Positions 1-64,000 are shown, numbered from the stretch's first letter. The stretch is 64,000 bases of DNA from Bdellovibrionota bacterium (GCA_044347345.1 JBIKUX010000001.1:1-64000), one strand, 5' to 3'. Made by a program: numbers and translations. The notes: generated from the letters alone by a model not told the origin.

Positions 1-66
1 TTTGCCGCCAGCAGCCGCTTCCTGGAGAATCCTCACTATCTGATCCTCCGTAAATCGCTTTCTCAT
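1..66 (-). CDS. IS3-family transposase OrfA, N-terminal fragment (partial)
   Basis: Manual translation gives MRKRFTEDQIVRILQEAAAGGK, matching the OrfA start pattern MKKRFTEEQIxxILxEAxAG. RBS AGGAGG lies at 72-77. Not in the ORF track. Confidence 0.85.
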   Translation of the reverse strand, partial: MRKRFTEDQIVRILQEAAAGGK

Positions 67-127
67 CTCGTCCTCCTGTTAAAGAGGACTATACATCATC
101 ACGTAGCTATTACAGGGGGGCAGGGCA
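1..127 (-). mobile_element. IS3-family (IS407-group-like) insertion sequence, left end only (cut by window edge)
   Basis: The minus strand from 127 reads TGCCCTGCCCCCCTGTAATAG..., resembling IS3/IS407 termini (5'-TG..CTGCCCCC). It is followed by an AGGAGG RBS and an OrfA start. Confidence 0.85.
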
Positions 128-135
128 TTCTATTC

Positions 136-1056
136 ATGTTTGGTAAGAATCCCACAAGCAATAACCCTCAAAATAACCGCGAAACCCTTGCGCAACTTAA
201 CACAGCCTTAGAAAGTTTAAATTATTTTAAAAATATACAATCAGGGGATCCAACATTCAGGCTGTGCGCTTGTCCACCCCAAGGAATTTGCGAAAAGTGT
301 TCTAACCTCAGCCAAGAGCTTCTCAGTGGAATATAAAATTTAATCGAACAATCTCAAATTCTTTTGTTAGCTACTTCTACTTCTTGTAACAATCTGCCAT
401 CCAGCATTGATATCCGAGAGACTGTAAATAAATTACAGATTAAATTACAGATTATAACTGACTCAAGCTTGTTACAAACCCATTTAGGGTTAGATAAGAA
501 ACTAAATGGTTTGACTTATCCTGATGCTATGGGAGACTCGGGGAAAGACTGGGATAAAAAAAGATATAAAGAAGAAATAACAGATTTTTTCAACAAAGTT
601 GCAAATCTTCTAAAGGCACCAAACCTTCCTAATTACTTAGAAAATCTTGCTAAAGCTTATAATAACCACTACCAAGCCCTAAATGAACCTACTACTACTA
701 CTACTAACTCTCAAAATTCTTTGAGTTCCTCTACTTTTAATTCAGGCCACGATCAGGTACTTAGTGACTTCGCTGATTACCTTCATGACCTTGGGTTTAC
801 AGCTGAAGAATTTCGTTCATGGGCGTTCAGTTATGCAGCTAGCGCTATAATCAATAGATATAAACTGAATGATAGTGACCTATTTTATATCCAAGCAAAA
901 TTAACGCGTCTTGAGAGGGAAAATACACCCTCCTCGCAACAAAAAAATAATAGACAAAGGCTACCAGGAACCCATAATGCACGTGTTCTTAATCCCGCTC
1001 AACTAGAGACAATAGAAGCTTTGCTTCAGAGCCTGGAAAACCAAAATCGTAGTTAA
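136..1056 (+). pseudogene. Probable interrupted gene of unknown function (ORFs 136-336 and 364-1056 are in one frame)
   Basis: A single TAA at 334-336 separates the two ORFs; 337-363 is open (NLIEQSQIL). The IS end lies 8 bp upstream of the first ATG. Confidence 0.55.
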
Positions 1057-1089
1057 GTGAATATAGTCTTACACAAAAAAAACGTTTAC

Positions 1090-3312
1090 TTAAATCTTCC
1101 AAGTACCTATCTGCTCTATTTCAAGAGATGGATCAAGCTCATCAAAAGAAATAGCTTGAAATATAGAATCTGTTCCTCGTAAAAAGGTAGAGACTCTACT
1201 CCTAATTTCGTTAGAACATAAGATTGACACTGGAAGAAGTCCAATAGTCCTAACAGGCTCTAGGATTCTGCGTAGACTAATAAGTAGCTTCTCTAAAGTT
1301 TCTGGTTCGATTGCCAGCGGAACAAATGGTGATTCAACAGGCACCTGCTCAAATACGGCTTCAACCTCAGAAGAAAGAGTAAACACCTTTAAAGATCTCC
1401 TATGAGACAGAAAAGCGCGCAACAGATGCCGCTTTCTCTGCACTCGCACAAAAGAAATAAGATGATTCCGATCAAACTCTTCGCCATTAGACAACATCGT
1501 GCGGTGATGTGAACAGTATGCAGAAACTACCTCAACTACCTGCTTAAAATCGCGAATACCAAGTCCATCACGCACCAACTCTTGCGCTATCTCAGTGAGC
1601 CGAGATACATCTACCAGATTTTTATTCAGCGCCTCATTGACTAAGCCTGGGAACCTCTTATCGAGCATTTTTAATAGATGATGCGTATCTGCTATTGATA
1701 CCGCCTCTTCAGGATGTCTTGAAAAAAAACACGCCACTTTAAGTAAAATAAACTCCATAAAATCAAAAGTGCGAATAGCCGCTGCTTCAAATATCTTCAT
1801 AGATGCTACTGAACGAGGTGTCCAAAAGATTCGGGCTCCTGTAAAAGGACACTCCTCATAGCGGTCAACATAAATACCAAATAATGAGGCCTGCTCCGGT
1901 ACAAGCTCAACAAGCATATTAGCGGAGTCAAGAAAACCCTCATCAACTAAAGTCCCATCTACCAAAAATTTATATCTTCCACTCAGTCCTATCTGTTCCG
2001 CAATTACCATTAAGGGAGGTAACTCGATACCTAAGGCTTGCCGAACTTCTTCTTGTAATAACTTCCACCATAAAATGTACCTATCATGATTAACTTTATA
2101 AATTTGAAAGAGTGACTCATTATCGAGCAAAACACTTACATACCTTCCTTCAGGAATACCCTCTATTTCTCCACCATTGTCCTCTTTACCTCCTAATAAA
2201 AGAGGTAAAAATTTTGTTTCGCTTGTTCCAATTTCGATACTATTTGTGTACGACGGTGTGGTACGAGCATTCTCCTCACCATTGTCACCTTTAAACTTTA
2301 AAAATTTATAGAGTGGTCCAATAATAACAGCTGACCCCACTATAAAAAACGGTAATGTAGGAAGTGCGGATATACACCCAAGCAAGATTATGAGAGATCC
2401 AGCCCCAATAATCGGCAGAGGTCGAGAAAAAAGCTCAATCCCAACTTCTTCCCCAAGAGTTAGAGGCGTACCTCGTGCTACTCTTGTTACTACAACTCCA
2501 GCGCATATAGCATTTAGTATCGCCGGTATCTGACTAACTAAACCATCCCCAACAGATAATCGTGTATATGTTGTAACAGCATCAAGAACCGATAATCCTT
2601 GAGAAACACCTATGTATAGACCCCCAATAATATTAACAAAAAATATAACAATACCGGCTATGGCGTCACCCTGAACAAAATTCATAGCACCGTCCATGGC
2701 GGCAAAAAGTTGAGACTCCTTTCTTAGTTCGTCCCGCTTATCCTGAGCCATTTCAGGCGATATGAGTCCTGCCCGTAGGTCGCTCTCTATTGTCATCTGA
2801 CGACCTGGGATAGCTTCAAGGGCAAACCGAGCTGCTACCTCAGCTACTCGAGTTGCTCCTTTTGATATAACGAAAAAATTGACTATGGTAATAACAGAAA
2901 AAATAATTAGTCCTACTACCACTTGATCACGAATCAGCACACTTCCAAACGCTTCAACTACATGACCAGCATTTGCTTGTGTTAAAATTAACCTAGTAGT
3001 TGCTACATTTAATCCAAGTCGAAAAAGTGCTGCGAGTAGCAGTAGAGCAGGAAAGGATAAAAGAGAGAGCACACTAGGAAGGTAAAGTCCTACTAGTACA
3101 AGCAGAAAAGCAAAAGTTAAGTTACCTACTAGAAGAAAATCGATTACAAAAGGTGGTACTGGCAACACAAAAAGGCCAGCGATAGCCAGAACAAACGAAA
3201 CAGTAAAGAAATCACTTTTACGAAACGAAACCTGCATGAAGCTTTTTTTCCACATACTCCGTAAAACTAATGATGCTTTCGTCTTAAAGTTTTTAGCAAG
3301 GCTATTTACCAA
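1090..3312 (-). CDS. FHIPEP-family type III export gate protein (SctV/FlhA-like)
   Basis: Multiple N-terminal TM helices, FRLGLNVATTR, RVAEVAARF..PGRQM..DL.AGLI, ESQLFAAMDGAMNFVQGDAIAG, GDGLVSQIPA and a large cytoplasmic C-domain. ESQL..DGAM is more SctV-like than FlhA-like. The exact start is uncertain (TTG overlapping the tadC stop). Confidence 0.93.
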   Translation of the reverse strand: MVNSLAKNFKTKASLVLRSMWKKSFMQVSFRKSDFFTVSFVLAIAGLFVLPVPPFVIDFLLVGNLTFAFLLVLVGLYLPSVLSLLSFPALLLLAALFRLGLNVATTRLILTQANAGHVVEAFGSVLIRDQVVVGLIIFSVITIVNFFVISKGATRVAEVAARFALEAIPGRQMTIESDLRAGLISPEMAQDKRDELRKESQLFAAMDGAMNFVQGDAIAGIVIFFVNIIGGLYIGVSQGLSVLDAVTTYTRLSVGDGLVSQIPAILNAICAGVVVTRVARGTPLTLGEEVGIELFSRPLPIIGAGSLIILLGCISALPTLPFFIVGSAVIIGPLYKFLKFKGDNGEENARTTPSYTNSIEIGTSETKFLPLLLGGKEDNGGEIEGIPEGRYVSVLLDNESLFQIYKVNHDRYILWWKLLQEEVRQALGIELPPLMVIAEQIGLSGRYKFLVDGTLVDEGFLDSANMLVELVPEQASLFGIYVDRYEECPFTGARIFWTPRSVASMKIFEAAAIRTFDFMEFILLKVACFFSRHPEEAVSIADTHHLLKMLDKRFPGLVNEALNKNLVDVSRLTEIAQELVRDGLGIRDFKQVVEVVSAYCSHHRTMLSNGEEFDRNHLISFVRVQRKRHLLRAFLSHRRSLKVFTLSSEVEAVFEQVPVESPFVPLAIEPETLEKLLISLRRILEPVRTIGLLPVSILCSNEIRSRVSTFLRGTDSIFQAISFDELDPSLEIEQIGTWKI

Positions 3313-4237
3313 GCATGGTAGTTATTTGAAGAAAGAATCCCGATAGTAAAATCATAAAAAACCCGACAAAAACTAGCCCTAAAGGGCCTGTTGCCTTTAA
3401 CTCAAGAGTTTTTATCTTTGCCTCAATTTTTGCCTCCCTCTGTAAACCTACTGCCTCTGCAAGCTCTTGTAGCTGCCGAGTAAGCTCCCCACCATGCTTG
3501 GCTACTTGGCTAAGAGACTTAAAAGCGTGCTTAAGCTCATTGTGACCCGATCTAATGCCCACCTCATTCATAGCCTCTTCAAATGAGGCGCCAGACTTTA
3601 CATAATTTTGAGCAAACAAAAACAGTTCAGTTACTGGATTATGACAATCACGCTCATCAGCCATTTGGATAACTCGGCTTATACACGGCCCAACATCAAG
3701 GGAACTACTCACTCCAATCGCTATCTGCTCAATGACAAGAGGAAGAAAATACAGAATTTCCTCATGACGTCGGCTAATTTCTTTATCTAGCATCATAAAA
3801 GGAAGACGCACACCAAATAACACTCCTATGATAGTGCTAATTAGCGCAAGGAGAATATCGTTTGTTCCAACAAATGCAAAAATAAATAGAGCAACTCCAC
3901 CTATTATTGGAAAAATTGATCTACTCTTCAAAAACTTGTTCTTATCGGCCAGACTAAATAATCCAGCTTGAAACAATTTCTCTTCATAAGAAATTTTTTC
4001 GCTACTTTTATTCTGTTTTTGGACGTCAAGTTTTATCTTATCAAAGTTTTCACTACTTACCTTTTTTTCAGATAAAATTTGATTTTCATGCAGACTTGCT
4101 AACTTAGCACTTCGTTTAAGAGAGTTAGCTGCGTGCTTAGATGATGATGGAACGACAAAAAGTACATATATCAGAAAGCAACCTGTGGCTAAAACTCCAA
4201 AGCCCAAACATAAACCGAGAATGAGAAGCCCGTTCAT
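3302..4237 (-). CDS. tadC: Tad pilus inner-membrane platform protein TadC (T2SS F family)
   Basis: N-terminal TM, central TM pair, T2SS-F-like region (LPLVIEQIAI..., QVAKHGGEL, EAKI..LELK), C-terminal TM; follows tadB. Confidence 0.85.
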   Translation of the reverse strand: MNGLLILGLCLGFGVLATGCFLIYVLFVVPSSSKHAANSLKRSAKLASLHENQILSEKKVSSENFDKIKLDVQKQNKSSEKISYEEKLFQAGLFSLADKNKFLKSRSIFPIIGGVALFIFAFVGTNDILLALISTIIGVLFGVRLPFMMLDKEISRRHEEILYFLPLVIEQIAIGVSSSLDVGPCISRVIQMADERDCHNPVTELFLFAQNYVKSGASFEEAMNEVGIRSGHNELKHAFKSLSQVAKHGGELTRQLQELAEAVGLQREAKIEAKIKTLELKATGPLGLVFVGFFMILLSGFFLQITTMLGK

Positions 4238-4252
4238 ATTTGCCTTATCGCC

Positions 4253-5233
4253 TCACAATCTTATGTCTGTAACACGACGAGACCAATAAATACCGCCAGA
4301 GATACAAAGCAATGCAAATTGCCAAATAAGATATCCTTTTGGATGTTTCAGTGAGCCAACTACAGCCTCGGGAAAAGTAAAATAAAGGAAAACCTCAATG
4401 CAGATAAGAATTAACACTATCACTACTATCGAGGCACGTTGAAGAGACACTTGACTCATAGCTGATGCCCGAAAATGTTGTCGCCTGCGAGTTTGTCGAG
4501 CAAGTCTCTCAAGCGTATCTGATAACACCCCCCCCACTGACCTACTAAGTAACAGTGCTTGTACAAACAACTCAATTTCAGGATGGTTTATATCCTCACC
4601 AAACGAGCCAATAGAAGCATCTTCCGACACGCCATATCGTGTTCTCTCAATCATAGTCTCTACCTCAAGTCTTAGTAGAGAATCTGGTTCAAGACCTTCA
4701 GCCGCTGCACTAATAGCCACTAAAGGAGTCATCCCTGTTTTAAGCAACCCTACAACTGATAGCAAAAACGGAGCATAGTCCTTATCAAAAGCTACAAATC
4801 TAGCTTCAATAGACCTCTTAAGAAGAGAACGCATAATTAAGGGTCCAACGATAAACGAAATCGGCAAAAAAATAGGAGATAAGAAAAGTGACAATATAAG
4901 AAATGCAATAATACTTAACCCCAATTCAAAAATGCGAAATACAGAAGAAGCCATTTTCCACTGAGCATACCGAATTTTTTTACCAAGAGTGTCTCTTGAT
5001 TTTACACTGGTTCGCTCTTCAAGTTTAACATCATTTACCTTAACTCGTGAGGTTAGCGTGTCACCAGAATTAAAGTTTATTTCTTCCTGATTACGATTAG
5101 AGCTAGCTAGCTGTTTAATTTGCTTATTAAAAGCTCTTTTACTTGATACTGAGGATTTAAAAACCAAAGTCACGAATACTCCAAAACTTATTACCATAAT
5201 AATGCAGAGTGTAATAAGTGATACTAATTCCAT
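4253..5233 (-). CDS. tadB: Tad pilus inner-membrane platform protein TadB
   Basis: LKTGMTP...A, 'FVQALLLSRSVGGVLSDTLERLA', TadB TM pattern; start overlaps the tadA stop (TAATG). Confidence 0.87.
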   Translation of the reverse strand: MELVSLITLCIIMVISFGVFVTLVFKSSVSSKRAFNKQIKQLASSNRNQEEINFNSGDTLTSRVKVNDVKLEERTSVKSRDTLGKKIRYAQWKMASSVFRIFELGLSIIAFLILSLFLSPIFLPISFIVGPLIMRSLLKRSIEARFVAFDKDYAPFLLSVVGLLKTGMTPLVAISAAAEGLEPDSLLRLEVETMIERTRYGVSEDASIGSFGEDINHPEIELFVQALLLSRSVGGVLSDTLERLARQTRRRQHFRASAMSQVSLQRASIVVIVLILICIEVFLYFTFPEAVVGSLKHPKGYLIWQFALLCISGGIYWSRRVTDIRL

Positions 5234-6825
5234 TATTTTCTCTCATGTGACGTGTTAAGTTTAGTAGAAAATCCAAATTCCTTAGGCTGCTCACCCAGTA
5301 GCAGACCACTTTCCTTAAGTAAGTCATCAAAGTTACTAGACCAACTATCAATACGCCAAAGAGGATTTTCTCCTCCTCGAATAATCTTAAAAATTGGCTT
5401 AATCTGTATTTGTCCCTCAATAAAGTGCCCTACTTCAATTACTTCCCCAATACGTGGTCTGCCACTTCCTTTTTCACGAAATAACCACACAACTGCATCA
5501 ACAGCCAAAGCGATTTGCTGACGAATAATATCAACTGAAACTGATTTTTGTGCGCGTCCTAGCAAACTTTCCAATCTAACTAGAGTTTCTCGAGCATTAC
5601 GCGCATGGATTGTAGACATACCTACATGCCCAGTTTGAGCACTTTCAAGAAATGCCTCTGCCGATTGTGGGGTGCGCATTTCCCCCAATATCACTCTTGA
5701 CGGCGTCATTCGCAGAGTAGTTTTAATATGCTCTTGAAGGGTTACTTCACCAACTCCCTCTGCGTTAGCTGGCCTTGATACTAAAGACCTAAAATATGGA
5801 TGTTGAAAATTTAGCTCTGGTGTATCCTCAACAGCTACAATAGATTCATCTAAGCCAAACTGGGTACCGAGACATTTAATGACTGTAGTTTTTCCAGTAC
5901 CAGTCTCTCCAGCCACCATTATGGTAGCTTGACCACTCCTTGTTAAACACGCTAGATAATTTACAATTAGTGAAGGTGCCATTTGAAAGGTAACTAAATT
6001 CTCAAGTTTTATATCAATTACTCTAGGGATTCGAAGAGATAGAAATGGCCCTCTTTGCCCACAAACACTTTCGTGAACAGCGCACAGCCTAATTCCATCA
6101 GATAGAGAAGCATCGACGGTATGATTTTGAGTTGTCAGTGACTTTCCAATTCTAAGTAATAGCCTATCTATGAACGCTCTATAAGTCTGATGATTTGGCC
6201 ATGATATTCCAGTTGTTTCACTTTTTTTGCCGCGCTGTAAAACTACAGTTCGAAAATCATAAACATGAATATCGGTAACTTCTCTATTGTCAATTAAAGG
6301 CTGTAATACTCCCCATCCCAAGAGATCTTTTTGAAGGTGAATGACGATATTAGCTTTTTCAATATCAGAAATACTTTCTGAGTGTCGACCTATAACCCTG
6401 TTGACGGCTTCTACAATATCAGCCTCAGCTATTGCATGGCCTGATTTTTGCGCCTGCTGAAGATTATAGTCACTACCAAGCTCTCTTCTTGTTTCTTTTA
6501 ATATAGCACTGGCTACAAGAGATAATTCTCCCTTCAAATTTGTATTACTACCAAAGCCGGTTGATTCGGATAACCTGCTTGTCTTTGAAGATCCAGCAGC
6601 GTTTGGTGTACTATGTATTTGAGGTTTATGCGAGTTATATAGAGATGTTTCACCTGGAGGTGGAAGTAGTCCAGTTCCTATATTTCGTCCAGTTCCCGAT
6701 TTTGAGGAAATTACTTCTGTAGCACGAGCTCCTTGCTTAGCGCGGGTAGAAAATAAACCTAAAAGCTGTTCCCTTTCGTCATTTCCTTTCGACATCGGTT
6801 GTATAATCCGTACCGAGCTAAACAA
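5233..6825 (-). CDS. tadA: CpaF/TadA pilus assembly ATPase with a long low-complexity N-terminus
   Basis: GWGVLQPL, VDASLSDG, Walker A GETGTGKTT, VEDTPEL, LRMTPSRVILGEMR, TGHVGMSTIHA. The true start is probably the ATG of MSKGND. Confidence 0.93.
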   Translation of the reverse strand: MFSSVRIIQPMSKGNDEREQLLGLFSTRAKQGARATEVISSKSGTGRNIGTGLLPPPGETSLYNSHKPQIHSTPNAAGSSKTSRLSESTGFGSNTNLKGELSLVASAILKETRRELGSDYNLQQAQKSGHAIAEADIVEAVNRVIGRHSESISDIEKANIVIHLQKDLLGWGVLQPLIDNREVTDIHVYDFRTVVLQRGKKSETTGISWPNHQTYRAFIDRLLLRIGKSLTTQNHTVDASLSDGIRLCAVHESVCGQRGPFLSLRIPRVIDIKLENLVTFQMAPSLIVNYLACLTRSGQATIMVAGETGTGKTTVIKCLGTQFGLDESIVAVEDTPELNFQHPYFRSLVSRPANAEGVGEVTLQEHIKTTLRMTPSRVILGEMRTPQSAEAFLESAQTGHVGMSTIHARNARETLVRLESLLGRAQKSVSVDIIRQQIALAVDAVVWLFREKGSGRPRIGEVIEVGHFIEGQIQIKPIFKIIRGGENPLWRIDSWSSNFDDLLKESGLLLGEQPKEFGFSTKLNTSHERK

Positions 6826-6866
6826 TTAAAAATTATGAACTGTTTTTTACTCTTATAATCTATTTA

Positions 6867-7118
6867 TCATCGAGGTCTAGTGTTGTTTCTATTATCATTT
6901 ACTGACCCAATTTCATTATCGATAAGATTAAAGTGTTGGCTAACCGTTAAACCTAAACTACGAACAGCTACCACACATACAACGGCTATTAAAGCTATTA
7001 ATAATCCGTACTCAACCATGCTTGCGCCAGAATCTCTCCTAGTTATATCGCTTTTGCTCTCTAATTTATTGTTTTTATCATCATTTTGCTCGTAAATGCT
7101 GACCATTGAAGACTCCAC
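6867..7118 (-). CDS. flp: Flp family type IVb pilin
   Basis: Prepilin cleavage/Flp motif G|ASMVEYGLLIALIAVVCVVAV; lies next to tadA. Confidence 0.92.
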   Translation of the reverse strand: MESSMVSIYEQNDDKNNKLESKSDITRRDSGASMVEYGLLIALIAVVCVVAVRSLGLTVSQHFNLIDNEIGSVNDNRNNTRPR

Positions 7119-7254
7119 CGTAACCCGATTTAACCAGAAATTTTACCTCTATTTATCACTGTAATTTGGACGTAACCTAATTCCCCATGTGGTAAGTAAT
7201 CGAATACCTGAGAAGAAAGCTTTAGGTTAACTTTTGACTTAAAATGTGCTTGGA

Positions 7255-8529
7255 TTATCGTCTTCCAATAATTTTACTGAGCCAACCGCTCTGAGGTTCA
7301 CCTTTTACTGAAGAGGACGCACCTGCTACCGAGCCAGAACCACTCGGATTATTAGATAAATTATTAGCTGAATCGATTACTCCAATCTCCTTTGCCACTT
7401 TTTCAAGAGCAACTCGAGTAGCTCGTTGGCCCATTCCATACAAAGTGCTGCCACTACCGGGCCACAAGCCTGCTTTAGGATCAAAAGGAAGCGGAGGCAT
7501 ACGCCAAGCAGCATCACCTAATTGATGCTCTGGTTCTAGCTCAGCAGCAATCTGAGCAACTGAAAGATCTGCATTAGAAGAAGGATTTATAAGTAAGACA
7601 AGTCTCTGGCCACTTCCTACCAAAGTTTTGATAAAAGATAGATACAAATCGACTGCAGTAAGTCCAAGGATAGAATCATCCAGCACTAGTAGGACAAGAT
7701 CAGCGCTTCTTAGTAACGCTCCTGAGGCAGGACCCATCCGACCACCAGTATCAACGATTACAACATCATACTGAACCCGACTGGTCTCAACAATTCTTTC
7801 TACAATGTACATCCCATCAGTATGACAAACCAAATCCATGGATTCTGCCATTCTATCAGGGGGCATAAGAACCGAAACTTCATCATTAATTGAACATACA
7901 GCATCTGCAAGCGAATCGCGTGATATATCTCGAGTACCGTTAACCCAAGCACTAACAACTTTTGCTTCAGGTCCGCTGACAGTCAGAGCTCTACTAAGAT
8001 CTCGAGTCTCAACATCTAGATCCCATAACAAAGTCTTTCTATTATAGACACTACATATCTCACCGAGAGCGGCAACTATTGAGGTACATCCCACACCACC
8101 TTTAGCATGAGTTACTACAATAATTTTTCCAGATCGCGCTCGACCCTCACGACGAAATTCCGCATTTATAGCAATAAGCTCCTGGAGCAGATCCATCGAT
8201 TGGGCACTATCGGGGAACACCTTGCGCACACCCACCGCATGTGCGGCTCTGAACGCTCCACCACTATATTCCTCATCTGTAACGAATAATATAATATGGA
8301 GCCATGATACCAAGGTGCTGGCTTGTCTCGCTATAGAGATACCCCTATCACTAACGCCTGATCCAATAATAAGAACATCAGCTTCGCTTAATCTATTCGC
8401 AAAATCACGTTCGTTTACAAGCTTAACTCTAAGATCAAGCATCTCTATATCGGTCTGAGAAAAAGATTCAACACGATTAGCACAAAATGCTTGTGCCTCC
8501 GTCGTGCTGTCTAAAATTAATAATTTCAT
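7255..8529 (-). CDS. CpaE/TadZ-like protein (pseudo-receiver + MinD/ParA-type ATPase domain)
   Basis: Receiver-like N-terminus (MKLLILD), deviant Walker A HAKGGVGCTS, LLWDLD, YDVVIVDTG; Tad context. Confidence 0.85.
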   Translation of the reverse strand: MKLLILDSTTEAQAFCANRVESFSQTDIEMLDLRVKLVNERDFANRLSEADVLIIGSGVSDRGISIARQASTLVSWLHIILFVTDEEYSGGAFRAAHAVGVRKVFPDSAQSMDLLQELIAINAEFRREGRARSGKIIVVTHAKGGVGCTSIVAALGEICSVYNRKTLLWDLDVETRDLSRALTVSGPEAKVVSAWVNGTRDISRDSLADAVCSINDEVSVLMPPDRMAESMDLVCHTDGMYIVERIVETSRVQYDVVIVDTGGRMGPASGALLRSADLVLLVLDDSILGLTAVDLYLSFIKTLVGSGQRLVLLINPSSNADLSVAQIAAELEPEHQLGDAAWRMPPLPFDPKAGLWPGSGSTLYGMGQRATRVALEKVAKEIGVIDSANNLSNNPSGSGSVAGASSSVKGEPQSGWLSKIIGRR

Positions 8530-8580
8530 TCCGATAACATCCGCTTCCTTAAAACTTTCAATGTGAAAGCTTTGTATACA

Positions 8581-9948
8581 TTATATTACGGCAAGGATAC
8601 GAATAAATATTACACCTGCTCCTAGCCCTAAAATTAATGCTACAAAAATAAATACATATTCCCAAAATACAGAACTCTCGTCCGAATAAGGAATTGCACG
8701 AGAGAATGTTCCAATTCGCTGAAGTAGCTCCGTATCATAACTCATCGTAGAGTTTTGATATGAAAGGTTATCTTCATTACCTATTGAGCGATTATTTTGA
8801 AATCCTGGAGTTTCCCATTCCTGCTCAAACTCAATTTTTTTCTGTCCCTTAGCGATGCTATTTTCATCGTGCAGAAGTGCTATTCCATTACTTATTTCCT
8901 GTGTGCCTATCTCTTCGGTGCCCTCGGTTATAGTATCCTCTACGTCGCTCTTTTCCAAAATATCTGCGCCATTTAGGCTATTAATCCCTTTCTGGTGACT
9001 GAGTTCTCTAGCTCGAACTTCAAAATTATCATCAGCGTCTAGTTTATTTTTAGGCCGTGTGTTTGAAGTTACTTTTGTTGATTTTTCATGAACACCGTTA
9101 CTTTGCAAATTCCACAAATCTCGCTCCATTTCACCGGCAGTTTGGTATCGCTCCTCAGGTTTACGCTGCATTGCCTTTAGAACAATATCATCAAGAGATT
9201 TAGGACAATCTGGGCGCAATGCACTAGGTGGCTTTGGATCAGATTTAAGGCGTTTTGTCATCGTTTCATAGACGCTCCCACCTCTAAACGGAGACTCACC
9301 AACTAACATTTCATAAGCTAAAATTCCAAGAGCGTAGAGATCTGATCTTGAGTCAACTTGAGAATTTAACATGTACTCAGGACTAACGTAGTCTATAGTT
9401 CCTACAACGCCACCATGCTCTGTAAGCTTTGGTCCATGGGAGGTACTCCGTGCAATCCCAAAATCTGCGATTTTTACATTCCCGTCATCGGTAAGAAGGA
9501 TATTTTCTGGCTTAAGATCGCGATGAATGATCCCTGCATCATGAATAGCCTGTACCCCAGCACACATTTGAGTCAGAAGACGAATAATCTCACTAATAGG
9601 AATTAAAGAATCGCGTTTACCAAGTCTGTCAGCTAAGTCACCTCCTCCAACAAACTCCATAGTATATGCTACAATATCGCCGTCTTTAAGATATTCGTAA
9701 GCTCGTACTACATTTGGATGAGACACACCATAAGAAGATGTAATCTCATTCTTAAAGCGTTGAGCCGCAACAGCGTCTTGAGCTACTTCTGGAAAAAGTA
9801 CCTTTACAGCCACGAGATGGCCAGATAGCTCTCTATGCCGACAAGCATATACAAGCCCCATACTCCCAGCTCCAAGACACTTAACCACCTCATATCGCCC
9901 TGCGATAATAGTGCCTGGTTGTAAACTTAAAAGATGCTCATCTGTCAT
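8581..9948 (-). CDS. Hanks-type Ser/Thr protein kinase with C-terminal TM helix
   Basis: LGAGSMGLVY, VAVKVL, HRDLKPEN, DFG, GTIDYVSPE, SDLYALG; hydrophobic C-terminus. Confidence 0.96.
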   Translation of the reverse strand: MTDEHLLSLQPGTIIAGRYEVVKCLGAGSMGLVYACRHRELSGHLVAVKVLFPEVAQDAVAAQRFKNEITSSYGVSHPNVVRAYEYLKDGDIVAYTMEFVGGGDLADRLGKRDSLIPISEIIRLLTQMCAGVQAIHDAGIIHRDLKPENILLTDDGNVKIADFGIARSTSHGPKLTEHGGVVGTIDYVSPEYMLNSQVDSRSDLYALGILAYEMLVGESPFRGGSVYETMTKRLKSDPKPPSALRPDCPKSLDDIVLKAMQRKPEERYQTAGEMERDLWNLQSNGVHEKSTKVTSNTRPKNKLDADDNFEVRARELSHQKGINSLNGADILEKSDVEDTITEGTEEIGTQEISNGIALLHDENSIAKGQKKIEFEQEWETPGFQNNRSIGNEDNLSYQNSTMSYDTELLQRIGTFSRAIPYSDESSVFWEYVFIFVALILGLGAGVIFIRILAVI

Positions 9949-9981
9949 TTAGAACTTTAACGAGCCTATAAAATGATATGA

Positions 9982-10926
9982 TCAATTCTCTTCCTCTACT
10001 AAAATATCGAGAGGATTGATAAATATGCGAAATCGTCTTTCACCGAATTCAATTACGTCGCTGTGTTGCAGTACACATTTTTCACCGGAAAGATCAACAA
10101 CACGATTTTCATGTACTAAGTACACTCTGGTTCCTTGATCAGAAAGTTGATCAAGCACTTCAATAACACCCTCTGTACCAATCTTCATTATTGCATGATT
10201 AAAAGATACTGATGGATGGTCTATAACGAAATAATTACCCCTCTGAGGTATAATTTCACCACTACTCACTTTACCACTTACAGATAACCGACCTGTACGC
10301 AGCTCAACCCAATCTCCCAATTTATTAATATCGTAAGAAACTAGGAATCCAACCACTGGAGTCTCTTTTACCCATACGATTTCATCTCCAACTGCCGCAG
10401 CTCTAGGTTGTTTAGTTTCTTTTGGCATAGTAGTATTTTTATGCAAGGTTTGAGTATTAACCGTTTGTGGTGACTCCTTTAAAGTAGAAAACTCAGGTTT
10501 AGAAAATGAATGTTGAGACTCCTGCGCTACAAAGGCTCCCGCTGAGGATGTAAGAGACTCACTTTCTTCCTTATTATTTATTCCTTCTTTTCCCTCTCTC
10601 CAGGATGGATGAATAGCCCCGAACCCTTCTGTTTCTGTCGGTCTGCCCTTGATGCCACTAAAAGGTGTTGATGCAGATACGGATGTTGATGCGAAACGAT
10701 CAAATTTTTGCACACTCTCAAGACCAGCGGGATTTATACCATGGGCATTAAAAGTGCCTATCGAATGCGGCTCTCTTCCGTCATCCTCAGTTTCTTGCAC
10801 TTTTTCACGCATCTGGTTGGTAAGCTCTGGCGTGAGCATTACGGTTCTGTTTCTGGCACGAGGAGCCGCGTTAGAATTACGCTCGCCCATACCAAAAAGT
10901 GGATTTTCATTATCTCCCTTTGCCAT
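9982..10926 (-). CDS. FHA-domain protein (C-terminal, divergent FHA; disordered N-terminus)
   Basis: VVGFLVS...L..G, IDHPSVSFNHA, LDQLSDQGT, LQHSDVIEFG pattern of an FHA fold; lies between the kinase and PP2C genes. Confidence 0.8.
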   Translation of the reverse strand: MAKGDNENPLFGMGERNSNAAPRARNRTVMLTPELTNQMREKVQETEDDGREPHSIGTFNAHGINPAGLESVQKFDRFASTSVSASTPFSGIKGRPTETEGFGAIHPSWREGKEGINNKEESESLTSSAGAFVAQESQHSFSKPEFSTLKESPQTVNTQTLHKNTTMPKETKQPRAAAVGDEIVWVKETPVVGFLVSYDINKLGDWVELRTGRLSVSGKVSSGEIIPQRGNYFVIDHPSVSFNHAIMKIGTEGVIEVLDQLSDQGTRVYLVHENRVVDLSGEKCVLQHSDVIEFGERRFRIFINPLDILVEEEN

Positions 10927-10938
10927 GACTGTACCTTT

Positions 10939-12003
10939 CTATTTATAACCAATGCTCCAAAATAAAATTACTAATACCGCAATAATCAATAAAATTATCG
11001 CTATCATACTCTTTTGATAGTGATATTTATTCTTAACTCTTACGGATCTTTTTTTAGATTGAAAATGAATCGATTGAGCTTTTGAGGCTGAACTTTTTAT
11101 ATTAATCTTGGGCTTTTCATCGACTAATTCCACCTCAGCTAGAGATATTCCGGAAGGAGGTGATGTTTTCAACTCTCCACCAATAGGAATAATGGCTATG
11201 GTAATGTTATCAAATCCACCACGAGATTTTGCAAGATCAACAAGCTTCACACATGCTGTAGGAGGAGCATAAGACGTCCCAATAGAACGCAGCTCATCAT
11301 CACTCACTAGAGTATATAGTCCATCTGTTACAAGCATCAAAAGATCGCCTACATCTTCACTCGTATCCCATATCCAGTATCTGGATATGGGCATCTCAAG
11401 CACCGATTCTTCACCTATACAACGGGTTAAAATATGGGCTTTAGGATGACGTAACGCATCTTCAGGGCTAATCTCTCCAGATTCCACCAATTGCTGAACA
11501 TAAGTGTGGTCAGTAGTTAACTGTTGAATCTCTCCTTTTCTCAAAAGATAAACTCTAGAGTCTCCAATGTGACCAATAACTACTTCTGATCCTTGAATTA
11601 GAGCACCTGCGATAGTTGTGCCCATGTTTGCAAAAAGTTCATTTTGTCGGCGTAGAGTAATAGCTCTATTGGCCTCTCTTATTGCAGATAGGAATGCCTC
11701 CTCAGGTCGGCGCACCGGAGACGATTCAAAATCACGACGGATCGAATCTATGGCAAGCTGCGCTGCAAGCTCACCACCCATAACTCCACCCATGCCATCA
11801 CAAACTAGCCAAGCCACCCCTGAAGGTCCTTCAATTACAGCATATCTGTCTTCGTTAAATTCTCTTTCACATCCACTATCTGTTAAGGCAGCAGGCACAA
11901 AATGCTCTCTTGCATGTGATGCGCCTTTTTCTCGAGAATCTCGAGAACGAGATTCGGCATTTTTCACCATTTGAAGCCTTAGTAAATTCTCGCAGACATA
12001 CAT
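10939..12003 (-). CDS. PP2C-family (PrpC/Stp1-like) Ser/Thr phosphatase with C-terminal TM
   Basis: REFNED, VCDGMGG, MGTT, HIGDSRVY, LTTDH, VTDGL, GGFDNIT. Confidence 0.95.
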   Translation of the reverse strand: MYVCENLLRLQMVKNAESRSRDSREKGASHAREHFVPAALTDSGCEREFNEDRYAVIEGPSGVAWLVCDGMGGVMGGELAAQLAIDSIRRDFESSPVRRPEEAFLSAIREANRAITLRRQNELFANMGTTIAGALIQGSEVVIGHIGDSRVYLLRKGEIQQLTTDHTYVQQLVESGEISPEDALRHPKAHILTRCIGEESVLEMPISRYWIWDTSEDVGDLLMLVTDGLYTLVSDDELRSIGTSYAPPTACVKLVDLAKSRGGFDNITIAIIPIGGELKTSPPSGISLAEVELVDEKPKINIKSSASKAQSIHFQSKKRSVRVKNKYHYQKSMIAIILLIIAVLVILFWSIGYK

Positions 12004-12107
12004 TTAGAGTTTCGGTTATCCCGCCAAAATGCTGGAGCCGAAATGAAATATAACTATCAAATAAAAAATGATTTTACTTTGACAGATAAATTAGGATGTC
12101 AGTAATT

Positions 12108-13223
12108 TCAAGAATCTACTATTATACTGATGTTTTTAAATTGAGGAGGGTTAAAATTATATTCGCCCAACTCTGCCAAAAAAAGCCATCTAAGAAGCTC
12201 ACGATAGAAACCAAATAACGGAAACCTCTCTGCAAGTTTATCACGCAATGCTTCACGACGAGCTTTAAAGCCAACATGGCTCTCGCCGGTAAGACGCTCT
12301 TTTTCTGCTAAGTAATTTCTCAATGGCTGAACCTGAATTTCAAAGGTACTATCAGCCCACCTCACTACAGATTTTATTGCCTGCCAACCACTCGCTTTTT
12401 TGTGTTCTGCATCCAGGTGCTCCTTAGTTTCGATGAATTGTAATCTCTTTACTTTTTCATCAAAGATAAGACCTAATGAAGTAAGATTAGGGTGAGACCA
12501 TGTAATTTGTCTGAGGCAAGCATGCACTTTTTTTGCCTCATCTGTAGAGCTAACAACAATCTTCAATCCAAAGACATCTTTAATAAAACGACTCAGATGA
12601 ACTAACTTTTTATCCATCTTTACTAATTGATCGACTTGAAATATCTCATCCACTACCTTATTCCACAACTCTTGTTCAGCTTTTACTCTGGTTAAAACTC
12701 TATGAATACCGAATTCATTTGGCTCAGTAGCAACATATTCTACGACGTTACTAACTAAGCTTGGTTTAGCCCAAACGCTCCCGTCAAAAAAAAGTAGTTT
12801 ACTCAACTGAAGATTACCTAGGTCTAAATCAATTGTTGAAAAGAGTGTTTCAGGTGCTACTGTTTGACTCAAAGTAAAGCGCTCCTTTGTAGAAGCCATT
12901 TCACCTATTACGACACTATGAAGATGAAAATTAGTGAGTAGAGTCCTACTCATTAAGAGTCCCAGACGATGCAACTTTTCCTCTCCGGCTCTAATCATAG
13001 CCGCAAAATCCTCACGCACTCTACCGAGTAGGGTGCGTGATAACTGAACCTTTATAACCATCTCTGGAGACTGCTCAATTTGTTCCTTAATGTGCTGAAG
13101 ATATTTAACAAACTCCTCAAGATGAGGAGCTTCTCCGAGAAGCCATAACGGAGAGCGGTCGCTAAACTCACACCGTCCAGTCATACTACCACAGCTTGAA
13201 TTATCTAACTGATCCTTGTCCAC
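12108..13223 (-). CDS. Divergent RelA/SpoT-synthetase-like nucleotidyltransferase domain protein
   Basis: Ordered motifs RVK...K, KDVFGLKIVV, KEHL...KKASGWQAIK, FEIQVQP, AE...SH.GFK parallel the RelA_SpoT Syn1-Syn4 motifs; no hydrolase, TGS or ACT domain is evident. Confidence 0.65.
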   Translation of the reverse strand: MDKDQLDNSSCGSMTGRCEFSDRSPLWLLGEAPHLEEFVKYLQHIKEQIEQSPEMVIKVQLSRTLLGRVREDFAAMIRAGEEKLHRLGLLMSRTLLTNFHLHSVVIGEMASTKERFTLSQTVAPETLFSTIDLDLGNLQLSKLLFFDGSVWAKPSLVSNVVEYVATEPNEFGIHRVLTRVKAEQELWNKVVDEIFQVDQLVKMDKKLVHLSRFIKDVFGLKIVVSSTDEAKKVHACLRQITWSHPNLTSLGLIFDEKVKRLQFIETKEHLDAEHKKASGWQAIKSVVRWADSTFEIQVQPLRNYLAEKERLTGESHVGFKARREALRDKLAERFPLFGFYRELLRWLFLAELGEYNFNPPQFKNISIIVDS

Positions 13224-13741
13224 TAAGACTCCTCAGGACAGTTACTAACCTTCGGCACTGCCTCAACATTAACACCGGCACCGTGATTAAATACTAGCTT
13301 ACCGCCTAGGTTGGAAGTCACAAGAACTGTAGCAAAAAGTACAGATAGTGCTCCCATAAAAATAACCCAATGAGCTACCTTTTTAACCGTTTCTAATGAA
13401 ACTAACAAAATTGCTCCCCATAACGGGACGAGTCCAATTAAAAGTATCCGACCCCATATAAAATGCAGAGCAATAGCTTGATTAGGTACACAAAAAGATT
13501 GGTCAGCAAAATCTTGTGCGATATAGCCGGTAATAAAGGCCAAGATAATCCCAACACTCGCCCCAGCCAACAAGAACAAAGTCATCCCCCTAGAAAAATC
13601 TAAAAAGCTATTAACTTGGCTTTGATACTGTCGTACATAAATAAAACAAAACAACTCCCAGAATAAAGCTGCCAGCACCAGAGGTAACGGTAGACTAGCA
13701 AATACGGGATGAATTGAACCTATGAACTGAAACAGTTCCAA
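13223..13741 (-). CDS. DUF2231-like membrane protein
   Basis: IHP..LP, ITGY, LH, GGKLVFNHGAGV; about 4 TM helices; stop overlaps the next start (TAGTG). Confidence 0.7.
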   Translation of the reverse strand: MELFQFIGSIHPVFASLPLPLVLAALFWELFCFIYVRQYQSQVNSFLDFSRGMTLFLLAGASVGIILAFITGYIAQDFADQSFCVPNQAIALHFIWGRILLIGLVPLWGAILLVSLETVKKVAHWVIFMGALSVLFATVLVTSNLGGKLVFNHGAGVNVEAVPKVSNCPEES

Positions 13742-13789
13742 AATTTTATCCTGATTATAATTTAAGCATAATTAACAGAAGTTTGTACT

Positions 13790-14929
13790 TTATCTACAAA
13801 CTAAAACTAACATAGTCACATCGTCTTTCAGTATGCGCTCTTCCAAAAATTTCTTAAAATCATCAAGCAAAATATTTAGTACCTCTTGAGCTGTATATTT
13901 ATCAGGTAAATTGACGAGAACTTTCTTTAAGTGGGTAGTGCCGTACATCTCACCAGCAAGATTTTGTGCTTCTGTTATACCATCAGTAAAAGCAAGAAAA
14001 ATATCGCCCGGAGCCATATCTATTTCTTGCAAAGAATAACTACTTTCCTCAAAAAATCCCAACGCGAAACCTTTACCTTTCACTTCATGCACTTCATTTA
14101 CATCCCGAAAGAAAACCAGAGAAGGAGGATGCCCCGCACTTGCATATAATAATGTTGCAGTGTTTGGCTGAAATAACCCGCATCCCAAAGTCACAAATCT
14201 TCCCTCGGGAAGCTGTGGGGTCATTAATCTATTCATACCAGAAAGTTGTAAATCTGGGCTTTTTTCATGAACTGCACTCATCGCAAGTTTAGTCATACTT
14301 CCAAGAAGTGCGGCTGCAAGACCATGCCCGGTCACATCTGCCACTAAAAATGAAAGCTGTTCATCCTCAAATGATGCCTGATACCAATCTCCCCCGACCT
14401 CATCTAGTGGAGAGTAATATACTGCCATTTCAAAGCTTGAATGTTTTGGAAGTTGATTAGGAAGTAGTGCTTGTTGGATTGCACGCGCCTCAGCACGCTC
14501 CTTCATTAATCTTTCATTAACATCGCGCAAAGTTGCATTTATCTCGGTAACATCAGCAGTCAATTTATCAGCACCATCAAACTTGCGTAATCGTAACTGA
14601 AGTGCGATCTTACTGGCTATGACTCCAAGTGAGACATTTGATGAAATTACCTCAATCTTTTCCCCTTGTATCTCAGGAACTTGCACTGACTCGTCAGCTA
14701 TATAAACTATTGGGACTCGCTTAGAATGTTGCTGACTTCTAATAAGGTGATAGAGAAGATCATGGTTCTCCTCATTTCTAGAATCAATGACAATGAGGTC
14801 AACTACTCTTTGGTCAAGAATAGAGACAGAAATGTCATTTTCTCCCTCTTGGAGTACTTCGTACCCCAATCGTCGGAGCATCCGAGATAATTGCTCATCT
14901 CGTCCTCCAACTATGAGTACAGAATCCAT
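13790..14929 (-). CDS. Receiver-like domain + SpoIIE/RsbU-type PP2C phosphatase
   Basis: N-terminal REC-like fold (DLIVID), coiled coil, ARAIQQALLP, VGGDWY, VADVTGHG, SAGHPP, FTDGITEA, DDVT. Confidence 0.92.
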   Translation of the reverse strand: MDSVLIVGGRDEQLSRMLRRLGYEVLQEGENDISVSILDQRVVDLIVIDSRNEENHDLLYHLIRSQQHSKRVPIVYIADESVQVPEIQGEKIEVISSNVSLGVIASKIALQLRLRKFDGADKLTADVTEINATLRDVNERLMKERAEARAIQQALLPNQLPKHSSFEMAVYYSPLDEVGGDWYQASFEDEQLSFLVADVTGHGLAAALLGSMTKLAMSAVHEKSPDLQLSGMNRLMTPQLPEGRFVTLGCGLFQPNTATLLYASAGHPPSLVFFRDVNEVHEVKGKGFALGFFEESSYSLQEIDMAPGDIFLAFTDGITEAQNLAGEMYGTTHLKKVLVNLPDKYTAQEVLNILLDDFKKFLEERILKDDVTMLVLVCR

Positions 14930-14994
14930 ATGTATCTAATCTTAATTTCAGCTAATTTTACCTTCGGATAATTTAAAAAAAAACGTTAACACAA

Positions 14995-16260
14995 ATGAGC
15001 TTTCTATCACGCCCTCAAACTATAGAATCACCCAAGAGTGAGGTTAGCAATAATTCGCTTCGTTATATCAAAGGAATGGAACTATCCTATTCGCTACTGG
15101 TTAATTGGCCGTTGTGGTGGATTTTACTGGCCGCCTTAAGCTTTTTAGTGGAGCGATGTTTTGTTTCAACATTTAATTCGTCTTTTGCTGGCCGCATTTT
15201 TCTACTACTAATGGATCAACTGATTGATGTTCTCTTTGCTTCAATTGGCACAGCACTTTTACTAAAACTTCCTCTCACTCAAAGTATCCGTTTTAAGCCT
15301 CTTTTACTGATAGCACTACTTGGAGGACCATTACTTTCAGCTCCGCTGTTATTTTATGAATCTTTATCTGGCTCTTTAGATTCTGTATCACCAGCTTTAG
15401 CTTTAATTTGGCTTGTTCTAACTCTATTTGTAATAATTGCGGGTCACTTTATCTTTGTGCCAATAGTTTTTGGCGAGGAGAACATTAAGCAGATATTTCA
15501 TAAAACGATAGCCTACGTTAAAGACGACATGTTTCTTCCGCTACGCGCTATTGTTCCTGCAATTTTAATCCAAGCTCTACTGCTCGGTATTACCAAGTGC
15601 TTATTTCCGGAAGCAAATAACTTTTTCACCTCTCTTATGAATGGTGCTGGTTATGCCTGTCAAAAAATTTTACTAGCTATACTCTCGGCTGGATACGCTG
15701 TTGCATTTATCCCTCCTTTGATTGCATCAGGACAGGTTAGAGATAGCGATCACTCTTTAAAGCAGGTTCAACTAAATTCTCTAATTATTGCTATCTTTAG
15801 CGGTAGTAGAAAATTTATCGCCATGACAGTTGGAATCTGGCTTATTGCTTTGTTGCGATTTCAAAGTGCTCCACTGATTGACCCTCCGCAATCAGTAAGA
15901 ACTGACTACAAAGACAAACAAATAGTAATCCACTTTGAGTTAACAAAGATTCCTCAAGCAGCACCAATCTACGCTAGCCATTTTTCTCTACGAACAAAAA
16001 ATGGTCGGGAAATCTCAAACGCCCCTACAAGTCTTGCAGTTAATGGCGAACCTCTTGATTTAACTAAAGGAATACTCAATAGAGACAAAAACCAGAAGCT
16101 TTCTCTCACTTTTACAACTTCCCGCAGCAAAGACCAAATTGAGCGCCTTACGTCTCTTTATTTATGGTATCGCTCTCAGCCCCTTATAGCTTTACACGAC
16201 CAAACACCTGAAAAAGCTACCAAAAATCCTCCCTCGACACCGATACTAAATATGAGCTAA
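14995..16260 (+). CDS. Hypothetical polytopic membrane protein with soluble C-terminal domain
   Basis: 421-aa ORF with about 7 hydrophobic segments followed by a hydrophilic domain. Confidence 0.7.
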   Translation: MSFLSRPQTIESPKSEVSNNSLRYIKGMELSYSLLVNWPLWWILLAALSFLVERCFVSTFNSSFAGRIFLLLMDQLIDVLFASIGTALLLKLPLTQSIRFKPLLLIALLGGPLLSAPLLFYESLSGSLDSVSPALALIWLVLTLFVIIAGHFIFVPIVFGEENIKQIFHKTIAYVKDDMFLPLRAIVPAILIQALLLGITKCLFPEANNFFTSLMNGAGYACQKILLAILSAGYAVAFIPPLIASGQVRDSDHSLKQVQLNSLIIAIFSGSRKFIAMTVGIWLIALLRFQSAPLIDPPQSVRTDYKDKQIVIHFELTKIPQAAPIYASHFSLRTKNGREISNAPTSLAVNGEPLDLTKGILNRDKNQKLSLTFTTSRSKDQIERLTSLYLWYRSQPLIALHDQTPEKATKNPPSTPILNMS

Positions 16261-16290
16261 TTTCTCCAAAAAAAAGCTAAAGTCCTGCCA

Positions 16291-16324
16291 GTGTACCTGG
16301 CTTCACTGTGTACCTGGCTTCACT
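16291..16324. repeat. 17-bp tandem duplication GTGTACCTGGCTTCACT x2
   Basis: Read directly; spans the stop codon of the 16303-16809 gene. Confidence 0.9.
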
Positions 16325-16809
16325 GCTAAACGCCAAGATGGATTCACCTCTCTGCCAATTTTGGCATAAATGGTGTTTGGTGGCTCTCCTATTCCCCCTG
16401 AAGCCAGCTCAAGTTCAAAGTATGGCAAGTTAACGGTAGCAGGGCCATGAGTTACCTCCCCGTTCAAATTGTAGGTACTGGTAGTAACTCGCGACCGAAA
16501 GAATGACACAGGAGAGCTAGACGGCACAGAAGATTTAAACAGTGGACTTTCTCCGGAAACGAGGAGTAATGGAGTTAAGTCGAAGGTGCAAAGAGTACTC
16601 ATCGCAAAAAAACCTTTTTCATCATGACGCAAAAGAATCGCTTCTTTGAGCAAGAGCTTTTCAGACTCAGAGAAACTATCTACTTTACCAAGACGAAGGT
16701 AACCAAAAGGTCGATGTTTACCGCCAGTATTACAACCACCTGCAATAACAGAGGCCAAAAAAAGCATACTCAGAATGATAGAACTTTTCCGAAGCATCTT
16801 TAGAAACAT
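16303..16809 (-). CDS. Putative lipoprotein with degenerate Rieske-like fold
   Basis: Lipobox-like IAGG-C; FFAMSTLCTF (cf. A.S..CTH), S.Y.L.GEV..GPA..NL (Rieske C-terminal pattern); second CxxH absent. Confidence 0.65.
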   Translation of the reverse strand: MFLKMLRKSSIILSMLFLASVIAGGCNTGGKHRPFGYLRLGKVDSFSESEKLLLKEAILLRHDEKGFFAMSTLCTFDLTPLLLVSGESPLFKSSVPSSSPVSFFRSRVTTSTYNLNGEVTHGPATVNLPYFELELASGGIGEPPNTIYAKIGREVNPSWRLAVKPGTQ

Positions 16810-16915
16810 TGCAAATTTAACAATGGTACACTTTAAAGAGAGCTAAGAGACTAATTGGGGCTTTTCTTACTGCTAGCATTAAACAACTATGCTTGTTAAA
16901 ACTCTAATTAGTTGG

Positions 16916-17206
16916 TCACTGTACCCAGGGCAAAGCCTGACGCAAAGAATTAAGGAGTTCTGTGATATTTTGACCGTCCTCAGCAACTATTACGCCACTT
17001 TGAGTTTTAAGAGCAAGCTTTCCTAAAATACGCTCTCGCTCTTCGTCACTTCCTTCCCAAGGTATCTCTTTAACACGGTCAGCTCCAACTGTTGCAAGAT
17101 CCTCCTCTAATACTTCCTTCTCAGGAGATAAAATAATAAGATGATGCCCGTTAATAGTGACGGCTGCTGGGCGTCGACCACGATAGGGTATAAATATTTT
17201 TTCCAT
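16916..17206 (-). CDS. Hypothetical protein (96 aa)
   Basis: ATG at 17206 with GAGGTG upstream avoids overlap with the divergent 17307 gene; globular composition (MEKIFIPYRG...). Confidence 0.65.
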   Translation of the reverse strand: MEKIFIPYRGRRPAAVTINGHHLIILSPEKEVLEEDLATVGADRVKEIPWEGSDEERERILGKLALKTQSGVIVAEDGQNITELLNSLRQALPWVQ

Positions 17207-17306
17207 ATTAACTATGTAACCACCTCTTGGAGAAATACAACCAAGTTGCAGGCGAATAAATAATGCTAAAGTAACAATACTAAACGACTGATACATATCT
17301 AACATT

Positions 17307-18224
17307 ATGTCAGATTTAACAGTTGGCCTAATACAAAAACTTGTTAACAATCCCGAGTCGCAGAGAGATTTAGGCAACAAAGAAAAAATTATCGACAACA
17401 CCCTCAAAAGCAAAATCAGTAACGATGATCACGAACTTTTCAGTAAAACCGCTAGTCCTAATCCCTCTAATATCTCCTCAAAGAGCCATCATTCCAGATT
17501 TAAAGATAGTCCTAAATCACCAGTAAATCTCCCTGAGGAGCCTACAACCTTACAAAAATTTAGTACGCTAAATTTTGATAAAGTTAAACGAAGTGCAGAA
17601 ACCGTAAGAGCCGCTTCAAGATTAATAAAAAAAGATCCACAAAAGAAGATCTTAACCTCTATTCCGGAACCGATTAATTCGAATCTTAGCACTGCCAACT
17701 CTGCTAGTGGGATAAGAACTATTCCAAAAAGACCAACCTCTCTTATTCAACGATTAACACACACCTTACTGTACGGCGGTAAAAATATAATCGAGATACT
17801 TTTAGAGCCTTTAATAAATCTTTTAAGCTCAAAAAAAATAGCTAGGCGACGGGCCTTACTGCAAATTCTTACGATTAAAAAACAAGTCTATTCAGACAAA
17901 ATTCAGCAAATTAAAAATTTAAACCTAAGTAAAATCACCAAAAACTTAAATGCAAATAATAGAGTAGGAGTCCAAGACCTTAAATTTGAAGAAACAGAAA
18001 AAAAGCAATTAGAGGATTTATCTAACCAAAATCTCGATGTTTCCAATGGTTTTGGTATAGAAAACCCTGATACGGTAATGCCGTATTACAACCAAGTAAA
18101 CACCATCCACTTTGATGACAACAACGGCGCTGACTCCTTAAGCCTCCTCATAATGCCAATAATTTCTCCTATCCGCAAAAAATTGCGAAAAAAGAATCGA
18201 AAAAAAAAGATTACTCGAGATTAA
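17307..18224 (+). CDS. Hypothetical basic, S/N/K-rich protein
   Basis: 305-aa ORF with no recognised motif; poly-basic C-terminus. Confidence 0.6.
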   Translation: MSDLTVGLIQKLVNNPESQRDLGNKEKIIDNTLKSKISNDDHELFSKTASPNPSNISSKSHHSRFKDSPKSPVNLPEEPTTLQKFSTLNFDKVKRSAETVRAASRLIKKDPQKKILTSIPEPINSNLSTANSASGIRTIPKRPTSLIQRLTHTLLYGGKNIIEILLEPLINLLSSKKIARRRALLQILTIKKQVYSDKIQQIKNLNLSKITKNLNANNRVGVQDLKFEETEKKQLEDLSNQNLDVSNGFGIENPDTVMPYYNQVNTIHFDDNNGADSLSLLIMPIISPIRKKLRKKNRKKKITRD

Positions 18225-19005
18225 CAAGCTGGTCTCTTACGGCTGGTATTCGCTCAACTACTTTCTTAATTAACTCCTCAGCCTCTGTTCTCTCTGCTGG
18301 AGTATTAGCTAAAAGTTTTAAGGTGTGTATAGCTCCAGCAGCGGCGTAAGTACCCGTTAGAGCGAGATTTTTTAAAGACTCACGGTCGCCCTTAATACGA
18401 GCTATAAGAAGAGCTTTTAATTCAGCAATTATTGGATTAGTTGACTGCTGATTGTTAGCTGATTCTACTTTCATGAGAGCTAGAGCTTCGGCACTCTGAC
18501 CACTGCGCATAAGAGCAATCGAGCGATACAAAGGAGCTAGCTCCACTCCCAAATTAGCTTCATCTGACAAAGAAGTTACAGCAGCATCAAAAGCTTTCTT
18601 AGCTCCCTCTAAAATAGCTTCATCACCTTGAGGAGAAACTCCTAACTTCTCCTTATCCTCCTTTTTCTCCTCCTTATTACCCTGAACCTCATCAACTGAT
18701 TTTTCCTTTTCAACTGGCGCGATGATAGCGGCAAGCTGACCTCTTACTTGTTTTAACTTAGAGGTTAGTATTTCTTGTTCACGAATACGACCTTTTGCAA
18801 TCGACGAAACAACATAAAAAATAGCCCCCACAAAAACCACCACTAAAACTATCTCGCGCAAATTGCGCTCGATCAAGGCGAGTACCTTTCGGACTAAGTC
18901 ACCGCTATCTGCTGAAAGTAGGCTATCCGTTTGCTTGGAATAACTACTAGATGTAGCTATATTTGGCGCTGAGTCTGAGGGAGGAAGAACCATGAAAACA
19001 CTCAC
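18211..19005 (-). CDS. Single-pass membrane protein with helical-repeat domain (YfgM-like)
   Basis: IERNLR followed by one TM helix and an Ala/Leu-rich TPR-like domain; start overlaps the upstream gene's stop. Confidence 0.5.
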   Translation of the reverse strand: MSVFMVLPPSDSAPNIATSSSYSKQTDSLLSADSGDLVRKVLALIERNLREIVLVVVFVGAIFYVVSSIAKGRIREQEILTSKLKQVRGQLAAIIAPVEKEKSVDEVQGNKEEKKEDKEKLGVSPQGDEAILEGAKKAFDAAVTSLSDEANLGVELAPLYRSIALMRSGQSAEALALMKVESANNQQSTNPIIAELKALLIARIKGDRESLKNLALTGTYAAAGAIHTLKLLANTPAERTEAEELIKKVVERIPAVRDQLVNLE

Positions 19006-19658
19006 ATTTTATACTTAAAATCATCAGGATCTAACTCTTCTAGTATGGTTTTCCACTTATCTTTACCAATACCACTTAGATCACTATCTTTAGGGTATTC
19101 CGCACTACTACTAATGCCGTCACCATCAACATCACCATCATCACCAGCCACCACCTTAACGGCTATTTCAGTGTCTTCTTCTAGTTCCGATTTGTTACTT
19201 TGCTCCCCTTCTTGAGACTTATCTGGAGACTCAACTAGTATCTTAGCTTGATCCAATACCGTCTTACTAACATAAACGGGTGAAGAAGTCCGAACGGCTA
19301 GTGCGATAGCGTCACTAGGTCTAGAGTCAAAGATAAATATCTTGTCTCCTTTAGAAATAACTAGCTCTGCATAATAGGTAGCATCCTTCAGATCACTAAT
19401 TATAACCCGTTCGATATTCCCACCAAATTCATTTATCACATCAAGCATAAGATCGTGCGAGAGTGGCCGCACCATTCCGACCTGCTTTAGAGCGCTAGCT
19501 ATCGAAGTAGCCTCTGCTACGCCAATCCAAATCGGAAGGCATATAGTCCCTCCTTCATCCTTTAGAATAACTACTGGAGCCTGACTGTTAGGATCAAGAA
19601 CTAATCCACCTACGTACATCTCTATCGCTTCATCATCGGTGCTCTGGTCATGAACCAT
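19002..19658 (-). CDS. Bifunctional nuclease family protein (DUF151/BFN)
   Basis: PVVILKD, LPIWIG..EA.SI, RPLSHDL, DSRPSDAIALAVR. Confidence 0.93.
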   Translation of the reverse strand: MVHDQSTDDEAIEMYVGGLVLDPNSQAPVVILKDEGGTICLPIWIGVAEATSIASALKQVGMVRPLSHDLMLDVINEFGGNIERVIISDLKDATYYAELVISKGDKIFIFDSRPSDAIALAVRTSSPVYVSKTVLDQAKILVESPDKSQEGEQSNKSELEEDTEIAVKVVAGDDGDVDGDGISSSAEYPKDSDLSGIGKDKWKTILEELDPDDFKYKM

Positions 19659-19705
19659 AGACTACCTGTTCACTTAAAAATTTTTCTTAAGTATCATACA
19701 CTGTA

Positions 19706-21091
19706 CTACCCAGCGTGGGTCACCCCCCTAAGTGCACATTCTTCAACTTTATTCTCAATATCAACTACTCCTCGCAGAGTATGTTTAGATGGTGATTCCA
19801 TCCTTACGGGCACCGTTTCACCAAGATTCGCGCATGAATGTTTGGCAATTAAATTAACTACCATATTATGAGTAGTGCGCCCTTGTAAAAGCGAAGAATC
19901 AGCCGGTGTTGGCCTCTCAAGCAGCACATCCAATACCGACCCCGTATGCAGGGCAAGAGCCTTTTGAGTTAACTCATCTTGCAATTTTTGTAATTCCTGA
20001 AGCCGCTCTTTTTTTTCTTCCGGGGATACTGTTTCCTCCAACTGACTGGCCGGAGTGCCAGGACGCTTTGAAAACATAAAAGAGTAACTGTGTTGGAATC
20101 CAACTTCACGCATAATTTCGAGGGTATCCTCAAAGTCTTTTCGAGTCTCTCCCGGGAAACCAACAATTATATCAGAAGAAATACCCATATCTGGTACTTT
20201 AGCCTTAAGCATTTCAACGATTTTTAAATATCGCTTGCGTCTATAATTACGATTCATGGCTTTAAGAATGGTGTCACTACCAGATTGTAACGGTAGATGA
20301 ATATGCCGACATACCTTTGGTTCTGATGTAACACATTCAATGAAATCCTCTCTAACTTCCTGAGGATGCGGACTAGTAAAACGAATGCGCTCGACTCCCT
20401 TAACTGCAGCTACTCGCCTCAAAAGATCTGAGAAGCGTATGCGAGGAGAAAAATCAAGCCCGTAAGAATTTACTGTTTGCCCCAAAAGCACTATCTCCTT
20501 ACTGCCACGGTGCACAGCAATCCGTACTTCACGCTCTATTTCTAGTGGGTCTCTCGAAACTTCCTTACCTCTTGTGCGAGGTACGATGCAATATGAACAA
20601 TTCTTATTACAACCACGACTTATCGAAACAAATGCGGATACTGTCGGATTACCACCGAATCCGAGTGGCAAATCTTCCCATTCGTCTCGATAATCCACCG
20701 CTACTTGTGGCCCGGCGCCATTTTTTACACTCTCTATGAGAGAAGGAACAAGCGATAAATTATGAGTGCCAAAAACAAAATCTACATTCTTTCGACTGCG
20801 GTCAATAATTTGGGCGCCTTCTTGCTGAGCTACGCAACCACCGACACCAATTAACACATCCTTTTTACCATCTCGTAGCTCGCGCACTTCACCGAGAACA
20901 CTAAAGAGTTTTTGCTCAGGTTTTTCTCTAACACTGCAAGTATTGACAATAATGACATCAGCCTGATCAGGGGAGTCAACTAGGTCATATTCCGCTTCCA
21001 TCAGCTTTGCAAGCTTCCGAGAGTCATACTCATTCATCTGACACCCGAATGTGCGAATATAAAGACCCTTACGCGCTGTATTCAAAGACAT
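19706..21091 (-). CDS. miaB: tRNA-2-methylthio-N6-dimethylallyladenosine synthase MiaB
   Basis: TFGCQMNEYDS, NTCSVREK, GGCVAQ, radical SAM CNKNCSYC, LLGQTVNSYG, RFTSPHP, C-terminal TRAM domain. Confidence 0.97.
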   Translation of the reverse strand: MSLNTARKGLYIRTFGCQMNEYDSRKLAKLMEAEYDLVDSPDQADVIIVNTCSVREKPEQKLFSVLGEVRELRDGKKDVLIGVGGCVAQQEGAQIIDRSRKNVDFVFGTHNLSLVPSLIESVKNGAGPQVAVDYRDEWEDLPLGFGGNPTVSAFVSISRGCNKNCSYCIVPRTRGKEVSRDPLEIEREVRIAVHRGSKEIVLLGQTVNSYGLDFSPRIRFSDLLRRVAAVKGVERIRFTSPHPQEVREDFIECVTSEPKVCRHIHLPLQSGSDTILKAMNRNYRRKRYLKIVEMLKAKVPDMGISSDIIVGFPGETRKDFEDTLEIMREVGFQHSYSFMFSKRPGTPASQLEETVSPEEKKERLQELQKLQDELTQKALALHTGSVLDVLLERPTPADSSLLQGRTTHNMVVNLIAKHSCANLGETVPVRMESPSKHTLRGVVDIENKVEECALRGVTHAG

Positions 21092-21141
21092 GTTTGATAC
21101 TTCCTTCCAAACTACAGAAACTATTGTGAGGTTTGAGACAC

Positions 21142-21966
21142 CTAGTAGTCAACGAGTACTCCACTCACTGAAACAGCACCGTTCCAATGCGAGGGTAAAT
21201 CCTCTGGGAAAAAAGGTACTGGAATTCGTGCAGAATAATAAACAGTGCTATCAGCTTCTAAGCCTTGTTCAGAAAATCCTTTTTTTTCAGAAATCAACTT
21301 TCCTGGGAGTCTGACACGAATTTCTTTATCAAGCCAATCAGCCGTAAAACTGACTTCAAAAGAGGTAATTTTACTATTTCCACCAATTTTAGTGGCCTCA
21401 AGTTTAATGAGCGGATAGACCGGACAAGGTGGACAATTACATGAAATCTGCTCAGTTGCTAGCTCAGTAACCTTAACTAATACCTGAGGTGCGGTTATCC
21501 GCCTAGCCTCATCACCCCAAACAAGGTCAACGAGATAAGTTGAAAAATTCTCTACCGGTATTACAAAAGCAAAAGGTACTCTTTCATTATTTTTAACAAA
21601 CGGCTGAGGGGTAAACTCAGACACCAACCGAGCAACTTTTGTAAGCTCTTGCGTATTTTGTAAAACGCGCACTCGCAAGGCTACCCGCGATGGCTCCCAT
21701 TTTTCGACTAGCGACCCAACAGGAAAAGCTCCGGCGACCGTTCCAGCAACATACAAGGCTACGCCGTCATATTTCTCATCAACAAGAGATAGAATAAAGG
21801 GCGATTCTCCTCCATCATGACCAGCTTGAGCCAGAGGCACAGGCTCTCGGTATAAGGAACAACCGATAAGAGTGCTTACAAGAACTACTCTCAATAAATT
21901 TATTGCCCTAATACTTACAGGCATTATGTAGTTTTCTCCTGAGGACGCAGTAACCTCACTTTCCAA
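21142..21966 (-). CDS. Hypothetical lipoprotein
   Basis: Hydrophobic stretch ending LIG-C; CNCPPCP motif; start probably at MPVSIR. Confidence 0.6.
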   Translation of the reverse strand: MESEVTASSGENYIMPVSIRAINLLRVVLVSTLIGCSLYREPVPLAQAGHDGGESPFILSLVDEKYDGVALYVAGTVAGAFPVGSLVEKWEPSRVALRVRVLQNTQELTKVARLVSEFTPQPFVKNNERVPFAFVIPVENFSTYLVDLVWGDEARRITAPQVLVKVTELATEQISCNCPPCPVYPLIKLEATKIGGNSKITSFEVSFTADWLDKEIRVRLPGKLISEKKGFSEQGLEADSTVYYSARIPVPFFPEDLPSHWNGAVSVSGVLVDY

Positions 21967-22430
21967 CCATCACTTAACGAAAATATCCACTCTTGTATCT
22001 CATTTTGAGTGACTACTTGAGGAGAAGCAGGTTCATACAACCTTGTCTGTACTTCGACACTGGCTTCAAAGGCATCAGTTGTAAATTCAACATCCATGAT
22101 TTTGTGGCTAACAACACGAGCCGAAGAAAATTTTTCAAGAAAATATTTTTTTACATTGGCTCTTTCATTTTCTTTTACATGACTTAGAGCCGTAGACATG
22201 TCTTGCCAAAAACGAGCAACTTGAAACCGCTCAATCTCTTTATTGAGTAAATCCATTCTGTGCGACTTGGTAGCTCCTACTTGCCGCACTGAATCTATAA
22301 AAGGAACGACAATACATCCTGACGCAGTTATTACGAAAATAAACACACAGAAACAGAAAACAGCTCTATATAACGACCTTCCGCGACTTTGTAAGATTTT
22401 TTTTTCTTGTCGTGCTCGATGCTTTATCAT
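21924..22430 (-). CDS. Hypothetical lipoprotein
   Basis: Basic N-terminus, hydrophobic stretch, ASG-C lipobox; beta-rich C-terminus ending DGWKV. Confidence 0.65.
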   Translation of the reverse strand: MIKHRARQEKKILQSRGRSLYRAVFCFCVFIFVITASGCIVVPFIDSVRQVGATKSHRMDLLNKEIERFQVARFWQDMSTALSHVKENERANVKKYFLEKFSSARVVSHKIMDVEFTTDAFEASVEVQTRLYEPASPQVVTQNEIQEWIFSLSDGWKVRLLRPQEKTT

Positions 22431-22521
22431 TGATTGTTTCCGAAACTTTTAAATCCCTTTATCACACATCGAATTCATGAAAACTTGAGTGCTCTTCAAA
22501 AGGAGATTTTTACCTGATGTA

Positions 22522-22803
22522 TCAGGGTACAAATGTGCTTAAAAAACGTTGTACAGCTTTCCAATCGTTAGCTCGCTGCTTTTGAGCCAACTGCTGCTCT
22601 TGTGCCCGCTCTTGACTACGTTGCTTTATATTAATTTGTCCGTGCAATTCACGAACAAGCTCTTTTCCCACCTCCGGAGGCGGAGAGGGAAGAAGTCTGG
22701 CTCGCTTATGAAGGTCAGCCACACCCAAGAGAACTACTCCAATACTAAAAACAAATAAGGTAACCAGAAAAGAATTTCTTGATGTCTCTATAGTTGAAGC
22801 CAT
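22522..22803 (-). CDS. Small membrane-anchored hypothetical protein
   Basis: AGGAGG RBS before the ATG; one TM helix; Gln-rich coil. Confidence 0.7.
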   Translation of the reverse strand: MASTIETSRNSFLVTLFVFSIGVVLLGVADLHKRARLLPSPPPEVGKELVRELHGQINIKQRSQERAQEQQLAQKQRANDWKAVQRFLSTFVP

Positions 22804-22859
22804 ACGTCCTCCTAAAATGAATCCGTAGCCCTTTCCAAATACAACTTATAAAACTCCCA

Positions 22860-24047
22860 TTACCTTCGATCTTTATTACCCGCTTCGTCAAGTAAATTCC
22901 TAGCGATAATCATGCGCTGAATCTCGGTAGTACCTTCATATATCTCTGTAATTTTTGCATCACGATAATGACGCTCAGCTGGATAGTCAGTGACATATCC
23001 GTACCCACCATGAATTTGTACGCACTTATCGGCGCATGATACGGCAGCTTTTGAAGCGGCTAATTTAGCCATTGATGCGGCTCTTACGAAAGGTCGCCCA
23101 TGCTCCTTTAATCGTGCAGCTGCATACGTAAGATATCTGGCGCTATCAACCTGAACTATCATGTCTGCAAGATAATTTTGAATGGTCTGATGATTAGCTA
23201 TTGGGCGACTAAAGGTCTTTCTCTCTTGTGCGTAGGTGAGAGCGTCTCGAAGTGAAGCTCGCGCAATACCCAATGCTTGAGCAGCCACGCCGATACGCCC
23301 ACCATTTAACGTCTCCATGGCTATTTTAAACCCTTCTCCTCGCATTCCTATTACGTCTTTTGCTGAAAATTTAGCCCCATCATAAGTTATTGATGCAGTA
23401 GCTGAACCTCGAATACCTAGCTTATCTTCTCGTTTTCCCACAATTACTCCAGGATAGGGCAGAGGATGCAGTAAAGCGAAAATACCTTGATGTTGTTTGC
23501 TAGGCTCTTCTGTTAGAAAAAGAAGAACCACTGATGCTTCTGGGCCGTTTGTTATCCAAGCTTTTTGGCCTGTAACTATACAAGATGAATTATCGTCATT
23601 CCATATTGCTCGACACTGAAGCGCACTCGCATCACTACCAACGCCTGGCTCAGAAAGAGCAAAACAACCGAGTATTTTCCCGGACATCACTTTTTCTAAG
23701 TAGGTAAGTCTATGCTCAGGAGTGCCGCGGTCATAAATAGCCCTAACACATAATGAATGATGAGAACTTGCTATAATTGCCGTGGTGGCGCACTCAGCGG
23801 CTAGTTCCTCAATTAAAATTGCAAATGCTACTTCTGATAAACCAGCTCCTCCATCAGCGCTTGGAATGGTAGCTTTTAAAAATCCTAAAGCACCCATTTC
23901 ACCAACAAGATCATGAGGGAACAAATGCTCTGCATCAATCTTTTTTGCGAGTGGCCGAACTCGCTCTCTAGCAAAAGCTCTAGCAGTGTCTCGAACTAAA
24001 AGCTCTTCTTCAGAGAGCTCAAAATTAAACCCATCTTCCCAAGTCAT
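22860..24047 (-). CDS. Acyl-CoA dehydrogenase (short-chain/butyryl-CoA type)
   Basis: GCFALSEPGVGSDA, GQKAWITNG, KLGIRGS, GGRIGVAAQALG, QIHGGYGY, IYEGTTEIQR. Confidence 0.96.
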   Translation of the reverse strand: MTWEDGFNFELSEEELLVRDTARAFARERVRPLAKKIDAEHLFPHDLVGEMGALGFLKATIPSADGGAGLSEVAFAILIEELAAECATTAIIASSHHSLCVRAIYDRGTPEHRLTYLEKVMSGKILGCFALSEPGVGSDASALQCRAIWNDDNSSCIVTGQKAWITNGPEASVVLLFLTEEPSKQHQGIFALLHPLPYPGVIVGKREDKLGIRGSATASITYDGAKFSAKDVIGMRGEGFKIAMETLNGGRIGVAAQALGIARASLRDALTYAQERKTFSRPIANHQTIQNYLADMIVQVDSARYLTYAAARLKEHGRPFVRAASMAKLAASKAAVSCADKCVQIHGGYGYVTDYPAERHYRDAKITEIYEGTTEIQRMIIARNLLDEAGNKDRR

Positions 24048-24868
24048 GTCTCTGTAACCTCAAAGAATGATGGAACGCGTCGCTCCGTAAAAGCTCGCAT
24101 CCCTTCCTCACGCTCGCTATTTTGAAATACCTCGAGGAAAGTCTCTACTTCTAATTGAAGCCCTCCAAGAATAAGTGATTCTTGCGTCGAATTAATGACT
24201 CTCTTTACTGCCTGCACTGCTCTTGGGCCTTTTTTACCGATATTTTCGGCTAATTTTTGTGCTCCTTCTCTAGCGTCGCCATCCACCAATACATCCACCA
24301 ACCGTAAATTGACCCCTTGTTCACCCGTAATAATCTCTCCGGTAAAGCATAAAAATTTAGCGGCTCCCACTCCGCATCTGGTAATTAAGCGTTGCGTACC
24401 ACCAAATCCAGGAATAATTCCTAAATTAACTTCTGGCTGACCAAACCTAGACTCCTTAGAGGCAACTATTAAGTCACATGCAAGGGCTAGCTCTAGACCT
24501 CCACCGAGCGCATACCCGTGAACTGCCGCTATAACTGGTACAGGGAATTTCTCAATAGTTCTTAGCGCTCTTTGTCCGAGTTCAACATAGTCAGCTATGG
24601 CTCTTGGCCCCAAGTCAATCATAGAACGGATGTCGGCACCCGCAACAAAGGCTTTATCTCCTGCACCTTCAATAATTACTGCTACTATAGAATCGCGTCT
24701 TTTTTCAGGAGCTAAAGTGTGTGTAGAAAGACGATCAAAAGTAAGAATTAAACTGGTTAGGACATCAGGATTAAGAGCGTTTAGGGCTTCTTCTCTACAG
24801 ATTTTTACTCGAGCAATTCTGTCTTTTACAGTTACTTGAACTACATTCCCTTTTTGCTCAGTAATCAT
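24044..24868 (-). CDS. Enoyl-CoA hydratase (crotonase)
   Basis: ALNALN, KAFVAGADI, GYALGGGLELALACD, FGQPEVNLGIIPGFGGTQRL. Confidence 0.95.
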   Translation of the reverse strand: MITEQKGNVVQVTVKDRIARVKICREEALNALNPDVLTSLILTFDRLSTHTLAPEKRRDSIVAVIIEGAGDKAFVAGADIRSMIDLGPRAIADYVELGQRALRTIEKFPVPVIAAVHGYALGGGLELALACDLIVASKESRFGQPEVNLGIIPGFGGTQRLITRCGVGAAKFLCFTGEIITGEQGVNLRLVDVLVDGDAREGAQKLAENIGKKGPRAVQAVKRVINSTQESLILGGLQLEVETFLEVFQNSEREEGMRAFTERRVPSFFEVTET

Positions 24869-24869
24869 T

Positions 24870-24902
24870 GCCCCTCATTTTACTCAGCCCCTCTTTTACT
24901 CA
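24870..24902. repeat. Imperfect 17/16-bp tandem duplication containing the RBS of the crotonase gene
   Basis: GCCCCTCATTTTACTCA followed by GCCCCTCTTTTACTCA (GAGGGG twice on the minus strand). Confidence 0.75.
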
Positions 24903-24941
24903 CACTTCTTTAACAGACAGCTTACTTACGTTACGCACTCA

Positions 24942-25280
24942 CTACCCAGGAGGCCAAGATAGGCTCCTGCCCGCTAAAATATGAACGTGCAGATGAAACA
25001 CTGTCTGCCCAGCCTCTCTACCTGTATTTATAACTGTCCTAAAGCCACTTACCTCTAAACCAACGAGTTTTGCGACATTTTTCACCCCAACAAAAAGATG
25101 CTGAAGCAATTCTGGTGAAGCTTCAAGAATATCAGTAACTTGCTGACGAGGTACCACCAAAATGTGTACTGGCGCTTGTGGCTGAATGTCACGAAAAGCT
25201 ACCACCCACTCATCTTGGTAGATGATGTCTGCTGGAATTTCTTTGCGAATTATCTTTGAAAATATAGAGTCGACAGCCAT
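24942..25280 (-). CDS. hinT: Histidine triad nucleotide-binding protein (HinT-like)
   Basis: SIFSKII..EIP, AFRDIQPQAPVHILVVP, AGQTVFHLHVH, LSWPPG; start set at the ATG of MAVDSIF. Confidence 0.93.
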   Translation of the reverse strand: MAVDSIFSKIIRKEIPADIIYQDEWVVAFRDIQPQAPVHILVVPRQQVTDILEASPELLQHLFVGVKNVAKLVGLEVSGFRTVINTGREAGQTVFHLHVHILAGRSLSWPPG

Positions 25281-25396
25281 TTTACTATTTTTGCTCCATC
25301 TCAAACAGTGGCTCCATTTTTGCATGATACGAATTTAAGTGAGATCTATCGAGGGTTTTTCGCAGAAATTATTACGAATCATTCTTAGGTTAAGTC

Positions 25397-25792
25397 ATGA
25401 TGGTGTTCAAAATTGTTCGAGAAGAGATAATCCCGTCTCTTCCTATCACGGCTCTTCCTGTTACTGCTATTAAATTTTTTGAAGAAGAACTGTGTAAACG
25501 AGGAACTATCCCAAGGCCTACTGGAATGCCTTTTTGGTTTATTGCGGAGCAAGAGATCCTAACTTACCGGTGGCAAAGTGGTAAAACCTCTGAGACTGAA
25601 ACCTCTGAGATTGATGAAGAGTTTCTTTGGGTAGATGTATCCGAACTGCTTAAACGCCTGGAAACCAGAAATAGCCTATTCGAAGAGATGTCATACCTAA
25701 CTAAGTTTGCTCCTCTTTTACGAAAAGCTGCTCCGCATCTTTCAGCATTAAGCCTGGCTCTAATCTCCACAACACAAATATCAAATAATTAG
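25397..25792 (+). CDS. Hypothetical protein
   Basis: 131-aa ORF filling the gap between hinT and the convergent receiver gene. Confidence 0.6.
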   Translation: MMVFKIVREEIIPSLPITALPVTAIKFFEEELCKRGTIPRPTGMPFWFIAEQEILTYRWQSGKTSETETSEIDEEFLWVDVSELLKRLETRNSLFEEMSYLTKFAPLLRKAAPHLSALSLALISTTQISNN

Positions 25793-26541
25793 CCTGCGGT
25801 TGAGGCTTCTGGTAAATTAGCAGGAGCAACTTGATTCTTAATTAATTCTATTATCTTTATTTCTAGCATTTTTCGAATTCTTTCGCTTTTACCCTTATAA
25901 TTAAGGGCATCAGGTATCTCTGGTCTAGGGGCTTCCTTATCAAGTAAGTCAGTAATTACGTCGTAATATACCTTTTTTTGATCTGAGGTTAAGGTCCTTA
26001 AAACAGCTGAAGCTTCCCGAAATTGTTTCTGAAATCGCTCATTTTTTTGAGGGTCTCCCTCACATAGAAAAAAACTAGTCACACGAAGTTGTCCTATAAC
26101 CTCTTCAACGATGCGAGTTATCGATAGTCGAACCTTTTTCTCTGCATATAATTTTCGCATTTTTGCAGCTAGCTGGGTTATTTCTGTTAATGCATCAACT
26201 GAATATGGTTGAGGAAGATAGGCATCAATACCCCCAAGCATGCCTTGAGCTGCGGTAGTTGTGCTACCCTCTCCCATCTTTGTTAAAGCAATAAAAGCAC
26301 ACTTTTCTCCCTGAACAGTGTTTTTTGCTGTACTTATAAAAGAGGAAACTTCTTCAAGTGAATAAGATTGTGAAATAAATACTATATCAATATTTATCTC
26401 ACCTTTTAGTAGCTCAATACCATTTGCTGTATCTTTGGCATTATGAAAAGCACCAAAAAGCGCTACTGGCGAGCAAGCAGTTCGCAACCGGTGGCGCACT
26501 TGAGTGTCACTTTCAACTATAAGAGTATCAAAATTTTCCAT
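25789..26541 (-). CDS. Atypical (pseudo-)receiver domain protein with helical C-terminal domain
   Basis: LIVESD, DIVFIS (Asp site is Ser), FIALT, GIDAYLPQPYS (Lys site is Gln). Confidence 0.75.
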   Translation of the reverse strand: MENFDTLIVESDTQVRHRLRTACSPVALFGAFHNAKDTANGIELLKGEINIDIVFISQSYSLEEVSSFISTAKNTVQGEKCAFIALTKMGEGSTTTAAQGMLGGIDAYLPQPYSVDALTEITQLAAKMRKLYAEKKVRLSITRIVEEVIGQLRVTSFFLCEGDPQKNERFQKQFREASAVLRTLTSDQKKVYYDVITDLLDKEAPRPEIPDALNYKGKSERIRKMLEIKIIELIKNQVAPANLPEASTAG

Positions 26542-26845
26542 TAGCTCTAATAAAAATTTTTAAACCTAATAGAAACTTCGAACATTCTGAAAAATTACTT
26601 AAAAGGAACTTTTTTAAAAAATTTCCTCTAATAAAAAATAATTAAGTATTTATATTTTATAAACTTTTAATTCTTTTTAGACGTTAGAGCTAGTAACCGT
26701 TCATAAAAGAGATATCGCACATTAGAACCAAAGGACTGTATAACGGCGAACTTACTATTAGCTACAAGTTACAAGTAAAAGTAAAACAGATTTGCCAATA
26801 AAACTTTTTTAATAAATTTACCTTAAATAATTCTAAGGCTAAAAA

Positions 26846-27952
<1,107 letters not shown>

Positions 27953-27979
27953 CTCCCCAAGTTAAGCACTCTCTCGAAT

Positions 27980-28016
27980 AAAAAAAGTTGAAGGAGACTA
28001 TTTAGCCTCCTTCAAC
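27980..28016 (-). terminator. Rho-independent terminator of the porin gene
   Basis: 10-bp stem GTTGAAGGAG/CTCCTTCAAC followed by T7 on the minus strand, about 40 bp after the porin stop. Confidence 0.85.
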
Positions 28017-28054
28017 CTTAGTGTTAACTAACTCAAAAAACTTCTAGGCAACTA

Positions 28055-29392
28055 CTAGAAGTAACTTGATACTTGGAACGTCCAACGATTAGTGTTGGCA
28101 TCGGTTGCACCACGGACACCTCTTACGCCTGTAGCGTAATCTTCGTTGATAAATGCATACCCAAGTTGTGCTTTAAGAGCATGCTTCCACCAATAGTAGT
28201 TTATTGTTGCAGCAGCTTCTTGCACTTGGTCGCGACCGGCACAGATGCCTGGAGCGGCGCCGTTATCACAATCTTGCAAAGAGTACCTTCCAGCTAACTC
28301 AAGCTCCTGAGGAAGCACAAAGAATCCAGCCTGAAGATATCCACCATTAGTGGAATAATCTAAGCCAGTTGTTCGGTGCTGAAGTTCAGCGCTCTTGTAG
28401 AAGTACTCACCATGAACAGATGCGCCTTCATACTTCAAGTTAGCGTCTGCACTAACCTGATTCATACTCCAATCTTCTTGACGGCCTAGACCCACATCGC
28501 TATGCGCCTCAGTATAAGCATAAGCTGTACCTACTGACACTGCTAGCTCTTCAGTGTTGTCAACATCACCTTCAGCAAAAGTACCACCAGCTTCTACTGG
28601 AGCCATCTTGCCAACGGGATTAAACCGTAAATGAGCCTGCACGCTGTGATTAGTGTCGTTACCAGTGCTGTTGATTCCCTCATTATCTGAGGAACCGTTA
28701 AACACACCAATACCACCTTGGATCACACCATCATCACTCTCACCATACTGAGCAAGACCTTGACTCCATCCTACATAGTTAAACTGAGAAGCCACGCTTC
28801 TATCAGCAAACTGTAGGTAAGCGTCATTAGTGCGGAACTGTCTGGAAATAAAGGTACGGAATTGTCCCAATTGAGTACCCCATCCCTCACAAGGCTGCCA
28901 AATCACAAACGCATCTTTAAGGCTAGATTCCTTGCGGCCGTCAACGGTGTCACGAACCAAATCGCTATCGTTTCCTGTGCCAACAAAATCTCCTTCTAGT
29001 TTGTAAGCAAACTCTTGATAAAGGGCAGTACCTTCAACAACTACACGAGCTCTTACAACATCAAAGCTAGAGGTATTAACTCTGGTACCCTTCACTCCGT
29101 TAAAAGAAGCCGCAGGATTGCGGGTTGGGTCAGCTAAAGCCTCACCATCTTCTTGATTCATTGAATAACGACCTTGAAGCATCGTCCTTATTTTAAGGGT
29201 GAAGCCGGAATCAGGGAAATCAATTCGAGTTCCTTCTGAATAGAAGACCTTACCAGGGCTACTCGATATCGTCCCCGCTGCTTCTCCCCTAGTTATTACT
29301 CCCTTCTCAACGAGAAGCTCTTCCAGTGTTTTTGCTTCACTAACACCTGGAGCGAGGAGCAATGCGGCAGCTAGAACACTTGCTTTACGCAT
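28055..29392 (-). CDS. Outer-membrane porin, OprO/OprP (phosphate-selective) family-like
   Basis: Signal peptide, AKTLEELLVEKGVIT, RAR..GT, LGQFR, LQFADRS, GGYLQAGFF, ELAGRYS; C-terminal Phe; GGAGG RBS. Confidence 0.82.
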   Translation of the reverse strand: MRKASVLAAALLLAPGVSEAKTLEELLVEKGVITRGEAAGTISSSPGKVFYSEGTRIDFPDSGFTLKIRTMLQGRYSMNQEDGEALADPTRNPAASFNGVKGTRVNTSSFDVVRARVVVEGTALYQEFAYKLEGDFVGTGNDSDLVRDTVDGRKESSLKDAFVIWQPCEGWGTQLGQFRTFISRQFRTNDAYLQFADRSVASQFNYVGWSQGLAQYGESDDGVIQGGIGVFNGSSDNEGINSTGNDTNHSVQAHLRFNPVGKMAPVEAGGTFAEGDVDNTEELAVSVGTAYAYTEAHSDVGLGRQEDWSMNQVSADANLKYEGASVHGEYFYKSAELQHRTTGLDYSTNGGYLQAGFFVLPQELELAGRYSLQDCDNGAAPGICAGRDQVQEAAATINYYWWKHALKAQLGYAFINEDYATGVRGVRGATDANTNRWTFQVSSYF

Positions 29393-29885
29393 TTCAATAC
29401 GCCTCCAATCCTTTCACTTTCAAAATAAATATCATTCCTATCGCGTCCCCCTATTCGCGCAAAAAGACTCTACAAAAAGAGTCTTTGTTCACAACTAGAT
29501 GGACTTATCGCGAACAGGTTCGCAACTTTTTTGTTCGACGTCACTCTTTCTAACAGAATTTAGATACTTTTCCTATATTTTCTTAGGGTAAAGCTTTTTT
29601 ACCGAAACTTGTTAGTTAAGCGCCACCTTAAAACCAAACATTTTAATCCTGTAACGAATGATAACAGCGAACTAGCCTTTCGCCTAGTCCTTATCACCCT
29701 AAGCTCATATAATTTATAAAATCAACCACCGTTACCGCCTTTAAAGCCGGTTTATCAATTTTTTATCTAACTTTCTAGATTAGACAAATGGGTAGCTTAC
29801 CACTGAAGATTGAGACGTCTCGGTGGGTTTTTAGGGTTCGTAGTGTTATTTTATCTGAAAAAAATAAGGTCAAGGTAAGAATCGT

Positions 29886-30359
29886 ATGGTCGCCGAAGGA
29901 ACTAAGTTAGCCTCTTCAATATTAAACTTACAATTAGCAGATCATACCGGCAAAATGCGCAAGCTTTCTGAATTTTTAGGTAATCCGTTACTTTTGTACT
30001 TTTACCCAAAAAACAATACTCCCGGCTGCACAACGCAGGCTTGCGATATAAGAGACACATTTAACCAGTTTACTTGCTTTAACTACACTGTAGTGGGAGT
30101 TAGTCCCGATAGTCCGGAGTCTCATATAAATTTTCGTGAGAAATATAAACTTCCTTTTATTTTACTCTCAGACCCAGACCACCTTCTTGCAAATGTATTT
30201 GGCGTATTTAAAGAAAAAAATATGTACGGCAAAAAATCAATGGGAATTGAAAGGTCCACCTTTCTAATCAATAATGAAGGCTTAATTATAAGAGCGCTGC
30301 GCAAAGTAAGTGCTAAAAATCATGCAAACCTTATACTTGAACTAGTCAAGCAACCTTGA
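29886..30359 (+). CDS. bcp: Thioredoxin-dependent thiol peroxidase Bcp
   Basis: LYFYPKNNTPGCTTQAC, GVSPD, LLSDPD, GIERSTFLI. Confidence 0.95.
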   Translation: MVAEGTKLASSILNLQLADHTGKMRKLSEFLGNPLLLYFYPKNNTPGCTTQACDIRDTFNQFTCFNYTVVGVSPDSPESHINFREKYKLPFILLSDPDHLLANVFGVFKEKNMYGKKSMGIERSTFLINNEGLIIRALRKVSAKNHANLILELVKQP

Positions 30360-31066
30360 AGGGCTTTTTTATGGATACCCTCACCAGTCTAATCGACCTA
30401 TTTCTACATCTAGACAAACATCTGGTAGAGTTGGCCGTTACTTATGGCCTATGGCTCTACGCCATACTTTTTTTAATAATTTTTTGCGAAACTGGCCTTG
30501 TAATTACCCCATTTTTACCGGGAGATTCTCTCCTATTTGCAGTAGGTGCTCTTTCGGCAGGGGGGGCATTAGAAGTACACAAAACCGTAGTATTACTTAT
30601 AATAGCCGCTATCCTTGGAGACTCAGTTAATTACTACATAGGTAAACGAGCCGGAACATGGCTACTTGGAGCATGGGGAGGGCGTTTAATAAAAAAAGAA
30701 CATGTAGTAAAGACAGAAAAATTTTTCGAGCGTTACGGAGGTAAAACTATTATCTTTGCGCGTTTTGTCCCTATTATTCGAACCTTAGCTCCATTTATGG
30801 CAGGCGTAGGGTCTATGGATTACTCCAAATTTTTGATTTTCAACATATCTGGCGGAATAGCTTGGGTGGCTCTGTTTATTTACGGTGGCTACTTGTTTGG
30901 CGGGCTCCCGATAATAAAGAACAACTTTTCTCTAGTAATTTTAGCTATTATCATTATCTCACTTTTACCGCCCCTCATTGAAGCAGTGCGAGAACGGAAA
31001 CGAAGCCGTGTCAGTGATGCCGATGTGTCAGTGGCACCGGAGTGTCGGTCTAAGAAAATATCGTAA
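30356..31066 (+). CDS. dedA: DedA family membrane protein
   Basis: FCETGL...FLPGDSLLF, GDSVNY.IG, FFERYGGKTIIFARFVPIIRT. Confidence 0.95.
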   Translation: MKGFFMDTLTSLIDLFLHLDKHLVELAVTYGLWLYAILFLIIFCETGLVITPFLPGDSLLFAVGALSAGGALEVHKTVVLLIIAAILGDSVNYYIGKRAGTWLLGAWGGRLIKKEHVVKTEKFFERYGGKTIIFARFVPIIRTLAPFMAGVGSMDYSKFLIFNISGGIAWVALFIYGGYLFGGLPIIKNNFSLVILAIIIISLLPPLIEAVRERKRSRVSDADVSVAPECRSKKIS

Positions 31067-31281
31067 TTTAATATCTCTAAGAGATACCGTCGGCCGATTA
31101 CTGAACCATAATCTCTAAAAATACCGACTATAGTAATTGTTTCGGTGATAATTTTGCAGCCCGGTGAGTGCTTTAAGTTGTGTGGTAAACAAAAAGTTTA
31201 ATTATAGTTCAGTACCTAGCAGGGTTACTGGCTAGCAGGGTAGCTATTTTCAAGCAATCTTAACTTTAAAAGACGGTAAGT

Positions 31282-32682
31282 ATGATCTCCATAAAAAAAC
31301 CGTTCCTTGTTCTTCTTAAACCGCTATTAAATAATGATAAGGAAATGGGCAGAAGTAGCTTAGCTTTTTATCTACCCATAATTCTTGGTGGTACCTTAAG
31401 CTTAAGTGCCATTAGTTCAGCTGAAGTAATAGAGCAAATCACCCCGGACTTTTCTGAAAAGTCTTTATCGCTTCCAAATACCACAAGTAAAGCTATTATA
31501 TGGGCTGAGACAAAAGGGAATTCGTCAAGTCCGGTATTTGTGCGAATAGATGGCCCTGTTGGAAGTGTCATAACTCTAGATGCCGCAAAAAAGGTGGGAG
31601 TGGTAACCCCTCAATCTCTTTCTTCTTCTTCCGGCTGGTATAAACTACCTATAGGCCGTAGCATCCAACCCACCGGTGCAAACAGTTTACCTATTCAAAA
31701 TATAAGGCAACTGTCACTAAATTCTACCAAGTATGGTAGCGATTTTTTACAGCAGCATCACGATAAAAAATCTGACGGCGATATTGTTACCAAAACGCTT
31801 CGTCAGTCCTTTGGAATTGGTACAGACTTATGTACGGCACTCAGTCCATCTGACATCAAAACAATAGGAGAGACTCTATTTGGTAATTCATGGACTAGAG
31901 ATAAAGTATGTTCGTGGCTACGAGATCAAGTAGCTGGCTCACCAGGATTTAATGAAGAAGGGATTCCCGTACCAGGAAGTGGTGGTAGTAATGGATCTGG
32001 TATAGTAGAAAACCTTCCAGACTCCGTAGCATCTGCGCCAATAAATCCAAACGATCCGTTCTTTTCAAACAAAAACTATGGATCTTTAAATGTAAGAGCA
32101 CTATTAAACAAAGATGCTTGCTCTTCCACATCAGATAAATACTTAGTACGCATTACAATCGACTTTTCCTCCGTTAATCGTGCGGTTCTTGGCTCTTCAA
32201 TTACTATAAAAAGTAGACTGTTCACCGACGAATATAATGGGCGAACCTCCGCCTCGATTAAGCCTGAATCAGAAGGAAAGTTTTTTCCAAAGCCGTTAAT
32301 TTTAATGAGTAGCTTGGGATGGAACGAATCAATATCAGTGAAACAGTGGAATAACGTAGCTCCGATTGGTCGCGGAGCAATACCCGTCAATGGTCGGGAT
32401 AGAGTTTTTTGGCAAGGTTTAGTTTTAGCACGAGCGCCGATAGATAACTTACTCAGAGGTCGTAGCTCTATTGCAAGAAACTTTGCAACATCAAAACAAC
32501 AGCAGCAACGTAGACGACGTCCAAGCAACAATAATAATAAAAAACCGACGTCATCAAATTCAAGTGGTAAAATCAAACCGGGAAAACGAGCTACATTTGA
32601 ACTTTACACTCCTGATAAAGCATACGGAGTATGCCTCTCGGTAAAACGCTCGAGACAGCGAGTTAATGGGTATCCGGGCTAG
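31282..32682 (+). CDS. Hypothetical secreted protein
   Basis: 466-aa ORF with a signal-like hydrophobic segment, Ser/Gly-rich, a few Cys; no recognised domain. Confidence 0.65.
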   Translation: MISIKKPFLVLLKPLLNNDKEMGRSSLAFYLPIILGGTLSLSAISSAEVIEQITPDFSEKSLSLPNTTSKAIIWAETKGNSSSPVFVRIDGPVGSVITLDAAKKVGVVTPQSLSSSSGWYKLPIGRSIQPTGANSLPIQNIRQLSLNSTKYGSDFLQQHHDKKSDGDIVTKTLRQSFGIGTDLCTALSPSDIKTIGETLFGNSWTRDKVCSWLRDQVAGSPGFNEEGIPVPGSGGSNGSGIVENLPDSVASAPINPNDPFFSNKNYGSLNVRALLNKDACSSTSDKYLVRITIDFSSVNRAVLGSSITIKSRLFTDEYNGRTSASIKPESEGKFFPKPLILMSSLGWNESISVKQWNNVAPIGRGAIPVNGRDRVFWQGLVLARAPIDNLLRGRSSIARNFATSKQQQQRRRRPSNNNNKKPTSSNSSGKIKPGKRATFELYTPDKAYGVCLSVKRSRQRVNGYPG

Positions 32683-32689
32683 AAATTAT

Positions 32690-32911
32690 TTAATTATCTA
32701 CACTTGGTGATTTTGTAGTAATTTCTTTTACTTTAGCTTTTACGCGGTCTAGAAGCTTTCTTGCCCATATAAACTCGGTACCAAGAACTGCAAGTCCTAT
32801 AGGAATAACCACAAAAGCTGGTCCAGGAAGAACAAGTAAGGCTAAACCTATGGCAAGGATAGTGCCGCCTAACACCATCACTATTACTTTTCGAGCGGTT
32901 TCAATTAGCAT
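32690..32911 (-). CDS. PGPGW-domain small membrane protein
   Basis: GLALLVLPGPAFVVIPIGLAVLGTEFIWA. Confidence 0.85.
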   Translation of the reverse strand: MLIETARKVIVMVLGGTILAIGLALLVLPGPAFVVIPIGLAVLGTEFIWARKLLDRVKAKVKEITTKSPSVDN

Positions 32912-33572
32912 GACAGTCTTTGCTCTTTCTCCAATCTAATAAAAGCGTAGCTACATTACTGGCCAGAGCGCCACCAAATTCTACTGGAGTTGGTATCCAT
33001 AAAGTATCTGCACCAAATTGCTTGGCGTATTCAATTAAAGAGTATGCTACATCAACTGATGAGGTCTCATTTTGCAAGTTAACCCCTATTCCACATCTCA
33101 GCCATCCTCCACGAGACTCAACCAACACACCAGCGACCTTTAGACCGCAATCTGAAAATAAAATATCGTTAGGCCATTTTACTCGCAATTGAAATCTTTT
33201 CTTACAGGGAATAAAGGATTCAATAGTAGCAAGCACTACTTGACCAATAGTAAGAGTTACCCCTTGCCATAACGCGTAAGTATTAGAGGTGCCGCTATTG
33301 CTGGTAGGTAACTCAGAAAAAAGTGGCACATAGAATGTGCCCCAAAAGCCCCCAGGGGGTGATATCCAAAGCTTTCCGTGCGTGCCCCGCCCTCCTGATT
33401 GACTTTCTGCCATTACTAGAGATACCGCATCGTACGGATGAGCCCCTTGTGGAGGATTATCCATAGTTGAAGATATACTCTTATAACATTCGACTTTAAA
33501 TAAAACAGGAGCAGATTCAGAAAGAAACTTTTCCCACAGGTGTAGACGTTTTGGAGCACATGCATCATCCAT
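32901..33572 (-). CDS. birA: Biotin-[acetyl-CoA-carboxylase] ligase, catalytic domain only
   Basis: AESQSGGRGTHGKLWISP, VKWPNDI, KVAGVLVE, GIGVN. Confidence 0.85.
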   Translation of the reverse strand: MDDACAPKRLHLWEKFLSESAPVLFKVECYKSISSTMDNPPQGAHPYDAVSLVMAESQSGGRGTHGKLWISPPGGFWGTFYVPLFSELPTSNSGTSNTYALWQGVTLTIGQVVLATIESFIPCKKRFQLRVKWPNDILFSDCGLKVAGVLVESRGGWLRCGIGVNLQNETSSVDVAYSLIEYAKQFGADTLWIPTPVEFGGALASNVATLLLDWRKSKDCHAN

Positions 33573-33607
33573 CTTAGAAACATCCTAAGGGAAACAGCTC
33601 TACAGAA

Positions 33608-34495
33608 TTAAATCTTTTTCTCAAATTTTACGCGAGCAGAGATATCAACCGACCTTACGTTGGTAGTTAAAGAACCCATTGATACATACTTTATCCCAAG
33701 CTCTGAAATAGCCGTAAGTCTAGAATCAGAGGTAACACCACCAGATACCTCAACTACAGGTGATGATGATGATGGTGTCTTAAGACGAGCTATTTCATCC
33801 ATACAGGCTCTTATTGTATGGTCATCCATATTGTCTAAGAGAATAAAATCAGGAGAACCTGCCAAAACTATTTGCAACTCAGCAAGAGAGCGTACTTCAC
33901 ATTCAATAGGAGTATGCCAAGGCTTTCTAGCTCTTATTCTTTCAAAAAAAACTCTAGATTTTTCCGCATCAGTCACCCCCGCAGCGTCTAAATGATTATT
34001 CTTAATGAGAATCATATCTCCCAAAGATAACCTATGGTTAGTGCCACCGCCAATTAAAACTGCATACTTTTCAAGCACACGCCACCCTGGTGTTGTCTTA
34101 CGAGTATCGAGAAGATGCAACTTAGGATGCTTGAGTTTAAGCTGATGAACTTTAGTTGAAATACCGCTAAGTCGTTGCAAAAAATTAAGCCAAATACGCT
34201 CAAGAGAGAGAAGCCACTGCATCGAACCCTCTACTATAACCAAAGGTTCCATTTCACTACACACAGTACCATCAACAACTTTTGGGCTTATTGCGAGATT
34301 AGCTCCCACTTGATTAGCTATTCGCTCTATTAGAGTGATACCACAGACTACTAAACTCTCACGAGCGATTAATACCATGCTACCGCTTGCTGCCGAATCA
34401 ATAGCAAGAGCAGATGTAAGATCTCCAAGACCAAGGTCTTCTTGAATCGCAATCTTAATGAGATCATCAACCGTAGGTGACGCTAAATACGACAT
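33608..34495 (-). CDS. nadC: Quinolinate phosphoribosyltransferase
   Basis: EDLGLGDLTS, ERIWLNFLQRLSGIST, DTRKTTPG, NHRLSL.D..LIKNNH, ILLDNM, EVSGG. Confidence 0.95.
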   Translation of the reverse strand: MSYLASPTVDDLIKIAIQEDLGLGDLTSALAIDSAASGSMVLIARESLVVCGITLIERIANQVGANLAISPKVVDGTVCSEMEPLVIVEGSMQWLLSLERIWLNFLQRLSGISTKVHQLKLKHPKLHLLDTRKTTPGWRVLEKYAVLIGGGTNHRLSLGDMILIKNNHLDAAGVTDAEKSRVFFERIRARKPWHTPIECEVRSLAELQIVLAGSPDFILLDNMDDHTIRACMDEIARLKTPSSSSPVVEVSGGVTSDSRLTAISELGIKYVSMGSLTTNVRSVDISARVKFEKKI

Positions 34496-34644
34496 AAACT
34501 ACAAACTCCTAAGGCTACACAACACCTTAACTATCTTTTCAGTAGAATGTAGCACTTCATAACAACTCTGTTTATAGCAAGTGATGTAATATTCTGACTA
34601 ACGCTGTAATCAGAAAATCTGACCAGAAAGATATAGACTTTAGG

Positions 34645-35676
34645 TTACCGTTCTCTTACAGCTACTTCAACCGCACCAGCTTCAGCTTGTGATAGCTTAA
34701 TCTTGACAGGGTAAAATTCCTTACACAATCCGATAACGCTTCGCGCAGTATCATTTAAGCCAGTTGCCACGAATGTTCCCCCACCAGCGGCGCACATAAC
34801 AGGTAACAGGATATGAGCGGCAGAATCGGTAACCGGAGCTTGAGAGGCAAGATAACTTTCAGCTTCTTTAGCAACCCCTTCAGCTATATCAGATAACGAC
34901 TTACCTTCAGTAACATAACCGGTAAATGCCTGCACTACAAATTCGCTTTCAAGCTCAATCACCACTGTATCCATAGAATCAAAACTTGCGGGTAAAAGCG
35001 ATATATTTAAAGCACCATCATCACAACCAGTAGCTTCTCGCAGAGTTAATTTGACTGTTTCTTGTGACTCAAAGTTTAATGAGCGAACCATAGCTATAAC
35101 ACGCTTGGCTCGTAATTTTCCCCGCTCTGCAAGATGATATCGTTTAATAAATTGGCTACCTTCTGTGGCAAGGCTAACCTTACCTACTCCACGAGGAGCA
35201 AATCCGGCTTGATGTAAGGTGAGATTCAAATCAAGCCCACCTGAGCGATAAAGCGGCAATACTACCCGATTAAAGTAGTCGTATGAAGGACCATCAGATT
35301 GATGGGTAGCTCCAAAAACTGTGACCTGAGATGATGAGTGAGCTAAACATAGGGGCAGAACTACACTTTCAATTACCTCAAATACATTTCCGGCAGTTCC
35401 TACACTAAATGTATACTTTCCAGATTTAAGCTCTTTTGGATAAAACTTAAAACAGGTTCGACCAAGCTCAACCCCCTCGCAATGACCTCTACTTACGGCA
35501 ACAGCGAGGTCAAGCATTGTAATGTGCCTTCGTTGTAAACCAGGACGTACCGAATTAACGAGAAAATTCTCGACAATTAACGGTCTACCAGTCAAAAGAG
35601 ACAAAGATACAGCAGTACGAACTACAGCTTCAGCGTCAGCTATCTCTAAAGCATTAATGAATACTGCTGAACTCAT
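34645..35676 (-). CDS. RNA 3'-terminal phosphate cyclase (RtcA)-like protein, probably catalytically altered
   Basis: RTAVSLSLLTG.P, RPGL..RH, VGTAG, GAT, GFAPRGVG fold motifs; GEGGGQ, DQL and the catalytic His appear substituted. Confidence 0.8.
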   Translation of the reverse strand: MSSAVFINALEIADAEAVVRTAVSLSLLTGRPLIVENFLVNSVRPGLQRRHITMLDLAVAVSRGHCEGVELGRTCFKFYPKELKSGKYTFSVGTAGNVFEVIESVVLPLCLAHSSSQVTVFGATHQSDGPSYDYFNRVVLPLYRSGGLDLNLTLHQAGFAPRGVGKVSLATEGSQFIKRYHLAERGKLRAKRVIAMVRSLNFESQETVKLTLREATGCDDGALNISLLPASFDSMDTVVIELESEFVVQAFTGYVTEGKSLSDIAEGVAKEAESYLASQAPVTDSAAHILLPVMCAAGGGTFVATGLNDTARSVIGLCKEFYPVKIKLSQAEAGAVEVAVRER

Positions 35677-35781
35677 GTGTCTTTTTTGCGACCTAAGATA
35701 TTACTGTTTGGATGCGAACTATTTAAAAAGGTCGGCTAACGAATGGTACAAGTTTACTCGAACTTCAAAATGAAATGATGT

Positions 35782-38700
35782 TTAGTAGAAAAAAAGCGCG
35801 GAACGACCCAAAAGCTGCTCACTTTCCTCGATTAGTGCCTCACTAGCTTCGACCCTAATTGTTTCCAAGCCATTTCTCAAAACAAGAGAGCGACCCTTAC
35901 CAAGAAAATCACCGATGACTAAAACAGAACAAGTGCCCTGATATTTTGCAAATAGCTGAGCTAAGGCCGAAAGCACTTCAGGCGGATCAGTTTCTCTTAA
36001 TTCTAAGCGCCCGATTCGAGATGAACGGGATCTAACTGCCGCAAACAACTCTATATTCTCAACAATTAGAGCTGTTCTTTCCTCCGAAATTTCTGCTTTA
36101 CCCTGCACAATAATAGGCTCTTCTGAACCTAAAAGTTGATGTACTTGCTGATAGATATCTGGCCAAACTACACTCTCAATAGTTCCATCGTAATCTTCCA
36201 ATAGAAACGAAGCATAACGGCCTCCCTTCTTAGTATTCTTAAGCTTTAGCGCAGTAACCATTCCGCCTATGCTTACTTTGTCACGAGGCTCTCCCTCGCG
36301 AACCTGAGCAGTAGTACGAAGACCGAGCCGAGGAATATCCTTCTTATACCGTTCGAGCGGATGTCCTGAAATGTAAAAACCGAGAGCTTCCTTCTCGAAA
36401 GCAAGTTTTACCTTTAATGACCACTCACTCAAATTCGACGTACGTAAAGTTAAAGCTAATGCTGACCCCTCTCCTTGACCACCAAACAATGACATTTGAC
36501 TAGATTCAGCATCTCTGCGATGCACTTGCGCGAGAGAAATAGACTCCTCTAAGCCCTCAAACAAGTCGCGACGAGTCTTGCCAAAATCATCAAATGCTCC
36601 GGATTTTATTAAACATTCAAAAGCTCTTTTATTGATAGCTCGAAGATCCGCTCCTTCGAGAAAATTCTCATAAGACGAAAAAGACCCTGTCTGCTCTCGC
36701 TGTGATAAGATTGCTTGAACTACTTTCTCACCAACTCCCTTAATTGCCTCAAGACCATATCTAATACCTCCCTGCTCTACTCTAAAAGACGCGCCACTAT
36801 GATTGATTGAAGGAGGGAGTATGGCGATACCTTGATTGCGACATTCATTGAGATTCTTGAGCGTTTTATCACTATCACTCATTTCAAAAGTCATTAGTGC
36901 GGTCATAAACTCAACAGGATAATGCGCCTTTAAATAAGCAGTTTGAAATGAGATCAAAGCATAAGCTACAGAATGGCTACGATTAAAACCATATCTGGCG
37001 AAGGTCTCCATTTGACCAAAAATATCCTCAGCCAAACTTATACTAATATCTCGCTCGCAAGCTCCAGCTACAAAACGCTCTTTTTGTTTAGCCATCTCCT
37101 CGGGCTTCTTCTTACCCATTGCACGTCTAAGCATATCAGCCTCTGCAAGCGAATAACCTGCAAGATCTCTTGCAAGCTGCATAATCTGCTCTTGATACAA
37201 AATAATTCCATAAGTATCACTGAGTACCGACTCCATCAAAGGATGGAGATATGTTACAGGCTCGCGTCCGTGCTTACGCTCTATATAATGGTCAACCATA
37301 CCCGCATCTAGCGGACCAGGACGATATAGCGCTAAAATAGCGACCAAATCATCAAAACAACTCGGCTTTAGCCTAATTGTCATCTCGGTTATTCCAGTTG
37401 ATTCAAGCTGAAATACTCCTACCGTATTTCCTGAACTGACAAGTGAGTATGTCTTAGAATCCTCTAGCGGAAGATGCTCCAATTGTAGCTTTTGCCCTTT
37501 TGTCTCATTAACAAGTTTCACCGCTTCATGAAGAACTGAGAGAGTTTTTAAACCAAGAAAATCAAACTTTACTAAACCTACTTTTTCAACATAACTCATA
37601 GCGTACTGAGTAACGTCATTTCCGTCTTTATCCTCCATCATAGGTAAAAGCTCAGTTAATGGACGATCACCAATAACAACGCCAGCGGCATGAGTAGAGG
37701 AATGACGAGTAAGGCCTTCGAGTTTAAGAGCCAGAGAAATTAATTCTTTTCCCTCACCTTCAGCATACTCCTTTAAGCGAGGCTCCATTCTAAGAGCCTC
37801 TGAGAGAGGATAATCAAATCCTTGTCGTGGAGCTGGAATTAGTTGCGCTATGCGATCCATTTCAGCGTAGGGCTTACCTAGTGCTCTCCCTACATCTTTT
37901 ACTGCGGCCTTGGCCTTCAAGGTACCAAAAGTTGCTATCTGTGCTACTCGATCTTTTCCGTATTTTTCACTGACATACCGAAGCACTCTCTCTCTACCAA
38001 AAATACAAAAATCGACATCAATATCTGGTAAACTAATCCTATCTGGATTCAGAAATCTTTCAAATAAGAGCTTATTTACAATAGGGTCAACATCAGTAAT
38101 CCTCATGGCATAAGCAACTAAAGAACCAGCTGCACTTCCACGCCCAGGACCAACAGGAACACCATTTTCTTTAGCCCAAACTATAAAATCGGAAACTACC
38201 AAAAAGTAGCTAGAAAAGCCCATTTTTTGGATAAGAGCTATCTCAAGTTCGAGACGATCACGATATTCCTCGATAGTTCTATCCTTAGGGATACCTGATA
38301 CCATTCGCCTGTCCAGCCCACTGCGAGCTTGCTTGGCCATTAATTCGTCGTGCTCATTATCTGAGCTTTCACTGAATCTTGGCATGTAATAACGATTAAA
38401 ATCAAAATCTAAACTACACTTATTAGCAATAGCTACAGAATTTGATAGGCTCTCTTCAATCTGAGGGAAATCGGCAAATTCCTCTCGCATTTCATCACAA
38501 CTTTTCAGAAATAAGGTAATATTTTCATGACGTATTCGATTTGGATCTAGTACTGTCTTACCGGTAGCAATACACATCAAAACTTCTTGAGCATAATGAT
38601 CATCTCTGTTGCAATAATGGCAGTCAGTAGTAGCAATCAAAGGTATCCCTAAATCACGACTAAGCTCAAAACAAGCTTGATTCAAACGACGCTGTTCTGA

Positions 38701-39243
38701 GATTGGATGCGGTTGAATCTCTAGGTAACATCTGTCCGGAAAATGCTTTGCGTAAAACTCCATCAGCGAGCGAGCTGATTTGTAATCACCCCGCTCAACA
38801 GCGTGATTAAGCTCACCAGCTAGGCAGCCTGTAAGAATAATTAGACCACTCGAATATTGAGATAAAAGTTCATGATCAACTCTTGGCTTATAATAAAAGC
38901 CCTCCTTATAAGCTAAACTAACTAGTCGACATAGATTTTGGTATCCCTCATAGCTTTGAGCTAAAACAGTTAGATGGAAGTTAGGCGATCCGCCCGCTTG
39001 CACGGAACGTCGGTCTAAGCGAGAACCCCCTGTTACGTAGAGTTCACAGCCAATTATAGGCTGAATGCCAACTTTTTTGGCTGTCTCATAAAACTCTATA
39101 GCACCATGAAGATTACCATGGTCTGTCATCGCTATAGCGGGTTGACCGAGAGAGAAAGCTCGTTCAACGATATCTTTTATTTTGTTGGCTCCGTCTAGAA
39201 GACTGTATTGAGTATGAAGATGAAGATGACAAAACGACCCCAT
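35782..39243 (-). CDS. dnaE: DNA polymerase III alpha subunit
   Basis: HLHLHTQYSLLDG, GPGRGSAAGS, PDIDVDF, HAAGVVI, KFDFLGL, YGFNRSHS, C-terminal OB fold. Confidence 0.98.
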   Translation of the reverse strand: MGSFCHLHLHTQYSLLDGANKIKDIVERAFSLGQPAIAMTDHGNLHGAIEFYETAKKVGIQPIIGCELYVTGGSRLDRRSVQAGGSPNFHLTVLAQSYEGYQNLCRLVSLAYKEGFYYKPRVDHELLSQYSSGLIILTGCLAGELNHAVERGDYKSARSLMEFYAKHFPDRCYLEIQPHPISEQRRLNQACFELSRDLGIPLIATTDCHYCNRDDHYAQEVLMCIATGKTVLDPNRIRHENITLFLKSCDEMREEFADFPQIEESLSNSVAIANKCSLDFDFNRYYMPRFSESSDNEHDELMAKQARSGLDRRMVSGIPKDRTIEEYRDRLELEIALIQKMGFSSYFLVVSDFIVWAKENGVPVGPGRGSAAGSLVAYAMRITDVDPIVNKLLFERFLNPDRISLPDIDVDFCIFGRERVLRYVSEKYGKDRVAQIATFGTLKAKAAVKDVGRALGKPYAEMDRIAQLIPAPRQGFDYPLSEALRMEPRLKEYAEGEGKELISLALKLEGLTRHSSTHAAGVVIGDRPLTELLPMMEDKDGNDVTQYAMSYVEKVGLVKFDFLGLKTLSVLHEAVKLVNETKGQKLQLEHLPLEDSKTYSLVSSGNTVGVFQLESTGITEMTIRLKPSCFDDLVAILALYRPGPLDAGMVDHYIERKHGREPVTYLHPLMESVLSDTYGIILYQEQIMQLARDLAGYSLAEADMLRRAMGKKKPEEMAKQKERFVAGACERDISISLAEDIFGQMETFARYGFNRSHSVAYALISFQTAYLKAHYPVEFMTALMTFEMSDSDKTLKNLNECRNQGIAILPPSINHSGASFRVEQGGIRYGLEAIKGVGEKVVQAILSQREQTGSFSSYENFLEGADLRAINKRAFECLIKSGAFDDFGKTRRDLFEGLEESISLAQVHRRDAESSQMSLFGGQGEGSALALTLRTSNLSEWSLKVKLAFEKEALGFYISGHPLERYKKDIPRLGLRTTAQVREGEPRDKVSIGGMVTALKLKNTKKGGRYASFLLEDYDGTIESVVWPDIYQQVHQLLGSEEPIIVQGKAEISEERTALIVENIELFAAVRSRSSRIGRLELRETDPPEVLSALAQLFAKYQGTCSVLVIGDFLGKGRSLVLRNGLETIRVEASEALIEESEQLLGRSALFFY

Positions 39244-39393
39244 AACAAAAAACTACTTAAATCTAAGAGATGAAACTAGATACTACTACAGAAACTTTTT
39301 TGTTAAAAAGGAGGCCGTGATGTTTCACTAACCACAGATACTTATTTTACCCGTGAGGTTTAACTTACCGAATGCTATTTACCGACTTAAAGG

Positions 39394-40188
39394 TTATGTG
39401 GTTATTCTCTTTACAAGCTCTTGTATTCCTGAAAATCCGGCAGAGCTTAGCTTTACCTTAGAGCTTCTGCTTCCCACCTGAGCTAAGGCGTTAGCGTTTG
39501 AAAAACTAAAGAGTGAAAACTTAAGGTTAGGCCATTTTCGAGAAAAAAACCTGGCAGAGTCTCCATAAGATAAATCAAAAGCCCTGAAACCATATCTTTC
39601 AACCAAAAACGGCAAGGTAGCCAGACGATTAGGAGTCTTATCTATTCTGCTCGGGAAAATCGCCCCACCACGCTCTTCAACCTCATTTACAATAGAATCA
39701 AAAGGACGTGGTACAATGAAATCATCGTTAAACGCGGCCTCTGGAGGAACTCCTAATGCAGTTAAGAACTCAGATACATTTTCAGCTGCTCTATTTTCTG
39801 AAAACAAGCATGTAACAATCAAGTTATCACAGTTGTTTAGGGAGGTACGGAGCTCAACTCCTGGAATAACGGTTAATTGTGTCCCACGCGCCGCGTTTAT
39901 TATGGAGTCCAGAGAAAATCCGGTATTACGATCAGTTACAGCAATGATATCTATACCTTTAACAATTGCGAGTCGTACTAGTGCAGGAGCAGCTTGCAAT
40001 CCTGACAAGGGAGAATTGCCTATTAAAGATAATGGAGTCCTTACTTTCAGATCCAAAACGTAACTTTTAAGTCGAGATTTTGATATCTCAATTTTCTTGA
40101 CTAGCAAATCTTCTTCAACAGTACCAGCAACTCGAACATCATTGTTTGGTTTCGAAATATTGGTTGACTTAGCCTGTTCAGTAGTCAT
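39394..40188 (-). CDS. PHP-domain protein with degenerate metal ligands
   Basis: DLKVRT (cf. DLHxHT), IAVTDRN (cf. TDHN), VIPGVEL, GGAIFPSRID (cf. PAH), SNAN (cf. SDAH). Confidence 0.8.
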   Translation of the reverse strand: MTTEQAKSTNISKPNNDVRVAGTVEEDLLVKKIEISKSRLKSYVLDLKVRTPLSLIGNSPLSGLQAAPALVRLAIVKGIDIIAVTDRNTGFSLDSIINAARGTQLTVIPGVELRTSLNNCDNLIVTCLFSENRAAENVSEFLTALGVPPEAAFNDDFIVPRPFDSIVNEVEERGGAIFPSRIDKTPNRLATLPFLVERYGFRAFDLSYGDSARFFSRKWPNLKFSLFSFSNANALAQVGSRSSKVKLSSAGFSGIQELVKRITT

Positions 40189-40450
40189 GTTGCAAAAAAA
40201 CGCTCCATCTATTGCACACTTTTTTACCGTCGCAGTAACTTTTAATCTAAAAAAGTCCCCGCCCCTTCTATTAGAAGCCTAATAAAGCTGCAAAGATTCC
40301 AAGCCAATCAATTAATTAACAAAAAAATTAAAAAAATGGTTGTTGATATTTTAAATCCTAACCTTTGATGCTTGGGCTATCCCACCGTAACCTGTAAATT
40401 ATAAGGAAACTAAACTTTTCAGCCTTCAGACGATTTAATACTGAAAAGAT

Positions 40451-42715
40451 TTGAAGCGAGTACACTTTATGGATCAGGCCACACGCGAAATACTTTGGAA
40501 TGTTTCTCATCCAATTCATTCGATTTTAATGTACGCACTTCTTCTGCTAGCGATAGCTGTAGGGGCTATTGGAGTTTTTAGAAAGGGCGAAATAATCCTA
40601 GGTGGTAAATCGTCACCCCAGTCGCCAAAGAGCTTTCTAAAGCGGCTTAGATCATTTTACCGAGAAGCGGTATTTCAACGTAGTACCAATAGAGACTCTC
40701 AAGCCATTCTTTTTCATTCTCTCATTTACCTTGGTTTCTTAGTTTTACTTTTTACCACCACAATGGTGTTTATAGACCATGATTTGGGATGGAAAATTTA
40801 TCGAGGTAAGTTCTATTTAGCGATTACAATACTTAGCGATCTATTCGGATTGGGACTTGCCGCAGGAGTATTAGTAGCCGCACATCGAAGATATATTCAA
40901 AGACCAAGCAAACTACACAATGAATGGGGTGATGCTTTACTCCTGTTTACTCTCCTAGCATTAGTCTTTCAGGGGTATGCATTAGAGGGATTAAGAATTT
41001 TTGTTACAAGTGACCCTTGGAAGTGGTATTCACCAATAGGAGCTCTTACATCACAGTTATTTTGGCCTCTCAGCGACTCATCAGCTCTGACAATGCACCG
41101 CAGTATATGGTGGATGCATACGTTAACAGTATACGCAGTAGTCGCTTTGTCTCCTTACACCAAATACTTTCACTTAATAGCTAGCGCCGCAAATCTCTAT
41201 TTTAGACCAGAAAGAGGGCCAAAGGGTCAACTTCTCCCGATAGGGGATCTAGAGACCTTACTAGAAAAAGACGATGCTTTATCTCTCGGTTATGAATCTA
41301 TTAACAATTATTCCTGGAAGCATCTCTTAGATTTAGCGGCATGCACTAGTTGTGGCAGATGCCAAACAGTCTGCCCCGCCTATATTTCAGGAAAACCGTT
41401 ATCTCCAAAATGGTTAATATTAAATACTCGCAACCACTCGCTTGCTCTTGAGGCAGAAGGTTTAACACAGACAGAGTCACTGCTTCCAAAACAAATTACT
41501 AAACTTGATAATTGGCTTGGTCGTAACATCGGATTAAGTAGTATCGGGGTACAAAAGATTTCTCAACAAAATTCGGACCAGGCTTTTTATCAAGGAGGAA
41601 TGATAAAAGAAACTAGCGAACCGGTAAGATCCTCCTTGTTACAGTTGGGTGGAGATACCAATGCTCGAATAGCCGGAATGGTAATGGATCCTAATGTATT
41701 TTGGTCCTGCACAACTTGTATGGCATGTGTTGAAGCATGCCCGGTAGGTATAAACCAAGTCGATCATATCATCGAAAATAGACGCAATATGGTGATGATG
41801 CACGGCGATATTCCCTCGGAAGCTCAAGCCACCCTACGAGCACTTGAAACTAGGGGTAATCCTTTTGGTGCTCCTCAAGACCGTATTAAATGGGCTGATG
41901 GACTAAACGTACCAATAGTAACTCGAGGTGATAAAGTTGATGTTCTCTACTGGGTTGGTTGTATCTCTGCTTATGATAAACGTAAACAAAAAATCGCTCG
42001 AGCGATGGTCGAGATTCTAAATAGTTCGGGAATCTCTTACGGTATTTTAGGTGAAGCTGAGTGTTGCACAGGAGATCCAGCGCGAAGATTAGGTGAAGAA
42101 AACCTCTTTCAAACATTAGCAAAACAAAACACAGAAACATTAAGAGGGATTCGATGTCAGACGATCGTAGCAAATTGTCCTCACTGTTTTAATTCAATAA
42201 AGAATGAATACGGCGAATTTGGTGGAATATCCCAAGACAACGACAAACAAATACCCCGAGTAATACATCACACCCAACTCATTAAAGAACTAATTGATAC
42301 AGGTAAGATCAAAATATCTCTTGATAGTAATCAAGACGAGATAACATTCCATGATCCTTGCTATCTCGGACGTTACAATGATGAATATGAGGCACCACGA
42401 GAAACATTAGTTAAAATAGGCTCACAAATTAAAGAAATGTCCAGAAATAAAGAAAAAGGATTATGCTGCGGCGCTGGCGGTGGACACTTTTGGATGGATC
42501 TAAAGCTAGGTGAAAGAGTAAATTCCATTCGAGTAAATGAAGCGGCCAGTACTAATACAAATAAAATCGCTACCGGTTGCCCGTTTTGCCTACAAATGAT
42601 GGAAGACGGCGTTAAAGCAACTGATAGAGAAGAATCGCTCAAGGTATTTGACATTGCTGAACTTGTAGCCGCTCGTCTAGCTACGAGGGCGTCGCAATCC
42701 GAAAAAACCTGCTAA
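40451..42715 (+). CDS. Membrane-bound Fe-S oxidoreductase (NarI-like + 4Fe-4S + CCG domains; HdrF/FadF family)
   Basis: TM region with His residues, CTSCGRC...CP, CTTCMAC..ACP, CCTGD, HDPCYLGR, CCGAGGG, CPFC; likely start ATG at 40469. Confidence 0.92.
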   Translation: MKRVHFMDQATREILWNVSHPIHSILMYALLLLAIAVGAIGVFRKGEIILGGKSSPQSPKSFLKRLRSFYREAVFQRSTNRDSQAILFHSLIYLGFLVLLFTTTMVFIDHDLGWKIYRGKFYLAITILSDLFGLGLAAGVLVAAHRRYIQRPSKLHNEWGDALLLFTLLALVFQGYALEGLRIFVTSDPWKWYSPIGALTSQLFWPLSDSSALTMHRSIWWMHTLTVYAVVALSPYTKYFHLIASAANLYFRPERGPKGQLLPIGDLETLLEKDDALSLGYESINNYSWKHLLDLAACTSCGRCQTVCPAYISGKPLSPKWLILNTRNHSLALEAEGLTQTESLLPKQITKLDNWLGRNIGLSSIGVQKISQQNSDQAFYQGGMIKETSEPVRSSLLQLGGDTNARIAGMVMDPNVFWSCTTCMACVEACPVGINQVDHIIENRRNMVMMHGDIPSEAQATLRALETRGNPFGAPQDRIKWADGLNVPIVTRGDKVDVLYWVGCISAYDKRKQKIARAMVEILNSSGISYGILGEAECCTGDPARRLGEENLFQTLAKQNTETLRGIRCQTIVANCPHCFNSIKNEYGEFGGISQDNDKQIPRVIHHTQLIKELIDTGKIKISLDSNQDEITFHDPCYLGRYNDEYEAPRETLVKIGSQIKEMSRNKEKGLCCGAGGGHFWMDLKLGERVNSIRVNEAASTNTNKIATGCPFCLQMMEDGVKATDREESLKVFDIAELVAARLATRASQSEKTC

Positions 42716-43753
42716 CGCAATAATCGCACCGATAATTCCGTAGCCACCTTCAACTCCATTTAAGGTGAACTTACTATTTTCTAATCCCCACCCTCCATTA
42801 CTTACCAATGGATCAGTAATCTTAACCTCTTCTTTTTGCTCATTTGCGGGGTAATCCCATGATAACAAGGAATCGAGACCAACAGATGACTTCTCAGTAT
42901 TTGTAACTATTTCTGGAACAAGTGGAGCTCCTGTTAGCGAGAATGATTCAAAAATTGCTTTTCGCCAAACATCATGATGTTCGTATTGTCTCGTTTGATC
43001 GATATAAGTGAGAATATAATATTCGTCATCAGAAGGTACCAAAGCGACTAATGCTGTAAATAATTCAGCTTTTGCCAAAAATTTAAGATGAATTACGGGA
43101 GACTTTCCAACTGCACCAGGAAAATTTCTCCAAAAAGAGCGCACAAGCCCCACCTGATCAAGACCAAGAGAGCGATATTCTCCTAAAACTCGTTCTGCTA
43201 CCTGACTTAATGATTGAGAGTTAAAACTTCCGGCCTGACGAGTGACATTAAATGATGGATACCGAAACTTTTTTCCACTATCACGTCCATTAAACCTACT
43301 TTTTTTAAAACCACTGGAAAGAGCAACTATAACCTCAGAATAGTCTAATTGAGGATTACTATTTAACTCACTCGGGTAATAAAAACTTATCCCAGTAGAC
43401 TTATCTGAAAATATTTGAAACTCAGCTACTACCTCAACTGGGCTAGCTAAACCAAATAAAACCAACACAACTGCAATGTAATTAGTGAGAAAAAAAAGCT
43501 GATATTTAAGACTCACGCTACGAAATCTCCAAAAAAATACAATCAGAACACTAAAAACAACAAAAAACCCCTGTAAAATGACCCTTCTCAACATTTTTCG
43601 TGTTGATTCCTTTAAACACTTCCTCCTATAGTGAACAAAGCTAACGCTAAACAACAGTGAAAACTGTAGTATTAAGCTAAGTGAGCTAAAAAGTACTAGC
43701 CTGACTGCGAAGATAATCGAGTAAGCTGCGCACAACTCGACGAGGGATAACAA
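42677..43753 (-). CDS. Hypothetical exported protein with C-terminal TM and basic tail
   Basis: Soluble domain (GISFYYP..., YPSFNV; PsbP/DcrB-like fold possible), ending GGYGIIGAIIALAGFFGLRRPRS; true start is likely well downstream of 43753. Confidence 0.55.
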   Translation of the reverse strand: MLSLVELCAAYSIIFAVRLVLFSSLSLILQFSLLFSVSFVHYRRKCLKESTRKMLRRVILQGFFVVFSVLIVFFWRFRSVSLKYQLFFLTNYIAVVLVLFGLASPVEVVAEFQIFSDKSTGISFYYPSELNSNPQLDYSEVIVALSSGFKKSRFNGRDSGKKFRYPSFNVTRQAGSFNSQSLSQVAERVLGEYRSLGLDQVGLVRSFWRNFPGAVGKSPVIHLKFLAKAELFTALVALVPSDDEYYILTYIDQTRQYEHHDVWRKAIFESFSLTGAPLVPEIVTNTEKSSVGLDSLLSWDYPANEQKEEVKITDPLVSNGGWGLENSKFTLNGVEGGYGIIGAIIALAGFFGLRRPRS

Positions 43754-43833
43754 GCCACATCGAGTCGAAGTGAATGGTAATCTGGATGACTAGCTCAGGC
43801 ATAAAAGGTAAATGTTGCAAAAGGAATTTTTGT

Positions 43834-44343
43834 ATGGCAGCAAAAGCAGGGAAAAAACCGGCTAAAAAAATCGATAAAAAGAAATCAACTCCGGCAAAGG
43901 CAGCTCCTAAAAAGAGTAAAGTAGCGAAAGCCGCAAAGCCAGCGCCAAAGAAAAAACCATCAACAACAACTGCGACGACAAAAACGTCAGCACGTGTTGT
44001 GAGTGCAGATGCTAGCGAAACAAAAAAAAGTCGCCAAATAAATAAGCCACGAAGTTCGAGTGGAACATACACTCAGTCGGAATTTATTGAGCATCTTTGC
44101 GCTTTTTGCGGGCTCTCAAAAAAGAGCGAAGCAAGAGAACTTGTTCACGATATTTCGGCTCTTGTAACTGAGAGTCTAAAGAAAGGTTATAAACTTCCTC
44201 TGTTTGGTTTAGGTAAACTATTTGTTAGAAAATCCGATGCCAGAAAAGGAAGAAATCCAGCTACTGGAGAAGAAATAACAATTCCAGCTAGAAAAAGAGT
44301 TCGTTTCACACCAGCGAAAGCACTAAAAGATTCGGTATTATAA
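43834..44343 (+). CDS. hup: HU-family DNA-binding protein with Lys/Ala/Pro-rich N-terminal extension
   Basis: LFGLGKL.VRK..ARKGRNPATGEEITIPARKRVRFTPAKALKD; PAKK-type repeats; AAGGA upstream of the ATG at 43834. Confidence 0.93.
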   Translation: MAAKAGKKPAKKIDKKKSTPAKAAPKKSKVAKAAKPAPKKKPSTTTATTKTSARVVSADASETKKSRQINKPRSSSGTYTQSEFIEHLCAFCGLSKKSEARELVHDISALVTESLKKGYKLPLFGLGKLFVRKSDARKGRNPATGEEITIPARKRVRFTPAKALKDSVL

Positions 44344-44390
44344 CTTTGAATATTTTAGTTCTGAATTAGAATCTTAGTACAATTTTTTAT

Positions 44391-44449
44391 GTTGGCCGTA
44401 AAAAGCTTTTGCAGGCTCTGTCTAAAAAGCAAGGTTTTTCACGGCCAAC
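44391..44449. terminator. Long hairpin between convergent hup and nuoN (probable bidirectional terminator)
   Basis: GTTGGCCGT-AAAAA...TTTTTC-ACGGCCAAC inverted repeat. Confidence 0.6.
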
Positions 44450-44476
44450 TACAGTAAGCAAAATTAAAAAAGCTGA

Positions 44477-46204
44477 TCAGAAATTAGCCATTATCAAAAC
44501 GAGCTGTTGATATAAAGGTGAAGGATATAATCCAAGACCAATAACTAGTACGCTACATAAAAATATAATAGTCACAAGGCTAGCATATTTTAGGCTCGAA
44601 CCAGCTCCACTAGTACCATATGTATCTCCACCGATACTATTACCGATATAAACATTAGTTGCATTATTACTATAAAGGAGTGTTTCGTCACTGCGAGGGA
44701 TATCACTGCGAGGGATATCACTGCGAGGGATATCACTGCGAGGGATATCACTGCGAGGGATGTAAAAATACATCTCAACTATAAAGCGTAAATAATAATA
44801 GCAAGAGATGGCGGAACCAATCAAAGCTATTATTACTAAGCCAAGGTACGAACCGTGAACAGAAGCACTAAGTAAATAAATTTTCCCAGTCATTCCTGCC
44901 ATACCTGGTGGTAGCCCAGCAAGAGCAAAAAGAAATACTGAAAATGACGCCGCAATAAATGGTGTCCGGTATCCTAAACCTCTAAAAGCAGAGATATCAA
45001 AACGGCTTATTCCCTTTACTCTATTACCTTCATCTTCCCTAATCTGGACTTCGACCGAGGGTACTGCAAACTTCTGATCATGACCAAGAAATAAAAGAAC
45101 CGCAAAGGCCCCTAGAGTCATAGCAGAATAGCTAACCAAATAAAAAAGCATTGCCGCGCCACCTTGTAGCTCATCAAGTGGAAGCAATAATCCCATCAAC
45201 AAGTACCCGGCATGAGATATACTTGAATAAGCCAACATACGCTTAGCATCGCGCTGTCTCATGGCAACAATATTACCAAATATGATTGTCGCCGCTGATA
45301 CAGTCCATAAAGGACCTATCCAGAGGTCTGGTACTTGTCCTAATGTTATCCAAAAAAGGCGCAAAGCAGCCACAATCGATGCGCTCTTGATAACCGTGGC
45401 CATGAAGGCAGTTACTATAGTGGGGGCTCCGTCATAAACATCGGCTACCCAAAAATGTAGTGGTACGCCACCAATTTTAAAAATAATACCGAGGAACAAG
45501 CATCCTACAGCAAATGCCACAATGGGAGCTTCAGTTCCACCCAAATTAGTGCTTATATCGCCTACAATCGTGGAACCCGTTAAGCCATATAAAAGAACAA
45601 TACCAAATAAGAAAAAAGCTGAACTATAAGAGCCTAGCAAAAAGTATTTAAGAGCTGACTCAGATGATAGCCTCTCTGATAAAGTTAGTTTACGGGAAAG
45701 AGAAGAACCACATAAAGCGTATAGAGCTAGCGACATAATCTCTAACCCTAAAAATAATGTCATTAACTCTGTTGCAGATGAAAAAAGCACTGCTCCAAAC
45801 AAAGATAAAAGGAATAAAACGCATACCTCACTGTGTGAAACTACGCCGTCTTTATTTTGGCCATCTGTCCTCAGTAGAAAGGAGCATAAAAAACTAACTC
45901 CGATTAATAGAGAAGAAGAGAAGCCACTTAAAGTATCAACAGCTAAAAAACCACCAAAAATGGTCTTGCCAGATTGAGCAAACATCCCAGAGTAAGCAAC
46001 AGATATGTAGACTGAGATACTAAACGCAACAAATAGAGTTATCTTGGTTGTTAAAACACTTAAAGACTTAAGTTTAACAAACCCCTCACAAATTAATAAC
46101 ACTAAAGCTCCAACAGCAAGACAGATCAAGGGACTCGCCAACAACATCTGTGAAGCGAGTGATGTAGCTGTAGATACCGAACTATTCATGTTATTTACTC
46201 TCAC
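44477..46204 (-). CDS. nuoN: NADH-quinone oxidoreductase subunit N
   Basis: LGLEIMSL, ESALKYF, FKIGGVPLHFWVADVYDGAP, KRMLAYSSISHAG, YYYLR. Confidence 0.96.
   Translation of the reverse strand: MRVNNMNSSVSTATSLASQMLLASPLICLAVGALVLLICEGFVKLKSLSVLTTKITLFVAFSISVYISVAYSGMFAQSGKTIFGGFLAVDTLSGFSSSLLIGVSFLCSFLLRTDGQNKDGVVSHSEVCVLFLLSLFGAVLFSSATELMTLFLGLEIMSLALYALCGSSLSRKLTLSERLSSESALKYFLLGSYSSAFFLFGIVLLYGLTGSTIVGDISTNLGGTEAPIVAFAVGCLFLGIIFKIGGVPLHFWVADVYDGAPTIVTAFMATVIKSASIVAALRLFWITLGQVPDLWIGPLWTVSAATIIFGNIVAMRQRDAKRMLAYSSISHAGYLLMGLLLPLDELQGGAAMLFYLVSYSAMTLGAFAVLLFLGHDQKFAVPSVEVQIREDEGNRVKGISRFDISAFRGLGYRTPFIAASFSVFLFALAGLPPGMAGMTGKIYLLSASVHGSYLGLVIIALIGSAISCYYYLRFIVEMYFYIPRSDIPRSDIPRSDIPRSDIPRSDETLLYSNNATNVYIGNSIGGDTYGTSGAGSSLKYASLVTIIFLCSVLVIGLGLYPSPLYQQLVLIMANF
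44688..44761. repeat. 15-bp in-frame tandem repeat x5 (TCACTGCGAGGGATA) encoding (IPRSD)5 in NuoN
   Basis: Read directly; matches YIPRSDIPRSDIPRSDIPRSDIPRSD in the translation. Confidence 0.95.
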
Positions 46205-47834
46205 TTCCTGAGACTAAAGACGATATAAAACTAACCGGCCGTGCCACAAAATCGATATCATCTCCATGTCCTCGCTGGTTTCTATCGAGATATCTATCAT
46301 ACCTATCTAATACCCTTCCACGACGCTCTGTTGCTTTAATTAATACATTTACTGAAGGACGAACGACATCAATTAAATATTGAGGAAAACATCCAATAAA
46401 AATTACCAAAAAAATTACCGGCACTATCCCAGTAATCTCTACGACACTTATATCAAAGGAACTTCCGCTCCTAGTATTGACTGCTTCTATATGCTGAACT
46501 CGCCTCGGGCCAAACATTACGGCCTTATAAAGATGTAGCATGTATACAGCACTGAGAATAACTCCCATTAAAGCTAATCCAACTAGAACTGGATACTGAT
46601 TAAAAGCGCCCCCTAAAATCAAAAACTCTCCCACAAAACTACTCGTAAATGGAAGAGAAACAGCAGCCAATGTGACTAGCATCAACATAACTGCCGCAAG
46701 AGGCATCTGCCCTGATAAACCTCCAAAAGATACCAGATCGCGTGATCCAACTCTCTCAATCAACATGCCTGCAATAAGAAATAATGCGGCAGTTGTAAGT
46801 CCATGGCTTACCATCTGAACCATTAACCCAGTAGTAGATACCCCATTTAAAACTACGGCTCCTAGTACACAGAAACCAAGATGAGAAATCGAAGAAAATG
46901 AGATAAGTCGAACGAAATCAGTTTGTATCCAAGCAATCAAGGCTCCGTAAATTATCCCCATCACAGCAAGCACAGCAAGCACATCCGCCCAAGCGGCTCC
47001 ACCAAGCGGAAAAAGTGGAAGGGCGAATCTTACCAAACCGTACAGACCCATTTTTGAAAGCACACCAGCGAGAAAAGCTGCAACAGGAGGAGATGCTGCT
47101 GAGTAAGTTGTTGGTAGCCAAGTATGAAAAGGAAACAGCGGAATCTTTACTGCCATTGCAAGAGCAAACGCACCGTAAAGCCACCACTGCTCAACGCTTG
47201 TAAGACGAACGTTTAATAGATCTCTAAATAAAAAAGAAACCTCTCCACTCTGGTCGGCGTAAGTCCATACTGTGTAAAGGATAGCGACCAACATAAAGAT
47301 ACTACCGCCTACAGTGTAGACTAAGAACTTTTGAGTGGCTCGGAGCTTGTCTCCTTCACCCCATATACCTATTAAGAAATAAGCGGGAATAAGCATAAGC
47401 TCCCACGCTAAATAAAAAAGAAAGAGATCAAGTGCCAATATCGCAGCTACTACTGAGCCCTCTAAACAAAGAAAAGCTGCGAAGTAATCACGTTGATAGC
47501 GAATTGATGGAGAACTGACCAGTAATATAATTGGCGTAAGAAATACGGTAAGTAAAAGTAAACTTAAACTTATCCCGTCTATCCCAAGGGCGTACCACAC
47601 CCCTATCTCTTCAATCCACCTAAACTGCTCTGTTAATTGCAACCCACCATCACCAACCGTAAATCGCGCAGCGACCCCTAGACTTAACCCTAACTCAATA
47701 AAAGTAACAACTAGAGTTAACCAGAAGCTAACTCGTGAGCCTTGCCCCTTGGGAAAAAGATACAACAAAAGTGCTCCTATGAAAGGAGTCCATACAAGAG
47801 CACTTAGGAATGGGAGTGAATTGGAAGCGTTCAA
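46191..47834 (-). CDS. nuoM: NADH-quinone oxidoreductase subunit M
   Basis: LGIDGISL, FYLAWELMLIP, KIPLFPFHTWLP, KMGLYG, SSISHLG, FVGEFLIL. Confidence 0.96.
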   Translation of the reverse strand: MNASNSLPFLSALVWTPFIGALLLYLFPKGQGSRVSFWLTLVVTFIELGLSLGVAARFTVGDGGLQLTEQFRWIEEIGVWYALGIDGISLSLLLLTVFLTPIILLVSSPSIRYQRDYFAAFLCLEGSVVAAILALDLFLFYLAWELMLIPAYFLIGIWGEGDKLRATQKFLVYTVGGSIFMLVAILYTVWTYADQSGEVSFLFRDLLNVRLTSVEQWWLYGAFALAMAVKIPLFPFHTWLPTTYSAASPPVAAFLAGVLSKMGLYGLVRFALPLFPLGGAAWADVLAVLAVMGIIYGALIAWIQTDFVRLISFSSISHLGFCVLGAVVLNGVSTTGLMVQMVSHGLTTAALFLIAGMLIERVGSRDLVSFGGLSGQMPLAAVMLMLVTLAAVSLPFTSSFVGEFLILGGAFNQYPVLVGLALMGVILSAVYMLHLYKAVMFGPRRVQHIEAVNTRSGSSFDISVVEITGIVPVIFLVIFIGCFPQYLIDVVRPSVNVLIKATERRGRVLDRYDRYLDRNQRGHGDDIDFVARPVSFISSLVSGSESK

Positions 47835-47852
47835 ACCAGGCCTTTTCCGTTT

Positions 47853-49871
47853 TTATATTAGAAAATAGAATACAAGTAAGCCAACAGAACAAAAAAACGT
47901 TAGAAGAACATAATGGCGAACCTGCCCCGACTGAGAGAGTCTGGATACCTCACCAGCCATCTCAACAGAAGAACCGATTCCCTCAACTACGCCATCAATA
48001 AAAACTACTTCTACTACTTTAGAGCATACAAAAGCGATACCCCGTAGAGGTAATACTATTAATACATAATAAAACTCGTCTATAAACAATTTGCCGCGCA
48101 GAATAAATAAAAGTGGCTTAAAAAATTTTAATAAAACATTTAAAACTTGTGGGTACCATAAATAACAAACGGCAGAAAAAGTAATTCCAATTACTCCGCT
48201 CAGCGAACCTATAAAACATTCAAAAAGATAATTTATCCAACCACCCTGAGCTGAAACATGAACGGATACCGGTATACTCGATGATATAAATGTCGGAAGA
48301 TATACAGCTCCGATTATACCTCCTACAACAGATAAGAGGCCGAGCACTACTAAAGGAAAAGTCATAATAAGCGGCGACTCATGAGGTTCCTGAACATTGC
48401 TTGAGCTGGTAGGAGACTTAGTTACTGTAGGGTCACTATTCTCTCTTCCACGATATGAGCCACAAAATGTTAAAAATACCATTCTGCCCGTGTAAAATGC
48501 AGTAAGCATTCCGATAATTTTAGTTAACCAGATAAAAACCGAACCACTTTGCAAAATGAGAGGATTACTACTTGAAGTGAAAGATTGCACTATCGCATGC
48601 TTTGAAAAATAACCTGCAAACGGAAAAATACCTGACAGTGCCAGAGACCCCAAAACAAAAGTTACAAAAGTTATCGGCATAGACTTTCTTAGTCCACCCA
48701 TTCGACGCATATCCTGCTCGCCATTGCATCCATGGATTACAGAACCGGCACCTAGAAACAATCCTGCCTTAAAAAAGGCATGCGTGACTAAATGAAAAAG
48801 CGCAAATACATAAGCACCAGCACCAATCGCAAAAAACATGATGCCAAGCTGACTGACAGTAGAATATGCAAGAACGCGCTTAATATCAGTTTGAACTAGA
48901 GCTATAAGGCTTGCACCAAGAGCAGTCACTCCTGCAACTATACTTAAAAAAAGCCCAACGCTCGGCACTAAATCAACTAAAAAGTAGAGACGAATAAATA
49001 AATATATCCCAGCAGTAACCATTGTAGCGGCATGAATTAGAGCCGACACGGGAGTAGGTCCAACCATAGCGTCAGGCAACCAAACATACAGAGGAAATTG
49101 CGCACTTTTTGCCGCAGCAGCGACCAAAAAGCATATCACCACCTGCCAATACACCGGACTTACAAAAGGCGAATTAGCGACGGCCTCTCTTAGCTGAAAA
49201 AAATCGAGAGTCCTAAATTGCTTGAGCAGTAAAAACATCCCAAGTAAAAAACCAACATCACCTATTCGGTTAACTATAAAAGCTTTTCTAGCAGCAATCG
49301 CATTGTTAAGTTCTTTTGACCAGAAACCTATTAGAAGGTAAGAACAAAAACCTACTCCCTCCCAACCCATAAATAGAACAGCAAGATTACCTCCCAAAAC
49401 AAGTAAAATCATCGCGGCTAGGAATAGATTTAAGAAAGCGAAATAACGGTGACGTGCCTCATCGCCTGCCATGTATCCCACGGAAAACAGATGAATCAAA
49501 CTTCCGACCCCCGTGACAACAAGTAGCATAACGGCAGACAATGTATCAGCTCGAAGAGTGGCATTTATTAAAAATTCTGGTAAATCAATCCAAGCAAAGG
49601 GTAGCCACTCTAAAATTACAACAGACTTTTCAACTGTTTCTGAGAAAGACCCACATACTTTGTAACAAATCACTAGCGAGACAAAAAAAGTACTACAAGA
49701 TGCTAAGGAAGCAACTATTCCTGAAATATCTTTCTTAATCAGAGAAAAAGGCGCACCACACAAACATGATAAAAAAGCGCCAAATACAGGCAACCCTAAA
49801 AGCAACGCAAAAAGCATCTGTCCGTCGAGTACCGAACCTGCAATCATCGAGGGATTAAATTCCACACCCAT
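47853..49871 (-). CDS. nuoL: NADH-quinone oxidoreductase subunit L
   Basis: GWEGVG, NRIGD, KSAQFPL.VWLPDAM.GPTPVSALIHAATMVTAG, HAFFKA, QSG.VRHY. Confidence 0.97.
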   Translation of the reverse strand: MGVEFNPSMIAGSVLDGQMLFALLLGLPVFGAFLSCLCGAPFSLIKKDISGIVASLASCSTFFVSLVICYKVCGSFSETVEKSVVILEWLPFAWIDLPEFLINATLRADTLSAVMLLVVTGVGSLIHLFSVGYMAGDEARHRYFAFLNLFLAAMILLVLGGNLAVLFMGWEGVGFCSYLLIGFWSKELNNAIAARKAFIVNRIGDVGFLLGMFLLLKQFRTLDFFQLREAVANSPFVSPVYWQVVICFLVAAAAKSAQFPLYVWLPDAMVGPTPVSALIHAATMVTAGIYLFIRLYFLVDLVPSVGLFLSIVAGVTALGASLIALVQTDIKRVLAYSTVSQLGIMFFAIGAGAYVFALFHLVTHAFFKAGLFLGAGSVIHGCNGEQDMRRMGGLRKSMPITFVTFVLGSLALSGIFPFAGYFSKHAIVQSFTSSSNPLILQSGSVFIWLTKIIGMLTAFYTGRMVFLTFCGSYRGRENSDPTVTKSPTSSSNVQEPHESPLIMTFPLVVLGLLSVVGGIIGAVYLPTFISSSIPVSVHVSAQGGWINYLFECFIGSLSGVIGITFSAVCYLWYPQVLNVLLKFFKPLLFILRGKLFIDEFYYVLIVLPLRGIAFVCSKVVEVVFIDGVVEGIGSSVEMAGEVSRLSQSGQVRHYVLLTFFCSVGLLVFYFLI

Positions 49872-49931
49872 GCCAGAGATACCTCTTTGATTAAACTTAT
49901 TTTACCAAACTTACTTTAACCACCAACGCTT

Positions 49932-50237
49932 TTACCACTTAAGCTCACTGGCTTCTTGCGTTTCAATGGAACTACTAACCCTAAATAGAGATAACATGAT
50001 TGCTAACCCAACAGCAGCTTCTGCTGCTGCGAGCACCATAACAAAAAATACAGCTACTTGACCATCGAGATTACCAGTGTGTCGAGAAAGAGCGACAAAC
50101 GCCACGTTCACTCCATTTAACATCAATTCAATACACATAAATACAACTATTGAATTGCGCCTTATACCAGCACCAACTGCTCCTATAAAAAAGAGTACTA
50201 CTGCAAAAACAAGATAAAAACTTGTCGGTACCGCCAT
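49932..50237 (-). CDS. nuoK: NADH-quinone oxidoreductase subunit K
   Basis: [21 protein letters not shown]. Confidence 0.97.
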
Positions 50238-50298
50238 TTAAAATACCACCATCTTACTTTTTGTTAACTGTTTTCTCCGCAAAGAGGCTCCCTATAAT

Positions 50299-50832
50299 TT
50301 AAGCTTCTGGTTGATCTACTCTCCTAGAAACTAATACTGCTCCAACAATTGCAACAATTAAAAGAATTGAGGCAACTTCGAAAGTAAAAAGATATTTAGT
50401 AAAGAGTAAACGTCCGATATTTTTTACCGTACCCTCTGACCCAGCTAGTTCAAACCCAATCCTACCAAGATCACCAGCGGGTAATTTGTAAAAAGAATCA
50501 TGCAAAATTGGAATTACAAGATATAAAAAACCAGCTCCAACAAAAATAGCACCTAAAGTTCCGAGCAACTGACCAACAGAGCGACGTTCATACTTTACGT
50601 TAAGTAACATAAGTACAAAAAGTACAAGCACCATAATCGCGCCTGCATAAACTGTGATCTGGGCTATAGCAAGGAAGTGTGCTCCAAGATTTGCAAATAT
50701 AGTAGCTACACCTAGGAGAGTTACTAAAAGTGACAGAGCACTATAAATGGGATTAACTAGAGCTACTACCCCTATTGCTCCGCAAATTGCTAAGAGGCTT
50801 GCAATTGTGAAGCTGATTAGTTCTCCATTCAT
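50299..50832 (-). CDS. nuoJ: NADH-quinone oxidoreductase subunit J
   Basis: NPIYSAL, QITVYAGAIMVLVLFVLMLL, FE.ASILL. Confidence 0.96.
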   Translation of the reverse strand: MNGELISFTIASLLAICGAIGVVALVNPIYSALSLLVTLLGVATIFANLGAHFLAIAQITVYAGAIMVLVLFVLMLLNVKYERRSVGQLLGTLGAIFVGAGFLYLVIPILHDSFYKLPAGDLGRIGFELAGSEGTVKNIGRLLFTKYLFTFEVASILLIVAIVGAVLVSRRVDQPEA

Positions 50833-50915
50833 TCTTAATCTTTCACCTTTCTATTATTCTCTCTATTTTTTAAAAAAAACCCTTTTAAAATCTGCTTAAC
50901 TTTTATTGCACCCGC

Positions 50916-51989
50916 TTAAACTAAAACCAATAAAGCGACTATAAGCAGATTTACCATACTTAAAGGTAAAAGAATTTTCCATCCAAGATTCATAAGTTGG
51001 TCATAACGAAATCTTGGTAAAGTCCAACGGATTACTATTTGTAACATACAAAAAAATAAAACTTTCAGCATTAGTACAACGTGACCAATAAGAGCCGTCC
51101 ACCAAGTGCCTAAAGGTAACTCAATAAAAGGAATGTCCCATCCGCCAAAAAATAAAACTACTAACAGAAGAGCAAAAAGAGCTATTTCAGCAAATTCTCC
51201 CAGCCAAAAAAGTAGAAACTTCATACCCGAATATTCAGTAAAATATCCTGCTACAAGCTCCGACTCGCTCTCGGGGAGATCGAATGGACCTCTTTTAGTT
51301 TCCGCCATACCAACAACCAGAAGAATCAGAAACGATAAAGGATTCTGAAATATTCCCCACCAGCCATTTACTTGAGCTGTAACGATTTCGTAAAGGTCTA
51401 GTGAACCATAATTCAAAATAACCGCTACAAAAGTAATCCCCATAGCTAGCTCATAAGATATAATCTGAGCAGCAGCTCGAAGAGACCCGAGCAAAGCAAA
51501 CTTACTATTACTAGTCCATCCGGCAATAATGACCCCGTAAACTGTCACTGAACCCATTGCTAAAATAAACAGCAAACCGGCATCTATCGAAGATACTTGG
51601 GCCCTAATAGTTTTTCCAAATACCGTAAAATCAGGAGCAAGTGGAACTAACGCAAATGCAAGAAATACGGGAAGTACTGAACAAAAAGGACCGAGGCAAT
51701 GAAACCATTGAGACACCCCTTTTGGCAGAAAGTCTTCCTTGGATAAAGCTTTTAGAGCATCACATACCAGAGTATTAATTATACCAAGCCAACCAAAAAT
51801 TCTGAGTAAAGAAAAAACTGGCTTTAAAAAAATGTTATCAGTTGTAAGGTAGGCTCCAGCTCGATTAGCCCCTACCCTATCCTGAATCAACGCTGAGCCT
51901 TTTCGCTCAAACCAAGTACAAAAAGAAGCGAGACCTAGAATAAGTTGCAAAGTGATGCCGACCTTTACCGCAAGGAGTATAAAATCCAT
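50916..51989 (-). CDS. nuoH: NADH-quinone oxidoreductase subunit H
   Basis: ERK..A.IQDRVG.NR, LRAAAQIISYE, PFDLPESESELVAG..TEYSG, PRFRYDQLM. Confidence 0.97.
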   Translation of the reverse strand: MDFILLAVKVGITLQLILGLASFCTWFERKGSALIQDRVGANRAGAYLTTDNIFLKPVFSLLRIFGWLGIINTLVCDALKALSKEDFLPKGVSQWFHCLGPFCSVLPVFLAFALVPLAPDFTVFGKTIRAQVSSIDAGLLFILAMGSVTVYGVIIAGWTSNSKFALLGSLRAAAQIISYELAMGITFVAVILNYGSLDLYEIVTAQVNGWWGIFQNPLSFLILLVVGMAETKRGPFDLPESESELVAGYFTEYSGMKFLLFWLGEFAEIALFALLLVVLFFGGWDIPFIELPLGTWWTALIGHVVLMLKVLFFCMLQIVIRWTLPRFRYDQLMNLGWKILLPLSMVNLLIVALLVLV

Positions 51990-52055
51990 TTCAGTGTTGA
52001 TCCTGCTACATTAAAATTATTATTACGAGAAACTTCTTAAACTTCAGAAGCAAAA

Positions 52056-53897
52056 CTACCCCTGATCTTTACTCTCATTACGTGATAAAAGCACCCCCCC
52101 TGCAGATATAGACCGAATCGTTAATCCTGTTAGTCTCGGATCATTTAAAAGAAGTATATTGGTTGCATCTCGCTCCGAGGAGTATTCATTAAGATGCCCC
52201 CCTAACACCGGACATCCATTTGCACTACCCATAGCACTAATCTGTTGCCAAAAAGGCAACACTCCTTTAGGAGCCTTCAAAATAGCCTTAGTATACTGAA
52301 GGCGATTCATTTTATTTATCAATAGACCAGAGCATTCAAGAATTGAACGTATCGGTACCACAGTTCTCACGGAGCGTTTTAACGGATGATTATTATCTGT
52401 GAACCATCCGACGCTTTGCTCGGTTGCTCTTAAACCATCCTCAAGTCGGGGAATAAGGTGAACGGCATCTCCTAAATCCTCCCGGCATGGTAGCGCTCTA
52501 TCACCAAAAGCTACAACTGAAGCAAAACGGCCATTAATGATCCCATCCAAAACCTCTTGGTACCTGGCTTCCAGCCGACCTTCAACTAGCCCAGCGAATA
52601 TAGCTCCACGATAATTAGCGGCATAATCTGGACTAATTAGGATGCTCTCTACTTTTGACAAATTTCTTTCACGATAAGCCAAGGCAATAATGTATGGACT
52701 AGGTAAGGCATTTAAAAGGTGAGAAAGAGCAAAATAATCTTCTAAAAGTAAATCTGGAGAAATGAGTACAGCTAGCGGGCCACTAGATTCACGTAGAGCA
52801 AGAAAACACTCATCGTAAGCGCGCTTTCGCTCGATGGACTTACCATCTTTCTCACAAACAGTCAGACGTGATTCAGGAATAAACCGATGAAAACCATATC
52901 TACCTTCATCACAGAGCCATTCTTTATTTACTGCGTCATTAGCACGAGCCTTAACTTGCACTACTACTCCGTCACGCTCAGCTACCCGTACGTTACAGCC
53001 GGTTGAGCATCCTGTACAAATTGAATCTTCCTGAGATGTAAACCAAATGCGAGTATTGAAACGCCACTCGCGGTGCGTAAGTGCGCCAACTGGACATAAA
53101 TCCACCACAGTTCCTGAGAGAGGGTTATCTAAATTTCGCCCAGGAGCGACAGCAATTACGCTTTTATCACCCCTGTTTAACATTCCAAGTTCAGAAGTTT
53201 GTGTAATTTCATCGCAGAAACGTACACACCTAGTACACATTATGCACCGCTCACCATCAAGAACAACTGTTGGCCCTAACGGTTGTGCTTTAACTTTGTG
53301 CTCCTTCTCTTCAAGAAATCTACTGGGCTCACCATTAAACTCATAATGATAGTCTTGCAACTTACAATGTCCGGATTGGTCACAGACAGTACAATCAAGA
53401 GGATGATTAATAAGGATAAACTCTAAAGTGGCCTTTTGAGCGTTTTCTACCAATTTACTAGTATGGTGAGTTAATACCTCCATACCCTCACGAACTTCAG
53501 TATTACACCCGATCGTAAGTTTGGGGGTTCCTTTGATTTCAACCTGGCACATTCGACAGTTTCCAGCCACTGAGAGATGTGGATGGTAGCAATAATGCGG
53601 TATAGCTACACCGATACTTGCGGCAGCAGCAATTAAATTAGTACCTTTCGGTACAGTAACACTGTTACCATCTATCGTAAGCGTTACAAACCCAACAGAC
53701 GCAATAGCTTCAGCGGATGACGGCGACGAAGATGACGGCGACGAAACTGTCTCCGCTAAGGTAATTTGATTGTTATTAGCAGTCGAATTGCTGTTGGCAG
53801 TACGCCTAGCTGAATCAACCGAACTATCCCCTTTCGAACAATTAGGCTCTATTTCTCTGATAGGCATCTCTGGTGAACTGGCCTCTGTTACTGTCAT
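52056..53897 (-). CDS. nuoG: NADH-quinone oxidoreductase subunit G (Ser-rich N-terminal extension)
   Basis: CYHP.L..AGNCRMC, HPLDC.VCDQSG.C.LQD, CIMCTRCVRFC, CTGCSTGC, WLCDEGR. Confidence 0.94.
   Translation of the reverse strand: MTVTEASSPEMPIREIEPNCSKGDSSVDSARRTANSNSTANNNQITLAETVSSPSSSSPSSAEAIASVGFVTLTIDGNSVTVPKGTNLIAAAASIGVAIPHYCYHPHLSVAGNCRMCQVEIKGTPKLTIGCNTEVREGMEVLTHHTSKLVENAQKATLEFILINHPLDCTVCDQSGHCKLQDYHYEFNGEPSRFLEEKEHKVKAQPLGPTVVLDGERCIMCTRCVRFCDEITQTSELGMLNRGDKSVIAVAPGRNLDNPLSGTVVDLCPVGALTHREWRFNTRIWFTSQEDSICTGCSTGCNVRVAERDGVVVQVKARANDAVNKEWLCDEGRYGFHRFIPESRLTVCEKDGKSIERKRAYDECFLALRESSGPLAVLISPDLLLEDYFALSHLLNALPSPYIIALAYRERNLSKVESILISPDYAANYRGAIFAGLVEGRLEARYQEVLDGIINGRFASVVAFGDRALPCREDLGDAVHLIPRLEDGLRATEQSVGWFTDNNHPLKRSVRTVVPIRSILECSGLLINKMNRLQYTKAILKAPKGVLPFWQQISAMGSANGCPVLGGHLNEYSSERDATNILLLNDPRLTGLTIRSISAGGVLLSRNESKDQG
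53716..53745. repeat. 15-bp tandem duplication GATGACGGCGACGAA x2 in the nuoG 5' extension
   Basis: Read directly; encodes SSPSS twice. Confidence 0.85.
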
Positions 53898-54002
53898 GAG
53901 AATATCGTTACCGTATATCTGTTAATATAAAAAGTTTTAAAGATTTTCGTAATTTTCATTCTACGCTATTACCTGTACCCAAATTTACATCTTTGCCCTA
54001 AT

Positions 54003-55379
54003 TTACATCTCTGCACTAGTCGTTGTTGCATTACTGCCCATTGCAGCTACACCCGAATCTTTCGACCCTACTCTTTGGTTTATCTTCACTGAAGCTGTAT
54101 TAGCCTTAGATAAACTAGCTTGGCGTATCTTTGACTCAAATTCTTTAGGAAATTTTTGCATGATGCTTAATGCTGGAGTAGCAAGTGCATCACCAAAGGT
54201 ACATATCGTATGCCCTGATATTTGATCACATACATTCTTGATAAGATCTGTATCACCCGGCAAGCCCCGACCAGTAGCAATTCTAGTAAAAATTTTTTCA
54301 ATCCAGTGCCCTCCTTCTCTACACGGAGTGCACTGCCCACAAGATTCATGAGCATAAAAATGGGCTAGATTTCGCGCGACCTCTACCATATCAGTGGTCT
54401 CATCCATAACGATAAAACCCCCTGAGCCTAAAATTGATCCAGCGTTACGCAATGACTCATAGTCCAAACATACTCCTTCAAGCTCATCAGCCCGCAAAAT
54501 TGGCACGGAAGAGCCGCCTGGAATAACGGCTTTGAGAGATTTTCCACCCAACACGCCGCCGCATTCATTTTCTAAAAATGACAAAAGAGGATATCCTAGC
54601 GGAACTTCATATACTCCTGGCCGATTTATATGACCTGATGCACTAAAAAGTTTGGTGCCTTTTGATTTCTCTGTACCAACTTTAGCATACGCCTCTGCAC
54701 CGTGTTTAATAATCCAGGGAAGATTAGCCAGAGTTTCTACATTGTTTACAACAGTCGGACAACCATATAGCCCCGTTACAGCCGGAAAAGGCGGCTTTAG
54801 TCTGGGCTGACCCTTTTTACCTTCTAGAGATTCAATCAATCCCGTCTCTTCACCACAGATATATGCCCCGGCTCCTCGGTGCACTACGATGTTATGAGAA
54901 AATGAAGACCCAAAAACATTATTTCCTAGAATACCAGCAGCATAAGCCTCTTCCACTGCTCTCTTTATTCTAGTGTAGGCAAAACTATATTCACCACGAA
55001 TATAAATGCAGCTCCAATTACTTTGCAGAGCCCACGCAGCAATCACCATTCCTTCTATAATCAAATGAGGATCAAACTCAAGAAGCACCCTATCCTTAAA
55101 AGTACCAGGTTCGCTTTCATCTGCATTGTTAATTAAGTAAACCGGTTTACCGGTATCTCGAGGAACAAAACTCCACTTAACGCCAGTAGGAAACCCTGCT
55201 CCTCCTCTTCCCCTTAATCCAGATTGCTTAACCTCTTCAATGATGGATAGAGGATCAACTGATAAGGCTTTGCGAGCCGCTTCATAGCCACCGGTTTGCT
55301 CATATACCGATAAACAATACTGCTCGGTGTTATGAATGTTTGCTAAGAGTCTCTGAGGATTAGGTACCACTAAACTCAT
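54003..55379 (-). CDS. nuoF: NADH-quinone oxidoreductase subunit F
   Basis: GLRGRGGAGFPTG, NADESEPGTFKDR, GAGAYICGEET, ESCGQCTPCREG. Confidence 0.97.
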   Translation of the reverse strand: MSLVVPNPQRLLANIHNTEQYCLSVYEQTGGYEAARKALSVDPLSIIEEVKQSGLRGRGGAGFPTGVKWSFVPRDTGKPVYLINNADESEPGTFKDRVLLEFDPHLIIEGMVIAAWALQSNWSCIYIRGEYSFAYTRIKRAVEEAYAAGILGNNVFGSSFSHNIVVHRGAGAYICGEETGLIESLEGKKGQPRLKPPFPAVTGLYGCPTVVNNVETLANLPWIIKHGAEAYAKVGTEKSKGTKLFSASGHINRPGVYEVPLGYPLLSFLENECGGVLGGKSLKAVIPGGSSVPILRADELEGVCLDYESLRNAGSILGSGGFIVMDETTDMVEVARNLAHFYAHESCGQCTPCREGGHWIEKIFTRIATGRGLPGDTDLIKNVCDQISGHTICTFGDALATPALSIMQKFPKEFESKIRQASLSKANTASVKINQRVGSKDSGVAAMGSNATTTSAEM

Positions 55380-55426
55380 AAGGTTATAAATTAACTTTTA
55401 ATCATTTTTTTGCGGTAGTACCGCAG

Positions 55427-55492
55427 TTTTTATCTCCACTGGATTTTTATCTCCACTGGATTTTTATCTCCACTGGATTTTTATCTCCACTG
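55427..55492. repeat. 17-bp tandem repeat, about 4 copies (TTTTTATCTCCACTGGA), in the nuoE-nuoF spacer
   Basis: Read directly; contiguous copies with no spacers. Confidence 0.95.
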
Positions 55493-55503
55493 ACACCACT
55501 CCT

Positions 55504-56277
55504 TTACGAAGATTTACTGATAACTTCAGAGAATCCATAATGCGATAATCCAGCGCCCAACTCATCTTTAAGTGTCGAAAACCTCAAATCAGGATGATTG
55601 GACTCTATTAAATTCATTAGCTCATCTAATTTCTCAGGTGAAAGATTCTCAAAATACCTATCATTTATCTCACACATCGGTGCTGTACCGCACGAACCAA
55701 GGCACTCTACTTCCTCATAACTCCACAAACCATCAGATGTAACTTCTCTAGGAGCGACCTTACATCGATTTTGAAGATATTTAGTCAGAGCTTTTGCTCC
55801 TCGCAATGAACACGACAGGGTTCTACACACCTGAACATGATACTTACCCACAGGTTTTTTATAGAACATCGTGTAAAATGTTGCCACCTCCATAACTTGC
55901 ACAGGTGGCATCCCTAAACGCTCTGAAACCCAATTAATTGCAGCCGATGAAATAAAGCCGAAATGCTCCTGTGCCAGATATAAGGCAGGCATTACCGCTG
56001 AACGAGTATTAGGATAGCTAGTTAGTAATGCAGTAAGTCGTTGCTCAATATCCGGTGAAAGTTCTAGAATAGATTGATTTTTCACCTTACCACCTTTTGT
56101 ACTAGACGTCCCAACATCTAATTCACCCACATCCGACTCTCTAGCGCTTATCTTCTCACCATACTCTTCTACAGAGTATCTACTTGGACTTTCACTTGTA
56201 GTAAAAGATACAAGTGGTTTATCACTTTCTTCCAAATTAGCAGTTTGTGAGGTATTATCGGTCACACTCCCCCCCAA
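55504..56277 (-). CDS. nuoE: NADH-quinone oxidoreductase subunit E (N-terminal extension)
   Basis: SAVMPAL..AQ, EVATFYTMF, VCRTLSC, ECLGSCGTAP. Confidence 0.95.
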   Translation of the reverse strand: MGGSVTDNTSQTANLEESDKPLVSFTTSESPSRYSVEEYGEKISARESDVGELDVGTSSTKGGKVKNQSILELSPDIEQRLTALLTSYPNTRSAVMPALYLAQEHFGFISSAAINWVSERLGMPPVQVMEVATFYTMFYKKPVGKYHVQVCRTLSCSLRGAKALTKYLQNRCKVAPREVTSDGLWSYEEVECLGSCGTAPMCEINDRYFENLSPEKLDELMNLIESNHPDLRFSTLKDELGAGLSHYGFSEVISKSS

Positions 56278-57502
56278 TCATGTTGATCATCCCAAAAGTC
56301 GGTATTACATCAGCCACTGTATGACCTACGATCATAGTTTTCATTATCCCCATGTGAATAAAGGAAGGAGCTCTTACATGCACCCGATAAGGCCGACCAG
56401 TTCCATCAGAAACAACATAGAACCCTAATTCACCATTTGCACCTTCAACTCCACAATATACGTCCCCTTTAGGAGGCTCAATACCACAGATAACCATCTT
56501 AAAATGGTTAATCATACCGTCAATAGAACCATATGCTTCATCTTTAGGGACGAGAGTGATACGCGGATCCTCTACTGAAAGGGCTCCTTCAGGAAGATTA
56601 GCTATTGCTTGCTCGCATATACGCATTGATTGATTTATCTCCTCAAAGCGCACAATAAACCTATCGTAATTGTCTCCCTTGGAACCTACAGGAACGTCAA
56701 AATCAAATTCCTCATAAGACGAATAAGGAAAATCTTTTCTTAAATCATACTTGACACCAGTAGAGCGCAAAACAGGTCCAGTTAAACTGTAGGCTAATGC
56801 ATCTTTAGCCGATACAACAGCAATATCGCTCATTCGATCAATAAATATTCTGTTTCTAGTAAGCAGGCGGTCACAATTTTTTAAATGAGTGCGAACCTCC
56901 TTAAATGCAGCTAACATTCCTTCTTCAAATCCAGCTGGAAGATCACCCTTTAGACCTCCAATGCGACCGTAAGAAACGGTTAAACGCGCACCGGTGACTG
57001 ATTCAATAAGATCCCATAATTCTTCCCGAGCCTCCATCATGTACAACATGACAGTAAATGCACCAAGCTCCATGGCAGAAGCACCAAGACATGTTAAGTG
57101 GTCACATATCCGCGACAGCTCAGACATCAATACCCTGAGATACTGACACCTCTTTGGCACCGTAATGCCCAATAACTTTTCAATTGTTAAACACCACCCC
57201 ACATTATTAATAATTGGAGAAACATAATTTAGCCGATCGGCGTAGGGCATCACCTGATTGTAATCGACTGTTTCAGTCATTTTCTCAAAACCTCTATGAA
57301 GATACCCAACCTCCACATCAGCGTCGATAATCTGCTCACCAGAAAGCTCAACTACTATCCGCACAGTTCCATGAGTTGCGGGATGAGTAGGACCCATACT
57401 GAGAATCATAGTCTCTGTATGAAGGTCATCGTTAAGTTTTTTGGGTCGACGATGAGTAACTACTCCGCCATAACCGTAGTCAACATTTAAAAGTTCGCTC
57501 AT
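56255..57502 (-). CDS. nuoD: NADH-quinone oxidoreductase subunit D
   Basis: MGPTHPATHG, GYLHRG.EK, DRLNY, EGANGELG, GECDR. Confidence 0.97.
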   Translation of the reverse strand: MSELLNVDYGYGGVVTHRRPKKLNDDLHTETMILSMGPTHPATHGTVRIVVELSGEQIIDADVEVGYLHRGFEKMTETVDYNQVMPYADRLNYVSPIINNVGWCLTIEKLLGITVPKRCQYLRVLMSELSRICDHLTCLGASAMELGAFTVMLYMMEAREELWDLIESVTGARLTVSYGRIGGLKGDLPAGFEEGMLAAFKEVRTHLKNCDRLLTRNRIFIDRMSDIAVVSAKDALAYSLTGPVLRSTGVKYDLRKDFPYSSYEEFDFDVPVGSKGDNYDRFIVRFEEINQSMRICEQAIANLPEGALSVEDPRITLVPKDEAYGSIDGMINHFKMVICGIEPPKGDVYCGVEGANGELGFYVVSDGTGRPYRVHVRAPSFIHMGIMKTMIVGHTVADVIPTFGMINMIGGECDR

Positions 57503-57504
57503 TG

Positions 57505-58086
57505 TTAACCCTTCCTTGGAGAAATTTGCACCAAGTCTCCCCCTAAACTTGGCCTATGCATATAGCGAGCTGTATTTTCAACTTCTGGATACCTTAACTG
57601 CACTCTCGGCTGCTTTAACTGAACAGGATAATCCTTACGAAGGGGGTGCCCCTTGAATTCATCATACATGAGAATACGAGTAAGATTAGGGTGACCTTCA
57701 AACACTACTCCATACATATCCCAACATTCTCGCTCCATGAAATTAGCCCCAGGCCAGAGAGACACGATTGAAGAAATTGTGGGATTATTTTCGGAAACAC
57801 TCACTTTCACGCGAATAAGCGCAGCTTGCCTACTCGCCGCAAGATGCAAACTCCTCAGGTGGTATACTACTTCAAAACGCTCAGCTGCGGCATCAAGATA
57901 ATCAACAGCTGTTACACTGAGCAAAAGAGTAAACCTTAAAGCTGGGTCGTCTCGCAAAAAAGCAAGCACCTGTTTCAACCCCTCACTGGCTACCCGCACT
58001 TCAAGGTCACCTAAGCTAAGTGATACAATTTGAACATGCTCATGTTGCTTCTGTGAAATATATTCAATAACTTCTTGCGTTAGCAT
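57505..58086 (-). CDS. nuoC: NADH-quinone oxidoreductase subunit C
   Basis: VTAVDY, RFEVVYHL, ERE.WDMYG..FEGHP, GHPLRKDYP. Confidence 0.96.
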   Translation of the reverse strand: MLTQEVIEYISQKQHEHVQIVSLSLGDLEVRVASEGLKQVLAFLRDDPALRFTLLLSVTAVDYLDAAAERFEVVYHLRSLHLAASRQAALIRVKVSVSENNPTISSIVSLWPGANFMERECWDMYGVVFEGHPNLTRILMYDEFKGHPLRKDYPVQLKQPRVQLRYPEVENTARYMHRPSLGGDLVQISPRKG

Positions 58087-58242
58087 TTAGCCCTGGCTCC
58101 GCCGATTTTGACTTTTATGAAAATAAAATTTATCCGTGCTGGCTTATCGTACCTAATCCAGTTAAGAAACAACAACACGCAAGATGCTACAATAGACTTG
58201 AGAATAACTCACTAACCGCCTACGATCTAGTCTTTTTCCATT

Positions 58243-60417
58243 TTGATAATGATACCAAACAATCTCTCTGACCAAGCTATCCAAAACACCCAAGAACCTG
58301 AAATTACCTATGATTCAGATATACCAGAAGATGCTAAAAATTTGATTAAACAAGAAGAGCACACGCTAAAACAAACTCTCCAAACTCTTCTTTCGTTACT
58401 TGACCGACATCTTCACCGACGCAACCTAGAAGAATCTAGAGCGCGAGAGCTTACAGCCTCACTAGTAACTGCGAGGCGAGACGAAGATAAACAGCTAATC
58501 GCATCCGATGAAGCTGTCTCACATGCTCTTAAAGAGAAAGCTCGGGATGATATTAAAACTACCAACGCTCTACTCAACAGACCATATTTTGCTCGAGTTA
58601 TATTGGAAGAAGAGGAGGAAAACGGTACTACAAAGACTATTGAATTTAAACTAGGTATCCATTCAAATACCGATGCTCGTATTATTGATTGGCGCCGTGG
58701 TCCACTCGCACGTTTGTATTATAATTACCGTGAAGGCGAGGAATACGGCGAATTTATTCAAGGCCGAGAGAGAACTGGAAAAATAAAATTAAGAAATCAA
58801 CTTGATATACAAAACGGCGATTTAAAGGGGATTATTTGTCGCTATGGCCGATTAACAAAAACCGGCCATAGCTGGAAACAAGCGATCACTCAGAGAATAT
58901 CAAGGCGATACGATCAATTACCTGATATTCTATCTTTAATTTCACCAGAGCAATTTGATTCAATTACAACTGAAGCTAATACAGCAGTGCTTGTTCAAGG
59001 AATTGCTGGTTCAGGTAAAACGAGTGTAGCACTTCATCGCCTTTCATGGCTTCTTCATGAGGGAAACTCACCACTTCAACCAGCTGATTGCGCAATAGTG
59101 GTGGTAAGTAGAGCGTTAAAGGAATACATTAAAAATTCCCTTCATCACCTTCAAATCTCTGGTGTTCACACTTTTACTCTCATTGAGTGGTGTAATGAGT
59201 GCCTACCGTGTCGACCACTGAGAAGTGACTCTCCATTGGTTTACGCGAGAGACAAGCTTCCAAGAACTTTAGCTAGATTAAAAGCTTCAGACGCTTTACT
59301 CGCCTCAATAGAATTAATTTTTAAGACCAAAAATCAATCTATACTAACTAATGGATTTAGTAGCGACTCGTTAGATGCGTTTGAACAATACATAAATATC
59401 TGCAAGTTAGTTCTTGAATGTCCAGGCGAACTTACTGCCAATGACTCTACTAAACTGATAGATGAAGAAAGCATAAATCATCTTAAAGAATATCTCTCTC
59501 ATCAGCTTACTCAGGGAGATATCGACAGATATGACTTAGCTCTCATGGTTAGAATACAACAGCTCACCGCTGGTAGCATTCGAATTCCTCCGCAAGATAG
59601 TGCCCTAGGCTCCTCTTCCGCTCATGTTTCAGAAAACAAGTCTCGATTCGGTAAATATGGTCACTTAATTGCAGATGAAGTGCAAGATTTGAGTGCAGTT
59701 GAACTTGCAGCACTCGCCGGAGCTGTACCATCAGTAAGAGATTTAACTCTTGTAGGAGATACAGCCCAAGCTATCACCACTTCTCATTCATTTCCTGGAT
59801 GGACAAATCTTATGTCCCGATGGAATTTAACCGATGAAAGTTCTAGATTTATACTTCTAACAATCTCACATCGCTCAACAGCGCCAATCATGAGATTAGC
59901 TCAGTATGTTTCAACTGGTTCCATACATCTAGCGCAACAAATCAAAGGTAGAGAAGGACGTGTTCCTATTTTTTTCCAATCTCGTGAGGAATCTCGGGCT
60001 ATACACGCAGCTATTGCGTGGCTTAAAAAAGCCCTGGAGCGTTATCCCACCGCTATTACCGCTGTTTTATGTCGTAACATCAGCGAAGCCAAACAAACCT
60101 TCTCTCTTTTAAGACCAACGTTTGGCGATACAGTCAGATTAGGTAACGATGATGACTGTTCTCTGGAGGAGGGTCTTTTAGTCGCACCAGTTGGAGATGT
60201 AAAAGGCCTTGAGTTTACCAATGTCCTTGTATGGAATCCAACTCAGTCCAGTTACTCTACAACAGATGAAGAGAGAAATCTGTTGTACGTTGCGCTCACT
60301 CGTGCAGAAGAAAATCTTGCATTAGTTTCGTGGCGTCGCCCCGCAAAACATCTTCCCCAGTTGGATAGCCCTTTTGTGCGTGGCATCAGTCTTGATGCAG
60401 ATGAGGAGGAAGTATAA
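58243..60417 (+). CDS. HelD-like superfamily 1 (UvrD-related) ATPase/helicase
   Basis: RPYFARV, IIDWRRGP..LYY, QGIAGSGKTSVALHR, DEVQD, GDTAQAI, SHRST, KGLEF, LYVALTRA. Confidence 0.85.
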   Translation: MIMIPNNLSDQAIQNTQEPEITYDSDIPEDAKNLIKQEEHTLKQTLQTLLSLLDRHLHRRNLEESRARELTASLVTARRDEDKQLIASDEAVSHALKEKARDDIKTTNALLNRPYFARVILEEEEENGTTKTIEFKLGIHSNTDARIIDWRRGPLARLYYNYREGEEYGEFIQGRERTGKIKLRNQLDIQNGDLKGIICRYGRLTKTGHSWKQAITQRISRRYDQLPDILSLISPEQFDSITTEANTAVLVQGIAGSGKTSVALHRLSWLLHEGNSPLQPADCAIVVVSRALKEYIKNSLHHLQISGVHTFTLIEWCNECLPCRPLRSDSPLVYARDKLPRTLARLKASDALLASIELIFKTKNQSILTNGFSSDSLDAFEQYINICKLVLECPGELTANDSTKLIDEESINHLKEYLSHQLTQGDIDRYDLALMVRIQQLTAGSIRIPPQDSALGSSSAHVSENKSRFGKYGHLIADEVQDLSAVELAALAGAVPSVRDLTLVGDTAQAITTSHSFPGWTNLMSRWNLTDESSRFILLTISHRSTAPIMRLAQYVSTGSIHLAQQIKGREGRVPIFFQSREESRAIHAAIAWLKKALERYPTAITAVLCRNISEAKQTFSLLRPTFGDTVRLGNDDDCSLEEGLLVAPVGDVKGLEFTNVLVWNPTQSSYSTTDEERNLLYVALTRAEENLALVSWRRPAKHLPQLDSPFVRGISLDADEEEV

Positions 60418-60469
60418 GTCTTGGTAGAATTTTAAAAGTTTCAAACGTCAACTGAGTAAACGGCTTTTT

Positions 60470-60790
60470 ATGTTTAAACATAAACGCAAACCAAAAAATC
60501 TTGATATTGATGTCTCTGTATTAAGTACACTTTTAAGTGTTCCAGAGCTTAATCAAAACTGTGATCAAGCTAATAGCCTCCAGTATAACAATCATGAGTC
60601 TCACAATCACAGCGAAACAGCTAAACGGCAAAGTGTTAAATTTTTATCAGTAGAAGAACTAAAGATTAAATTTCCAAAACTCAATCTTCCTAAAGATACC
60701 GAAGGTGGTTGGATTACAGAAAGTGGTGATAGAATTTTTTTGGTAGTTGGAGGTATACACCACCTTACTACTCCGGTCTTAACCAATTAA
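60470..60790 (+). CDS. Hypothetical protein
   Basis: 106-aa ORF, co-directional, filling the gap before the phytochrome gene. Confidence 0.5.
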   Translation: MFKHKRKPKNLDIDVSVLSTLLSVPELNQNCDQANSLQYNNHESHNHSETAKRQSVKFLSVEELKIKFPKLNLPKDTEGGWITESGDRIFLVVGGIHHLTTPVLTN

Positions 60791-60816
60791 TAGCCAATTA
60801 AAATTAAGTTCCCTCG

Positions 60817-63684
60817 ATGAAAGAAGATAAAAACCTAGAGGGACTACTTAGCAGATGTGACCAAGAACCTATTCATATACCAGGCTCAATTCAACCTCAC
60901 GGCATTCTATTAGGTATAAATAGTGCAGACTATCAAATATGCGTGGTAAGCGAAAATATCTCTATCTGGTTAAATCTCTCTCCAAAAAAGATCATCGGTT
61001 CATCGCTAGACACAATTTTTGAAACCTGTGTAAAAGATGATATTGATGCCCTAAAATCTACGTTATCAGAAAAGCCAGATACTCTTTTACCGCTAAAGAT
61101 TCATTTTAAACCGTCAGTATTAAAAATTTTATCGAATGATAAATCAGCTATTGCTGACTCAAATTCAATAAATATCGGATTTGTTCATCAAGTAGGATCT
61201 TTATTTTTGCTAGAGATTGAACAAGTAGCACAACCTTCGTTGAAAGAGAAATTAGACCCTCACATTGAGTTAAGAAGTTCAATTTCTCAAATGTATCAAT
61301 CTAATTCTATATTAGAAGCTTGCGATATAGCAGCAAATGAAATTCGTCGTATTACGGGATATGACCGAGTAATGATCTATAGATTTGATGAGGATTGGAA
61401 TGGCCAAGTAATTGCAGAGGCAAGAGAATCAACTCAAGATTCATTACTTCATCTCCACTATCCTGCGAGTGATATACCTACTCAAGCTCGTACACTCTAC
61501 ATTAAAAATAAACTGAGAATCATAAGAAATAGAGACTACATACCCAGTAAATTACATTATCACCAAAATTTTAATGATCCCGTTGCTTTTCAAAGTAATC
61601 AATACTTATCAACAAGAGAATTAGATTTATCTCTAGCATCCCTAAGAAGTGCTTCTCCGATACACTTACAATACTTAAAGAATATGGGGGTAACTGCTAC
61701 CTTAACCATGTCCTTAGTAGATGGAGACTCACTTTGGGGACTGATAGCTTGCCATCATTCAAGCCCGAAACATATTTCATACGAACAACGAATATTTTGC
61801 GAATCAATTTCTCTGCTGTTCTCTTGGCTACTAAACGCAAAGGCTCGTCAAACTGATGAAGAACAACGGTTATATTCTCGAGCTATTCTTAATACATTGA
61901 AAGATTCGGTAACTAAAGTCTGTATTTCAGCAAATACGGACTCTCTCTTTAGCGCACTAAATAATTTTGACTCAGTAAATAAAAAAGAACCAGATATACT
62001 AAGATTTGTCGATGCATCTGGGGCGATAATATCCTTACATGATAAACTATATTTTTACGGAAAGTGCCCATCTTTCAATGATTCTAAAAAACTCATTGGT
62101 TGGCTTACAACGCTAAATCTCAATAAACCATTCGTTACACATTGCTTAAAAAATTATTATTCTGAAGCTCAATCTATTACCCATTGCGCTAGTGGTCTAA
62201 TGGTTTTACCCCTCCTTCAAAATGCTCGCGATTTCATAGTTTGGCTGAGGCCCGAATTAATTGAAACTGTTAAATGGGCTGGAAAGAACAGCACTACGAC
62301 AAACACAAACAATCTGAAGGAATTAGAATTATCTCCTCGCAGATCGTTTGCTACTTGGATAGAGCAAAAATTGGGAGAATCCGCACACTGGCTTTATTGG
62401 CAAACTGACCACGCTGAACGCCTAGTGTTATTACTAACTAAAATTATAATCGATAATATGGCGCGCTTAGAAGATTTACGCGCTGTTAACAAAGCAAAAG
62501 ATGAGTTTATTGCTGTTATATCTCATGAACTGCGAACTCCAATCCATGCTATCCTTGGATGGATTGAACTTATTCGAGACAAAAAATTCGATAGCTTGGA
62601 CTTACCCTTTATCCTTGAATGTTTGAAACAGAGCGTATTGTCTCAAGCTAAAATTATAGATGACCTTCTCGATATAGGCAGAGTTTCGCGAGGATCCATG
62701 CATATCGAGCCCTTACGAACTTCTTTAACAGAGGTCGTTAATCGGGCAATTAACTCATTTCAGTCAATAATCACTGATAGGCAAATTAAAATTATTGTAT
62801 CTAGTAACAACAATCTTCCCTCTGTTTTTGTAGATCCTGAGAGAATACAACAGGTATTTGCGAATATATTGAATAATGCAATAAAATTTTCCCCTCAGGG
62901 TGGACAAATAAATATCTCACTTCAGGGTAACAACAAGTCTATACTTTGCCTAATTAGAGATGAAGGATGTGGCATTGAATCTAATTTATTAGAATTTATA
63001 TCAAGTGGTTCCAAATTAGAGAATCTAGCCTTTAATGAGTCTATCCCAAATGCTAAACAAAGCGGTATAGAGAAAAATAATTTAGGGAAAAAAGGTCTCG
63101 GGCTAGGATTATCAATATCGAAGCACATAATTGAACTTCACAATGGTCAAATTAGTATCGCCAACAATACAGAATCTAAGGGAACAACAGTTAATATAGA
63201 AATTCCCATAAATCATCAAATAAATAACTTCTTGCCGTCAGATTATCAAAAGGAGTTTGATTCAAATAATATCCAAGTGTCGCAGAAAATTTGCGATGTA
63301 AATAATAATAAAAAACATATCCTTTTGTTGGAGAGGGATTCCGAATATGTACAATTTTTTTCTAATCATCTAAACGATAAAACAATCGAGATTACTCATA
63401 CAAACCGCGGAGATACTGGTCTTGAGCTCGCATTATCGCGCTTTTACGACTTAATAATATCGGATATCACTTTACCATATATGAATGGAGTTGAATTTAT
63501 TACTCGACTCAATACGCACTATCATCTGCGTGGCCTTAAAATTCCGAGCAGTATCGCAGTATCATCCTCTTATCGCAAAGAAGATATAAGTCAAGCACTT
63601 GCCGCTGGATTTACAGTGCATCTTACAAAACCTATCACAGTTTCAGCTTTAATGGAGGCAGTAACCACGCTTCTTTTTGCGTAA
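60817..63684 (+). CDS. bphP: Bacteriophytochrome hybrid histidine kinase (PAS-GAF-PHY-HisKA-HATPase-REC)
   Basis: CDQEPIHIPGSIQPHG (N-terminal Cys), DRVMIYRF, PASDIP, SPIH..YL.NM, PRRSF, SHELRTP, NNAIKF, GLGL, C-terminal REC DLIISD...KP. Confidence 0.95.
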   Translation: MKEDKNLEGLLSRCDQEPIHIPGSIQPHGILLGINSADYQICVVSENISIWLNLSPKKIIGSSLDTIFETCVKDDIDALKSTLSEKPDTLLPLKIHFKPSVLKILSNDKSAIADSNSINIGFVHQVGSLFLLEIEQVAQPSLKEKLDPHIELRSSISQMYQSNSILEACDIAANEIRRITGYDRVMIYRFDEDWNGQVIAEARESTQDSLLHLHYPASDIPTQARTLYIKNKLRIIRNRDYIPSKLHYHQNFNDPVAFQSNQYLSTRELDLSLASLRSASPIHLQYLKNMGVTATLTMSLVDGDSLWGLIACHHSSPKHISYEQRIFCESISLLFSWLLNAKARQTDEEQRLYSRAILNTLKDSVTKVCISANTDSLFSALNNFDSVNKKEPDILRFVDASGAIISLHDKLYFYGKCPSFNDSKKLIGWLTTLNLNKPFVTHCLKNYYSEAQSITHCASGLMVLPLLQNARDFIVWLRPELIETVKWAGKNSTTTNTNNLKELELSPRRSFATWIEQKLGESAHWLYWQTDHAERLVLLLTKIIIDNMARLEDLRAVNKAKDEFIAVISHELRTPIHAILGWIELIRDKKFDSLDLPFILECLKQSVLSQAKIIDDLLDIGRVSRGSMHIEPLRTSLTEVVNRAINSFQSIITDRQIKIIVSSNNNLPSVFVDPERIQQVFANILNNAIKFSPQGGQINISLQGNNKSILCLIRDEGCGIESNLLEFISSGSKLENLAFNESIPNAKQSGIEKNNLGKKGLGLGLSISKHIIELHNGQISIANNTESKGTTVNIEIPINHQINNFLPSDYQKEFDSNNIQVSQKICDVNNNKKHILLLERDSEYVQFFSNHLNDKTIEITHTNRGDTGLELALSRFYDLIISDITLPYMNGVEFITRLNTHYHLRGLKIPSSIAVSSSYRKEDISQALAAGFTVHLTKPITVSALMEAVTTLLFA

Positions 63685-63710
63685 TTTAATCAAAAAACTT
63701 CATCTTAGAT

Positions 63711-63739
63711 TTAAGAAATATTCTTAAAAAACCGACTTT
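63711..63739 (+). promoter_or_regulatory. Possible sigma-28 (FliA)-type promoter
   Basis: TAAG-N15-ACCGACTT approximates TAAA-N15-GCCGATAA, 30 bp before the Hpt gene; the match is imperfect. Confidence 0.3.
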
Positions 63740-63769
63740 ACACCGGAAGATAAAACGATCGTGCATATA

Positions 63770-64000
63770 ATGATGGATGAGGAAGATTTTCGAGAATTTC
63801 TCATTGAAAGCTACGAATCTGTAGAGTTTATAAGTAAAAAACTCTCCGAACTTGAAAAAACAAATTACGTTTGTGACGTTATTGATGAAATTTATCGTCG
63901 TGTTCATAAGATTCATGGTATTAGTGGCTTTCTGGAATTTAAAACTCTCGAAAATATTTCAAAACAAGCTCAATTTTTACTGGTAGAATTAAGAAAGGAT
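63770..64000 (+). CDS. Hpt (CheA P1-like) phosphotransfer domain protein, partial
   Basis: Manual translation MMDEEDFREFLIESYE...IDEIYRRVHKIHGISGFLEFKTLE...LR resembles the P1/Hpt pattern IFR..HT.KG..GF; runs off the window and is not in the ORF track. Confidence 0.82.
   Translation, partial: MMDEEDFREFLIESYESVEFISKKLSELEKTNYVCDVIDEIYRRVHKIHGISGFLEFKTLENISKQAQFLLVELRKD

Follow-up and report, generated by a model that had tools for sequence, protein, structure and literature searches.

A conserved gene cluster in a Bdellovibrionota bacterium likely joins a Tad pilus gene set to a type III secretion-like gene set without a needle

In Myxococcus, Kil and T3SS* co-localise, recruitment of T3SS* depends on Kil, and the two have been suggested, in the available text of that study, to form one larger complex (PMC12075869). 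According to a 2025 review, co-occurrence of Kil and T3SS* is apparently restricted to Cystobacterineae (PMC12428579). Here we describe an operon that bears on the open question of Kil-T3SS* cooperation. We consider it likely that an ancient and conserved supercluster joins Tad and needle-less T3SS-like machines and that this operon is its Tad half together with the export-gate gene; the tandem would resemble Kil/T3SS* but be genetically fused. We found no earlier description of such a Tad-sctV supercluster in the literature.

The window, by which we mean the whole stretch of 64,000 nucleotides analysed (JBIKUX010000001.1:1-64000 of GCA_044347345.1), comes from an uncultured lineage sampled in a lake-water metagenome. 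At positions 1090-12003 it contains nine co-directional minus-strand ORFs, and their coordinates and domain profiles agree with the nine genes named in a preliminary description of this DNA:

10939..12003, minus strand: PP2C-type Ser/Thr phosphatase with a C-terminal membrane anchor (PP2C_2 55.4 bits, PP2C 53.1 bits; Stp1/IreP family 209 bits, under the cut-off of 230; hydrophobic segment 327-354)
9982..10926, minus strand: FHA-domain protein (FHA 25.9 bits, cut-off 20.7; FHA domain at residues 231-295 after a long low-complexity N-terminus)
8581..9948, minus strand: Hanks-type Ser/Thr kinase, tail-anchored (Pkinase 183 bits; hydrophobic segment 424-455)
7255..8529, minus strand: CpaE/TadZ-like ParA/MinD ATPase (AAA_31 48.4 bits; weak CpaE_hom_Actino and MinD matches)
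6867..7118, minus strand: Flp prepilin (Flp_Fap 35.7 bits, cut-off 32.2; G/ASMVEY motif followed by a hydrophobic stretch)
5233..6825, minus strand: TadA/CpaF-type secretion ATPase (T2SSE 109.8 bits; TadA family TIGR03819 207.8 bits, under the cut-off of 373; disordered N-terminus of ~130 residues; without an FHA domain)
4253..5233, minus strand: TadB platform protein (T2SSF 46.8 bits)
3302..4237, minus strand: TadC platform protein (T2SSF 48.2 bits)
1090..3312, minus strand: FHIPEP export gate of SctV type, full length (FHIPEP, PF00771, 503 bits, profile positions 4-655 of 657)
1..127, no strand assigned: contig-end repeat (blastn 99-100% identity over 123-131 nt to the ends of contigs C1, C27, C32, C48 and C54)

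From the ORF coordinates, the intergenic gaps from PP2C to sctV are, in order, 12, 33, 51, 136, 41, -1, 15, and -11 nt. Of the two overlaps claimed in the preliminary description, that of tadA/tadB stands (-1 nt), whereas that of tadC/sctV probably does not: the 11-nt overlap holds only with a TTG start at 3312, and since the alignment of SctV relatives starts only at residue ~20-30 and alternative ATG codons lie at 3255 and 3237, one of these ATG codons is probably the true start and the real gap is probably 46-64 nt. The repeat at 1..127, common to five other contig ends, marks an assembly break ~1 kb past sctV. Whole-genome family searches returned no match on the window's contig to FliP, FlhB/SctU, YscJ/FliF, secretin, prepilin peptidase A24, or FliI/SctN, and the sole match to an RcpC query was on contig C51, in agreement with the earlier statement that the window holds no other T3SS or flagellar gene, Tad secretin, RcpC, or prepilin peptidase.

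Within the same order, two locus sets (29/29 and 13/13 loci) all have tadC directly upstream of the gate gene, as do 10/12 loci of other orders, the remaining two being a contig end and a flagellar flhA. The order CpaE-TadA-TadB-TadC-SctV is kept in 20/20 20-kb loci of the same order, TadB directly upstream of TadC is conserved in relatives, and gene order is kept across orders at 28-46% identity. Identity in relatives is 55-74% for TadA and 51-72% for CpaE/TadZ, and relatives have one to four Flp copies. Because the tadC-sctV adjacency, for which a genome search had been proposed as a check, is found in every related locus where it is readable, it is not due to chance; the linkage is conserved across the whole class-level lineage.

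The window SctV has an N-terminal polytopic membrane domain, with hydrophobic segments between residues 32 and 338, and a C-terminal cytoplasmic ring domain. It reaches 501 bits against the hrcV model (SctV equivalog TIGR01399; cut-off 692) and 418 bits against the FlhA model TIGR01398 (cut-off 772) and is, by these model scores, a divergent third kind of gate below both curated cut-offs. Its best solved relative is the injectisome SctV 7alw (350 bits over residues 32-736). In a gate tree that used 41 of 93 rows, the Tad-adjacent gates form one side of a branch apart from FlhA (support 100/98), which supports a gate distinct from flagellar FlhA. The candidate assignment of the window SctV as flagellar FlhA itself was rejected on this split and on the presence of a canonical FlhA (835 bits, above its cut-off) in a separate fliMNPQR-flhBA-flhF operon on contig C63. 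Five genomes (92-97% complete) keep the Tad-linked gate, with no flagellar FlhA found there at E<=1e-150.

A gate that scores under both cut-offs could be what is left of a second, decaying system, flagellar or injectisome, without present function, and the state of this genome would fit: the cluster is broken up, and the operon is without RcpC, which is present at the corresponding position in the relatives' cluster. Also absent from this operon is the kinase-like HEAT gene of the relatives' cluster. We regard decay as extremely improbable, since sctV ORFs are intact and full-length in all 51 Tad-adjacent loci used, 48 columns are invariant across 39 SctV orthologs and concentrated in the TM and loop region that forms the channel, the gene order persists across orders at the identities given above, and RNA-library contigs contain the sequence.

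Only inside the window does SctV stand alone. Three FHIPEP gates are encoded in the genome, as are three FliPQR-type cores, amounting to one canonical flagellum and two non-flagellar sets; family searches found three FliP genes and three YscJ/FliF genes. Matching SctJ, SctQ, SctR, and SctS genes with a TPR chaperone gene lie on contigs C19 and C55, the ends of which overlap, and for two C55 membrane proteins at the SctT and SctU positions no resemblance to either protein was detectable. Past sctV, the cluster of other orders and of one same-order genome (G001) comprises genes for a kinase-like HEAT protein, FHA proteins, SctJ, SctQ, and SctR, S, T, with a TM-only SctU, a small protein, and the TPR chaperone at its distal end. 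G001 and 5/5 stitched loci from other orders have this full cluster, from sctV on into the FHA, SctJ, SctQ, and SctR/FliP-family genes, as one contiguous block; among the stitched loci, 3/5 have an SctU-like match and 4/5 the TPR gene. Beyond the window's own sctV, an export core of SctR, S, T, U, and V with SctJ and SctQ was found on C19/C55 here, with the SctT and SctU positions unassigned, and contiguous with sctV in relatives. The SctU ortholog of G001 has 230 aa and matches Bac_export_2 only at positions 2-221 of 335 (the TM part), and orthologs in four other genomes have 238-261 aa; by length and Bac_export_2 match, the SctU of the Tad-linked half is without the C-terminal autocleaving switch domain. 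Among the genes of the Tad-linked half we recognised none that resembled a needle gene, and a 97-residue protein encoded beside the TPR gene is unlike SctF in alignment.

These data bear on the lone gate of the preliminary description, that is, a solo SctV recruited into the Tad motor and working with TadA, TadB, and TadC but with no further type III component. The window itself favours such a reading, with no other T3SS gene present and sctV at most 64 nt after tadC, but this genome does have a matching core (SctJ, Q, R, S, and neighbours), which adjoins sctV in relatives. Moreover, gate and FliP copy numbers track each other across 41 genomes (at least three matches in 34/41 and 33/41, respectively), genomes without a detected flagellar-class gate or FliP have two of each, and one genome (G040) has only Tad-linked and flagellar gates with only flagellar and C55-type FliP. 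The gate's C-domain is also predicted to dock a T3SS-type chaperone pair (see below). Synteny largely refutes the solo reading, which we now hold to be very improbable. Since other orders, and one same-order genome, have the T3SS genes directly downstream of sctV, the proposed Tad/type III hybrid survives in a different form, as the fusion of a Tad gene set with an entire needle-less T3SS-like one.

When SctV residues 345-740 were co-folded with the TPR protein and the small protein, the score was 0.84 (best control 0.00), a value reached by 58/80 solved complexes and 2/110 mismatched pairs, although the predicted complex resembles the solved complex of YscV with YscX:YscY, and the prediction may be memorised. 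At least 86% of contacts were common to the runs and partner pLDDT was at least 78. The window SctV C-domain is thus predicted to dock on the TPR/small-protein pair.

The Hanks kinase, PP2C, and an FHA reader are, by domain profiles, encoded together with the machine they putatively control. The kinase is without an extracytoplasmic sensor domain and shows 47-81% identity in relatives; a PP2C ortholog occurs in 16/20 20-kb loci of the same order and in most relatives opens the conserved block, and the position of the FHA gene between PP2C and kinase is conserved. The trio as a whole is present in 16/20 same-order and 7/12 other-order loci. RNA-library contigs of 100% identity bridge six gene junctions, including tadC/sctV, in line with the claimed co-transcription of sctV with tadC, but such contigs may hold DNA and are no proof of a single transcript.

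The T3SS half does not adjoin the Tad half in 9/10 same-order genomes examined at +/-20 kb, which indicates that tight linkage of the halves is dispensable. This raises the possibility of two independent machines that share only a regulon, responding to the same kinase/FHA signal or life-cycle stage with neither contact nor cargo exchange. Consistent with it, only sctV accompanies tadC in those nine genomes, the halves are on different contigs in this genome, and the co-fold joins SctV to T3SS-type partners rather than to Tad proteins. In split clusters, however, sctV is always with tadC and never with sctRST, which would be strange if the two were linked by regulation alone; both halves are without a secretin of their own, and in the analogous Myxococcus pair, as far as the available text describes it, the two co-localise and T3SS* recruitment is Kil-dependent (PMC12075869). 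On balance we think a shared regulon unlikely.

The genome yielded neither an RcpA/CpaC nor an SctC secretin; PF00263 matched only two secretins, GspD among T2SS genes and PilQ among PilMNOPQ genes. As against three gates, only two FliI/SctN-type ATPases were detected in the genome; it has one prepilin peptidase A24. In B. bacteriovorus, Flp1 is processed by PilD according to the available part of a preprint (10.64898/2026.07.08.737194).

In the fused tandem that we favour, the secretin-less and apparently needle-less T3SS-like side would consist of SctV, SctJ, SctQ, SctR, S, T, and the TM-only SctU, with a truncated SctD-like FHA protein and the TPR chaperone with its small partner, and the Tad (type IVc) side of TadZ/CpaE, Flp, TadA, TadB, and TadC, with RcpC in relatives. 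SctV would serve as the gate of the C19/C55-type core, and its cytoplasmic ring may dock the TPR/small-protein pair in the way that YscV does YscX:YscY. The tail-anchored kinase would write, and PP2C erase, phosphothreonine marks read by three FHA proteins, and these marks may lead to joint assembly or firing, comparable to the T6SS threonine-phosphorylation pathway. Cargo would then cross the inner membrane by way of the T3SS-like core and be presented or delivered at the contact site by the Tad pilus, as proposed for Myxococcus Kil/T3SS*; since no Tad or T3SS secretin was found, this tandem does not account for passage of the outer membrane. Such a function in secretion, and likewise a predatory role, are inferences from gene content.

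More tentatively, the Tad pilus and the needle-less core could be parts of one trans-envelope machine, triggered on contact by the kinase/PP2C/FHA circuit, in which Tad replaces the needle and of which the fused cluster is the ancestral or best-preserved form. Cargo or tip proteins would be exported through the inner membrane by a core of SctRSTU'V, SctJ, and SctQ, and a Tad pilus built on TadB/TadC beside this core would hand the cargo to the contacted cell. If true, it would be a new class of secretion apparatus, and Myxococcus Kil and T3SS* would be its separated version.

Returning to the fused tandem, an independent lineage labelled Bdellovibrionota has a Tad set and a secretin-less T3SS-like set written as one cluster, and its gate gene stays with tadC even when the other genes have gone elsewhere. 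Such comparative evidence speaks strongly for a partnership of long standing, kept by selection and not limited to myxobacteria. The cluster also offers candidate parts beyond the Myxococcus work: a kinase, a phosphatase, three FHA readers, a kinase-like HEAT protein, a TM-only SctU, and a YscX/YscY-like pair predicted to dock the gate.

Compared with canonical Tad clusters (Aggregatibacter tad, Caulobacter cpa), TadZ/CpaE, Flp, TadA, TadB, and TadC come here in the usual order, with RcpC/CpaB in relatives, but the cluster is without the RcpA/CpaC secretin, TadV, TadD, and recognised TadE/F pseudopilins, and a type III gate gene follows tadC. The H1-T6SS of Pseudomonas aeruginosa has a threonine-phosphorylation pathway of PpkA, PppA, and Fha1, which Seef 2021 cites. 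Here too the cluster for the putatively controlled machine includes genes for a Hanks kinase, a PP2C, and an FHA protein; in contrast, this kinase is tail-anchored without a periplasmic sensor, the target is Tad/T3SS-like rather than a T6SS, and phosphorylation is putative.

With Yersinia Ysc, this system has in common a full-length SctV with cytoplasmic ring and, within one gene set, a TPR chaperone gene accompanied by that of a small partner (PMC9163089, PDB 7qij, in the text available). The likeness of that pair to YscX:YscY lies in gene layout and the predicted ternary complex (0.84), not in a sequence match. Unlike in Ysc, no secretin was found and no needle or translocon genes were recognised here, and SctV scores 501 against the 692-bit cut-off. 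The scattered T3SS of Chlamydiales and the 'Myxo' long and short NF-T3SS loci likewise have core genes spread over several loci, with some variants conserved yet without secretin and other core genes, and with two non-flagellar variants per genome (PMC3459982); the available text of that study, Abby and Rocha 2012, does not mention Bdellovibrio or describe a Tad linkage.

The closest likeness in composition of gene sets, which is how we judged it, rather than by orthology to kil or mxan_24xx genes, is to Myxococcus xanthus Kil/T3SS*. In both, as far as the available texts describe them, a Tad-like pilus set accompanies a secretin-less T3SS-like apparatus (PMC8460266, PMC12075869) and many FHA-domain proteins, and both lineages are allied to bacterial predators. 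Kil has the KilC secretin, whereas no Tad secretin was found in this genome, and Myxococcus KilF is FHA-fused, whereas TadA here is not. The cluster described here incorporates a Hanks kinase, PP2C, and a kinase-like HEAT protein; the word kinase is absent from the available main text of Seef 2021 (PMC8460266). Finally, the Myxococcus loci are separate (kil clusters 1 and 2; mxan_2434-2464), whereas here they form one co-directional supercluster in which sctV directly follows tadC.

Domain profile searches of the genome that carries the window (2.53 Mb in 68 contigs, estimated 95.8% complete; contig C45 begins with the window's 64 kb) identified nine ORFs on the minus strand at 1090-12003, and their domains match the nine co-directional genes listed in the preliminary description: PP2C, FHA, Hanks kinase, ParA/MinD-type CpaE/TadZ-like ATPase, Flp, TadA-type ATPase, two T2SSF platform proteins and a full-length, 740-residue FHIPEP export protein (SctV/FlhA; here the gate). 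The kinase and the PP2C phosphatase each have one C-terminal hydrophobic segment and no outside domain, and Flp contains the G/ASMVEY motif. The overlap described for tadC and sctV was confirmed in part: the ORFs overlap by 11 nt when sctV starts at a TTG, but since relatives align only from residue ~20-30 onwards and two ATGs are available downstream of the TTG, a true gap of 46-64 nt is likelier. Whole-genome family searches placed no other flagellar, T3SS or Tad outer-membrane part on C45, in agreement with the absence noted earlier. Promoter and terminator scans gave counts at shuffle level and were uninformative. Upstream of the PP2C gene, three more co-directional genes were observed:

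12108-14929, minus strand: the three genes together
within 12108-14929, minus strand: RelA_SpoT-like protein, weak match (23.8 bits, below the cut-off)
within 12108-14929, minus strand: DUF2231 membrane protein
within 12108-14929, minus strand: SpoIIE-type PP2C phosphatase

The DUF2231 and SpoIIE-type PP2C genes are also found close to the cluster in 3-4 of 11 genomes.

The tadC-sctV adjacency, which the preliminary description had proposed to look for in relatives, proved to be conserved within the order and beyond it. In a sample of 41 genomes from 21 families of the order, at least three FHIPEP matches were present in 34 genomes and at least three FliP matches in 33. Around the best orthologs of the window's gate, all loci (29/29) have TadC as the immediate upstream neighbour in the same orientation, preceded by TadB in 27 (the remaining two loci are cut short), and 13 further loci of the order showed the adjacency without exception (13/13). 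CpaE-TadA-TadB-TadC-SctV was found in all 20 regions of 20 kb, and PP2C-FHA-kinase in 16 of them, the rest being two contig ends and two genomes that lack the trio there. Three genes of the relatives' cluster are missing at the corresponding positions in our genome: an RcpC/CpaB gene between flp and tadA, a kinase-like HEAT-repeat protein of ~800 residues directly after sctV, and a thioredoxin-like gene. The genome does have a distant STK2/Trx pair on contig C34 and RcpC paralogs on contig C51. Five other contigs (C1, C27, C32, C48 and C54) carry at their ends a 99-100% identical copy of the first 123-131 nt of the window (1-127), and therefore a multi-copy element lies ~1 kb beyond sctV, in the place that the kinase-like HEAT gene occupies in relatives. 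A FliP-family gene ~2 kb upstream of PP2C in two genomes of different families (G017:C5 and G008:C2; loci L058 and L071) was considered as a non-flagellar SctR, and rejected because its score class (238-239 bits) is that of flagellar FliP.

The export gate had been described as solo, and this was not borne out by the genome inventory or by synteny in relatives. Whole-genome family searches returned three FHIPEP, three FliP and three YscJ/FliF genes, and two FlhB/SctU loci. The first set forms a classical flagellar operon on contig C63 (motA, fliL, fliM, fliN, fliP, fliQ, fliR, flhB, flhA, flhF), whose FlhA scores 835 bits and passes the curated FlhA cut-off. The second set is non-flagellar, T3SS-like and divided between two contigs:

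C7, 35.5-41 kb (locus L005, 7484-13032): sigma factor, SctJ, two unknowns, short 632-aa gate, TPR protein, 104-aa protein
C4, 17.6-25.9 kb (locus L016, 5611-13876): SctI-like protein, unknown, SctR, S, T, split SctU

A gene for a 1249-aa GAF/PAS histidine kinase separates the two pieces of SctU, a membrane part of 252 aa and a C-terminal part of 88 aa, and the short gate of the C7 type is conserved in 57 of 61 sampled genomes. The third set, on the short contig C55, comprises FHA proteins, SctJ, an unknown, SctQ, SctR, SctS, two small membrane proteins, a 97-residue protein and a TPR protein, and is without a gate gene; the start of the first FHA gene is on contig C19, whose end overlaps C55. 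Beyond the TPR gene, the last of this set, C55 carries an ordinary flagellin gene (287 aa; L017, 1877-2740, minus strand) at a distance of 550 nt downstream, and the relatives examined showed no flagellin in the corresponding position.

The search for FliI/SctN-type ATPases found only FliI and an SctN-like protein on contig C3 with a weak FliH-like neighbour (L100, 9646-11661); a third candidate, on contig C60, is an F1 beta subunit and was rejected. About 5 kb from the SctN-like gene we observed a 636-aa flagellin (L100, 15736-17646, minus strand) with FG-GAP repeats between its N- and C-terminal flagellin domains. GspD (T2SS cluster) and PilQ (pilMNOPQ cluster) were the only secretins found in the genome. 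A second Tad locus, also without a secretin, is present at 27-37 kb of C51 (L054, 7137-15992) with CpaE, a small ORF, RcpC, TadA (34% identity to the window's TadA), TadB and TadC; genes for a response-regulator protein and a hybrid histidine kinase come next. The single A24 prepilin peptidase of the genome could be explained because PilD processes Flp1 in B. bacteriovorus, according to the accessible text of a 2026 preprint (10.64898/2026.07.08.737194).

The gate-less set on C19/C55 and the PP2C-to-sctV block of the window form one series in other genomes. Among 12 loci taken from other orders of the class, TadC stands beside the gate in ten (the other two are a locus that stops at the gate and a flagellar flhA), and in nine loci a kinase-like gene and then FHA genes of the C55 type were found. 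In the five loci that were extended, the entire series runs co-directionally through ~27 kb: PP2C, FHA, kinase, CpaE, Flp (1-4 copies), RcpC, TadA, TadB, TadC and SctV, then kinase-like/HEAT, double-FHA, FHA, SctJ, SctQ, SctR, SctU-like, small protein and TPR, with matches to the SctR/FliP family in 5/5, the TPR protein in 4/5, the SctU-like protein in 3/5 and the small protein in 2/5. Within the window's own order, the two halves are contiguous as well in genome G001; in the nine others for which ±20 kb was examined, the T3SS half lies elsewhere. Judged from the genes, the earlier proposal that Tad and type III parts are joined under a putative threonine-phosphorylation switch was right, and on a larger scale, that of a supercluster present in other orders and in G001. 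SctU of the T3SS half has the membrane domain only. The first FHA protein of this half, the double-FHA protein (452 aa in G001), matches the YscD-cytoplasmic-domain model at 48.9 bits, above the cut-off, and the copy in our genome has a C-terminal hydrophobic segment, so that from its sequence it looks like SctD without the periplasmic rings. It appears a better candidate for a truncated SctD than the 623-aa protein on C55, for which an SctD-like reading was dropped: that protein has no predicted transmembrane segment and an N-terminal zinc-ribbon match, and was therefore called a cytoplasmic FHA protein.

Could the Tad-linked gate be a spare flagellar FlhA? The true FlhA is on C63, and no flagellar FlhA was detected at E≤1e-150 in five relatives (G018, G020, G032, G042 and G043; 92-97% complete), all of which keep the Tad-linked gate along with the other non-flagellar gate. 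In G018, G020 and G032, the three of these that the FliP search took in, no flagellar-class gate or FliP was seen, and two gates and two FliP genes are present. These five lineages appear to be non-flagellate. Genome G040 has only the Tad-linked and flagellar gates, and only the flagellar and C55-type FliP. A maximum-likelihood tree was built from 41 of 93 collected gate sequences (every third sequence per class, the complete set of nine from other orders, and a few selected individually). All 26 Tad-adjacent gates lay together on the same side of a branch supported at 100/98, apart from the flagellar group, and the flagellar and third gate groups received 100/100 each; the tree has no outgroup, so its direction is not known. 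A spare FlhA was rejected on the strength of the C63 operon, the five relatives and the tree, and the gate phylogeny suggested earlier separates the Tad-linked gate from ordinary flagellar FlhA. Across the class, flagellar gates share 58-68% identity and Tad-linked gates only 28-46%, the invariant columns of the latter being concentrated in the channel-forming membrane and loop region. Among solved structures, injectisome SctV (7alw) is nearest by sequence, with 350 bits across the full length, and outranks the FlhA entries.

YscX and YscY bind YscV (accessible text of PMC9163089), and the TPR gene and its small partner gene recall YscY/YscX. We therefore co-folded three chains, residues 345-740 of the window's SctV, the C55 TPR protein and the 97-residue protein, with an ortholog alignment for each. 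The co-fold score was 0.84 (best control 0.00), a level that 58 of 80 solved complexes attained, against 2 of 110 mismatched pairs; at least 86% of contacts were common to the runs, and partner pLDDT was at least 78. As a similar complex has already been solved, the predicted docking of the TPR/small-protein pair on the SctV C-domain shows likeness to YscV-YscX:YscY rather than proof of binding.

The window is present in 23 of the 24 public lake or freshwater runs listed; a single study contributed the three metatranscriptomic runs among them. RNA-library contigs with at least 99% identity bridge tadC/sctV (3016-3432), as well as tadB/tadC, tadA/tadB, flp/tadA, kinase/FHA and FHA/PP2C; such contigs cannot prove a single transcript, an RNA library may contain DNA, and bins without contig cover (e.g., 13051-13500, upstream of the operon) carry no meaning. 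The highest contig k-mer depth in all three RNA-library runs was at flp (6592-7176: 19.4, 13.6 and 10.5), compared with ~2-7 elsewhere and a flat ~3-5 in the DNA run. Since contig depth cannot rank genes, this peak is only a hint of real transcription.

In literature searches on Bdellovibrio, Bdellovibrionota, Bacteriovorax or Oligoflexia together with T3SS, we met no description of the window's Tad/SctV cluster. In the accessible text of Abby and Rocha (2012; PMC3459982), long and short 'Myxo' loci are described and Bdellovibrio is never mentioned. The Tad inventory published for B. bacteriovorus HD100 (TadZA fusion, separate tadC, RcpA) does not match the window's cluster, from which the present lineage would probably fall outside Bdellovibrio proper, and FlhA, SctV and type III do not occur in the accessible text of that preprint (10.64898/2026.07.08.737194). 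As far as their accessible texts go, the Tad-like Kil system of Myxococcus is FHA-rich, with Kil-like systems in Bdellovibrionales and Bradymonadales (Seef 2021, PMC8460266); its needle-less T3SS* is without secretin, needle and translocon, and is recruited by Kil, perhaps forming a larger joint complex (Herrou 2025, PMC12075869); and Kil/T3SS* co-occurrence appears restricted to Cystobacterineae (2025 review, PMC12428579). By gene composition, the Tad/SctV cluster is a new, genetically fused form of the Kil/T3SS* kind.
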